Shown here: in pieces, positions 1 through 32,000 of the stretch
Layout: every line of letters starts with the position of its first letter
Numbering within the stretch: the stretch's first letter is position 1
Assembly: GCF_900232105.1 (NCBI RefSeq)
Contig: NZ_LT934425.1
Coordinates: 2,250,001 to 2,282,000, forward strand
DNA from: Candidatus Kuenenia stuttgartensis
GTDB lineage: Bacteria > Planctomycetota > Brocadiia > Brocadiales > Brocadiaceae
Length of the DNA stretch: 32,000 nucleotides
Direction: 5' to 3'
The notes under the pieces: generated by a model
Told to the model about the DNA's origin: nothing
What the model saw: the letters and a program-made list of their open reading frames with translations, nothing else
The model's database searches: none
Translations under genes and position numbers: made by a program

Positions 1-369
1 TTTGACGTCCTTTCTTATGGCGCGGAAGTGGTCAATCCCCCTGACTGGCAGTTTTTTGCAGGACATAGGTTTATCAGAGATATCAGTTCCATGATAATGC
101 TTGCGGCAAATTACCAGATTAATGAAAAATGGAGTATTATGGGGAAGGAAAAATATGATCTGAAAACCTCGCTAGCCGATGATGATGACGGCGAGGGGAG
201 ACGCGAGGAACGGAAAAATTTAAAAACAAGCTTTGTGCTGTCCCGTTATTTTCATGACTGGGTAGGAAGCATTACCCTTGAATTAGACCCCATTAGAAAT
301 GATAATTCTTATCGCTTTGATATTAGCCCCAAGGGTCTTCAGCAAACCACGAGCCGCTTTTGGTTTTAA
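1..369 (+). CDS. hypothetical protein, 3' portion (5' end outside window); possible outer-membrane beta-barrel C-terminus
   Basis: Frame 1 is open from base 1 (FDVLSYGAEVVNPPDW...) to TAA at 367-369. The protein ends ...TTSRFWF, a terminal aromatic as in OMP barrels, and has an acidic DDDDGEGRREE loop. Family not recognised. Confidence 0.45.
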   Translation, partial: FDVLSYGAEVVNPPDWQFFAGHRFIRDISSMIMLAANYQINEKWSIMGKEKYDLKTSLADDDDGEGRREERKNLKTSFVLSRYFHDWVGSITLELDPIRNDNSYRFDISPKGLQQTTSRFWF

Positions 370-386
370 TACACAGGGTGCAATCT

Positions 387-887
387 ATGAGAACAGCAGT
401 TTATCCGGGGATGTTTGATCCTGTTACAAATGGACATCTTGATGTTATCCGGCGGGGAAGTGTTATTTTTAGCGGACTAATTGTCTCTGTTGGATGTAAT
501 CCGTTAAAACAAGCGTTGTTTTCTGTAGAAGAAAGAATGGAGATGATCAGGCACAATGTTAAGGATTTTAAAAACGTTGAAGTAGATTGCTTTGAAGGTA
601 TGCTGGTGGATCATCTGGCAAAAAGAGGAACAAATATTATACTGCGTGGCATACGCACGGCATCTGATTTTGAATATGAACGGAACCGGGCATTAACAAA
701 CAGGGTATTCGATAAAAATGCAGAAACAGTATTTGTAATGGCAAGTGAACAATATTTATTTCTAAACTCCGCCCTGATTAAAGAAACGGCCAGTCTGGGC
801 GGAAACGTAAGCAAATTTGTCCCTCCGGACGTTGAAAGAGGTTTAATGCAAAAATTTAAACGCTTACAAAGAAAGAAGACGACATGA
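387..887 (+). CDS. coaD: phosphopantetheine adenylyltransferase
   Basis: MRTAVYPGMFDPVTNGHLDVIRRG carries the nucleotidyltransferase T/HxGH motif. About 166 aa from the ATG at 387; the ORF track's 360 start adds an unlikely 9-aa extension. The stop overlaps the next start (ATGA at 884-887). Confidence 0.9.
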   Translation: MRTAVYPGMFDPVTNGHLDVIRRGSVIFSGLIVSVGCNPLKQALFSVEERMEMIRHNVKDFKNVEVDCFEGMLVDHLAKRGTNIILRGIRTASDFEYERNRALTNRVFDKNAETVFVMASEQYLFLNSALIKETASLGGNVSKFVPPDVERGLMQKFKRLQRKKTT

Positions 888-1681
888 AGGTTAACGTCCT
901 TATTTTAGGCGATATTGTGGGTAGTCCGGGACGCACGATAATAAAAAACAAACTGAAATCTTTTATGGAGAAGGAAGAGATACATTTTTGTATTGCAAAC
1001 GGAGAAAATGCGGCAGCGGGGGCCGGCATTACAGATCAAATCACAAAAGAATTATTTTCTTACGGCGTGGATGTCATCACTATGGGCGACCATGTGTGGG
1101 ATAAAAAGGAAAAGGTTCACGTCCTGGAAATACATAAAAATATTATACGGCCGCTTAATTATTCTCCGTATGCCATTGGAAAGGGCTTTGTGGTTGCAAC
1201 GTCAAAGCTGGGATATCCCATTGGAGTGGTTAACCTGCTTGGCAGGGTATTCATGAAGCCCATAGATTGTCCTTTCAGGGGAGTGGAGAAGATTTTGGGG
1301 GTGCTTTCTAATGAAACGTCGATGATTTTTGTTGATATGCATGCGGAAGCGACCTCCGAAAAAATAGCAATGGGTTTGTTCCTGGACGGTAGAGTCAGTG
1401 CAGTTGTCGGTACCCATACACACGTAATGACTGCAGATGAAAAGATATTGCCAAAGGGAACTGCTTATATAACCGATATAGGCATGACGGGCCCTCATGA
1501 ATCCATATTGGGCAGAAAATCCGATTGCGTGCTAAAGGCGATTATGACGCAAATGCCCACGCGGTTCGAAGTGGCAGAGAATGATGTGCGGATGAATGGT
1601 GTAAAGATTGTTGTGGACAGCCAAACAGGAAGGGCCGAAAGCATAATGAGAATCGAAGTGAAAGAAAAAGAAGCAAGTTGA
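884..1681 (+). CDS. YmdB-like (TIGR00282-type) metallophosphoesterase
   Basis: 265 aa with calcineurin-like metal ligand motifs LGDIVG, NGENAAAG, GDHVWD, HAEATSEK and GTHTHV, in the order typical of YmdB. Confidence 0.8.
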   Translation: MKVNVLILGDIVGSPGRTIIKNKLKSFMEKEEIHFCIANGENAAAGAGITDQITKELFSYGVDVITMGDHVWDKKEKVHVLEIHKNIIRPLNYSPYAIGKGFVVATSKLGYPIGVVNLLGRVFMKPIDCPFRGVEKILGVLSNETSMIFVDMHAEATSEKIAMGLFLDGRVSAVVGTHTHVMTADEKILPKGTAYITDIGMTGPHESILGRKSDCVLKAIMTQMPTRFEVAENDVRMNGVKIVVDSQTGRAESIMRIEVKEKEAS

Positions 1682-1687
1682 GCAGCA

Positions 1688-2926
1688 ATGAATAATCTGT
1701 TTCCTCTTATATCAGATGCGGTAAGGAGTCAAAAGAGAATACTGACCATTTCCGGGATTACCGGTAAGATACGGAACTCGCTGGAACAGGGGTTTTCCCA
1801 CGTATGGATTACCGGAGAGGTGTCCAATTTAAAAAAACCATCCTCCGGCCACTTGTATTTGACGCTGAAAGATGAACATGCGCAGATTCAGGCGGTCATA
1901 TTTAAATCCGTCGCCAACTGGATAAAATTTGACTTAAAGGACGGAATGGAAGTCCTGGCCTTTGGTTCTATCACTGTTTACGAGCCCCGCGGACAATATC
2001 AAATAATCATTGAAAACATCGAGCCAAAAGGATTTGGTGCACTTCAACAGGCATTTTTGAAACTGAAAGAACGATTGGGGAAGGAGGGTTTATTTGACCC
2101 ATGCTACAAGAAACCCCTTCCGTTGCTTCCCCAAAAGATTGCCATCGTAACATCCCTTACCGGTGCGGCAATAAAGGATATCCTGAATGTCATCAACAGA
2201 AGGTTTGCGAAGATGGAAATCCTCATTTATCCAGTGAGGGTTCAGGGCGAGGGCGCTGCCCGGGAAATTGCCAATGCCATTGATAACCTGAATACTATTG
2301 CCGGGATTGATGTGATTATTGTGGGTAGAGGCGGAGGGAGCCTGGAAGATTTATGGGCGTTTAATGAAGAGGTTGTTGCCAGAAGCATTTTTACCTCAAA
2401 GATACCCGTCATTTCCGCAGTAGGGCATGAAATTGATGTCACTATTTCTGACCTGGTCGCAGACATAAGGGCGTTGACCCCGACAGAGGCTGCTGAACTG
2501 GTAGTTCCCTGCTATGATCAGTTAACAGATGCTTTGGAAAAAATTAAAGCTAGACTTATACAATCACTCTATAATAAAATAAAAACAGATCGAAGTCGTT
2601 TGTTACGAGCGGAACATAGCTTTCCCTTTAAGAGGCCGTTTGACAGGATACATAGATTACAACAGGTACTGGACGAGAATATGCAAAGGTTGGTTATGTT
2701 GTGCGGTCATACCTTGAAAATGGAAAAGGAGCAGTTGAAAGGACTTGCAAACAGACTGGAGAGCGTAAGCCCGCTAAAGGTGCTGCAAAGAGGATATTCA
2801 ATTACCACTGTCCTGCAGAATGATATCCCTGTAAAATCCTGCAAGGAACTGTCGTCCGGTACAAAGGTAAGAACCAGATTATATGATGGCAGTTTTGTTT
2901 CCTCGATAATTGAAATTGAAGGGTAA
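1688..2926 (+). CDS. xseA: exodeoxyribonuclease VII large subunit
   Basis: 412 aa. N-terminal OB-fold region (VWITGEVSN...GHLYLTLKD), the catalytic core signature VGRGGGSLEDLWAFNEE, and SAVGHEIDVTISD. Followed by xseB. Confidence 0.9.
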   Translation: MNNLFPLISDAVRSQKRILTISGITGKIRNSLEQGFSHVWITGEVSNLKKPSSGHLYLTLKDEHAQIQAVIFKSVANWIKFDLKDGMEVLAFGSITVYEPRGQYQIIIENIEPKGFGALQQAFLKLKERLGKEGLFDPCYKKPLPLLPQKIAIVTSLTGAAIKDILNVINRRFAKMEILIYPVRVQGEGAAREIANAIDNLNTIAGIDVIIVGRGGGSLEDLWAFNEEVVARSIFTSKIPVISAVGHEIDVTISDLVADIRALTPTEAAELVVPCYDQLTDALEKIKARLIQSLYNKIKTDRSRLLRAEHSFPFKRPFDRIHRLQQVLDENMQRLVMLCGHTLKMEKEQLKGLANRLESVSPLKVLQRGYSITTVLQNDIPVKSCKELSSGTKVRTRLYDGSFVSSIIEIEG

Positions 2927-3024
2927 GCGGGATTGCCTGAAATATATTGGTAGGAGAGGTAAGAACGTTAAAATAAGCGTATATATAAGCAAAAATTTCT
3001 GATTGATGATGGGCATTGTAGTAT

Positions 3025-3276
3025 ATGGCAAAAGTAAAATTTGAGGAGGCGTTAAAGGGACTTGAAAAAATTGTTGATAAACTGGAGAAGGGAGATATGC
3101 CCCTCGATGAAACGTTATCTGAATATGAAAATGGCATAAAATTGTACAAAAAGTGTGTTTCTATGCTGGACGAGGCAGAAAAAAAAATCCAGATATTGGT
3201 AAAGGATGAAAATGGCTCTTTCAGCACCAGAGATTTTATTGATAACAGTACGAATGACACGAATAACGCACCGTAA
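3025..3276 (+). CDS. xseB: exodeoxyribonuclease VII small subunit
   Basis: 83 aa. FEEALKGLEKIVDKLEKGDMPLDETLSEYENGIKLYKKC is the classic XseB helical hairpin. Located downstream of xseA and upstream of dxs. Confidence 0.85.
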   Translation: MAKVKFEEALKGLEKIVDKLEKGDMPLDETLSEYENGIKLYKKCVSMLDEAEKKIQILVKDENGSFSTRDFIDNSTNDTNNAP

Positions 3277-3329
3277 AAAAATAATATGTGTAGAGAGATT
3301 TTTAACAATAAACAATACCAAAGAGACAA

Positions 3330-5264
3330 ATGAATAATATCTTAGACTCCGTTGAATTTCCGGAAGACCTGAAAAAGTTAAACCCGGAAGATTTGCCCAA
3401 ACTGGCAAGTGAAATCCGTTCCTTTATTGTGGACGTCATATCAAAAAATCCCGGACATCTTTCCTCAAACCTCGGAGTGGTGGAATTGACGATGGCGCTC
3501 CATTATTGTTTCGATTTCAGGAAAGACAGAATTGTCTGGGACGTTGGCCATCAGGCGTATGTCCACAAGATACTTACCGGCAGGAAAACACATTTCTCCA
3601 TACTGCGCCAATATAAAGGACTCAGCGGCTTTCCGGATAAAAATGAAAGCGTATATGATCCTTTCACATGCGGCCATAGCGGTGATGCGATATCTTCCGC
3701 CCTGGGATTGTCATGTGCAGATGAGATTATCGGATACAAACGATCCATTGTGGTGGTGGTGGGAGATGGCGGCATAGGGGCTGGTATGTCTCTGGAAGCA
3801 TTAAACCATGCAGGCGATATTAAGAAAAATCTACTTGTTGTCTTAAATGATAATGAGATGTCTATTTCCAACACCGTAGGGGCAGTTTCGAAATATTTGA
3901 ACAAAATACGAACAATGCCGATTTATGCGGATATAAGAAAAGAGTTACGCGGTTTGATAAAAATATTGCCGGTGCTTGGGAAGCCTATGGAGAAAACACT
4001 GGAACATCTTGTTGAATTGGTAAAAATCGGTGCTACTCCGGGGCGTATTTTTGAAGACCTCGGATTCAATTATTTCGGGCCGATTGACGGGCACGATTTT
4101 AAGGTATTAACAGAAACAATAAATGATATTAAGCATTTAAACGGCCCTGTGTTGCTGCATGTGATAACAGAAAAGGGGCGTGGTTTTGAACCTGCATACC
4201 AAAACCCCACGCAATTCCACAGCTCCGGGAAATTTAAGCTTTCTGAAGGCAAAATAGAGAAAGAGGTACAGGATGCAGGGAAAATTTCTTACACAAAAGT
4301 TTTTAGCGATGCGCTGGTGGAATTCTCAAAAACGAATCCTTCTATCGTAGGCATTACTGCGGCTATGCCGGACGGCACGGGTATGATTTCCTTTGGGGAA
4401 AAATTCCCGGACAGATATTTTGACGTGGGTATTTGTGAACAACATGCCGTTGGACTTGCAAACGGTCTTTCAACCGAAAAATTGAAGCCTGTGGTGGCAA
4501 TATATTCCACATTTTTGCAGAGGGCATATGACCAGGTCTTCCATGATATTTGTTTACAAAAAAATCCAGTAGTTTTTGTCATGGACAGATCCGGGGTGGT
4601 TGGCAATGATGGCCCTACCCATAACGGCGTGTTTGATATAGCGTATCTCCGCAATTTGCCCGGCATTGTATTGATGTCCCCTAAAGACGGAAGCGAACTA
4701 AGGGCAATGCTAAAGATTGCCATCGATTCTGATGAGATAATTGCAATTCGCTATCCAAAAGAAAATATACCCGATGAAAAAATCGATTTGGAATGCAAGC
4801 CGTTTGGGATTGGAGAGGCTGAGATTCTAAGAGAAGGCAAAGACGGCGTGCTTCTGGCGTATGGTTGTATGGTACAAAGATGCCTGCAGGCGGCGGAACA
4901 ATTGTCGGGAAAAGGCGTCGAAGCCACGGTAGTAAATGCCAGATATGCAAAACCCCTTGATAAAAAACTTATTTTGTCATTAGTAAGAAAACACAAACTG
5001 ATTCTTACTGTTGAAGACCATGCGCTTGCGGGAGGTTTCGGCTCCGCCGTGCTTGAGATGGTTTCTGATGAAAAAGAGGATGCGGGCAAAATTGTAAGGA
5101 TGGGTATTCCTGACAGATTTATGGAACATGGGCCAAGAGAGGTTATATTGAAAAATCTTGGTTTGGATGCTGACGGTATTGCAGATACATTTATTGCATC
5201 TCTCGATCTAACGGAAATAAAAGGCTCATTCGCAAATACAGGTAAGCGGCATTTAGCCGTTTAG
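3330..5264 (+). CDS. dxs: 1-deoxy-D-xylulose-5-phosphate synthase
   Basis: 644 aa. N-terminal GHLSSNLGVVELTMALHY, a TPP-binding GDGGIGAGMSLEALNHAG...LNDNEMSIS, and a transketolase-like pyrimidine-binding region plus C-terminal domain. Confidence 0.95.
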   Translation: MNNILDSVEFPEDLKKLNPEDLPKLASEIRSFIVDVISKNPGHLSSNLGVVELTMALHYCFDFRKDRIVWDVGHQAYVHKILTGRKTHFSILRQYKGLSGFPDKNESVYDPFTCGHSGDAISSALGLSCADEIIGYKRSIVVVVGDGGIGAGMSLEALNHAGDIKKNLLVVLNDNEMSISNTVGAVSKYLNKIRTMPIYADIRKELRGLIKILPVLGKPMEKTLEHLVELVKIGATPGRIFEDLGFNYFGPIDGHDFKVLTETINDIKHLNGPVLLHVITEKGRGFEPAYQNPTQFHSSGKFKLSEGKIEKEVQDAGKISYTKVFSDALVEFSKTNPSIVGITAAMPDGTGMISFGEKFPDRYFDVGICEQHAVGLANGLSTEKLKPVVAIYSTFLQRAYDQVFHDICLQKNPVVFVMDRSGVVGNDGPTHNGVFDIAYLRNLPGIVLMSPKDGSELRAMLKIAIDSDEIIAIRYPKENIPDEKIDLECKPFGIGEAEILREGKDGVLLAYGCMVQRCLQAAEQLSGKGVEATVVNARYAKPLDKKLILSLVRKHKLILTVEDHALAGGFGSAVLEMVSDEKEDAGKIVRMGIPDRFMEHGPREVILKNLGLDADGIADTFIASLDLTEIKGSFANTGKRHLAV

Positions 5265-5367
5265 TAGCTTCGGCAGTCTACAAGCTACAGTCGGTAGATT
5301 GCAGATTGAGGACTGAGGACTGTTTTCGTGCTTGTTTGGTTCTGGCTGTGCCAGCTTAGGGTGAATA

Positions 5368-6207
5368 ATGAAAAAAATCCTCGTGCTAGGAAATTTTACA
5401 AAGAAAAAAATACATGATATGGTGTCGGGCTTAAAGCCATGGCTTAATAAATATGTCGAAACAGCGATTGTCGATTTGTCTCAGGACGAAATCCCTGAAG
5501 GCATATATGAAATGGCCGTGGTGTTTGGCGGCGACGGCGCTATTTTGTCCACCTGCAGAAAACTGTCCGGGAATCAGATACCCATTATTGGCGTACACAT
5601 GGGGCGGTTCGGTTTCCTGGCAGAAATCACGGAACGGGAAGTTTGCAAGTCTATGGAAAAAATCTTTTCCGGAAAGTATTCGATACGCAAAAGAATGCTT
5701 CTTCATTGCCGCATTCAACGGAGGGACAAGGTTATTTGTGAGTCAATAGGCGTAAATGACGTCGTCATCTCCCGGTCTTCTTTATCGAGATTAATTTCCA
5801 TACGATTGCTTATCGATGGCGAAGACGTTGCAACATACAGGGCTGATGGACTGATTATATCAACGCCTTTAGGATCAACGGCACACTCCTTATCTGCCGG
5901 GGGACCTTTAGTAACACCGGATTTGAACGCGTTTATTATAGTGCCCGTTTGTCCCCATACGCTCACAAACAGACCATTGGTGGTTTCCGGCAATACGAAG
6001 ATTGAAATCGAACCGCTGTCGCAATCTCCAAGCATCGGCATGACCGTTGACGGGCAAATATATACCGAATTGGAAGGTGGAGATAAGGTGATGGTCGAAC
6101 GGTCAGATATTGAAATACAAATGGTTGATACCGGAGAAAGGACTTTTTACGGTGTTTTGCGTGAAAAATTAAACTGGGGAGGACCTCCGAATTATGGCCG
6201 TAATTAA
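5368..6207 (+). CDS. nadK: NAD(+) kinase
   Basis: 279 aa with the GGDGAILS and DGLIISTPLGSTAHSLSAGGPLV signatures of NAD kinases. Confidence 0.9.
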   Translation: MKKILVLGNFTKKKIHDMVSGLKPWLNKYVETAIVDLSQDEIPEGIYEMAVVFGGDGAILSTCRKLSGNQIPIIGVHMGRFGFLAEITEREVCKSMEKIFSGKYSIRKRMLLHCRIQRRDKVICESIGVNDVVISRSSLSRLISIRLLIDGEDVATYRADGLIISTPLGSTAHSLSAGGPLVTPDLNAFIIVPVCPHTLTNRPLVVSGNTKIEIEPLSQSPSIGMTVDGQIYTELEGGDKVMVERSDIEIQMVDTGERTFYGVLREKLNWGGPPNYGRN

Positions 6208-6397
6208 GATAAAGGAAAATTATTGCAAGGGATGCCTTTTATGCGTTCCCGTATGCCATCATAATTCTCTGGTTATTTCGGAAACACTGAATGATCAGGG
6301 ACTGTACCCCGTAAGATTTAAAGAAGGGGGAAAATGCGACGGTTGTAAAAAATGTGCCATAATGTGTCCTGATGTTGCAATAGAAATTTATAACTGA
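6194..6397 (+). CDS. 2-oxoacid:ferredoxin oxidoreductase delta subunit (2x[4Fe-4S] ferredoxin)
   Basis: 67 aa with two cluster motifs, CKGCLLCVPVC and CDGCKKCAIMCP. Overlaps the nadK 3' end by 14 nt and precedes the alpha/beta/gamma subunits. Confidence 0.8.
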   Translation: MAVIKIKENYCKGCLLCVPVCHHNSLVISETLNDQGLYPVRFKEGGKCDGCKKCAIMCPDVAIEIYN

Positions 6398-6436
6398 TGC
6401 TGTTTAATTCATGCAACTTTTTAGATACTGCGTATT

Positions 6437-7528
6437 ATGAAACAATTACTAACGGGCAATGAAGCTGCCGCAGAGTCGGCAGTTTATGCAGGCTGCCGAT
6501 ACTATTATGGGTATCCCATTACGCCTCAAAATGAGCTGATTAATTATATGTCCGTGAGAATGCCTCAGGTAAAAGGCACATTCATTCAGGCGGAGAGTGA
6601 AATTGCCGCCATAAGTATGGTGCATGGCAGTGCAGCCGCCGGAGGCCGCGCTATGACTTCTTCGTCCAGCCCCGGAATAAGCCTGAAGCAGGAAGGCATA
6701 TCCTACCTTGCGGGAAGCGAGCTCCCCTGTGTTATCGTCAATATTCAGCGCGGAGGGCCTGGTTTAGGCGATATCTCCGCTTCGCAGGCGGACTATTTTC
6801 AGTCGGTCAAAGGCGGCGGACATGGCGATTATCGGTTAATAGTGCTTGCGCCTAGTTCTGTCCAGGAAATGGCAGACCTTGTTTATGATGCATTTGATTT
6901 GGCGGATAGGTATTGCAACCCTGTTTTGATCCTGGGAGACGCACAGATAGGGCAACTGATGGAGCCGGTCGAATTTAAAAAGGAATTCAGGGAAAATCTG
7001 CCGTTAAAAGATTGGGCGCTGACCGGCGCTGATAACCGCAGCAGGAGAATAATAAAATCATTTTATTCCGTCAAAGGGGAATTAGAGGTATTTAACGCCA
7101 AGTTGCAGAACAAGTATAAGGAAATCGAGAAAAATGAGGTACGGTATGAAGCCGTGAATATTGACGAGGCGGACGTTGTATTAGTGGCTTACGGCACCTC
7201 TGCGCGTATTTGTAAGGAAGCCATGAGAAAAAGTGCCCAGTTTGAATTCCGGGTCGGACTAATACGCCCGATAACATTGTGGCCCTTTCCGGGTGAATAT
7301 ATAAGAAAAATATCTGAACGGGTAAAATGCCTGTTAGCCGTTGAAATGAGCGCCGGCCAGATGGTGGAAGACGTTAGGCTTGCGGTTGAAGGAAGATGTC
7401 CTGTCCACTTTTATGGCAGAACAGGCGGCGGCGTACCTACTTCTCTGGAAATAATAAATAAAATAGTGGAAATATTGCCGAAAAACATGGCGGCAAAGAC
7501 ACCTTTACCATTTGCCGGGGTGAAATAA
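6437..7528 (+). CDS. 2-oxoacid:ferredoxin oxidoreductase alpha subunit
   Basis: 363 aa. The N-terminal LTGNEAAAESAVYAGCRYYYGYPITPQNE and QAESEIAAISMVHGSAAAG are typical of KorA/OorA/PorA-type alpha subunits. Substrate (2-oxoglutarate versus pyruvate or other) cannot be decided by eye. Confidence 0.85.
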   Translation: MKQLLTGNEAAAESAVYAGCRYYYGYPITPQNELINYMSVRMPQVKGTFIQAESEIAAISMVHGSAAAGGRAMTSSSSPGISLKQEGISYLAGSELPCVIVNIQRGGPGLGDISASQADYFQSVKGGGHGDYRLIVLAPSSVQEMADLVYDAFDLADRYCNPVLILGDAQIGQLMEPVEFKKEFRENLPLKDWALTGADNRSRRIIKSFYSVKGELEVFNAKLQNKYKEIEKNEVRYEAVNIDEADVVLVAYGTSARICKEAMRKSAQFEFRVGLIRPITLWPFPGEYIRKISERVKCLLAVEMSAGQMVEDVRLAVEGRCPVHFYGRTGGGVPTSLEIINKIVEILPKNMAAKTPLPFAGVK

Positions 7529-7529
7529 T

Positions 7530-8267
7530 ATGCAGGCTATTTACGAAAAACCGGAAACTTTCATAGACACACCAACACATTTCTGTCCCGGCTGTGGACA
7601 CGGAATTGTGCTAAGACTTATTGCCGAAATTATTTATGCGTGGGGCATTCGTGGCAAAACCATCGGACTTGCCCCCGTTGGGTGCGCCGTTCTTGCGTAT
7701 AATTATCTTGATATTGACATGTGCGAAGCCGCACACGGCAGACCGCCTGCAGTCGCCACCGGTATCAAGAGGGTACACCCGGATCATTTTGTATTTGCCT
7801 ATCAGGGAGATGGTGATTTAGCGGCAATTGGTATGGCTGAAATTATTCATGCGGCAAACAGGGGAGAGCATATTACGTTTATTTTCGTCAACAATGCAAT
7901 CTACGGCATGACAAACGGCCAGATGGCGCCGACAACCTTGATAGGGCAGAAAAGCGCCACGACGCCTAAAGGCAGAAATCCTTCGAACGATGGATATCCT
8001 ATTCGTATCTGTGAATTATTGTCTGTCCTTGAGGGCAGCAGCTATATTGAAAGAGTAAGCCTTTCGTCTCCTGAAAACATCCGGAAAACGAAAAAAGCAA
8101 TTGAAAAAGGATTTAAAACACAAAAGGAAAAGAGAGGTTTTTCTTTGATAGAGATATTGTCCCCCTGCCCGATATACTGGAGAATGGGCGCAAACGAATC
8201 TATGAAGCATATTGATGAAACAATGACCGGTACCTTTCCCCTCGGTATTGTAAAGGATTGGGAGTAA
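7530..8267 (+). CDS. 2-oxoacid:ferredoxin oxidoreductase beta subunit (TPP-binding)
   Basis: 245 aa. Cys-rich N-terminus (FCPGCGHG), TPP motif YQGDGDLAAIGMAEIIHAANRGEHITFIFVNNAIYGMTNGQ. Confidence 0.85.
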   Translation: MQAIYEKPETFIDTPTHFCPGCGHGIVLRLIAEIIYAWGIRGKTIGLAPVGCAVLAYNYLDIDMCEAAHGRPPAVATGIKRVHPDHFVFAYQGDGDLAAIGMAEIIHAANRGEHITFIFVNNAIYGMTNGQMAPTTLIGQKSATTPKGRNPSNDGYPIRICELLSVLEGSSYIERVSLSSPENIRKTKKAIEKGFKTQKEKRGFSLIEILSPCPIYWRMGANESMKHIDETMTGTFPLGIVKDWE

Positions 8268-8276
8268 AGAAGCAGA

Positions 8277-8822
8277 ATGACGGAAAAGATTATCTTGGCG
8301 GGTTTTGGCGGACAAGGCATGATGCTGCTGGGGAAATTGCTTGCACAGACTGCAATAGCGGACTCCCTTTACGTAACATATTTTCCTTCCTATGGCACCG
8401 AGGTAAGAGGCGGCACCGCGGTGTATCACCTCGTTATTTCCAGCGAAGAAATATTTTCCCCGCTCATAGAAGAAGCTGACACACTGATCGTCATGAACCA
8501 GCCTTCTTATCAAAAATATAAAGACTTGATAACGCACGGCGGTTTGTTGCTTTTAAACTCTTCTATGGTTAAATTTGATTCATTTCCCGATGTGAAAATA
8601 TATCCCATACCGGCAACGGAAATTGCCAGTAAACTGGGAAATGTGTTAGTTGCCAACATTGTTATGCTGGGCGCTTATTTGGAGGTAAAAAAATTATTTA
8701 CTGCCGAGAGCATTCTAGGCCAGCTAAATATCTCATTGTGTGGAAGAAAAAAGGATTTACTGGCTATCAACCAGCAAGCTTTGGAAAAAGGCATGCAAGC
8801 AATACATTCCCTCAACGTATAG
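8277..8822 (+). CDS. 2-oxoacid:ferredoxin oxidoreductase gamma subunit
   Basis: 181 aa. ILAGFGGQGMMLLGKLLA and SYGTEVRGG are typical of the gamma subunit. Last gene of the delta-alpha-beta-gamma set. Confidence 0.85.
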   Translation: MTEKIILAGFGGQGMMLLGKLLAQTAIADSLYVTYFPSYGTEVRGGTAVYHLVISSEEIFSPLIEEADTLIVMNQPSYQKYKDLITHGGLLLLNSSMVKFDSFPDVKIYPIPATEIASKLGNVLVANIVMLGAYLEVKKLFTAESILGQLNISLCGRKKDLLAINQQALEKGMQAIHSLNV

Positions 8823-8900
8823 AATTTTACCTTTCCCGTGATATCCCCCCCGCTTTAATATTTTTTGTGCCATAAGCTCATGGATATTTCATCTTTACCC

Positions 8901-8929
8901 TTGACAGACAAGTCTGTCTGGTATATGTT
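8901..8929 (+). promoter_or_regulatory. sigma70-type promoter of the TetR gene with an embedded operator
   Basis: TTGACA (8901-8906), a 17-nt spacer, then TATGTT (8924-8929). The spacer contains the perfect 7-bp-arm palindrome GACAGAC-AA-GTCTGTC (8903-8918). The ATG is at 8935. Confidence 0.6.
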
Positions 8930-8934
8930 GAATT

Positions 8935-9525
8935 ATGGATAATAAAGCTGAGAATTCTCCAAGAGACAGAATAATAGAAACCGCATTGCGGTTATTTTAT
9001 GAGCAGGGGTATATTGCCACTGGCATTAACCAGATAATTGCTGAGTCGCAGGTTGCAAAGGCAACGTTTTACCACCATTTTTCCTCAAAAGAAAATCTTT
9101 GCGTCTCGTATTTGCAGGTGCGTCATGTTGTCTGGATGGGTTGGTTAAGAAGCAGCGTTGAAAAACATACATCTATTGAAGACCGTATCAAAGGGGTATT
9201 TGGATTTTTAAGTGAGTGGATGACAAAATGCAATTTCAGGGGGTGTGCGTTTTTAAATATTGCATCCGAGGTACCTTCTCTTAACAGCAAGATCAGGACA
9301 GAGGTAGTAAAACATAAGGACGACTTAAGGTTATATTTAAAACAAATGTTATCTCGATTAAAGGCTTCTGATAAGCGTTATAATAATATTAATATTAAGA
9401 AGGATGTGGATATGGTTTATGTTTTGATAGAAGGAGCAATTGTTGCCAGTCAAAACTATGGACAGGCATGGCCTGTCAAGGCAGCCAGAGACGCCGCATG
9501 CATATTATTAAATATAGATATCTAA
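8935..9525 (+). CDS. TetR/AcrR family transcriptional regulator
   Basis: 196 aa. N-terminal HTH RIIETALRLFYEQGYIATGINQIIAESQVAKATFYHHFSSKENL. Confidence 0.9.
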   Translation: MDNKAENSPRDRIIETALRLFYEQGYIATGINQIIAESQVAKATFYHHFSSKENLCVSYLQVRHVVWMGWLRSSVEKHTSIEDRIKGVFGFLSEWMTKCNFRGCAFLNIASEVPSLNSKIRTEVVKHKDDLRLYLKQMLSRLKASDKRYNNINIKKDVDMVYVLIEGAIVASQNYGQAWPVKAARDAACILLNIDI

Positions 9526-9543
9526 AAAATTTTTGATATTCAA

Positions 9544-9560
9544 AGACAGACTTGTCTGCC
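9544..9560. promoter_or_regulatory. second copy (inverted) of the TetR-associated palindromic operator
   Basis: AGACAGACTTGTCTG (9544-9558) is the exact reverse complement of CAGACAAGTCTGTCT (8905-8919). It lies 19 nt after the tetR stop and about 165 nt upstream of the DinB-like gene. Confidence 0.55.
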
Positions 9561-9595
9561 TTTAGTAATTCAATGTTTAGGAGGTTTAATCTTTT

Positions 9596-9633
9596 GCGAC
9601 ACTATAGTTTTTTGAAAAGGACTAAAATGTTAC
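9596..9633. mobile_element. minimal/degenerate MITE copy (two ends abutting, no cargo)
   Basis: A left-TIR-like GCGACACTATAGTTTTTTGAAAA is followed directly by GACTAAAATGTTAC (9620-9633). That 14-mer is identical to the right end at 26242-26255. It is followed by AAAGCTTTT, similar to the flank at 26256. Confidence 0.5.
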
Positions 9634-9721
9634 AAAGCTTTTTATTATACCGTTAGGGGTTTCTATTTTGAAACTCACCCAATTTATACAATTATATTGA
9701 ATTAATGAAAGGAGATTGCAG

Positions 9722-10336
9722 ATGGCATATAAATTCCTTGTAGATACTTATGAAACTGAACGTATTAAAACGCTCACCACCTGGAGTACGTTTAAAGATG
9801 ACGACTTAAAAAGACGCCCTCACCCGCAGGACAAAAGGGGAAGAAATGCACATGAGCATATGGTTCATCAATGCATGGGAGAGAATGTGTGGTTTTGCAA
9901 TATGCTTGGAATTGATGTAGGGGCTCTTCCATTACCATCAAATGAAACACGGCTGGAATTTATTAAATGCTATGCGAAAGATTCCGGGAAACGCCTGGAT
10001 GCATTGAGAGAAAAAGATAATGCATGGTGGGAGGAAGAAGTAAGCTTTTTTAATGTCAGGCGTTCACGCGCCTGGATTGTCACAAGGAGAATTGCCCATA
10101 CCGCTCACCATCGTGGGCAGATGACAATGCTGCTCAGAATTATAGGCAGGGAAATTTACAGTACGTATGGCCCAACTGCAGATACAGGAGGTTTAATGCA
10201 AAACAAGGCGGAAACAATATATCCATATCCAAGTATCGAAGCCTTGATTGAAGGAGAAACGGCTGGAGGCAATAATAAAGCTCCATTACCAGGGCCAGGT
10301 GACAAACCATGTACTGAACGGCCCGAAACAAAATAA
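9722..10336 (+). CDS. DinB-superfamily (DinB_2-like) metal-dependent protein
   Basis: His-triad pattern HEHMVHQ ... IAHTAHHRGQMTMLLR. Start placed at ATG 9722, which has the SD AAAGGAGA (9708-9715) 6 nt upstream; the ORF track's 9716 is a TTG two codons earlier. Confidence 0.7.
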   Translation: MAYKFLVDTYETERIKTLTTWSTFKDDDLKRRPHPQDKRGRNAHEHMVHQCMGENVWFCNMLGIDVGALPLPSNETRLEFIKCYAKDSGKRLDALREKDNAWWEEEVSFFNVRRSRAWIVTRRIAHTAHHRGQMTMLLRIIGREIYSTYGPTADTGGLMQNKAETIYPYPSIEALIEGETAGGNNKAPLPGPGDKPCTERPETK

Positions 10337-10879
10337 TTAAGGAACATGGCGTGGCAGGGTGGAAGCAGAATGGTTTAACCACATTGCGCTACATGATTTT
10401 TGGACTTTTGCAGACATTCCATACTTGCGGTTTGACAAATTAAAATCTCTAAAATTAAGTATGGTGTCCCCTGAATTATGCCAGTGAATTTCTTTCATAG
10501 TCTTTAAACACTGCGTAGACTACAAGGGGAAACATTGCAAATTGTTTTTTAGTAAAACACGATACAAAATGTTAAGGATTCTGAAGATTGAGCGGATTTC
10601 CACTATGCACAAACCGCTCATCTTTAATATGCTGCTGTAGAAAGAAAATGGGAAAATACACAGGGAAGAGTTTATTATGAAGCTAGGGAGAAAAGCAGGT
10701 AGAATATTAAGCGTCTTTGGAGTTTAGCGAGGCCATGTCATTTTGAAAGATTTGACCTCCGGTGTCCTTGCTAAAAATAGTGCCGAGGTTGACCTTGCAG
10801 AGTAAATTGATATGAAGCAGCCTTTGGCAAGTTCAGAGAATTATTGAGGGAATACAAATCGTTATAAAACATATTGCAA

Positions 10880-11719
10880 TTATTTTTTAAGGAATACGAG
10901 CCGTATTCTATCAACTATTTTCTTCCATTTTTCGTCTGTGAAGAAACGTCTTTTTTCTTTAATTTTTTGCATATTTTCTGTTGTAATTTTCACAGTAGCA
11001 TCAGAGGCGCCGGAAATGGGTGATTTGTTTTTTTTCCTTTCTGCAGGTTTTCCAATGGATTCTTTTCTGTTCTTGTCATCTACGTAAGCTATTATGCGAA
11101 ATTGCCCTGCTTTCAGCATGTCGGTGGTGCATCCAAATGCAAAATTTGATGGTGAAAAAGAAGACGAATTAACTGTTTTTTTCAGTTTTCTTAATCCTTC
11201 TTCAACAAAAGGAATAATGATTGTGCCGGAGGGAGTTTGCGATTCCGGCAGAACTTCCATGCTTTCGGTTTGAGGCTGGGGCGGGACTCTATCAGGAATC
11301 AGACTTTCCAGAGTGTAGGACGCAGATGGGTTATTTACCAGATTATCTGCTTTCCGGAAATTTATATCGGTCCAGGGATTAAGCACCCCTGTGTAATTGT
11401 CTACTATCTCTGGCATTTTTTTCCATAAAATTTTCCTGTGAATACGACCTGTGCAAATGCCCTCCAGGGAATAAATGTCCCTGCCGAATTCATCTTTGAA
11501 CATACTGCTTTGAAGGGTAAAAAGCACAGTAGTTTCCGGAAAATTTATGCAAAAAAGCGGTTTAAGCGGGGCTTTTGCGTATGCGAAACGATATTTTTTA
11601 AAAAAATCAATAAAGCGTTCAAGCAGGTGTGTCTCTTTAGAAGAAAGTAAAGGAGACGTAACAATCCACCGGTAGTCAGCAGTCAAAGTCCTCGAATATA
11701 TGAATCGTTCCACATTCAC
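10880..11719 (-). CDS. hypothetical two-domain protein, partner of the upstream GTPase
   Basis: 279 aa. The GTG start overlaps the GTPase stop (GTGA at 11719-11716). An N-terminal domain of about 140 aa is joined by a P/Q/S/T-rich linker (PPQPQTESMEVLPESQTPS) to a C-terminal domain with a K/R-rich tail. No family recognised by eye. Confidence 0.7.
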   Translation of the reverse strand: MNVERFIYSRTLTADYRWIVTSPLLSSKETHLLERFIDFFKKYRFAYAKAPLKPLFCINFPETTVLFTLQSSMFKDEFGRDIYSLEGICTGRIHRKILWKKMPEIVDNYTGVLNPWTDINFRKADNLVNNPSASYTLESLIPDRVPPQPQTESMEVLPESQTPSGTIIIPFVEEGLRKLKKTVNSSSFSPSNFAFGCTTDMLKAGQFRIIAYVDDKNRKESIGKPAERKKNKSPISGASDATVKITTENMQKIKEKRRFFTDEKWKKIVDRIRLVFLKK

Positions 11720-12798
11720 GCAAAAAGCCTTACCCTTTTCCTGGTATAATCCATAAGTGTATCTATATGGCTTTCAAACTTAAGCAAGGATTCTTCGTCT
11801 CTCTTTTTCTTTTCCGAGGACTTGCGGGCGATTTCAGCAGCGCTTGGCCTGCCGCGTAAAAATGACCAGATTGAGTTTAATGTCCCGGCATCCTGAAGCA
11901 CCTGCTCTATGGTTTTTTGATAATCAGATATAGATTCCTTTGCCGCATTTTTCATTTGCAACAAGGAAAAGCCAAGACAAAAATAAAGAACATATTCCGT
12001 GTTAAACGGTTGGGGCAGTCCTATAATTTTGTCTTCCGCTAAAAAAGGGATATCCATAGGGCTATCCGAATCGGTTTTCGGGGTAATTTTTCTTTCTACA
12101 TTTTCTTCACCAATAACAGAAACCGGCAGGATACCGCCATTCCAGTTGCTGTTATTCCGGCAAAGTTTCACCACCGGGTCAAATACTTCCATTCCCTTAT
12201 CAAGGAGTTGTTTATAATCTTCTTCCTTCCAGCAGGAATCAACAGAATCGGCCTTGGTAAGAACAATTAAGATGTTCAATTTTCTGTTGGGGTATATTCT
12301 GTCAAACCTGTTCATTATCAGATTAATAATCTTAGCACCGGAAAAATGTCTGATTTCATCAATTCTGGTAAAATGAGTAAGATGATAAGCATCTGCAACA
12401 ATCACCACCACATTGCTTTCGATTAAGTGAAAAAACAGCGCTTCCAGTTCTTTTTCATCTCTATGTGCAGGTTTAAAAATATGTGATAAAAGCCCTCCTC
12501 TGAAGTCCACCCATTCTATATTTGTAATTTTATGGTTTGTTAGGTATTCGATTGCAAATGGATATACGGTGGTTTTATTCGTTCCGAGAGGCCAGTAACC
12601 TGCATGCTCTACGGTATTTTCCATAAAATCAACCAGTACATCAACTTCTTCATTAAAAGACGCCAATTCATCATCATTTTTTAGCCTTGGGATCAAAGCA
12701 TAATCATGGTCTGCGTTTCCCGGCGCCAGGGTGGAGGCCATTCCGTGCATGAGAGTGGTTTTACCGGACCCTGAGTATCCTAACATGGTAATTTTCAT
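11716..12798 (-). CDS. P-loop GTPase (TRAFAC class) with helical C-terminal extension, family unassigned
   Basis: 360 aa. G1 GYSGSGKT (res 7-14), G3 DFRG (res 98-101), G4 TKAD (res 181-184), and a candidate switch-I GTNKTT (res 72-77). The last roughly 170 aa have no recognised domain. SD-like GGAAAG lies upstream of the ATG. Confidence 0.75.
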   Translation of the reverse strand: MKITMLGYSGSGKTTLMHGMASTLAPGNADHDYALIPRLKNDDELASFNEEVDVLVDFMENTVEHAGYWPLGTNKTTVYPFAIEYLTNHKITNIEWVDFRGGLLSHIFKPAHRDEKELEALFFHLIESNVVVIVADAYHLTHFTRIDEIRHFSGAKIINLIMNRFDRIYPNRKLNILIVLTKADSVDSCWKEEDYKQLLDKGMEVFDPVVKLCRNNSNWNGGILPVSVIGEENVERKITPKTDSDSPMDIPFLAEDKIIGLPQPFNTEYVLYFCLGFSLLQMKNAAKESISDYQKTIEQVLQDAGTLNSIWSFLRGRPSAAEIARKSSEKKKRDEESLLKFESHIDTLMDYTRKRVRLFA

Positions 12799-13159
12799 TG
12801 CATCTTTCCTAAATAAAACAAGCCTGAAATATAAATCAACATAATACCATAATGTTAGTCAATATATTTTGGTATTTCAATTAATTTCCACAATCGAGGA
12901 ACAATCATACCTCCGAAGATATACTCAACAGGCTCATAATGTGTGAATTCAACGCTGACAGTGTGAAGACGCATTACTGAAAAAAAATATTGAGAACAAA
13001 TTCTAATATTGAATATCGAAATACGAAACAAATCCTAAATTCAAATGCTTTGAATGTTCAAAACATTTGTCATTGCGGGGAGTGGAGCGACTAAGCTTCG
13101 GGCTGGATGAGGATTGAAACCCCCAAGTTTTTCTATAATCATAATTATCCCTTCGGGGT

Positions 13160-13201
13160 TCTCCTTTTTTCCCGGAATTTTTCAAAAAACTAAAGCGTTA
13201 C
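13160..13201 (-). mobile_element. MITE end (TIR plus adjacent about 20 nt), remainder decayed
   Basis: TTTTTCAAAAAACTAAAGCGTTAC (13178-13201) is identical to the right TIR at 28172-28195. The interior CCCGGAATTTTTC mirrors GAAAAATTCCCGGG at 25999-26012. No matching second TIR was found to the left. Confidence 0.55.
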
Positions 13202-13370
13202 AATACAAATGATTTCTTACAATCCTCAAGGATATGCGATTCAAACAAACTAAATCGTGATTTATTGAGCTATATTTTATAAAATATGAGTTAATATAAT
13301 GATTAAATGTGTAATATGATCGAACAAATAAGGTTTATGAAATCAGAAATATACCAAAAGGAGGTGAATT

Positions 13371-14504
13371 ATGTCGCTTTTTTTAAAACGCATGTCTTTT
13401 GTTACAGGCTTTATGCTTTTGTATTTTATTTCCTTAAATGCATATCTTTTCGCGCAGCAAGATGATAAACAGGTGCACAAAGCGGCAATTTTTGTGGAAA
13501 ACAGGGCAGGACGCCAGTTTGATAATAAGATTGCAGTATTTGAGGATTTTATTACCAGCCGTGTTGCTGAAAAGGGGTTTAACGTCATTAGCCGTGAAGT
13601 GGTAACAGACAGTTTGAAAACCTACTCCCCAGGTGCGGCAAAAGAAAACAGACTGGATACACTTCTCAGTAACAATACATCCGCACTAAGGCTGGCACAA
13701 ATGATGAATGCCGACTATCTTATTGCCGCATCGATAAGTTCCTTTGGAACAGAAAAGAAAAAGTTTAAAGGATATGGCGTCGAAACAGTTAATTTAGTCA
13801 CCAATCTGCGTGCCAGCTACAAAATACTGGAAGGTTTACAAGGTAGCACCCTGGTTGCGGATACAATTATGGCAAGCAAATCTGAGCGGTTTACCGAAAG
13901 GAGTACGGTTGAAGATGATGACATGATGAATATGCTGCTGGATGAGTCGGCATACAGGATTGCAGAAAGTTTGGGGAGCAAGCATATTGCCCCGCCTCCG
14001 CCAAAGCCTGATTTTGTGGAAATCACCATTGCCTGCGGCATGCAAGACCTTGTGCAACTTCCGGTAAGTGTGCCTGACGTCCTGGTAAAGGAAGACAAGA
14101 CTATGGTTGTAGTGCAAAACAGCAACCTTGAAGTGCAGGTATTGGATGTAACCGTAGAACTCAACGGCGTTGTTATTGGCGCTGCACCTGGCGTTTTTAA
14201 AGCGCCACCCGGGTTAAACAAGATCCGGCTTACCCGTGAGGGATTCAGGGACTGGGAAAGAACAATTAATGTTTATAACGTACAAAGGTTGAAGGTGGCA
14301 TTGCAGATGAATGAAGCTGGCTATGCAAGGTGGAAGGATAATACCGCTTTTCTTCAGCATTTGAAAAACGGCGAAAAATTAACGGATGCCAATGTTGAAT
14401 TAATAAAGGGAGGTGCGCAGATGTTACGGCAAAGCGGATTCAAGATTGACGTAAAGGCAGATGTAGCCAAGGAAATAAACTCCATCTTCGAATTGTTCTG
14501 GTAG
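13371..14504 (+). CDS. exported protein with C-terminal PEGA domain
   Basis: 377 aa. Strong SD AGGAGG (13359-13364). Signal peptide MSLFLKRMSFVTGFMLLYFISLNAYLFA-QQ. PEGA-like motif GVFKAPPGLNKIRLTREGFRDWERTINV. The N-terminal half resembles CsgG/LpoB-type lipoprotein folds (IFVENRAG...DYLIAASISSFG). Confidence 0.75.
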   Translation: MSLFLKRMSFVTGFMLLYFISLNAYLFAQQDDKQVHKAAIFVENRAGRQFDNKIAVFEDFITSRVAEKGFNVISREVVTDSLKTYSPGAAKENRLDTLLSNNTSALRLAQMMNADYLIAASISSFGTEKKKFKGYGVETVNLVTNLRASYKILEGLQGSTLVADTIMASKSERFTERSTVEDDDMMNMLLDESAYRIAESLGSKHIAPPPPKPDFVEITIACGMQDLVQLPVSVPDVLVKEDKTMVVVQNSNLEVQVLDVTVELNGVVIGAAPGVFKAPPGLNKIRLTREGFRDWERTINVYNVQRLKVALQMNEAGYARWKDNTAFLQHLKNGEKLTDANVELIKGGAQMLRQSGFKIDVKADVAKEINSIFELFW

Positions 14505-14531
14505 CACGGAAAACCAGGAAGAAACACTTTT

Positions 14532-14657
14532 GTAACACTTTGGTATTTTGAAAAATCTCAATAATAGCGGTGTTTGCCGCATAGTGTAGGGGCGAAGCGT
14601 TTACCGTAAATTGCAATAAATGCGTTCATACCCGAACGGGCAAATGCTTCGCCCTAC
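14532..14657 (+). mobile_element. MITE-like element, left TIR plus internal palindrome, right TIR missing
   Basis: GTAACACTTTGGTATTTTGAAAAA (14532-14555), then GTAGGGGCGAAGCGTTTACC (14587-14606) paired with GGGCAAATGCTTCGCCCTAC (14638-14657). Collinear with 28045-28169. Ends 22 nt before the CsgG-like ATG. Confidence 0.7.
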
Positions 14658-14679
14658 TTTACAAGAAAGGCAGGTGTGT

Positions 14680-15582
14680 ATGAAAAAACCGACCATGATG
14701 AAAATACTTTTTTTAGGATGTGCGCTGGCGTTTTTGATGCAAACAAGGGCGTTTGCAGAAAGAGAAACAATGGGTATTGCATCCGTTAGACCGACACAAG
14801 CTATAATAGCTGGCGCTAACAGGAGTGGAAGTAGGCTTTCTTTAGACCGCGTGATGCAATCTATGAACGGGCAATTGGCAGACCGCATTAACGCAACCAG
14901 AAAATTTCAGATAGTTGCCCGTAATGATCTTGACGATATTGTTAAAGAACAGGAGTTTGCACATTCCGGAAATGTTTCCGCGGATGACAGCACCGCTGCG
15001 AAACAATTTAAGATTTCAGGGATAAAGTATTTACTCGTTGCAACAATTGATGATTTTCAGGATTATAACGAGCTTGCAACATTTAAGAAAACAGGAAGAA
15101 CCGCTACGAAACGGGTTATCAGGCTTTCATGTATCGGCAAAATATATGACACCACTACCGGCAAATTGCTGGAATCTGCCAATTTTCAGATAAGCAATAA
15201 GGACATTTCTGAAAATAAAACCTATTCGACAAGGGATGGCGATCTCAATGAAGCGCTGTTAGTGGGAATTGCACGCAAAATGGCGGATAAAATTGCTCAA
15301 AGGATGACAGATGTGATTTTCCCTCCAAAAGTACTAAGTAAAAGAGATAACCGGATTACTATTAACCGGGGAGATGAAACTGATATTGCTTCAGGTCAGA
15401 TATGGGACATCTTTGCAGTGGGGGATGAATTGATTGATCCCGATACAAACGAATCCCTCGGCAGGGAAGAAATCCTGGTTGGCAAGGTGAAAATTGTTAA
15501 TATACTCCCGAAGGTATCGACGGCTGAGATTATAGAAGATCACGGGATTGATAAAGGGGCAATAGTGAGAAAAGCGCAGTAA
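14680..15582 (+). CDS. CsgG/HfaB-family-like exported (lipo)protein
   Basis: Start moved to ATG 14680 (MKKPTMMKILFLGCALAFLMQTRAFA), because the 14620 extension reads through the MITE palindrome. FQIVARNDLDDIVKEQEFAHSG and YLLVATIDDF are CsgG-family-like. Has a C-terminal beta-rich extension. Confidence 0.65.
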   Translation: MKKPTMMKILFLGCALAFLMQTRAFAERETMGIASVRPTQAIIAGANRSGSRLSLDRVMQSMNGQLADRINATRKFQIVARNDLDDIVKEQEFAHSGNVSADDSTAAKQFKISGIKYLLVATIDDFQDYNELATFKKTGRTATKRVIRLSCIGKIYDTTTGKLLESANFQISNKDISENKTYSTRDGDLNEALLVGIARKMADKIAQRMTDVIFPPKVLSKRDNRITINRGDETDIASGQIWDIFAVGDELIDPDTNESLGREEILVGKVKIVNILPKVSTAEIIEDHGIDKGAIVRKAQ

Positions 15583-15646
15583 AATTTAGGCAGTAGGCAG
15601 TCTGCAATCGGCAAATTGCGGATTGCAGATTTCCATGCGGGTTGAT

Positions 15647-15680
15647 GTTAAGGTAGAGACGCATTGCATGCGTCTCTACA
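15647..15680. repeat. GTTAAGGTAGAGA-hairpin repeat, copy 1
   Basis: GTTAAG followed by an 11-bp perfect stem, GTAGAGACGCA (15653-15663) / TGCGTCTCTAC (15669-15679), with loop TTGCA. A near-identical element lies at 21241-21275. Confidence 0.7.
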
Positions 15681-15752
15681 AAAATATTGAAAATGCCTAA
15701 ACATTAAATTGGGTGAATTGCCTTAACATAATTTTATGACAAATTTGCTGGT

Positions 15753-17318
15753 ATGAGACACAAGAGAGAAACTATATGGCATCACATTTTATTGAGTATG
15801 ACGGTATCGATGTTGTTATGTGCCGGATGCGCCAGTTACAATATGCAAACACAGAGGATAAACCAAAAGTGGAAATCCGGCAATTTCCATGAGGCGGCAG
15901 CGTTAATATCAGAACAGGCAGAAAAAAAAGGTGAATCAAAGGACGCTGTTGTGTGGAGATTGGAGCAGGGGGCAGTCCTGCGAACTGCAGGGAAATACGA
16001 AGAAAGCAACAAGGCATTTGATCTGGCGGAAGAGCTTATTGATAAGTATGAGGATAAGGCAAAGGTAAAAGTTGCCCGCGAGACGTTAGCAACTGTCACT
16101 AACCTTGCAATGCTGCCTTATGAAGGTTTTGCGTATGACAAAATTATGATGAATACCTACAAAGCGCTTAATTATCTTCAACTGGCAGAGTATGAAAAGG
16201 CGCGTGTCGAACTTTACCGCGCACATCAACGACAGGAAGATGCTGTCTATATAAATTCAGCCCGAATTGAAAAAGCGCAGGAAGAAGGGAAAAAGCAAAA
16301 CTACAATATTAATCTTGCCCAAATTAATAGTGACAGTAAATTTAAGCAACAATATGAAAATAATTTTTCAGACCTTGAGCGGTTTAAAGCCCTTGAGCTT
16401 TATGTCAACCCTCTTACTGTTTATCTCGATGCCCTCTATTTTATGGCGCAGGCAACAAGCAGTTCAGACCTGGAGCGATCACTGAAATCATTTGAACGGG
16501 TGCGTAGCATGATTGGAGAAAATGCATATATCAATCAGGATATTGAAATGGTGAGACAAAGAATGATCGGGCAACCACTGCAGGCTACCACCTATGTTAT
16601 CTTTGAAACAGGGCAAGCGCCGGCAAGGGATAGCATTCGTATTGATTTGCCGCTTTTTTTCATAATGCCTGGCCTTCCTTACTTTGGTGCGGCGATTCCT
16701 AAACTTGTATATAATAATGATTTTATCTCCTCTCTGAACATTTCACATGACGGTCTGACAGAGCCGGCAATGTTGTTGTCAAGCATGGATGCCGTTATTG
16801 CGCAGGATTTTAAAAATGAATTATCTCTCATAGTTACTAAAACACTTATTGCTTCTGCAATAAAGGCTGGTGCAGCATATGGCGCATACACAGGCGTAAC
16901 GGGCGGCAACCAAAAAAATACAACGGCAGGGCTTGTCGTGATGTTTGCGGCATTCGTATATCAGGCGGCAATGAATCAGGCTGATATAAGGACATGGCAG
17001 ACCCTGCCTAAGGAATTTCATTTTTGCCGCTTTCCTACACCGGTTGACCGGAAAATTGAACTGGAACAACCGTATTCGGGTTTCAAATTACCGGTAACAA
17101 TAGATGATGGTATAATGAATGTGGTATGGGTTAAATCCATAAGCAGGAATAGTCCTTTTACGGTTGCCCAATTCAGGCTAAAAGATAGTCCGGAAGGGAT
17201 AAACCTGCCGGTAAGGCGCCCAGAACCGGTAGTTGCGGCTACAGATGCTAAGGCCTTTTCCGCAGAACAAGATGTTCAAAAAGAGAAAAATACAGAGACA
17301 AAACATGAAATGCCGTAA
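15753..17318 (+). CDS. TPR-like lipoprotein (COG3014-like)
   Basis: 521 aa. Lipoprotein signal ...MTVSMLLCAGC-ASYN and an N-terminal TPR-like helical region. The C-terminal part has a predicted membrane-associated Gly/Ala-rich stretch. The start (15753 versus internal ATG 15798) is uncertain. The stop TAA (17316-17318) lies inside a MITE TIR. Confidence 0.6.
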   Translation: MRHKRETIWHHILLSMTVSMLLCAGCASYNMQTQRINQKWKSGNFHEAAALISEQAEKKGESKDAVVWRLEQGAVLRTAGKYEESNKAFDLAEELIDKYEDKAKVKVARETLATVTNLAMLPYEGFAYDKIMMNTYKALNYLQLAEYEKARVELYRAHQRQEDAVYINSARIEKAQEEGKKQNYNINLAQINSDSKFKQQYENNFSDLERFKALELYVNPLTVYLDALYFMAQATSSSDLERSLKSFERVRSMIGENAYINQDIEMVRQRMIGQPLQATTYVIFETGQAPARDSIRIDLPLFFIMPGLPYFGAAIPKLVYNNDFISSLNISHDGLTEPAMLLSSMDAVIAQDFKNELSLIVTKTLIASAIKAGAAYGAYTGVTGGNQKNTTAGLVVMFAAFVYQAAMNQADIRTWQTLPKEFHFCRFPTPVDRKIELEQPYSGFKLPVTIDDGIMNVVWVKSISRNSPFTVAQFRLKDSPEGINLPVRRPEPVVAATDAKAFSAEQDVQKEKNTETKHEMP

Positions 17319-17410
17319 CACTTTGGATTTTGAAAAAGTAGGGGCGAAGTATTTGTTGTAAATAGTCATGAAGGCGTTAATACCCAAACCGGCAAATGCT
17401 TCGCCCCTAC
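17315..17410 (+). mobile_element. MITE-like element, left TIR plus palindrome (short form), right TIR missing
   Basis: GTAACACTTTGGATTTTGAAAAA (17315-17337) is joined directly to GTAGGGGCGAAGTATTTGTT (17338-17357), which pairs with CCGGCAAATGCTTCGCCCCTAC (17389-17410). Confidence 0.7.
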
Positions 17411-17462
17411 AAGGGAACAAGATTGAATGACCAGCAATTAAACAATTTATAAAGGAGGCAGC

Positions 17463-17891
17463 ATGAAAAATATTACACTATTATTAGCAGGGATGTTTAT
17501 TGGCATAACCTTTTTTTCTTCATGCACCACAGTTAACACCGTGGAGCGTGAAGAGCCTGTAGGAACAAAGCAGGTGGTTACTGACAAACGTGTTATTACC
17601 GATGCTACGCTTAATAAAAAGGTCAGCATCGTTGGATTGAACGAAGCCGTAACGCCGGGTGGATTTCTTCAACTGCAGATAGAAATACTTAACAGAAAAA
17701 ATTCCATGCAGGAATTTACTTACAAAATAGAATGGTTCGATGAGAATGGTATGCGTGTGGATACACCTGCATCTGTATGGGTTCCAAGACAAATAGAGGG
17801 GCAAGAGACACTTTCTATTACTGCGACAGCGCCGAAACAGACTGCGCGTGATTTTCGTGTGAAATTTATGGAAAACGTCAGGGATAATTAA
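17463..17891 (+). CDS. YcfL-family (DUF1425) periplasmic lipoprotein
   Basis: 142 aa. SD AAAGGAGG upstream and lipobox FFSSC. LQLQIEILNRKNSMQEFTYKIEWFDENGMRVD...WVPRQIEGQETLSI matches the YcfL pattern. Confidence 0.7.
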   Translation: MKNITLLLAGMFIGITFFSSCTTVNTVEREEPVGTKQVVTDKRVITDATLNKKVSIVGLNEAVTPGGFLQLQIEILNRKNSMQEFTYKIEWFDENGMRVDTPASVWVPRQIEGQETLSITATAPKQTARDFRVKFMENVRDN

Positions 17892-17909
17892 GAGAAGAAA
17901 GGATACAAG

Positions 17910-18503
17910 ATGAAATTACCGTTAACCGTAGTTGTGTTGCCTGCAGTAGCATCTTTATTTTTTGCCGGTTGTTCTACCCATACAAGATATGTTGAGACCG
18001 GAGGCCCGCGTACCATCGTCACTACTGATATAAACATTCAGGACTTTTCGTATGCGGCGGAGGAAATGATTAATTCGCTTCTGGCGTCGGGTGCGTTGGA
18101 TACTGCACCAATCCAGCCGGCAATGCTTGCGATAAGCCGCATTACAAACAATACTACTCAACAGATTGATACTGACCTGTTAATAAAAAAGATCAGGGTT
18201 GCGCTGAATATAAGTGGAAAGGCGCTGACAACTACTACAATCGGATTGGGTGGCATAGCCGAAGACCCTCTGGCGCAAGGCATACAACAGGAGAAAGAAT
18301 TTTATAGCGACAAAACAGAGCCGCAGCGCATGCCGGATTTCTCGCTTTCAGGCAAGATCATTGAAAAACGTGAACGGCAAAATGACATAAGACAAGTAAC
18401 TTATACCTTTCAACTTTCCCTCACGAATAACGCAGGCCTTGCCGTATGGGAAGATGAAAAGGAACTCTCAAAACAAAGCAAAAAAGGCGTTATTGGATGG
18501 TAG
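17910..18503 (+). CDS. LpoB-like (COG3417) outer-membrane lipoprotein
   Basis: 197 aa. Lipobox FFAGC-S. LAISRITNNTTQQIDTDLLIKKIRVAL and a C-terminal LSLTN..G..VWEDEKEL resemble the LpoB family. ycfL-lpoB adjacency also exists in E. coli. Confidence 0.6.
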   Translation: MKLPLTVVVLPAVASLFFAGCSTHTRYVETGGPRTIVTTDINIQDFSYAAEEMINSLLASGALDTAPIQPAMLAISRITNNTTQQIDTDLLIKKIRVALNISGKALTTTTIGLGGIAEDPLAQGIQQEKEFYSDKTEPQRMPDFSLSGKIIEKRERQNDIRQVTYTFQLSLTNNAGLAVWEDEKELSKQSKKGVIGW

Positions 18504-18573
18504 TTTTGCCTGCCGGAATTGTGCATAAATATGACTATCCTTGTGGGATGTGGATGGGATGTGTCCCCTATGC

Positions 18574-19920
18574 TTATATCTTGTATTTGTTGAGTTTATT
18601 GTAGAGACTTGCACGGGAGATTTTTAGTATTTTTGCGGTTTTTTCCTTATCGGCGTCATTGGCTTCTAATGTATTTATGATTATCTGGCGTTCGGTCTGT
18701 TCCAATAATTCCTGAAGCGGTTTTCCGGACAGGCCGGGGCGCGTCCCCATTTTTTCCTGATATAAGGGAACGTCTTCGGGGGTGATTCTGTTCTTTTTGC
18801 AGAGAATTACCGCGCGTTCAATTACATTTTCAAGTTCGCGGATGTTTCCGGGCCACGCATATGACGTGAGTATATTTAGTGTATCGCGGGAAAACCCTTC
18901 CACGGTTTTCCGGTTTTTCTTGTTGTGTATAGCTAGAAAATGGGCGGCAAGCAGAGGGATATCTTCTGTTCGTTCTCTTAATGGCGGTAGAAATATCCGT
19001 ATTACATTAAGCCGGTAAAACAGATCGCTGCGGAAAAGTCCCTTTTCAACGCAACCCTCAAGATCGGCATTCGTAGCGGCAATGATGCGCACATCAACTT
19101 TTATGGATTCATCGCTACCTACCGCTTCAAATTCACTATCCTGCAGGACTCTCAGCAGCTTTGCCTGAACGGCAAGGGAGATATTACCTATTTCATCAAG
19201 GAAGATAGTGCCATGGTCTGCTTTTCTGAAACGCCCAACCCGGTCTTTCGTCGCACCGGTAAAAGCGCCTTTTTCGTGTCCGAAAAGTTCGCTTTCCAGC
19301 AAGGTTTCCGTTAAAGAGGAACAATCTACCTTGACGAAGCGGTGGTTATTTCTGGCGCTGTTATAATGTATTGCCTTTGCCACCAGTTCTTTTCCGGTGC
19401 CCGTTTCGCCCTGGATGAGTATGTTTGCTTCCGTGCCTGAGACATGGGAGATAATATCGTATATTTTTTTAATTTTAGGGCTTTCTCCGATGATATTGCC
19501 AAAGGTGTATTTTTCTCCAAGTTCAGACCGTAATCGGTCTACCTCTCCTTCGAGGCGTTGCATTTGCAGTATTTTTTCTATCACCAGAACAAGTTCATCG
19601 CGTTTAAAAGGTTTTGTTATGTAATCAGACGCCCCGTGCTTCATTGCTTCTACGGCGCTTGAGACGGTGCCGTAACTGGTCATTACAATCACATCAATAG
19701 CGGAATTGATCTGTTTGATTTTTGAGAGCAGTTGTATGCCGTCCATTTCCGGCATAACAAAATCCGTGAGGACAATGGCATACTCCGGATCTTTTGAAAT
19801 CCTTTCTATGGCATCAGCGCCATTTGTAACGGCGTCCGCTGCATATCCTTTGCTTTTCAGGAGTTCCGTACACATTTCTCCCAATGCCGGGTCATCATCT
19901 ACCACTAATATTTTTTTCAG
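18574..19920 (-). CDS. sigma54-dependent response regulator (NtrC family)
   Basis: Receiver domain, then an AAA+ domain with GETGTGKE and the GAFTGA loop (EKGAFTGATKDR), then a C-terminal Fis-type HTH. I extend the start from GTG 19905 to CTG 19920 (LKKILVVDDD). An in-frame TAA lies at 19935-19933, and the SD GGGAG (19932-19928) sits 7 nt upstream of the CTG. Confidence 0.85.
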   Translation of the reverse strand: MKKILVVDDDPALGEMCTELLKSKGYAADAVTNGADAIERISKDPEYAIVLTDFVMPEMDGIQLLSKIKQINSAIDVIVMTSYGTVSSAVEAMKHGASDYITKPFKRDELVLVIEKILQMQRLEGEVDRLRSELGEKYTFGNIIGESPKIKKIYDIISHVSGTEANILIQGETGTGKELVAKAIHYNSARNNHRFVKVDCSSLTETLLESELFGHEKGAFTGATKDRVGRFRKADHGTIFLDEIGNISLAVQAKLLRVLQDSEFEAVGSDESIKVDVRIIAATNADLEGCVEKGLFRSDLFYRLNVIRIFLPPLRERTEDIPLLAAHFLAIHNKKNRKTVEGFSRDTLNILTSYAWPGNIRELENVIERAVILCKKNRITPEDVPLYQEKMGTRPGLSGKPLQELLEQTERQIIINTLEANDADKEKTAKILKISRASLYNKLNKYKI

Positions 19921-20062
19921 AGTATGACTCCCTTATAAAAACCTACTACAGTTATTAGTTATTAGTCATTGGTCAACCGCCGACTGCCGACTGTAGATTG
20001 CCGACGGCAGAAGGGACAATTAAATCTTTTGCCAAAAAATGTAAAAAACAACTTTTAAGCTA

Positions 20063-21202
20063 CTATTTGCAGGGGAGTGAGATAATAAATTTTGTCCCCT
20101 TGTCTGTATTGTTATCAAGGCGTATCGTGCCGTTATGTGCGGAAATTATGTCCTTACAAATTGACAAACCAAGACCGGTGCCTTTTCCCTGTTCTTTTGT
20201 GGTGAAAAATGGTTCGAAAATACGTTTATGATATTTTTCGGGGATGCCTGTACCATTATCTTCAAATACAATTTCCACGGATTTTTCTGCATTGTTCATC
20301 CTCGTTTTGATAAACAGGTCTCCGCCATTGGGTAAGGCGTCCACTGAATTATTTACAAGGTTTAAAATAACCTGTTGGATTTGATTTCCTTCTACCAATA
20401 AAGGGGGCAACTGTTTGTCAAATGCCCTGCGGATGTTTATTTTATGGATTTTTAAACGATGTTCCACCAGCGCCAGGATAGTAGTTATTAACGTATTTAT
20501 ATGATATTCCTTTTTCTCACTATCGGACTTTCTGGAAAAAATTAATAGATTTCGTGTTGCCTTCTGGCACCTGGCGATTTGGTCGGAGATGGTTTTGATT
20601 TTGCCGAGAGCTTTTTCATCATGAACTTCCTCCAATAACAACTCACAATACCCGGAGATGGTAGCAAGGGGTGTATCTAGTTCATGAGCTAGGCTGGAGG
20701 CGAGGAGTCCTATTGAAGCCATTTTTTCCGCCTGCAAAAGCTGGTTTTGCAGAGATTTGAGTTCTTCGTACGCATGACGAAGTTCGCGTATTCTTTTGCC
20801 CAATTCCAAACGCTGTTCTTCCCGTTCTTTTTCCAGCATTTTTTTTTCGGTGATATCCATAAAGATTTCTACCGCAAATTCAACCTGGCCATGTTTGTTT
20901 GGTATTGGGAATACAAAATGTTCAATGCAGCGATTTTTTCCGGCAGCGTTGTTCTCCCAGTTTATCCTTTGGTGGGGTTTGCCGTCTTCAAAGACTTTTG
21001 GAGTTACGCAATTCTCACAGAGTGCATTTTTGTTCCATAATTGTTCATAACATTTTTTCCCGACAATGGATTGGCGTGTTTTCCGGAGTTTCTTTGTTAC
21101 CGCGTCGTTGACAAACAATATATTGTACTCTTTGTCGATTATATTGATATATGCGCGAATACCATCAATGGCTGCTTGTAGAAAATTCCCGGATACTTCC
21201 AA
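20063..21202 (-). CDS. cytoplasmic PAS-domain sensor histidine kinase
   Basis: 379 aa with no TM segment. N-terminal PAS, H-box SSLAHELDTPLA, and HATPase_c motifs (LNLVNNSVDA, EDNGTGIP, GKGTGLGLSIC). TTG start at 21202, preceded by SD GGAGGA with a 7-nt spacer. Confidence 0.85.
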   Translation of the reverse strand: MEVSGNFLQAAIDGIRAYINIIDKEYNILFVNDAVTKKLRKTRQSIVGKKCYEQLWNKNALCENCVTPKVFEDGKPHQRINWENNAAGKNRCIEHFVFPIPNKHGQVEFAVEIFMDITEKKMLEKEREEQRLELGKRIRELRHAYEELKSLQNQLLQAEKMASIGLLASSLAHELDTPLATISGYCELLLEEVHDEKALGKIKTISDQIARCQKATRNLLIFSRKSDSEKKEYHINTLITTILALVEHRLKIHKINIRRAFDKQLPPLLVEGNQIQQVILNLVNNSVDALPNGGDLFIKTRMNNAEKSVEIVFEDNGTGIPEKYHKRIFEPFFTTKEQGKGTGLGLSICKDIISAHNGTIRLDNNTDKGTKFIISLPCK

Positions 21203-21240
21203 CTTTATTTCCTCCAGACATTAGAAAGGTTCGCATCGGA

Positions 21241-21275
21241 GTTAAGGTAGAGAAGCACGGTCGTGCGTCTCTACA
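21241..21275. repeat. GTTAAGGTAGAGA-hairpin repeat, copy 2
   Basis: GTTAAGGTAGAGAAGCACGGTCGTGCGTCTCTACA has a 13-bp stem with one mismatch. It shares GTTAAGGTAGAGA and TGCGTCTCTACA with 15647-15680. It lies between the PK_C-like stop and the HK start. Confidence 0.65.
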
Positions 21276-21306
21276 TTTTGGTATGGAAAAAGGGCGCCGG
21301 GGTGGA

Positions 21307-21876
21307 TTAACAACGTGGCTTCGCCAGGATTTCAAGTACTTTTACATCGAGGAACCTCTTTGAGGCGGCAGATTTTATTATACATACGGTATCTGCGCCC
21401 CTTATTGTGCCGGCAACCGCAACCACTTCTTCCCGTTCGGGGATGAGTCCCGCATCGCATGCCTCCATAACAATTTCGCAGCAAACCTTTAATCCTTCGC
21501 CCAGTCTTCGTAACGATTGTGCAACGATCATCGCCGGATAAAGTCCGTTAAATTTTTGCGAAAAAGCGGTTTCTATTGAGTGTGTAAGGATGGTGCCTGT
21601 GTAGATTTTGCCTCCCAGGGCTACGATTTGATCCCGGTTTTCAGGAAGCAATTCCTGATGATTGGGTTCCTGAAAACCGGCTGAATGAGTTACAACTACA
21701 AGGTTTACCTCTTTACCGTGCAGTTTCTTTGCCATTGCAACGCCAGTCTCACCGACGGAAGTGGCAACAACAACGTGTTTATATCCTTCAGAGACAGATG
21801 ATGCGGCTATTTCTATGCATTCCTCTGTATTTTCTCTTCCCGGTTTTTCAAAATAGAAGATGTTCTTTTTCAACAT
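21307..21876 (-). CDS. pyruvate kinase alpha/beta (PK_C-like) domain-containing protein
   Basis: 189 aa. N-terminal YFEKPGRENTEECIEIA and VVATSVGETG recalled from stand-alone PK_C-like proteins. Assignment is from memory only. Confidence 0.5.
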   Translation of the reverse strand: MLKKNIFYFEKPGRENTEECIEIAASSVSEGYKHVVVATSVGETGVAMAKKLHGKEVNLVVVTHSAGFQEPNHQELLPENRDQIVALGGKIYTGTILTHSIETAFSQKFNGLYPAMIVAQSLRRLGEGLKVCCEIVMEACDAGLIPEREEVVAVAGTIRGADTVCIIKSAASKRFLDVKVLEILAKPRC

Positions 21877-21877
21877 G

Positions 21878-22687
21878 TTAAGTGTTTATTTGGCAGAATT
21901 CTTCATAATCGATAAGTTCCTTGATCGTAGCTTTATCGCTGCATACCGGGCAATTGGGATTTTTCCGGACATTCACCTTTTTGAATTCCATGTTTAAGGA
22001 ATCATATATTAGTAGCTTGCCTTTTAATAACTGTCCTTTTCCCAGAATGAGTTTGATTGCTTCTGTCGCCTGGAGGGTGCCAATGACGCCTGCCAATATC
22101 CCCAATACTCCAGCTTCTTTGCAAGAAGGCACTAAGCCCGGAGGCGGTGGCTCTTCATAAAGACAGCGGTAACAAGGCCCGTCAAATGGCAGAATGGTGG
22201 TTACTTGTCCTTCAAAGCGGAAAATGGAGCCGTGCGAAAGCGGTTTTCTGAGAAAAACGCAGGCATCGTTCACGAGATATCTGGTGGGAAAGTTATCGGC
22301 GCCGTCAAGTATTACGTCATAATCTTTAATAATATCAAGGATATTGCCGGAAGTTAACCGTTCGGTATAAGGAATGACTTCTACATCGGGATTTAATGCC
22401 TCAAGGGTCTCTTTCGCCGAAATAGCCTTGGAGCGCCCGACGTCTTTTGCAGAATGTAATATCTGGCGTTGCAGGTTTGAATAATCAACACAATCACCAT
22501 CGGCAATTCCGATTTTTCCAACGCCGGCGGCGGCAAGATAAAATGCGGCAGGAGAGCCAAGGCCGCCCGCACCTACCAGAAACACCCTGGCATTCAATAA
22601 CTTCTGCTGGCCTTTGCCTCCGACTTCGGGGAGAATAATGTGACGGGAATATCGTTCTATTTGTTCTTCAGTAAATGATAATGACAT
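21878..22687 (-). CDS. moeB: HesA/MoeB/ThiF-family adenylyltransferase
   Basis: 269 aa. RYSRHIILPEVGGKGQQKL, nucleotide-binding VGAGGLGSP, DYSNLQRQILH, and two CxxC pairs (CYRC, CPVC). Choice between MoeB and ThiF cannot be settled by eye. Confidence 0.8.
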   Translation of the reverse strand: MSLSFTEEQIERYSRHIILPEVGGKGQQKLLNARVFLVGAGGLGSPAAFYLAAAGVGKIGIADGDCVDYSNLQRQILHSAKDVGRSKAISAKETLEALNPDVEVIPYTERLTSGNILDIIKDYDVILDGADNFPTRYLVNDACVFLRKPLSHGSIFRFEGQVTTILPFDGPCYRCLYEEPPPPGLVPSCKEAGVLGILAGVIGTLQATEAIKLILGKGQLLKGKLLIYDSLNMEFKKVNVRKNPNCPVCSDKATIKELIDYEEFCQINT

Positions 22688-22730
22688 GCTTTTTTCCTAA
22701 CCTATTTGCCAAGTTGTTAATTATCTGTAG

Positions 22731-22759
22731 AAAAAAGGCCATGTACCATAACATGGCCC
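22731..22759 (-). terminator. Rho-independent terminator (minus strand)
   Basis: On the minus strand, GGCCATGT-TATGGT-ACATGGCC (8-bp GC-rich stem, 22758-22737) is followed by TTTTTT (22736-22731). It lies 190 nt downstream of the DUF362 stop and 44 nt upstream of the moeB start. Confidence 0.7.
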
Positions 22760-22948
22760 GCTTTGTATCCACTGAGCTTTACAAGGCTTAAATATCTTTT
22801 GAGAAAAAATGATAACAAATGCTATTGAGCAAATCAATACATTTTAGAGAACGTGCATTTTGCGTAACATCTCAATAAATTGAGGTTTTTATAATAATTT
22901 CCACAATCCACAATCTGCCAACTGCCAACTGCTGGCAAGCGAAAGCCA

Positions 22949-23983
22949 TTAAATAGAGACAACGTTTATTTTTGAGAGATCATCTGTTCCCAATCCGGGC
23001 ATGGCAGCAGTGGAGATATATTTTGGCTCCCTGCGAGCTTGCTGTAAAGAGGGAAGTTTCATCTTTTTTCTCTGAGCTTCGATAATAGTATGGCATATCC
23101 TGTCGAAAGCGACAGGGTCCCTTCCTACAATAATGCCGTTGTAATTCCATGTCCATTGAGGCTTGTAACCGGGGGCCTCCGTTGTATTGCGCCAGTATGA
23201 CGTCACAAACAATAAACCTGACCTTGTTTACGATATAGGGATGGCTGTTCAGTTCTGCAATATAGGGATTGCAATTGTTGGTGTGGTATTTGTTCGGATT
23301 GTGCATTGCTCCAAAAAAATTCTTCATGGCAACGCTAATGCCTGCCAGGGCATGGTCTTTCAGGACGAGAACGTTAATGATGGCGGTACACATTTTAGAG
23401 ACTATTTTGTTGAAACATGTTCCCACTCTTCCGGCTATCTGGGGTTCGGAGTCGTAACCGCCCTGCGGTAATTCGTCAGTACCAAAACATTGCACGCCTT
23501 TGGTTGCACGCCTCACCCGAAACCCTGCCGCTTCAAGTTCCCTGTTATACCGTTCAAATACAATGATGTTTACATCCTTCACTCCGGCAAATTTGAGTCT
23601 ATGGAAAATGGCATCTACTATTGCTACATGCGACGACATAATACGGCCGAAAGGACAGTTTAGTTTGATGCCTACAATATCGTATGGACGAAAAAGCCTC
23701 TGCCATGCATGCTCTTTTGAGGCAGAGCCTGCCAGCTGCATAACTGCTGTATGCAGGAGATTTGTTATTTTTGATTCTTTTACGTTTCCATTGTCAGCAA
23801 CAACGGCATCATCCCGCCCGATAACTACATCGGGAAGAACTGCAGGTTGCATATCATTTCCATGGGCAAAGTGTGCTGAACAATGTTTCAGGTATTTTGC
23901 CAGGATTGAAGTGGCGCAAAACCTCCTTCCATTAGCAATGCTTTTTTAAGAAATAATCTTCTTTCAATGCTTTTTACAGACAT
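22949..23983 (-). pseudogene. Tat-signal DUF362-family protein interrupted by two single-nucleotide homopolymer frameshifts
   Basis: Three consecutive frames carry one coherent protein:
- ATG 23983, MSVKSIERRLFLKKALLMEGGF (twin-arginine motif), stops at TGA 23890-23888.
- The main DUF362 body occupies 23852-22980.
- The C-terminal GYKPQWTWNYNGIIVGRDPVAFD... lies in the 87-aa ORF ending at 22949.
The junctions fall at an A4/T4 run (23918-23921) and a G5/C5 run (23171-23175). Confidence 0.7.
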
Positions 23984-24013
23984 TTTACTTTCCCTTAAAT
24001 AATTTTCAGGTAA

Positions 24014-24056
24014 TATTCATACTTATGACAATTTATAGCAAATGCTTCGCCCCTAT
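24014..24056. repeat. fragment of the MITE palindrome (right arm only)
   Basis: ATTCATAC...GCAAATGCTTCGCCCCTA (24038-24056) matches 28153-28169 and its upstream ATTCATAC. It lies in the DUF362/cupin divergent spacer. Confidence 0.55.
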
Positions 24057-24084
24057 ACTAAATATTGTACTAAACATAGCGATA

Positions 24085-25755
24085 ATGGCATACATAAAAA
24101 GAACCCCCTTTTCCCTTTCACTTCTCGTCCTCTTATTCGTCGGCATTGGCTGCACGACCGTTAAGTATTATCCGTCAAACTTTGTAGAATCACTGAAGCA
24201 TCCCACTAAATTCCCGGATATTTTCGATTTTAGTGTGCAAAATATTGAGGATGTCGTGGAAAAGAACCCTCTTCTGGAAGGTGAAGATGTAAAAATTACC
24301 GATGTTGGTGAGAATAGAAATTCCAGCATGCATGTGCTTCAATTGCGTGAAAATACCGAATATTCCTCACATTACCACAAACGCCATGATGAAGTTATTT
24401 ATGTGAAAAAGGGCAACGCTATTGCGATACTTGACGGTACGAGATACATGGTAAAATCGGGGTCCATTTTGCAGATTCCCAGCAAAACGGTACACAAATT
24501 TGTGAATACCGGCGATGAAGCATTTATGGCTATTTCAATTTTTTCTCCGCCTTTTGATGGTAGGGATCAGAAATTTACACAAAAAGAGAAAAAGACAGAC
24601 CGGGGGGCAAAAGAAGAAAAACGGCTTGCAGGTGTTACTGCAAAGAAAATAAAGGAAGAAGTTGAAGTCTCATCAGAGGAAGGCACAGAGAAAGAAATTA
24701 TCGAAGAAACGGAGAAAGTTGCGACAGCAGAGGAAGGTATGAAAGAAAAAGCTGCTTTGCCCTTGTCCGATGTTCGGGATTTTCAAACAAAAAAAGAAGG
24801 TACTGCTTCATACGATTATCTAACGTTAAAAGAGAGGGGTAAAAAAAAGGCAAAAAATGCAGAGTCTGTTGAGCCTCCAGAAGTGGACATCGTAAGTTTG
24901 CATGAAAAACTTACCCGCCTTTTGAAGTTAAAAGAAGAAGGGATTATCTCCGCCGATGAATATGAAAAAAAGAAAGATGCACTGATCATGGGTGGAGAGA
25001 AATATACCTTTGCAGAACCAGAGAATTTGCCGAAAAGAGACTTGCCCCAAAAAGACGCTGCGCTCTTAAAAAAGGTTGATGAATATGCACAACTACCGGA
25101 AGATACATACCGTTTACCCAATGCACCATTAGATAAGCATACCGATATTGAAGAGACCTATTATAAGGAAGAGCCGTATACGCAACCGGGAGGGGAACAA
25201 CGACAGGGAGGGGAGGGTTATGAGGGAACTTCAGCGATTGAGACATTGCCAACGGATCATAAGTTAAGGCTATTGCATGAAATGCTATCGGAAGGCCTGA
25301 TTTCAGCAGAAGATTTTGAAATAAAAAAGAGGGAGTTGGTACTTAAAACAGAAGAAAAGACCTTTCCGATTCCTCCTCCACCAGGCGCTGACAGAGAAGA
25401 AAAGCTTAGCGCCCTTAAAGAATTATATAAAGAGGGGTTGATAACGGAGGAAGATTACCGGCATAAGTATAATGAATTAAGCGTGAAAGAGGAATCAGGG
25501 TCTTTTGCCTTTGATGAGAACCCCTATAATGAAAAAGTAAGCGAGCTGGAAGGGTTATATAATGACAGGCTTATTACAGAAGAAGATTACCGGTTCAAAT
25601 ACAAGGAATTAACAGGTAGGGATGTTTTTACCTCTGATATTATTGATAAAGATGTTAACAATGAAAAATTATCAGAACTTCGTGAATTGATGGAACAAGG
25701 AATCATTACCAAAGAAGACTATGAAGCCAAAAAAGCCCAATTGACAAGCAATTGA
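24085..25755 (+). CDS. cupin-domain lipoprotein with E/K-rich linker and five tandem SHOCT repeats
   Basis: Start moved to ATG 24085 (MAYIKRTPFSLSLLVLLFVGIGC-TT); the 24025 extension reads through a repeat fragment. Cupin motifs HYHKRHDEVIYVKKG ... SGSILQIPSKTVHKFVNTG. There are five copies of the pattern L..L..L...G(I/L)I(S/T).E(D/E)(Y/F)...K..L between about 24890 and 25746. Confidence 0.75.
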   Translation: MAYIKRTPFSLSLLVLLFVGIGCTTVKYYPSNFVESLKHPTKFPDIFDFSVQNIEDVVEKNPLLEGEDVKITDVGENRNSSMHVLQLRENTEYSSHYHKRHDEVIYVKKGNAIAILDGTRYMVKSGSILQIPSKTVHKFVNTGDEAFMAISIFSPPFDGRDQKFTQKEKKTDRGAKEEKRLAGVTAKKIKEEVEVSSEEGTEKEIIEETEKVATAEEGMKEKAALPLSDVRDFQTKKEGTASYDYLTLKERGKKKAKNAESVEPPEVDIVSLHEKLTRLLKLKEEGIISADEYEKKKDALIMGGEKYTFAEPENLPKRDLPQKDAALLKKVDEYAQLPEDTYRLPNAPLDKHTDIEETYYKEEPYTQPGGEQRQGGEGYEGTSAIETLPTDHKLRLLHEMLSEGLISAEDFEIKKRELVLKTEEKTFPIPPPPGADREEKLSALKELYKEGLITEEDYRHKYNELSVKEESGSFAFDENPYNEKVSELEGLYNDRLITEEDYRFKYKELTGRDVFTSDIIDKDVNNEKLSELRELMEQGIITKEDYEAKKAQLTSN

Positions 25756-25823
25756 CCATATTTTACCCATCGACGCGCCTCTTATCCCGCAAACGCACCA
25801 ATGAGCGTTCCCACTCATGGCTT

Positions 25824-25889
25824 GTTCAAGTTTGCAACTTGAACCTCACGTTTTATATTGTTCCTGCCTGCTGGCAGGGGGATTTTGTC
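25824..25889 (+). terminator. two tandem hairpins downstream of the cupin-SHOCT gene (possible terminator)
   Basis: GTTCAAGTT-TGC-AACTTGAAC (25824-25844) with a T-run from 25851. CCTGCC-TGCT-GGCAGG (25863-25878) followed by GGGATTTTG. Neither is a textbook terminator. Confidence 0.35.
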
Positions 25890-25979
25890 ATTAAATATAG
25901 TCAAACAAGTCAGGTTTTTGAAACTTAAACCGGCAAATGCAGGCGATTCGCACTACATTTTTAGAAAATCAGAAGCTTT

Positions 25980-26255
25980 GTAACACTTTAGTTTTTTGAA
26001 AAATTCCCGGGATAGGAAAAATACCATGTAGCCCCGTCAGGGGCGGTCTGTTTGTAGCGCAATAAAATTCAATAAGGTAAATAGCTCCGTAGGAGCGGCC
26101 TGTCCATATTCAGGCAGACCTGTTTAATATGGATTTACAAGAGACAGGTCGCTCCTAACGGAGCTAATATCTGTTATAATATCCTATTTTGCTACAAACA
26201 GGCTGCTCCTACGGAGCTTATAGGTAATACGTTTTTCAAAAGACTAAAATGTTAC
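25980..26255 (+). mobile_element. complete 276-bp MITE-like foldback element with candidate 8-bp target-site duplication
   Basis: TIRs are GTAACACTTTAGTTTTTTGAAAAA (25980-26003) and TTTTTCAAAAGACTAAAATGTTAC (26232-26255). Flanking direct repeats GAAGCTTT lie at 25972-25979 and 26256-26263. The interior is a long imperfect palindrome with three copies of a roughly 21-nt subrepeat (26084-26104 inverted; 26143-26164 and 26198-26217 direct) and a central hairpin CCATATTCAGG/CCTG..AATATGG. Confidence 0.75.
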
Positions 26256-26422
26256 GAAGCTTTTGGCTATACATATCGCAGCAAAGCCGTAACCAAAAAG
26301 GATTTAACCACAAAGGGCCTAGCGCGGCCTTTGGCCGCAACCAAAAAGGTGATTTTTAGTTTATTATAAAGTATAGTAGTATCCTCGTAAATAGTAATCA
26401 GACAATTTGGAGGACACTACTT

Positions 26423-27979
26423 ATGAATAAGTTGATGGAATTATATCGAGACAGGATCGTGGGTGCAATAAGCGGTCTGGACAGGATTCGTTTTCGCGGG
26501 ACATTGCGGTGGTTGGCCAGTGAGCGTGGGATGGGAACATTCATGAACCAAGCGAGAATTCTGCTTAAGGATTTTTCCGGTTGGGTCAATGGGCTTACGG
26601 CACAGGTGCGAGACAGTTGTGAATCGCGGGCGAAAGATTTGGGTATCGAGGTGCGGTATTTGATGAGCAGCGGTGTTGATAAGGAGAAGTTGGCTCGCCA
26701 GATCGCGGCGGATAAGAGGATTACGGAAGGTTCCATCTGCCTGTTGAGTGTGGTAGAGCCTTGTATTGCGCCGATGGTCAAGGGCAACAAGGCCAGCAAG
26801 AAGCTCGAGTTGGTAATGGCGCCCCGCAAGTGTGTCTTTGTGTATCATTATTTTAATGATCCAGTGTTTGGTTTTGGTCATGTTCGTATCCAGAGTTGGG
26901 CGCCGTTTAATATTTTCATTTGTCTCAATGGTCGTCATTGGCTGGAGCGGCAACTTCAGAAGCAAGGTATTGATTATGTTAAGGACGGCAACTGTTTTGT
27001 GCGTATAGAGGATATTGCGGCTGCGCAGGTTCTGCTCCATGAGCAGCTTAAGACTGACTGGGCGAAGCTGCTGAACGGGCTTGCGTTGGGCAGTTGCCCG
27101 GCATTGTCGCAGATTCTTCGTCCGTTGGAACCGGAGTATTACTGGTCTGCGGATGAGACGGAGTGGGCGACGGACATCATGTTTAAATCGGTTGAGGCAT
27201 TGGAGGAGTTGTTTCCATCGTTTGTTCATCATGCGATGCGGGTTTGCGACAGTTCTTCGGTGATGAAGTATTTGGGTAGGCGTAACCTTGCAGGCGCTGC
27301 CCCTGATGAGGTTATCAGCGACTATCGAAGACGCTATGAAGGTATACGGGTCAAGCACAGTGTGAATTATAATTCAGTGAAGATGTATAACAAGAGCGGT
27401 AGTCTCTTGCGTATTGAGACAACGATCAATAATACGCGGGACTTTAAGGTCTTTCGGAGTCCCAATGATGATGAAGGCAAACCGGCGTCATGGCAGAAGA
27501 TGCGTAAGGGCGTAAGCGATCTTCATCGACGGTGTGAGGTGAGCCAACAATGCAATGATCGTTATGGGGATGCTTTGGCGGCGGCTCAGGTAGAGGAGAA
27601 ACTGAAAGAAGTGGTGAGCAGCGCTTGTAACAAGGTTGTCAAAGAGGGCAAGAGGTATCGAGGTTTGAATCCCTGGCAGCAGGATGATTACCAGATGCTG
27701 ATGTTCCTGTCCAAAGGCGAAAACGCGATAAATGGATTCCGCAACCATGATTTGCGTAAGTGGCTTTACCGGGAATCCGAACAATCCGGCAAGGATCAGC
27801 AAAAGAAATATTCCGGACGAACGACCCGACGGATAAAGATGCTGCGGGCACACGGTCTAATCCGCAAAGTTCCGAGGGCCAACCGCTATGTTTTGACGGA
27901 GAAAGGCCAGAAGTTCTCTTGTTCACTGATGACCGCTTCAGCCCTTGATATTAAAGCACTTACGGAAATGGCGGCATGA
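26423..27979 (+). CDS. uncharacterised 518-aa protein with C-terminal winged-helix-like motif; compositionally foreign, possibly mobile-element encoded
   Basis: A long ORF whose sampled lines are 53-58% GC, against 32-42% elsewhere. SD GGAGGA precedes the ATG. The C-terminus RRIKMLRAHGLIRKVPRANRYVLTEKGQKF looks like a wHTH. Bracketed by MITEs. No transposase family could be assigned by eye. Confidence 0.8.
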   Translation: MNKLMELYRDRIVGAISGLDRIRFRGTLRWLASERGMGTFMNQARILLKDFSGWVNGLTAQVRDSCESRAKDLGIEVRYLMSSGVDKEKLARQIAADKRITEGSICLLSVVEPCIAPMVKGNKASKKLELVMAPRKCVFVYHYFNDPVFGFGHVRIQSWAPFNIFICLNGRHWLERQLQKQGIDYVKDGNCFVRIEDIAAAQVLLHEQLKTDWAKLLNGLALGSCPALSQILRPLEPEYYWSADETEWATDIMFKSVEALEELFPSFVHHAMRVCDSSSVMKYLGRRNLAGAAPDEVISDYRRRYEGIRVKHSVNYNSVKMYNKSGSLLRIETTINNTRDFKVFRSPNDDEGKPASWQKMRKGVSDLHRRCEVSQQCNDRYGDALAAAQVEEKLKEVVSSACNKVVKEGKRYRGLNPWQQDDYQMLMFLSKGENAINGFRNHDLRKWLYRESEQSGKDQQKKYSGRTTRRIKMLRAHGLIRKVPRANRYVLTEKGQKFSCSLMTASALDIKALTEMAA

Positions 27980-28044
27980 AAAACACGCATAAAAAACAAG
28001 AAATTGATGGATAGTAGTACAAAGAAAAACTTACGAAAAAAAAG

Positions 28045-28195
28045 GTAACAATTTAGTCTTTTGAAAAATTCCAATAATAGCGATGTTTGCCGCATAATGT
28101 AGGGGCGAAGCATTTGCTGTAAATTGTCATAAATACATTCATACCCAAACGGGCAAATGCTTCGCCCCTGGTTTTTCAAAAAACTAAAGCGTTAC
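28045..28195 (+). mobile_element. complete 151-bp MITE-like element (TIRs plus internal 19-bp-arm palindrome)
   Basis: GTAACAATTTAGTCTTTTGAAAAA (28045-28068) and TTTTTCAAAAAACTAAAGCGTTAC (28172-28195). Internal GTAGGGGCGAAGCATTTGC (28099-28117) pairs with GCAAATGCTTCGCCCCT (28153-28169). No obvious target-site duplication. Confidence 0.75.
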
Positions 28196-28849
28196 AACCC
28201 GACAGAACCCATCAATAAGTATTTCCCGCTAAAACGTTGTAACTCCTAATTAGGAAACCTGTTTCCGGCGTACATCTTTCTGGCATACATTTCGCTCATT
28301 TATCACACCTGACGTCTGTTTAAATTGAGTTACCTATCCTGCCAATACTTTTGCGTTTGATATTTTATTGCGAATAAAATATATATATCCCGAAAAATAT
28401 CAATGTGAAGCGATTCTTCTTTGTTTTTGGCCGTACGAAAAAGCGGTAAGTTACAGACCAATACATTGAAGGCGTCATTGGTGCATATAGCGTAATAATT
28501 GGTGGAAATCATTTAGGAAACTGGCTGAAATCTTACGTTCGCTTCATGTGCATTTTATTTTTTGAAAGGAGAGTTTGTATTTTTTTATGAGAGATTTGTA
28601 TTCGATCTTTAAAACAATGTAACGGTGTAAGCATAAGGTGAATAGCATGGCGTATTTGTTATAACATGCTTCTTTATTCAGCTTATGCGGTAAAATGGCA
28701 AGGGAAAATGTTGAATGCGCGGCACACTTGATTTTTCTGGAATTTGCAGTAACAGTGATAATTGTGAAGAAATATCATTGTATTTGGGGAATTTGTAATC
28801 AAGAGCAGAAACCAATATTGTATATTTAAGAAAGGGGGACAAGCAAGTG

Positions 28850-30607
28850 ATGAAAAAACTGACATTAGTATTGTATATTTTTTTTATTGGCCTCATAAGT
28901 TTTCTGTTTATAGAGGGAACAAAGGTTCATGCAAGTGCACTGTTTGAGGATGAATTTGATGGGAAATCTCTGGAAAATTCATGGATTATATTACGTGAAA
29001 ATCAAAGTGATATTAGTCTTACCGAAAGCCCGGGGCATTTAAGGATTATATCCAAGGCTGAAGACTTGTGGCAAATAAATGTTAACAACAAGATTAAACT
29101 CCTTCGCCGTGGACCACATGGCGATTTTGAAATAGTCGCCAGGTTAACGTATGATCCCAAAGAAAAGTTTCAGCAGGCAGGAATAATCCTATACGAGGAT
29201 GAGGAAAACTATGTAATGCTCACCCGCCAAAAAGATGACGCACAGCACGTCGTAATGAGCAGGTCTGTTTCTAAAACGGAAGGTGCGAAATCTGCCGCCA
29301 CATCATTGACAACGTTGTATTTAAAATTAACAAAGTCCGGGGAAAGTATTTCCGGCGCTTTCAGCACGAATGGAGAAACATGGACGACCGTAGATCACAT
29401 TTCCGGCTTACATTTTAAACATCCGCAGGTCGGCTTGGTAGGTTTTAACGCTCAACAAAAAACCACGGCCAATGCGGACTTTGATTTTTTTAAGATAAGT
29501 GCAATAGGCGGAGGGGTTGCTTCTGCAGTGGAGGAATTGCTCGAAGTAAATAAATACAACAAATCCATTCACGTTATGGCAATGTTGATGGTAGGTTTCG
29601 GATTTTTAATGGTCTACGTAAAAAGATATGGCTGGGGGGCTGCTACCGCCACCTATATTGCCGTGAGTTTTGTTATTCCTTACTACATGTACTTAAAATC
29701 AAAGGGGCTATTCGGAGAGGTAGCGGAATTTCAAATAGACCGTTTAATCCTCGCGGAATTCTGTGCGGCGTCCATGCTTATTGCAATGGGGGCATATTTG
29801 GGAAGATTAAAAATGTCTCAGTATATTATTGCGGCATTGTTGTTTGTTCCTTCCTATATGCTTAACGAATGGATTATGTTAGACGATGGAATGGGTTTGA
29901 TACCAAAGGGGAAGCTCATTGATACGGGCGGGTCGATAGTTATCCATCAGTTTGGTGCATATTTTGGATTGGGCGTAATAATAAGGATGACCACAAAGGA
30001 AGACTTCTCGAAAGGTATTGAGTCCGATAAGATAAGCAATCAGTATTCGATGCTTGGAAGTATGGTGCTGTGGATATTCTGGCCATCGTTTTGTGCGGCA
30101 GCCGCCGAGGCGTCACAAATGGTTACTGCGGCGATAAACACTATTCTTTCCTTATGTGCCGCAACAATTTCTACTTATCTTGCGACAACGTTGATTCGAA
30201 AGAAAATCGTTATTGAAGATATGGCAAATGCCGCACTTGCCGGCGGTGTGGCTATCGGTTCTTCTTGTGCTCATACAACGCCAAGGGCAGCGCTGATGCT
30301 AGGTTTCATAGCCGGTATTTTGAGTGTCATTGGCTTTGCACTCATACAACCACGGCTTCAGAAAATGATTAAGGGTATTGATACCTGCGGCGTTCATAAC
30401 CTTCATGGTATGCCTGGTATATTGGGTGGTCTGGCAGCAATTTTTATGGCAGGCAGCGCAGTGCCGGGATTGCAGATAAAGGGGGTTGTTATAACCTTTG
30501 TCGTGGCCATTATTACCGGGCTTGCAAGCGGGACGGTGGTTTCTCTGTTTGGCCACAGAAGAGATTCTTACAATGATGAAGAAGAATTTGTAGTGGAAGC
30601 CCACTAA
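28850..30607 (+). CDS. fusion protein: signal/TM anchor + ConA-like (DUF1349 / GH43-C-like) domain + Rh-type ammonium channel
   Basis: N-terminal hydrophobic LTLVLYIFFIGLISFLFI. Residues about 30-225, FEDEFDGKSLENSWIIL...PGHLRII...DFEIVARL...QQAGIILYEDEENYVMLTR...FSTNGETWTTV, match the ConA-like lectin/glucanase pattern. Then Rh signatures HQFGAYFGLG, WIFWPSFCAA and DTCGVHNLHGMPGILGGLAAIF. The start is ATG 28850 or GTG 28847; the SD GGGGGA lies at 28834-28839. Confidence 0.8.
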   Translation: MKKLTLVLYIFFIGLISFLFIEGTKVHASALFEDEFDGKSLENSWIILRENQSDISLTESPGHLRIISKAEDLWQINVNNKIKLLRRGPHGDFEIVARLTYDPKEKFQQAGIILYEDEENYVMLTRQKDDAQHVVMSRSVSKTEGAKSAATSLTTLYLKLTKSGESISGAFSTNGETWTTVDHISGLHFKHPQVGLVGFNAQQKTTANADFDFFKISAIGGGVASAVEELLEVNKYNKSIHVMAMLMVGFGFLMVYVKRYGWGAATATYIAVSFVIPYYMYLKSKGLFGEVAEFQIDRLILAEFCAASMLIAMGAYLGRLKMSQYIIAALLFVPSYMLNEWIMLDDGMGLIPKGKLIDTGGSIVIHQFGAYFGLGVIIRMTTKEDFSKGIESDKISNQYSMLGSMVLWIFWPSFCAAAAEASQMVTAAINTILSLCAATISTYLATTLIRKKIVIEDMANAALAGGVAIGSSCAHTTPRAALMLGFIAGILSVIGFALIQPRLQKMIKGIDTCGVHNLHGMPGILGGLAAIFMAGSAVPGLQIKGVVITFVVAIITGLASGTVVSLFGHRRDSYNDEEEFVVEAH

Positions 30608-30636
30608 GAGTGCTGCCGGAGAAGATATATTTATAT

Positions 30637-30680
30637 AGACCTCCTGCGTTTAATAAAACGCAAGAGGTCTTTTATTTTTA
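30637..30680 (+). terminator. Rho-independent terminator after the Rh fusion gene
   Basis: AGACCTCCTGCGTTT-AATA-AAACGCAAGAGGTCT pairs at 14 of 15 positions (30637-30670) and is followed by TTTATTTTT (30671-30679). Confidence 0.8.
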
Positions 30681-30690
30681 AGGAAAACAT

Positions 30691-31701
30691 ATGAATAAAA
30701 TAATTGAATGTGTGCCTAATTTTAGCGAAGGAAAAGATCCCCGGAAAGTAGCAAAAATTGCAGATGCGGTTCAAAGGGTTAAGGGGGTGAAATTGCTGAA
30801 CGTCGAATCTGATCCGGACTATAACCGCACGGTAATTACCTTTGCGGGAGAGCCGGAAGCAGTAAGGGACGCTGCATTTTCTGCAATAGAAACGGCAGCG
30901 AACGTTATTGATATGACACTGCAAAAAGGGGAACATCCGCGTATTGGCGCAACAGATGTTTGCCCTTTTGTTCCCGTGGCAAACATTACCATGTCTGAAT
31001 GCGTTAAAATCGCACATTTATTAGGTAAGGATGTTGGAGAAAGGATTGGTATTCCCGTGTATCTTTACGCGGAGGCGGCAAATGTACCCCGACGTTATTT
31101 GCTCCCGGACATACGGAAAGGCGAATATGAAGGCCTTTCAAAAAAAATGAACGATGCGGAATGGCGGCCTGATTACGGCCCTTCAGTATTTAACGACCGT
31201 GTGAAAAAAACAGGCGCCACGGTGATTGGCGCGCGGGAATTTTTAATTGCTTACAATGTGAATCTTGATACTGACGATATTTCCGTTGCCAATACTATTT
31301 CAGGGATGATCCGGTCTTCGGGGAGAATGAAATTGAATGAAAAAGGGGAAAAGGAGCGTGTTGCCGGTACGCTGAAATTCGTTCAGGCAATGGGCGTGGA
31401 TTTAAAGGAATACAAAATTACTCAGGTATCCACCAACATCCTGAATTATAAAGTAACCCCGCCGCATGTTGTTTTTGAAGAGATAAAGAAACTTGCAAAC
31501 GTTTATGGCGTAAACGTCCGTGGCAGCGAGGTTATCGGCCTTATACCAAAAGGCGCTATTATTGAGGCAGGACGTTTTTATTCTTCGGAAGAAAATGAAC
31601 AAAACCTTGTCAACGTTGCAGTAGAAAAACTGGGATTAAGCCAGCTCAATAAATTTGTACCGGATAAAAAAGTTGTTGAGTATATGCTTGGACTGAATTG
31701 A
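30691..31701 (+). CDS. ftcD: glutamate formimidoyltransferase
   Basis: 336 aa. N-terminal IIECVPNFSEGKD, SDPDYNRTVITFAGEP and EHPRIGATDVCPFVP are hallmark formiminotransferase motifs. No cyclodeaminase domain. Confidence 0.85.
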   Translation: MNKIIECVPNFSEGKDPRKVAKIADAVQRVKGVKLLNVESDPDYNRTVITFAGEPEAVRDAAFSAIETAANVIDMTLQKGEHPRIGATDVCPFVPVANITMSECVKIAHLLGKDVGERIGIPVYLYAEAANVPRRYLLPDIRKGEYEGLSKKMNDAEWRPDYGPSVFNDRVKKTGATVIGAREFLIAYNVNLDTDDISVANTISGMIRSSGRMKLNEKGEKERVAGTLKFVQAMGVDLKEYKITQVSTNILNYKVTPPHVVFEEIKKLANVYGVNVRGSEVIGLIPKGAIIEAGRFYSSEENEQNLVNVAVEKLGLSQLNKFVPDKKVVEYMLGLN

Positions 31702-31778
31702 TAATTGATACACCGATGGATTTCGCCTGCACAAAAATAGGGATGGGCAGGCCTCTTTCGGCAAAGAGCCTGGAATTA

Positions 31779-32000
31779 TCAGACAAGATATGCGTCGATT
31801 TCTTCTTTATTGAAACCATACAATATCTTATCTTCATTAACAACGACAATGGGAAGTTTGTCGAGAGATTCTATGTCATCAGTGCCAACAATTCTTATCG
31901 CATCTTTCCTTGCGTCTTCATCCTTGTCTATATCGTAGGAAATGTAATCTGCATTTCTCTTGTTTAAGTATGCAAGCAATTGATTACATTTCGGGCAAAA
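31779..32000 (-). CDS. glutaredoxin-like protein (5' end outside window)
   Basis: The frame stays open to base 32000: FCPKCNQLLAYLNKRNADYISYDIDKDEDARKD..., with a CPxC redox motif and a Grx/NrdH-like fold pattern. The ORF-track start at 31979 is an internal TTG. Confidence 0.65.
   Translation of the reverse strand, partial: FCPKCNQLLAYLNKRNADYISYDIDKDEDARKDAIRIVGTDDIESLDKLPIVVVNEDKILYGFNKEEIDAYLV

Follow-up and report, generated by a model that had tools for sequence, protein, structure and literature searches.

The window analyzed here, the whole stretch of 32,000 nucleotides of Candidatus Kuenenia stuttgartiensis DNA, carries an overlapping two-gene pair on the minus strand, which encodes a GTPase and a partner protein that we designate PAR (Table 1). 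Both open reading frames (ORFs) have exactly the coordinates and start codons of the original prediction, which was made from the sequence alone, and the GTPase is 100% identical to a hypothetical protein of Ca. Kuenenia stuttgartiensis. The minus-strand junction reads c-GTGA-atg, so the partner GTG and the GTPase TGA overlap by 4 nt, as had been claimed, and AAGG is found 8 nt upstream of the partner GTG. The translational coupling of GTPase to partner proposed on these grounds is supported, and the overlap is widespread in relatives. The spacers on either side had been described as ORF-poor and indeed contain only short, unconvincing ORFs, and the genes that flank the pair and its spacers lie on the plus strand; neighbors in the window correspond to POR, TetR, DinB, and an envelope-lipoprotein cluster. 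An Rfam scan of the spacers returned a sole match, CRISPR-DR9-like and subthreshold, and a conserved 70-nt element upstream gave no stable RNA fold (z = -0.82).

Compared with other Kuenenia-clade copies, dN/dS ranges from 0.07 to 0.10 for the GTPase and from 0.26 to 0.33 for the partner; both genes are under purifying selection, with PAR evolving ≈3 times faster than the GTPase by this measure. The long flanking spacers with their repeat fragments, the GTG start of the partner, and its low-complexity linker might suggest that this ORF-poor region with repeats holds only spurious ORFs or pseudogenes in decay. However, both ORFs are intact in every sampled Kuenenia genome, their motifs are conserved across phyla, and the GTPase fold is predicted with high confidence; conservation together with dN/dS well under 1 refutes this reading, to which we attach a negligible probability. 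The GC content of the pair is host-like (0.397 versus 0.423 for the window), with GC3 inside the range of the neighbors, and recent horizontal transfer of the pair is ruled out by this composition.

Table 1. Features of the GTPase–PAR locus, in window coordinates.
Feature	Position	Strand	Basis or remarks
Downstream spacer, 543 bp	10337..10879		Synteny with Kuenenia sp. (L011) ends at ≈10771
Partner gene PAR, 279 aa, GTG start	10880..11719	-	ORF
PAR basic C-terminal tail, residues 214-279, end WKKIVDRIRLVFLKK	10883..11080	-	32% K+R, pI 10.3
PAR middle conserved region, residues 169-213, IIIPFVEEGLRKL...FAFGCT	11081..11215	-	F195, G196 conserved
PAR P/Q/S/T-rich variable linker, residues 131-168	11216..11329	-	53% P+Q+S+T; aligns poorly across family
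PAR N-terminal conserved domain, residues 1-130	11330..11719	-	Motifs YSRTLTADYRW and KDEFGRDIYSLEG
GTGA stop/start overlap, GTPase/partner, 4 nt	11716..11719	-	Sequence
GTPase gene, 360 aa, ATG start	11716..12798	-	ORF
C-terminal helical hairpin, residues 268-355	11734..11997	-	AF2 helices 268-303, 306-315, 320-355
G4 guanine-specificity motif L-T-K-A-D-S, residues 180-185	12244..12261	-	K182, D184 invariant; T/S181 conserved
G3/Walker B W-V-D-F-R-G-G, residues 96-102	12493..12513	-	Conservation
Putative switch I/G2 region PLGTNKTT, residues 70-77	12568..12591	-	Conservation
G1/P-loop GYSGSGKT, residues 7-14	12757..12780	-	G7, G12, K13, T14 invariant in 70 superfamily sequences
Upstream spacer, 572 bp, without small 2-TM gene	12799..13370		No TM ORF; no tblastn remnant
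Putative Shine-Dalgarno-like AGGAAAG, 5 nt 5' of GTPase ATG	12804..12810	-	Read from sequence
Solo copy of 26-bp MITE-type terminal repeat TTTTTCAAAAAACTAAAGYGTTACAA	13179..13203	+	At least 7 copies in window

The GTPase harbors G1, G3 (DFRG, residues 98–101), and G4 (TKAD, residues 181–184) motifs at the residues first assigned to them, and all three are invariant or nearly so across 12 to 70 homologues. P70 is invariant and T73 nearly so in the superfamily, and the close family shows no variation at T76 and T77. Single and doubled systems alike show no or almost no variation at W96, D98, Y/F99, R100, and G101, this G3 stretch being also the search pattern by which all loci were recovered, and the superfamily signature of the GTPase is WxDYRGG plus TKxD. 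The residue three positions before the Walker B Asp is E95 in the window protein and is acidic (D/E) in 43 of 47 single-type and 12 of 23 doubled sequences, and the residue that follows DxxG is Gly, not Glu. There is no Cys-rich stretch at the N terminus, which opens with the P-loop strand (MKITMLGYSGSGKT). The AF2 model (pLDDT 81.5) consists of a G domain with an extra β-meander extending to about residue 260, followed by the helical hairpin, which at ≈95 aa (residues 268–355) is considerably shorter than the helical tail of ≈170 aa initially described. Foldseek analysis of the full-length model returns the mitofusin-1 G domain and helical bundle as top match, and besides mitofusin the matched G domains are those of EF-Tu/eEFSec, HflX, Gtr1/2, Arf/Rab, and G-alpha. 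The residues G7/G12/K13/T14, T73, D98-x-x-G101, and T181-K182-x-D184 together with this fold match identify the protein as a TRAFAC-class GTPase, in agreement with the original prediction.

The same protein had been regarded as an orphan, a view that does not survive a profile search: Pfam DO-GTPase2 matches the window GTPase with E = 2.4e-5 and 24.6 bits, over residues 114–192 only and just below the gathering score of 27 bits. All 12 close family members match DO-GTPase2 (best 2.9e-9), five of them DO-GTPase1 as well, and the GTPases of doubled relatives with the same type of partner reach 53 bits, which is above the Pfam gathering threshold. Because of this subgathering window score, the family-wide matches, and the 53-bit distant relatives, profile evidence places the GTPase in a divergent branch of the DO-GTPase superfamily (PF19993/PF19975). 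A profile scan of the window GTPase with Ras, Arf, MglA, Dynamin_N, and LeoA/BC models gave no match. PADLOC, a check proposed at the outset, recognizes neither gene of the pair as part of a known system: the only PADLOC-DB v2 match to the GTPase is mad8, at the P-loop level (E = 0.02), and PAR has none.

PAR divides into four regions (Table 1), and both the P/Q/S/T linker and the Lys/Arg-rich C-terminal part correspond to what had been read from its composition; the whole protein has a pI of 9.7. Six residues (R10, D15, Y16, W18, D76, and R80) are invariant and three more (R17, L85, and G87) almost invariant, the N-terminal motif of the family is YSRTxxxDYRW, and homology across the family reaches to about residue 213, the C-terminal tail being variable. 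Tails in the Brocadia clade are strongly amphipathic and basic (hydrophobic moment 0.67–0.88). An amphipathic C-terminal helix as a general feature of PAR was considered and rejected, since the median moment is 0.5 and that of the window tail, 0.59, is not above shuffles. PAR-type partners are short (about 215–470 aa) and rare, with 80 clusters at E ≤ 1e-3 among 1.84e9 protein representatives, and a word-indexed homologue search with the partner alignment added no further members. The partner was described as unrecognizable and is so in every profile library scanned: window PAR has no match in Pfam or NCBIfam, and only one of 75 family members has any Pfam match. PAR thus represents, as judged from these profile searches, a rare family that lacks annotation in Pfam, NCBIfam, and PADLOC. 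Profile scans revealed no likeness of either the GTPase or PAR to known toxins or antitoxins, and the profiles of both proteins gave P-loop-level or noise matches only against PDB sequences; for PAR, no sequence-level similarity to solved structures was found.

The structure model of PAR, made from a four-sequence alignment, has a pLDDT of 35, and the fold matches of its N-domain are weak and unreliable at this value; the best of them are to TagF (E = 5.5e-3, probability 0.97) and to the group of longin GAP/GEF platforms (FLCN-FNIP, GATOR1 Nprl2/3, and DENN), FLCN-FNIP2 and GATOR1 standing lower in the list. TagF has a longin-like fold, and the β-(loop)-α-β-β-β-α order of the PAR model appears longin-like. 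Because the structure model is unreliable, a regulatory fold of PAR is only a hint, and a weak one, of a longin-like N-domain. Domains of the longin and Roadblock types are well-established regulators of GTPases (PMC3521125).

PAR is an obligate companion of the GTPase: a gene with the PAR motif follows the GTPase gene in 5/5 Kuenenia-clade, 21/22 Brocadia-clade, and 18/19 other assessable loci, as well as in all distant or doubled loci inspected. The two genes overlap by 4 nt, mostly as ATGA, in 5/5 Kuenenia-clade, 21/22 Brocadia-clade, and 10/19 other single-cassette loci. GTPase and PAR co-evolve, with a Mantel r of 0.957 overall and 0.81 in distant pairs only. In two doubled systems (L076 and L077), the two partners fall to different profiles, one to PAR and the other to c22; these profiles align with each other by hhalign with E = 4e-4. 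The typical cassette comprises three genes, encoding a small 2-TM protein, the GTPase, and PAR. The upstream 2-TM protein (74–118 aa) is present at 22/23 Brocadia-clade and 13/19 other loci and at 0/4 Kuenenia-clade loci, and tblastn with all small-protein homologues detects no remnant of its gene in the Kuenenia-clade upstream spacers. The two-gene form of the Kuenenia clade is a reduced three-gene cassette from which the 2-TM gene has been lost; the proposed two-gene operon is therefore real as a pair but is the reduced form of a cassette that in most relatives includes the 2-TM protein. More elaborate relatives have a duplicated GTPase–PAR pair, accompanied by HSP70, LeoA/BC-type dynamins, a Ser/Thr kinase, or a TIR domain.

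GTPase and PAR occur together in Kuenenia, Brocadia, Jettenia, and Loosdrechtia, hence in no fewer than four genera of the Brocadiaceae, and the anammox copies form tight clades, which is consistent with long-standing vertical inheritance of the cassette in this family. Taken together with the housekeeping neighbors and host-like GC, this distribution argues against the accessory insertion first envisaged, at least as a recent event. The Brocadia context is partly syntenic, the cassette being preceded by a MiaB-like gene and followed by hemerythrin together with radical SAM or RNR. Kuenenia and Brocadia sequences share ≈28% identity in PAR and ≈42% in the GTPase. A pattern-limited search of other anammox families found no cassette.

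Outside of the anammox bacteria, the cassette is scattered in Clostridia, Marinomonas, and metagenomic contigs, and the family appears, from the sequences retrieved, rare and patchy in distribution. One cassette (L002) lies between Cap2/JAB/Endonuclease_NS genes and an LlaJI restriction-modification system, with an integrase close by; another (L009) adjoins DndB and PAPS reductase genes; a third (L001) is flanked by IS21- and IS3-type transposase genes, and an IS interrupts its partner. A plasmid-borne relative (L084) has an anti-phage dCTP deaminase, a dGTPase, and HigB as its neighbors, and in L066 a TIR domain is fused to the DO-GTPase. In L038 and related loci, doubled GTPase–PAR pairs are accompanied by physically linked LeoA/BC-like genes, and the dynamin genes in doubled systems match PADLOC LeoA at 7e-29. 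Pooled neighbors of the relatives include MzaA (7e-76), PDC-S04 (1e-109), RT_UG29, and mad genes, and many neighbors outside anammox bacteria are ordinary metabolic genes. PADLOC models do not match the Brocadia GTPase, PAR, or 2-TM proteins. A patchy distribution and co-location with defense islands had been put forward as a check on a defense function; the distribution is patchy and individual relatives reside in defense islands, but the cassette is conserved across Brocadiaceae genera in a housekeeping context.

Within Kuenenia, the pair locus is not syntenic and differs among species. By blastn, the window is collinear with a Kuenenia sp. locus (L011) over at least positions 10881–18000, the latter being the limit of the comparison, with an upstream spacer that is 88.6% identical; past the partner stop, the two share only 109 bp (10771–10879). 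MITE remnants had been placed in both spacers, but only the upstream one harbors a solo terminal repeat (Table 1), and the 26-bp repeat is absent from the downstream spacer. Complete inverted-repeat MITE-like elements occur elsewhere in the window at 25970–26265 and 28045–28195. The solo repeats at 9594–9618 and 13179–13203 bracket a 3.6-kb segment with the pair inside, and this bracketing, the synteny break 110 bp beyond the partner stop, the transposase genes around L001, the presence of doubled relatives on cyanobacterial plasmids, and the position of L036 beside genes that, as we read their sequences, presumably encode MobC- and relaxase-like proteins all speak for a selfish or mobile-element module. 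Plasmids, integrative elements, or IS-rich regions would have been the vehicles of such a module, which would act in toxin-antitoxin-like addiction, exclusion, or another element-maintenance function, before it became stranded in anammox chromosomes. We regard this origin as improbable: no homologue was detected in 50,697 phage records (phage GenBank, tblastn) or IMG/VR contigs, relatives occur in only 2 of 72,556 plasmid records, neither protein resembles a toxin or antitoxin, and the pair has been retained vertically over a long time and under purifying selection in the Brocadiaceae.

The closest published counterparts are the "GTPase-centric" DO-GTPase/GAP1 conflict systems, which are computational predictions made without experimental tests; there, N-terminal zinc ribbon(s) are found in 60% of DO-GTPases, which conserve a Walker B glutamate, the GAP1 partner is composed of GAP1-N1 or GAP1-N2, GAP1-M, and GAP1-C domains, a GASH or FNIII-repeat component is present, cyanobacteria nearly lack such systems, and dynamins are unmentioned (Kaur, Burroughs, Iyer & Aravind 2020, eLife 9:e52696). 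Profile matches put the window GTPase in the same superfamily, PAR takes the position of GAP1, being encoded right after the GTPase with which it co-evolves, paralogous "double" GTPases and TM components are frequent, and the HSP70, kinase, and TIR links of the relatives echo themes in that work. In contrast, the window GTPase lacks N-terminal zinc ribbons, and PAR is short and, like the rest of its family, matches none of the GAP1-N1, GAP1-N2, GAP1-M, and GAP1-C Pfam models in more than 90 sequences (window PAR, 75 family members, and 15 distant or doubled PAR-like partners), a scan that contained no bona fide GAP1 as positive control; no canonical GAP1 turned up among the distant loci. Furthermore, the cassette and its neighbors give no GASH or FNIII match, the minimal form consists of two to three genes only, and the doubled forms carry LeoA/BC-type dynamins and occur in cyanobacteria.

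Eleos, or "Dynamins" (LeoA + LeoBC), is experimentally anti-phage (Millman et al. 2022, bioRxiv 10.1101/2022.05.11.491447). The present system is likewise GTPase-based with an action proposed at the membrane, its GTPase has a helical hairpin and a top fold match in the dynamin superfamily (mitofusin-1), and LeoA/BC-like genes are linked to its doubled forms. The window GTPase is, however, much smaller (360 aa) and has no Dynamin_N or LeoA/BC match, no dynamin genes are present in the window, and PAR has no counterpart in Eleos. MglA/MglB, a module of this kind having been named as the main alternative, is also a two-gene operon of a GTPase and its regulator, and PAR possibly shares a longin/Roadblock-related α/β fold with MglB, on the weak hint discussed above. 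However, the best profile of the GTPase is DO-GTPase, its G3 motif is of the DYRGG type, and its length and helical hairpin depart from MglA, whereas PAR is longer than MglB and has additional middle and tail regions. The pair matches no Ras, Arf, MglA, or Robl_LC7 (PF03259) profile.

We therefore favor, with a probability of roughly 0.55, the interpretation that the locus is a reduced cassette of a divergent DO-GTPase and its obligate, co-evolving partner PAR, from a family whose behavior resembles that of an NTPase-switch conflict or anti-phage system; a defense function of the cassette itself is plausible, at about even odds, from the genomic evidence. The conflict reading originally offered is favored by family context, namely, the defense islands of L002, L009, and L084, the IS elements of L001, the dynamin links, and the L066 TIR fusion, but not by the anammox copies, which are found among housekeeping genes. 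Literature searches on the locus tags of the pair, on anammox defense systems, and on experimentally tested DO-GTPase or TRAFAC defense systems found nothing relevant. In the mechanism that we propose, the overlapping genes would be cotranslated and their products would form a complex, in which the N-terminal domain of PAR, possibly longin-like, would dock on the switch regions of the GTPase and control its nucleotide cycle, with R10, R17, and R80 as candidate arginine fingers. The variable C-terminal part of PAR may sense a trigger or tether the complex, probably at a membrane, and the GTP/GDP switch would gate the output. This output would be the 2-TM protein, as membrane effector or anchor, in three-gene forms, and dynamins and HSP70 in doubled forms. 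The Kuenenia form has no recognizable effector domain; since the 2-TM gene is lost in this clade, the very basic PAR tail may have taken over binding to the membrane or target. In the Brocadiaceae, the system might alternatively have been adapted to a host function.

A different explanation would be a cell-biological GTPase module retained in the lineage, in which the GTPase, PAR as regulator, and, outside Kuenenia, a 2-TM anchor would serve a host function at a membrane rather than immunity, such as membrane dynamics, envelope or compartment organization, or polarity, analogous to MglA/MglB or small dynamin-like machines. Vertical descent across four Brocadiaceae genera, the partly syntenic Brocadia context, housekeeping and envelope neighbors, strong purifying selection, and host-like composition all accord with such a role, as do the amphipathic, basic Brocadia tails, which are like membrane-targeting helices, the helical hairpin of the GTPase with mitofusin-1 as its top fold match, and the hint of a longin-like N-domain. 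We nevertheless consider it the less probable reading, although a serious one: the same cassette is scattered in distant bacteria, within defense islands and beside IS elements, the locus varies between Kuenenia species, the Kuenenia clade can do without the 2-TM gene, PAR diverges fast, the pattern-limited search found none in other anammox families, and Pfam gives no MglA or Roadblock match. The original prediction had stated that a Roadblock/longin GAP fold of the partner, in a pair syntenic and conserved throughout the clade, would count against it; wide conservation in the Brocadiaceae and a weak longin-like hint are found, but synteny within Kuenenia and any MglA or MglB/Roadblock match are not.

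A more far-reaching reading, in which PAR is a hitherto unrecognized prokaryotic longin-type GAP/GEF dedicated to DO-type GTPases and GTPase–PAR is the minimal core of a GTPase-switch immune class that includes the HSP70/dynamin, kinase, and TIR versions, domesticated in the Brocadiaceae as a stable, vertically inherited, membrane-associated module, is speculative and rather unlikely as a whole. For DO-GTPases, NTP-switch immune systems have been predicted on a large scale, purely by computation, and what is new here is a simpler core of the class, two or three small genes (2-TM, GTPase, and PAR) amenable to experimental study, together with the PAR family itself, which lies outside Pfam, NCBIfam, and PADLOC and goes along with every GTPase of this branch, those linked to Eleos dynamins and TIR among them. 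Should PAR regulate the GTPase or act as its sensor, the minimal cassette would offer a promising entry to GTPase-gated bacterial immunity. Anammox bacteria have unusual internal membranes and few genetic tools. That the cassette has long been kept among housekeeping genes across their genera, although Kuenenia has dropped one component, prompts one to ask whether a conflict system was co-opted there for a host function. Finally, the conservation of the anammox copies, their housekeeping neighbors, and their host-like GC are unlike a typical mobile defense island and speak against a defense role.

The two genes are present as the original prediction described them (see the table below). Hypothetical proteins of Candidatus Kuenenia stuttgartiensis match the GTPase at 100% identity (KsCSTR_00850 in one strain), and KsCSTR_00860 likewise matches its downstream partner, PAR, at 100%. 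The junction reads c-GTGA-atg on the minus strand, so that the GTG start of PAR and the TGA stop of the GTPase lie within a 4-nt overlap; an AAGG precedes this GTG by 8 nt. Relative to other Kuenenia-clade copies, dN/dS is 0.07 to 0.10 for the GTPase and 0.26 to 0.33 for PAR, which evolves ≈3-fold faster; both are therefore functional genes, and it is highly improbable that they are spurious ORFs. No convincing ORF is found in either flanking spacer (543 and 572 bp).

Features of the window and their coordinates
Feature	Position	Strand	Description
PAR gene	10880..11719	-	ORF, 279 aa, GTG start
GTPase gene	11716..12798	-	ORF, 360 aa
Noncoding core	12998-13068	- (reading)	~70 nt, ~200-270 nt upstream of the GTPase start
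CRISPR-repeat-like sequence	13084-13120		single copy in the window
Envelope-lipoprotein cluster	13371-18503	+	PEGA-domain, CsgG-like, 521-aa protein without a Pfam match, DUF1425, LpoB-like
Complete MITE-like element	25970-26265		296 bp; 24-34-nt TIRs, 88% complementary, internal palindromes
Complete MITE-like element	28045-28195		151 bp; 24-34-nt TIRs, 88% complementary, internal palindromes
Solo MITE-like ends	9594-9618, 13179-13203, 14530-14556		intergenic, among several such ends

The GTPase, originally described as an orphan, falls within the DO-GTPase superfamily, on a divergent branch. Its nearest Pfam model is DO-GTPase2 (E = 2.4e-5, 24.6 bits; cut-off 27 bits), which is matched by all 12 homologues taken from a 5.8-billion-protein index (best E = 2.9e-9), five of which also match DO-GTPase1. 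The G1, G3, and G4 motifs lie at the positions first assigned to them and are conserved; across 70 superfamily sequences, GxxxxGKT, P70, T73, W96-x-D98-Y-R100-G101, and [TS]-K182-x-D184 are invariant or nearly so. An AlphaFold model built from the 12-homologue alignment (pLDDT 81.5, pTM 0.83) reveals a G domain that, with an extra β-meander, ends near residue 260 and a helical hairpin behind it (residues 268 to 355), which reduces the C-terminal tail from the ≈170 residues first estimated to ≈95. A Foldseek search of the PDB returns TRAFAC GTPases only, in support of the earlier class assignment, with mitofusin-1 (G domain plus helical bundle) ranked first and EF-Tu/eEFSec, HflX, Gtr1/2, Arf/Rab, and Gα next; matches in a viral structure library are confined to Ran, Ras, and dynamin proteins of giant viruses. 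No sequence-level relative was found among solved structures.

PAR had been considered unrecognizable, and Pfam, NCBIfam, and PADLOC all return no match. When 1.84 billion representatives are searched exhaustively with an HMM, only 80 clusters are recovered at E ≤ 1e-3, and just one of 75 family members has a Pfam match. Homology spans residues 1 to 213 in proteins of 193 to 648 aa and is marked by an N-terminal h-h-Y-[ST]-R-[ST]-x-x-x-D-Y-R-W motif, followed by D-x-x-G-R-x-I-Y-x-L-x-G and a later FAFG, with R10, D15, Y16, W18, D76, and R80 invariant in a 19-sequence alignment. The predicted P/Q/S/T-rich linker (53% over residues 131–168) and basic tail (32% Lys plus Arg over residues 214–279) are both present. 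A structure model from a four-sequence alignment is unreliable (pLDDT 35); in it, the N-terminal domain adopts a β-(loop)-α-β-β-β-α order, and its best fold match is TagF/PA0076 (E = 5.5e-3), with FLCN–FNIP2 and GATOR1 lower. Taken together, this order and these matches hint at a longin-like GTPase-regulator fold, which we treat as a lead only; domains of the longin and Roadblock types are the classical platforms for GTPase binding (PMC3521125).

Pattern-based scanning with the GTPase profile added 73 loci from GTDB genomes and JGI metagenomes. The gene that follows the GTPase carries the PAR motif in 5/5 Kuenenia-clade, 21/22 Brocadia-clade, and 18/19 other single-cassette loci, and two seeming exceptions among the scanned Brocadia genomes (L020 and L027) are intact on manual inspection. 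The 4-nt overlap is near-universal in anammox genomes and common in others, and distances between GTPases correlate with those between PAR N-terminal domains (Mantel r = 0.957; r = 0.81 for distant pairs only). Most cassettes include a third gene directly upstream that encodes a 74- to 118-aa protein with a charged N terminus and a C-terminal two-transmembrane (2-TM) hairpin; it is found in 22/23 Brocadia-clade and 13/19 other loci and is missing from the Kuenenia clade, where no remnant is detectable. The cassette is most likely a nucleotide-gated switch in which PAR would regulate or read the GTPase, with an output that, in the full cassette, would be exerted at the membrane via the 2-TM protein.

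Kaur et al. (2020) proposed, from genomics alone, that the DO-GTPase superfamily is the switch of "GTPase-centric" conflict systems, in which it is paired with a three-domain GAP1 protein; the literature searched contains no experiment on these systems. The cassette resembles them in that the GTPase has a dedicated, co-evolving partner encoded downstream and in that TM components and doubling are both frequent. It departs from them in their defining features: the GTPase lacks zinc ribbons, no GAP1 model is matched (in a comparison run without a GAP1 positive control), and GASH and FNIII components are absent as well. We therefore file the cassette as a variant rather than a member of the DO-GTPase/GAP1 systems. 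Distant relatives are "double" systems with two paralogous GTPase–PAR pairs. At two such loci, L076 and L077, the PAR profile fits one partner and a second profile, c22, the other; the two profiles align with E = 4e-4 (hhalign). An HSP70 is often part of the doubled systems, together with two dynamin-like proteins whose PADLOC matches are LeoA (7e-29) and LeoBC; others, L061 and L068, carry an additional Ser/Thr kinase. Large operons that combine the HSP70-like ATPase, two DO-GTPase/PAR-like pairs, and two LeoA/LeoBC-type dynamins occur in L038 (Rivularia), L069, L075, L083, L039/L040 (Bacteroidales), and L084 (Geminocystis plasmid pGM01), and we found no description of them in the literature searched. 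Separately, L066:4203-6746 encodes an 847-aa fusion of a weak ParA/MinD-like N terminus, TIR_2 (1.2e-10), and DO-GTPase1 (28.5 bits), with no PAR gene after it.

Outside anammox bacteria, one locus (L002) is found in a dense defense island with a Cap2-like E1, JAB, Endonuclease_NS, an LlaJI restriction-modification system, and an integrase; another (L009) adjoins DndB and PAPS reductase, and the doubled system on pGM01 adjoins an annotated anti-phage dCTP deaminase, a dGTPase, and HigB. Strong PADLOC matches (MzaA, 7e-76; PDC-S04, 1e-109; RT_UG29; mad2/3/6/8; MkoA) occur among the neighbors pooled from 12 other loci, as do many ordinary metabolic genes; the link to defense genes is anecdotal, not statistical. 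We consider a nucleotide-gated switch with a family-level conflict or defense role the most likely reading (probability of about 0.55). A role in maintenance of mobile elements is less likely than either this reading or a host function, and improbable overall. One locus (L001) is ringed by IS elements, and an IS splits its PAR gene. Phage and IMG/VR collections yielded no relatives. In L001:9068-11539, the apparent break is an IS3-family insertion (HTH_Tnp_1 plus rve) that separates a 32-aa N-terminal fragment from a 304-aa remainder beginning at the GRxIY motif.

Within the Brocadiaceae, the cassette is found in Kuenenia, many Brocadia species, Jettenia, and Loosdrechtia; the Brocadia, Jettenia, and Loosdrechtia copies group tightly in one clade, apart from a Kuenenia clade. 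Among the loci recovered by the pattern-based scans, none comes from Scalinduaceae or the other anammox families. Neighbors are housekeeping genes: in Brocadia, MiaB-like, hemerythrin, B12-radical-SAM, and RNR genes; in the window, POR subunits, TetR, and DinB to one side, with the PEGA, CsgG-like, DUF1425, and LpoB-like cluster to the other. The base composition of the pair is host-like. The conflict or defense reading of the original prediction is supported by defense-island and IS contexts outside anammox bacteria and weakened by housekeeping neighbors and host-like composition in Brocadiaceae. Its main rival, a module that serves a membrane or cell-biological function of the anammox host, is a tentative alternative that we rate clearly lower; the two are not exclusive, since all of the data would also be compatible with a conflict system that had been domesticated. 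The locus is unstable within Kuenenia: the window and L011 (Kuenenia sp. Bin_40) are collinear upstream of the GTPase and diverge 110 bp beyond the PAR stop, and the K. hertensis locus differs from the window on both sides. The envelope-lipoprotein cluster is kept beside the GTPase in L011 and not in K. hertensis. Downstream of the pair, L011:13705-16977 encodes a STAND-like regulator of 1090 aa with a P-loop, MalT-like TPR, and BTAD, in the place taken in the window by the TetR and DinB genes.

The window also harbors a family of MITE-like elements with the terminal inverted repeat consensus TTTTTCAAAAAACTAAAGYGTTACAA. The first two solo ends in the table are inverted and 84% complementary, and bracket 3.6 kb that contains the DinB-family gene, PAR, and the GTPase. 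The noncoding core upstream of the GTPase, with counterparts in two other loci (L024:4010-4079; L011, about 9730-9800), contains the palindrome ATGTTTTGAA-CA-TTCAAA(G/A)CAT. Kuenenia and a distant Brocadiaceae MAG share the core at 84.5% identity, and it precedes the cassette in the same orientation in both, whereas the cassette proteins share just ≈42% and ≈28% identity. The core is missing from the upstream regions of the other Brocadia-clade cassettes, and RNA folding gives no stable structure for it (z = -0.82); it may be an operator or a mobile-element fragment. Finally, the CRISPR-repeat-like sequence GTTTCAATCCTCATCCAGCCCGAAGCTTAGTCGC, also present in L011, matches Rfam CRISPR-DR9 weakly (19.4 bits, E = 0.75, under the 45-bit gathering score) and may be an orphan or degenerate CRISPR repeat, or a chance resemblance.

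Follow-up and report, generated by a model that had tools for sequence, protein, structure and literature searches.

The kustc0381 locus

The window analysed here, a stretch of 32,000 nucleotides from Candidatus Kuenenia stuttgartensis (NZ_LT934425.1, positions 2,250,001 to 2,282,000), contains an uninterrupted open reading frame on the + strand that begins at 28847 or 28850 and ends at 30607, encoding 586 or 585 residues (Table 1). The gene is kustc0381 / KSMBR1_2086, a name reached through its neighbours kustc0382 and kustc0383 and through Table 1 of PMC7438415. The encoded protein opens with a Sec-type signal peptide, continues with a GH43_C2/DUF1349 beta-sandwich and ends in a complete Rh50 channel. 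A sequence-only reading had proposed that a ConA-like domain and an Rh channel are joined here in one frame, and Pfam matches to both halves of the unbroken frame confirm this. An assembly artefact or frameshift, for which the same reading had allowed, is excluded because database records place the identical protein on 50 contigs and because the ConA-like/Rh50 architecture is repeated across 21 clusters (90% identity) and several single-contig genomes. The fusion is nevertheless no discovery, since it is already published: Smeulders et al. 2020 (PMC7438415) reported a ConA-like domain at the N-terminus for this very gene, which they list as 'KSMBR1_2086-conA / kustc0381-xyl'. The suggestion that an Rh channel with an N-terminal lectin-like ectodomain would be new thus has to be given up.

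Table 1. Positions of genes, protein regions and regulatory elements at the kustc0381 locus, numbered from the first letter of the window.
Feature	Position	Strand	Basis or detail
Cupin and SHOCT-repeat lipoprotein gene, conserved upstream neighbour (kustc0377/KSMBR1_2084)	24025..25755	+	Pfam Cupin_2 and SHOCT x3
Candidate sigma54-type -24/-12 promoter element TGGCATACATTTCGCT, GG-N10-GC	28281..28296	+	Sequence reading
Strain-specific insertion of ~175 bp in the 5' leader	28615..28789	+	blastn against Kuenenia sp. Bin_40 (L011)
Shine-Dalgarno AAGGGGG	28832..28838	+	Sequence; ATG 28850 lies 11 nt further on
CDS, ConA-like/Rh50 fusion protein	28850..30607	+	585 aa; kustc0381 / KSMBR1_2086
Signal peptide or N-terminal anchor	28850..28939	+	aa 1-28/30; hydropathy; AF2 helix aa 2-18
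Extracytoplasmic GH43_C2/DUF1349 ConA-like beta-sandwich (predicted fold)	28940..29500	+	aa 31-217; Pfam, AF2, Foldseek
Gly-rich linker SAIGGGV	29501..29521	+	aa 218-224; pLDDT low at aa 207-224 in full-length AF2
Rh50 channel core	29522..30604	+	aa 225-585; juxtamembrane helix, 11 TM helices, short cytoplasmic tail
Codon of His366, upper twin-His	29945..29947	+	Invariant in alignment A1; aligned with the His of NeRh50 'SIAIH'
Codon of His519, lower twin-His (= NeRh50 His324)	30404..30406	+	DTCGVHNLHG motif aligned with NeRh50
Intrinsic terminator	30637..30679	+	Hairpin 30637-30670, then T-tract
ftcD, formiminotransferase domains only	30691..31701	+	Pfam FTCD_N and FTCD

Upstream, kustc0377 shares 46% identity along its whole length with the gene that immediately precedes the Brocadia sinica Rh gene (E=9e-143), and a cupin-SHOCT gene also precedes the Rh gene in Jettenia (L008); kustc0377 is not co-induced with the Rh gene (48 vs 63 RPKM). 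The ftcD neighbourhood downstream is Kuenenia-specific and is not kept in Jettenia or Brocadia, in both of which GDT1, IGPS, thioredoxin and FeThRed_B follow the Rh gene. The sequence-only reading had pointed to ftcD as a gene whose pathway releases ammonia. Its downstream position holds, and expression of ftcD rises about 12-fold alongside that of the Rh gene (160 vs 14 RPKM, ammonium vs nitrite limitation); the ammonia-releasing cyclodeaminase domain was, however, not found by Pfam search, and that part of the proposal fails.

Expression and its signals

Published data show that kustc0381 is transcribed as a single transcript and induced about 18-fold under ammonium limitation (PMC7438415), with 1054 vs 58 RPKM and a log2FC of 4.56, which places the Rh channel gene among the five most strongly induced under this condition. 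About 94-95% of the protein is reported in the membrane fraction.

A promoter-like element of sigma54 type is conserved upstream of the gene across genera. The candidate in the window follows the reference pattern, GG-N10-GC, near TGGCAC-N5-TTGCW, and TGGCAY-N5-TTCGCW occurs 250-600 nt upstream in 13 of 26 orthologous loci, which include Kuenenia, Jettenia-type and Brocadia-type members, against a chance expectation of ~0.005 per locus. In 12 loci, mostly Wunengus-type, the 900 nt upstream contained no match even to a relaxed form of the pattern. The genome encodes rpoN (E=2.9e-60).

Between this element and the start codon, the leader carries an insertion: the segments 28229-28614 and 28790-28900 are contiguous in Kuenenia sp. 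Bin_40 by blastn. A 271-bp leader segment has no full-length repeat elsewhere in the genome. Behind the gene, the strong terminator proposed from the sequence was recovered by RNA folding at -24.4 kcal/mol, a value that none of 200 shuffles matched (z=-4.43). Its two arms form 7+7 pairs, interrupted by one unpaired base per side, and a simple terminator scan is blind to it because of these unpaired bases.

The Rh50 channel core

Residues 237-568 match Ammonium_transp (E=1e-48; 166 bits against a cut-off of 23.2), and residues 227-581 align end to end with residues 8-361 of Nitrosomonas europaea Rh50 (NeRh50, 3b9w; E=2.7e-106). The core is of Rh type and not of Amt type because it scores 360 bits to NeRh50, followed by human RhCG (184) and RhAG (176), vs ~41 bits to E. 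coli AmtB; scores against the NCBIfam Amt models fell far under their cut-offs. The sequence-only reading, which had likened the core to Rh50 rather than AmtB, was right in this, and the three motifs on which it relied, HQFGAYFGLG, WIFWPSFCAA and DTCGVHNLHGMPGILGG, are all present in the translation. The protein retains the pore residues of NeRh50, and they are invariant in our alignment of orthologues (A1): H366/H519, Phe304, Cys513 and WIFWPSF. NeRh50 residues are numbered here after a 2023 review and a 2026 preprint, C318 and H324 being taken from the latter. The same genome possesses six separate Amt genes.

A full-length AF2 model, used for helix counting only since the sandwich has low pLDDT in it (30-75), places 11 helices between residues 222 and 566, the first at 222-253 and the last at 539-566. 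Only ~18 residues follow TM11, with no further Pfam domain. The N-terminus reads MKK, an 18-residue hydrophobic core and then VHA/SA or ASA/LF, in agreement with the single hydrophobic anchor noted from the sequence. A homologous signal peptide heads all orthologues in the alignment, plain Rh50 included, and we infer that it is cleaved in kustc0381. Both MKK and the KR that follows TM1 obey the positive-inside rule; together with the count of 11 TM helices and a C-terminus in the cytoplasm, this therefore places the sandwich on the extracytoplasmic side, in the periplasm or the anammoxosome lumen, as had been predicted for the ectodomain.

The ectodomain

The ~190 residues ahead of the channel match GH43_C2 (aa 34-216, E=7e-24; 85.1 bits against a gathering cut-off of 22.7) and DUF1349 (aa 69-217, E=1e-13; 51.5 bits against 32.4). 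An AF2 model of the ectodomain (pLDDT 82, pTM 0.83) has 15 strands; its alignment is shallow, at 17 rows, because a word-index search with the ectodomain alone returned only three proteins. In Foldseek this model resembles the C-terminal domains of GH43 xylosidases (TM 0.73-0.80, E~1e-11) and the DUF1349 structures 3o12 and 3mep (TMt 0.72-0.76). Profile matches, model and structural comparison thus agree on a predicted ConA-like beta-sandwich, the fold that the sequence-only reading had assigned to the region upstream of the channel. The N-terminal Rh helix shared with plain Rh50 begins at about residue 225, leaving a gap of only about seven residues between the sandwich and the helix that leads into TM1.

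Relatives of the module are secreted and highly modular. Some form tandem arrays within giant proteins, others are fused to an M23 peptidase, lipase-like hydrolases, GH30+CBM6 or DUF2961, and others again stand alone behind a signal peptide; the best metagenomic relatives reach at most ~39% identity. No other fusion to Rh or Amt appeared among the best 150 of 2,392 related module clusters.

Distribution, selection and a relic in Brocadia

Although described, the architecture is not common. The ectodomain module is present in 10 of 89 Brocadiales genomes (4 of 27 genera), in one copy per genome and always within the Rh gene; among the 89 genomes, it is absent from all others and never lies outside an Rh ORF. 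A scan of the Kuenenia genome for a paralogue that could have supplied the module gave only a sub-threshold match of 22 bits (C1:167584-167832).

The Rh genes of Jettenia, which encode the fusion, and of Brocadia, which encode proteins of ~465 aa, are positional orthologues. The Brocadia-type core is 72-74% identical, and homology extends to the signal peptide and the juxtamembrane helix. For about 25 of ~30 such short orthologues, tblastn and HMMER matches begin inside the domain, at residues 172-191. The Brocadia N-extension is colinear with HMM positions 3-29 and 142-180; individual profile matches are weak, and hhalign at the two domain edges gives P=2.7e-4 and 9.7e-3. We infer that this extension, an acidic stretch of about 65 aa (pI 4.1-5.3; D+E 8-13 vs K+R 1-5), is the relic of the two domain edges that an in-frame loss of about 115 aa left behind.

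Selection differs between fold and relic. With dS saturated in many pairs, omega is 0.03-0.11 for the ectodomain, 0.04-0.09 for the core and 0.14-0.56 for the relic: the ectodomain is as constrained as the core, and the relic is relaxed and fast-evolving. These values, together with 67 of 182 ectodomain positions being invariant (11 of them lineage-specific), argue that the module is functional in the fusion lineages. The Brocadia-type core is equally constrained, though without the ectodomain fold. In the Rh tree, fusion and relic sequences form one clade with 100/100 support, with Kuenenia sister to the rest; the Rh-core tree leaves the order of Jettenia-type and relic sequences and the monophyly of the relic undecided, the AU test rejecting neither grouping. 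The fusion is real, limited to four anammox genera, strongly selected there and deleted in Brocadia.

Discussion

Anammox bacteria account for a large share of fixed-nitrogen removal in the oceans and in wastewater, and in these organisms the path of ammonium to hydrazine synthase crosses up to three membranes. We favor, at a probability of roughly 0.55, the view that kustc0381 is an Rh channel induced by nitrogen limitation whose extra domain is a non-catalytic, accessory module for binding or positioning. The protein would be a low-affinity Rh50-type conduit for NH3/NH4+ turned on by ammonium scarcity, with three sandwiches predicted on the outer face of the trimer. Each sandwich may bind either a glycan of the envelope or lumen or a protein partner and, by binding, would position or tune the channel while not being needed for conduction. 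That the module is dispensable for conduction is suggested because Brocadia-type positional orthologues keep a constrained core without the fold. An accessory module of binding type is suggested because its relatives are secreted and modular and the GH43 catalytic domain is absent. It is domain usage only that points to binding, because the C-terminal domain of GH43 enzymes shapes the catalytic pocket and is not a lectin; we know of no defined signature of a sugar-binding site in GH43_C2/DUF1349.

A single origin of the fusion is likely because the clade is supported at 100/100 and the module is found nowhere else in the Brocadiales genomes. The ancestor of the Kuenenia/Jettenia/Brocadia Rh clade would have acquired the module once, from a source outside the Brocadiales, and strong purifying selection would then have held it in four genera. 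In Brocadia-type genera the in-frame deletion would have left only the fast-evolving acidic tail. Brocadia may therefore be regarded as a natural deletion mutant of the ectodomain, and comparing the Kuenenia and Brocadia proteins offers a way to learn what an outward-facing domain offers an Rh channel. With this deletion, strong selection and a conserved sigma54-type promoter element in hand, the role of the ectodomain is now a tractable question.

Other roles for the sandwich have to be weighed against this accessory-module reading. The sequence-only reading had offered tethering, gating and substrate concentration, all as hypothetical roles. An acidic sandwich, or its relic tail, lying over the outer vestibule might recruit NH4+ electrostatically. 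Such recruitment would offset the S1 site that Rh50 lacks, and a low-affinity channel would therefore be useful under ammonium limitation: NeRh50, without S1, has an apparent affinity ~70-fold lower than that of AmtB. The linker of about seven residues, the induction of the gene under ammonium limitation and the acidity of most ectodomains (pI 4.8-5.6) and of the relic are all consistent with this. Against it, the sandwich carries a modest net charge (-4 to -8) and is neutral in one member, P0013 (pI 6.95), the relic evolves fast, and electrostatics leave the strong conservation of an entire 190-aa fold unexplained; we consider the idea unlikely, if worth keeping in view. It is also tempting to speculate that the channel lies in the anammoxosome membrane and that its luminal sandwich docks hydrazine synthase (HZS), or another luminal or envelope complex, so that NH3 is handed over directly in an ammonia-channelling metabolon. 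The anammoxosome location is predicted computationally only (Medema 2010), the hzs genes are co-induced under ammonium limitation, and transporter and HZS are both ~95% membrane-associated and share an SEC fraction (12.0-12.5 mL). This co-elution is, however, unspecific because NXR is found in the same fraction, and Brocadia-type anammox bacteria possess HZS without the domain, so that we regard docking as improbable. Were it true, kustc0381 would be the first Amt/Mep/Rh channel to bind a partner through an extracytoplasmic domain, and the metabolon would be one deployed by Kuenenia/Jettenia-type organisms under ammonium limitation and given up by the Brocadia type.

Somewhat less credible again is a gate, in which the sandwich would occlude the extracytoplasmic mouth until a ligand opens it, much as GlnK plugs Amt from the cytoplasmic side. 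Such outside-in regulation would suit the short tether, the lineage-specific invariant residues of the ectodomain and the fact that glnK is not adjacent to the Rh gene; yet regulation is already present at the level of transcription, Brocadia copes without the domain, and to our knowledge an extracytoplasmic gate has no precedent in the Amt/Mep/Rh family. That the protein might be an ammonium sensor instead of a transporter, like Ks-Amt5 of the same organism, seems very improbable. Amt modules have been repurposed as sensors in Kuenenia, and some paralogues are possibly non-transporting (Smeulders et al., PMC7438415), but the pore has the same residues as NeRh50, which does transport, and only the short tail follows TM11; we rejected a sensor of Ks-Amt5 / Sd-Amt1 type since Pfam found no C-terminal signalling output domain. 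Hardly to be entertained is the idea that the ectodomain serves no function or that the fusion is an artefact. Brocadia did keep the gene and lose most of the domain, but the low omega of the ectodomain across four genera, the same architecture in complete genomes and dozens of independent assemblies, and the reported single transcript (PMC7438415) contradict it.

Several known systems lie close to kustc0381. NeRh50 (3B9W/3B9Y/3BHS) shares the 11 TM helices, the twin-His pair, the WxFWPSF motif, a signal peptide and an N-out topology, and equivalents of its Phe110 and Cys318 are present in kustc0381; its signal peptide, however, directly precedes the N-terminal helix, where kustc0381 has the sandwich of ~190 aa inserted, and N. 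europaea lacks Amt whereas Kuenenia has six. The Rh50 of Candidatus Brocadia sinica and its like share position and the upstream cupin-SHOCT gene, but their sandwich is reduced to two edges under relaxed constraint. Ks-Amt5 (kuste3690) and Sd-Amt1, of anammox or other bacterial origin, likewise join a channel module of the Amt/Rh family to an extra domain. Their fusions, however, add a C-terminal cytoplasmic output (histidine kinase, diguanylate cyclase) to Amt-type cores that have lost transport, whereas kustc0381 carries its extra domain at the N-terminus, on the extracytoplasmic side of an Rh-type core whose pore is intact and which lacks an output domain. We found no other Amt/Mep/Rh protein with an extracytoplasmic folded domain, either in this analysis or in the literature searched.

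For the ectodomain, stand-alone DUF1349 proteins (yeast 3O12; Erwinia ECA2234, 3MEP) are alike in size and fold, and secreted bacterial single-module relatives also possess signal peptides, but identity to the solved structures is 12-15% and allows no mechanistic transfer. The C-terminal domains of GH43 beta-xylosidases (6MS2, 2EXH, 3C2U) have the same beta-sandwich fold at 18-24% identity; there, unlike in kustc0381, the module lies against the catalytic domain and supplies a loop of the active site. A Pfam search for the five-bladed catalytic propeller (Glyco_hydro_43) found it nowhere in the kustc0381 protein, and we therefore rejected the reading of this protein as a GH43 beta-xylosidase. 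Public records name it 'DUF1349 domain-containing protein' or 'beta-xylosidase family'; the latter, the name in UniRef, is an annotation carry-over from the GH43 C-terminal module, and the current database names mask an ammonium channel.

Gene structure and prior description

The Rh gene of Kuenenia forms one uninterrupted open frame (586 or 585 amino acids, according to the start codon), with a good Shine-Dalgarno sequence 11 nt 5' of the ATG at 28850. The sequence-only reading had described an Rh channel fused to a ConA-like domain, and the single frame, the Pfam matches to both halves (GH43_C2/DUF1349 N-terminal, Ammonium_transp C-terminal) and the alignment to Nitrosomonas europaea Rh50 (NeRh50) bear this out at its coordinates. 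Its anatomy of N-terminal signal, ConA-like domain and Rh-type core was correct, and the three motifs it cited are all found in the protein. In a search against solved structures, aa 227-581 align with NeRh50 residues 8-361 without large gaps (E=2.7e-106, 360 bits); human RhCG, RhAG and E. coli AmtB score 184, 176 and ~41 bits. The identical protein is recorded on 50 contigs.

Features of the Rh locus and encoded protein (window positions unless marked aa)
Feature	Position	Strand	Remarks
Cupin and multi-SHOCT-repeat lipoprotein gene	24025-25755	+	Counterparts at genome loci L010:5874-7517 and L008:1-1452 (Jettenia)
kustc0379/KSMBR1_2085, GC-rich 518-aa ORF	26423-27979	+	Between cupin gene and Rh gene
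Sigma54-like element	28281-28296		
Extra ~175 bp in Rh leader	28615-28789		Absent from Kuenenia sp. Bin_40
Rh fusion gene	28847/28850-30607	+	
GH43_C2	aa 34-216		Pfam, E=7e-24, above gathering score
DUF1349	aa 69-217		Pfam, E=1e-13, above gathering score
Ammonium_transp	aa 237-568		Pfam, E=1e-48, above gathering score
Strong intrinsic terminator	30637-30679		3' end of Rh gene
ftcD	30691-31701	+	Formiminotransferase domains alone, without cyclodeaminase

The gene is kustc0381 (KSMBR1_2086), because the 3' neighbours of the frame match those reported for the Kuenenia RH50 gene, namely a glutamate formimidoyltransferase (kustc0382) and a glutaredoxin-like protein (kustc0383) (Matassi 2017). Smeulders et al. 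2020 (PMC7438415) entered it as 'KSMBR1_2086-conA / kustc0381-xyl', noted its N-terminal ConA-like domain, reported one transcript for the gene, and called it the rare prokaryotic Rh homologue whose function 'remains to be elucidated'. The central point has therefore been published before as a remark, without analysis or explanation, and the earlier claim of novelty falls; the architecture has been described, but it is rare rather than common. The fusion goes unmentioned in Matassi 2017, and our literature search found no paper linking Rh50 with DUF1349. The supplement of PMC7438415 gives the Rh gene 1054 RPKM under ammonium limitation versus 58 under nitrite limitation (log2FC 4.56, padj 3e-71), the fifth entry in the differential list. 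An anammoxosomal location was predicted by Medema 2010, and 94% of the protein was recovered in the membrane fraction in a 2025 fractionation study.

In public records of the protein (P0003 and P0011), names derived from the N-terminal module hide the Rh ammonium channel: it is a 'DUF1349 domain-containing protein' at NCBI and 'beta-xylosidase family glyco...' in UniRef. Jettenia records carry the name 'Ammonium transporter'.

Predicted anatomy and topology

[quoted passage not shown] A homologous signal peptide occurs in all orthologues, plain Rh50 included, and that of NeRh50 is presumably removed. The following domain (the ectodomain) was modelled by AF2 from aa 29-225 as a 15-strand beta-sandwich (pLDDT 82, pTM 0.83). 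Structurally it comes closest to the C-terminal domains of GH43 beta-xylosidases (TM 0.73-0.80, E~1e-11), and the DUF1349 structures 3o12 and 3mep are also among the best matches; together with the profile matches, these results support the ConA-like fold proposed earlier. Unlike those xylosidases, the protein has no GH43 catalytic domain in Pfam, and a glycosidase identity is therefore ruled out.

The full-length AF2 model places 11 transmembrane helices between aa 222 and 566. Since the helix beginning near aa 225 (VASAVEELLEVNKYNKS...) is common to plain Rh50, the real linker comprises only ~7 residues (SAIGGGV). The cytoplasmic C-terminus, the KR following TM1 and the signal peptide together orient the sandwich extracytoplasmically, probably directly above its own subunit. 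Within the core, the twin-His pair is H366 and H519, the latter equivalent to NeRh50 H324, and F304, C513 and WIFWPSF are likewise invariant.

Distribution and origin of the module

Across the Rh relatives, only 21 clusters at 90% identity, from Kuenenia, Jettenia ecosi and wastewater or lake MAGs, have the three-domain architecture. Within a size range of 322-1024 aa, a search scored on the ectodomain alone recovered the same fusion proteins and three unrelated glycosidase-like proteins. When 1.84 billion representatives were scanned exhaustively with HMMER, 2,392 related module clusters emerged; in the best 150 of these, only the Kuenenia representative carries an Rh core. The remaining relatives are secreted and highly modular; examples have the module in tandem arrays in giant proteins or fused to M23 peptidase, lipase-like hydrolases, GH30+CBM6 or DUF2961, or are ~235-aa single-module proteins with signal peptides.

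Of the 44 genomes (12 genera) in the GTDB family, 10 from four genera encode the full fusion, ~30 a shorter orthologue and four neither. The search for the same architecture proposed by the sequence-only reading confines it to 4 of the 27 genera of the whole order (89 genomes), where the module occurs in those 10 genomes alone, as a single copy and always within an Rh frame of ~600 aa. This restriction argues for an origin outside the order and one capture, with the module probably entering where the signal peptide meets mature Rh. No second strong copy was found in the Kuenenia genome; the sole other GH43_C2-like signal there (G000:C1:167584-167832, 22 bits) is below cut-off, within a 233-aa open frame.

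Plain Rh50 genes are now far commoner in prokaryote MAGs than the 2017 count of ~30, with >525 loci in one scan. Their hosts include Bacteroidota, Omnitrophota, Zixibacteria, Cloacimonadota, Aminicenantes, Sedimentisphaerales, Dehalobacter and a Methanobacteriota MAG (L036-L090).

A reduced form in Brocadia-type genera

Brocadia-type orthologues (~465 aa) have Ammonium_transp as their sole Pfam domain. When they are aligned to the Kuenenia protein by tblastn and HMMER, the match for most of them nevertheless starts within the sandwich, at residue 172-191; five start only at residue ~218-224. Multiple alignment reveals the homologous signal peptide followed by ~65 residues that match the domain's first and last strands, such that Brocadia-type IQENHSDW, abutting NTWSSID, corresponds to Jettenia-type IRENQSDW and NAWTTVD around ~115 intervening residues. 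The fused-domain HMM matches these extensions colinearly (HMM 3-29 and 142-180), two local matches, again colinear, fall on the same edges in profile-profile comparison (P=2.7e-4 and 9.7e-3), and pairwise scores reach z = 5-7 versus shuffles. The motif D-F-x-S-x-L-D-x-x-W...W also occurs in unrelated members of the module family. That the edge sequences are intrinsic to this family argues for deletion from the domain rather than insertion into a linker, and we read the Brocadia form as the relic of a deletion, a finding that appears to be new.

The fusion and short genes are positional orthologues. Both the Jettenia fusion gene and the short gene of Brocadia sinica have GDT1, IGPS, thioredoxin and FeThRed_B downstream, and the cupin-SHOCT gene lies upstream in Kuenenia, Jettenia and Brocadia (46% identity, E=9e-143). 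Brocadia-type genes share position and signal peptide with the fusion but retain only two edges of the sandwich. One genome of the genus Brocadia carries the orthologue as two overlapping frames (G003:C133:527-1754; query 176-389 and 386-584), reflecting either a frameshift or a sequencing error.

The Rh-core tree unites all fusion and relic forms in one clade (100/100 support, long stem), with Kuenenia sister to a poorly resolved group mixing Jettenia-type fusions and relic forms. A single relic clade was not rejected by the AU test (p=0.18), which fits the identical junction in 17/17 relic sequences. The clade's stem measures ~1.05 substitutions per site against all other Rh50, other Brocadiales families included; the Rh core may have diverged fast around the time of domain capture.

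Selection and possible function

Fusion lineages show omega values of 0.03-0.11 for the ectodomain and 0.04-0.09 for the core, versus 0.14-0.56 for the relic and 0.02-0.06 for the core of relic forms; dS is saturated in many pairs, and low-dS pairs give the same pattern. Indeed, Kuenenia stuttgartiensis and Kuenenia sp. Bin_40 give 0.11 (ectodomain) and 0.09 (core), and the relic-bearing loci L021 versus L023 and L019 versus L024 give 0.49 and 0.46 (relic) with cores at 0.04 and 0.05. This contrast points to a functional ectodomain where it is present, and to a channel that works without it in the Brocadia-type genera. That the ectodomain is baggage, or the fusion an artefact, is the least probable explanation.

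Established are the architecture, the logic of the topology, the intact pore residues, expression, the narrow distribution, purifying selection, and the dispensability of the domain in Brocadia-type genera. The reading we favour, at a probability of about 0.55, is that the protein would be a low-affinity Rh50-type NH3/NH4+ conduit, switched on by nitrogen limitation, whose three beta-sandwiches, non-catalytic and tightly tethered at the outer face, may bind glycan or protein and thereby position or tune the channel. The sandwich could instead modulate the vestibule by electrostatics or affinity, which is unlikely but worth keeping in view, or serve as an outer gate, which is decidedly doubtful. 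That it docks hydrazine synthase or some other luminal complex is improbable. A sensor role is very improbable. Taken together, the new comparative facts (the putative single capture and deletion relic, four-genus restriction, selection contrast and conserved sigma54 element) make the question of its function cleanly testable.

Regulation and neighbouring genes

Of 26 loci from Kuenenia, Jettenia-type and Brocadia-type genomes, 13 carry TGGCAY-N5-TTCGCW 250-600 nt 5' of the start codon of the Rh orthologue (chance expectation ~0.005 per locus), and the Kuenenia genome encodes rpoN. This conserved sigma54-like element fits the 18-fold induction under ammonium limitation. The ~175-bp leader insertion lies ~60 nt 5' of the start codon, and a search of the genome yielded no other copy of full length.

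The cupin-SHOCT gene shows no induction alongside the Rh gene (48 versus 63 RPKM), and kustc0379/KSMBR1_2085 registers 0 RPKM in both conditions (PMC7438415 supplement). The latter matched no Pfam family, giving only a sub-threshold winged-helix match; because Brocadia and Jettenia lack it at the corresponding position, it resembles a mobile insertion. The adjacency of ftcD and the Rh gene is Kuenenia-specific, and the terminator between them, already remarked as strong, proved to be so. Under ammonium limitation ftcD rises ~12-fold together with the Rh gene (PMC7438415 supplement), and its induction despite the terminator suggests read-through or co-regulation.
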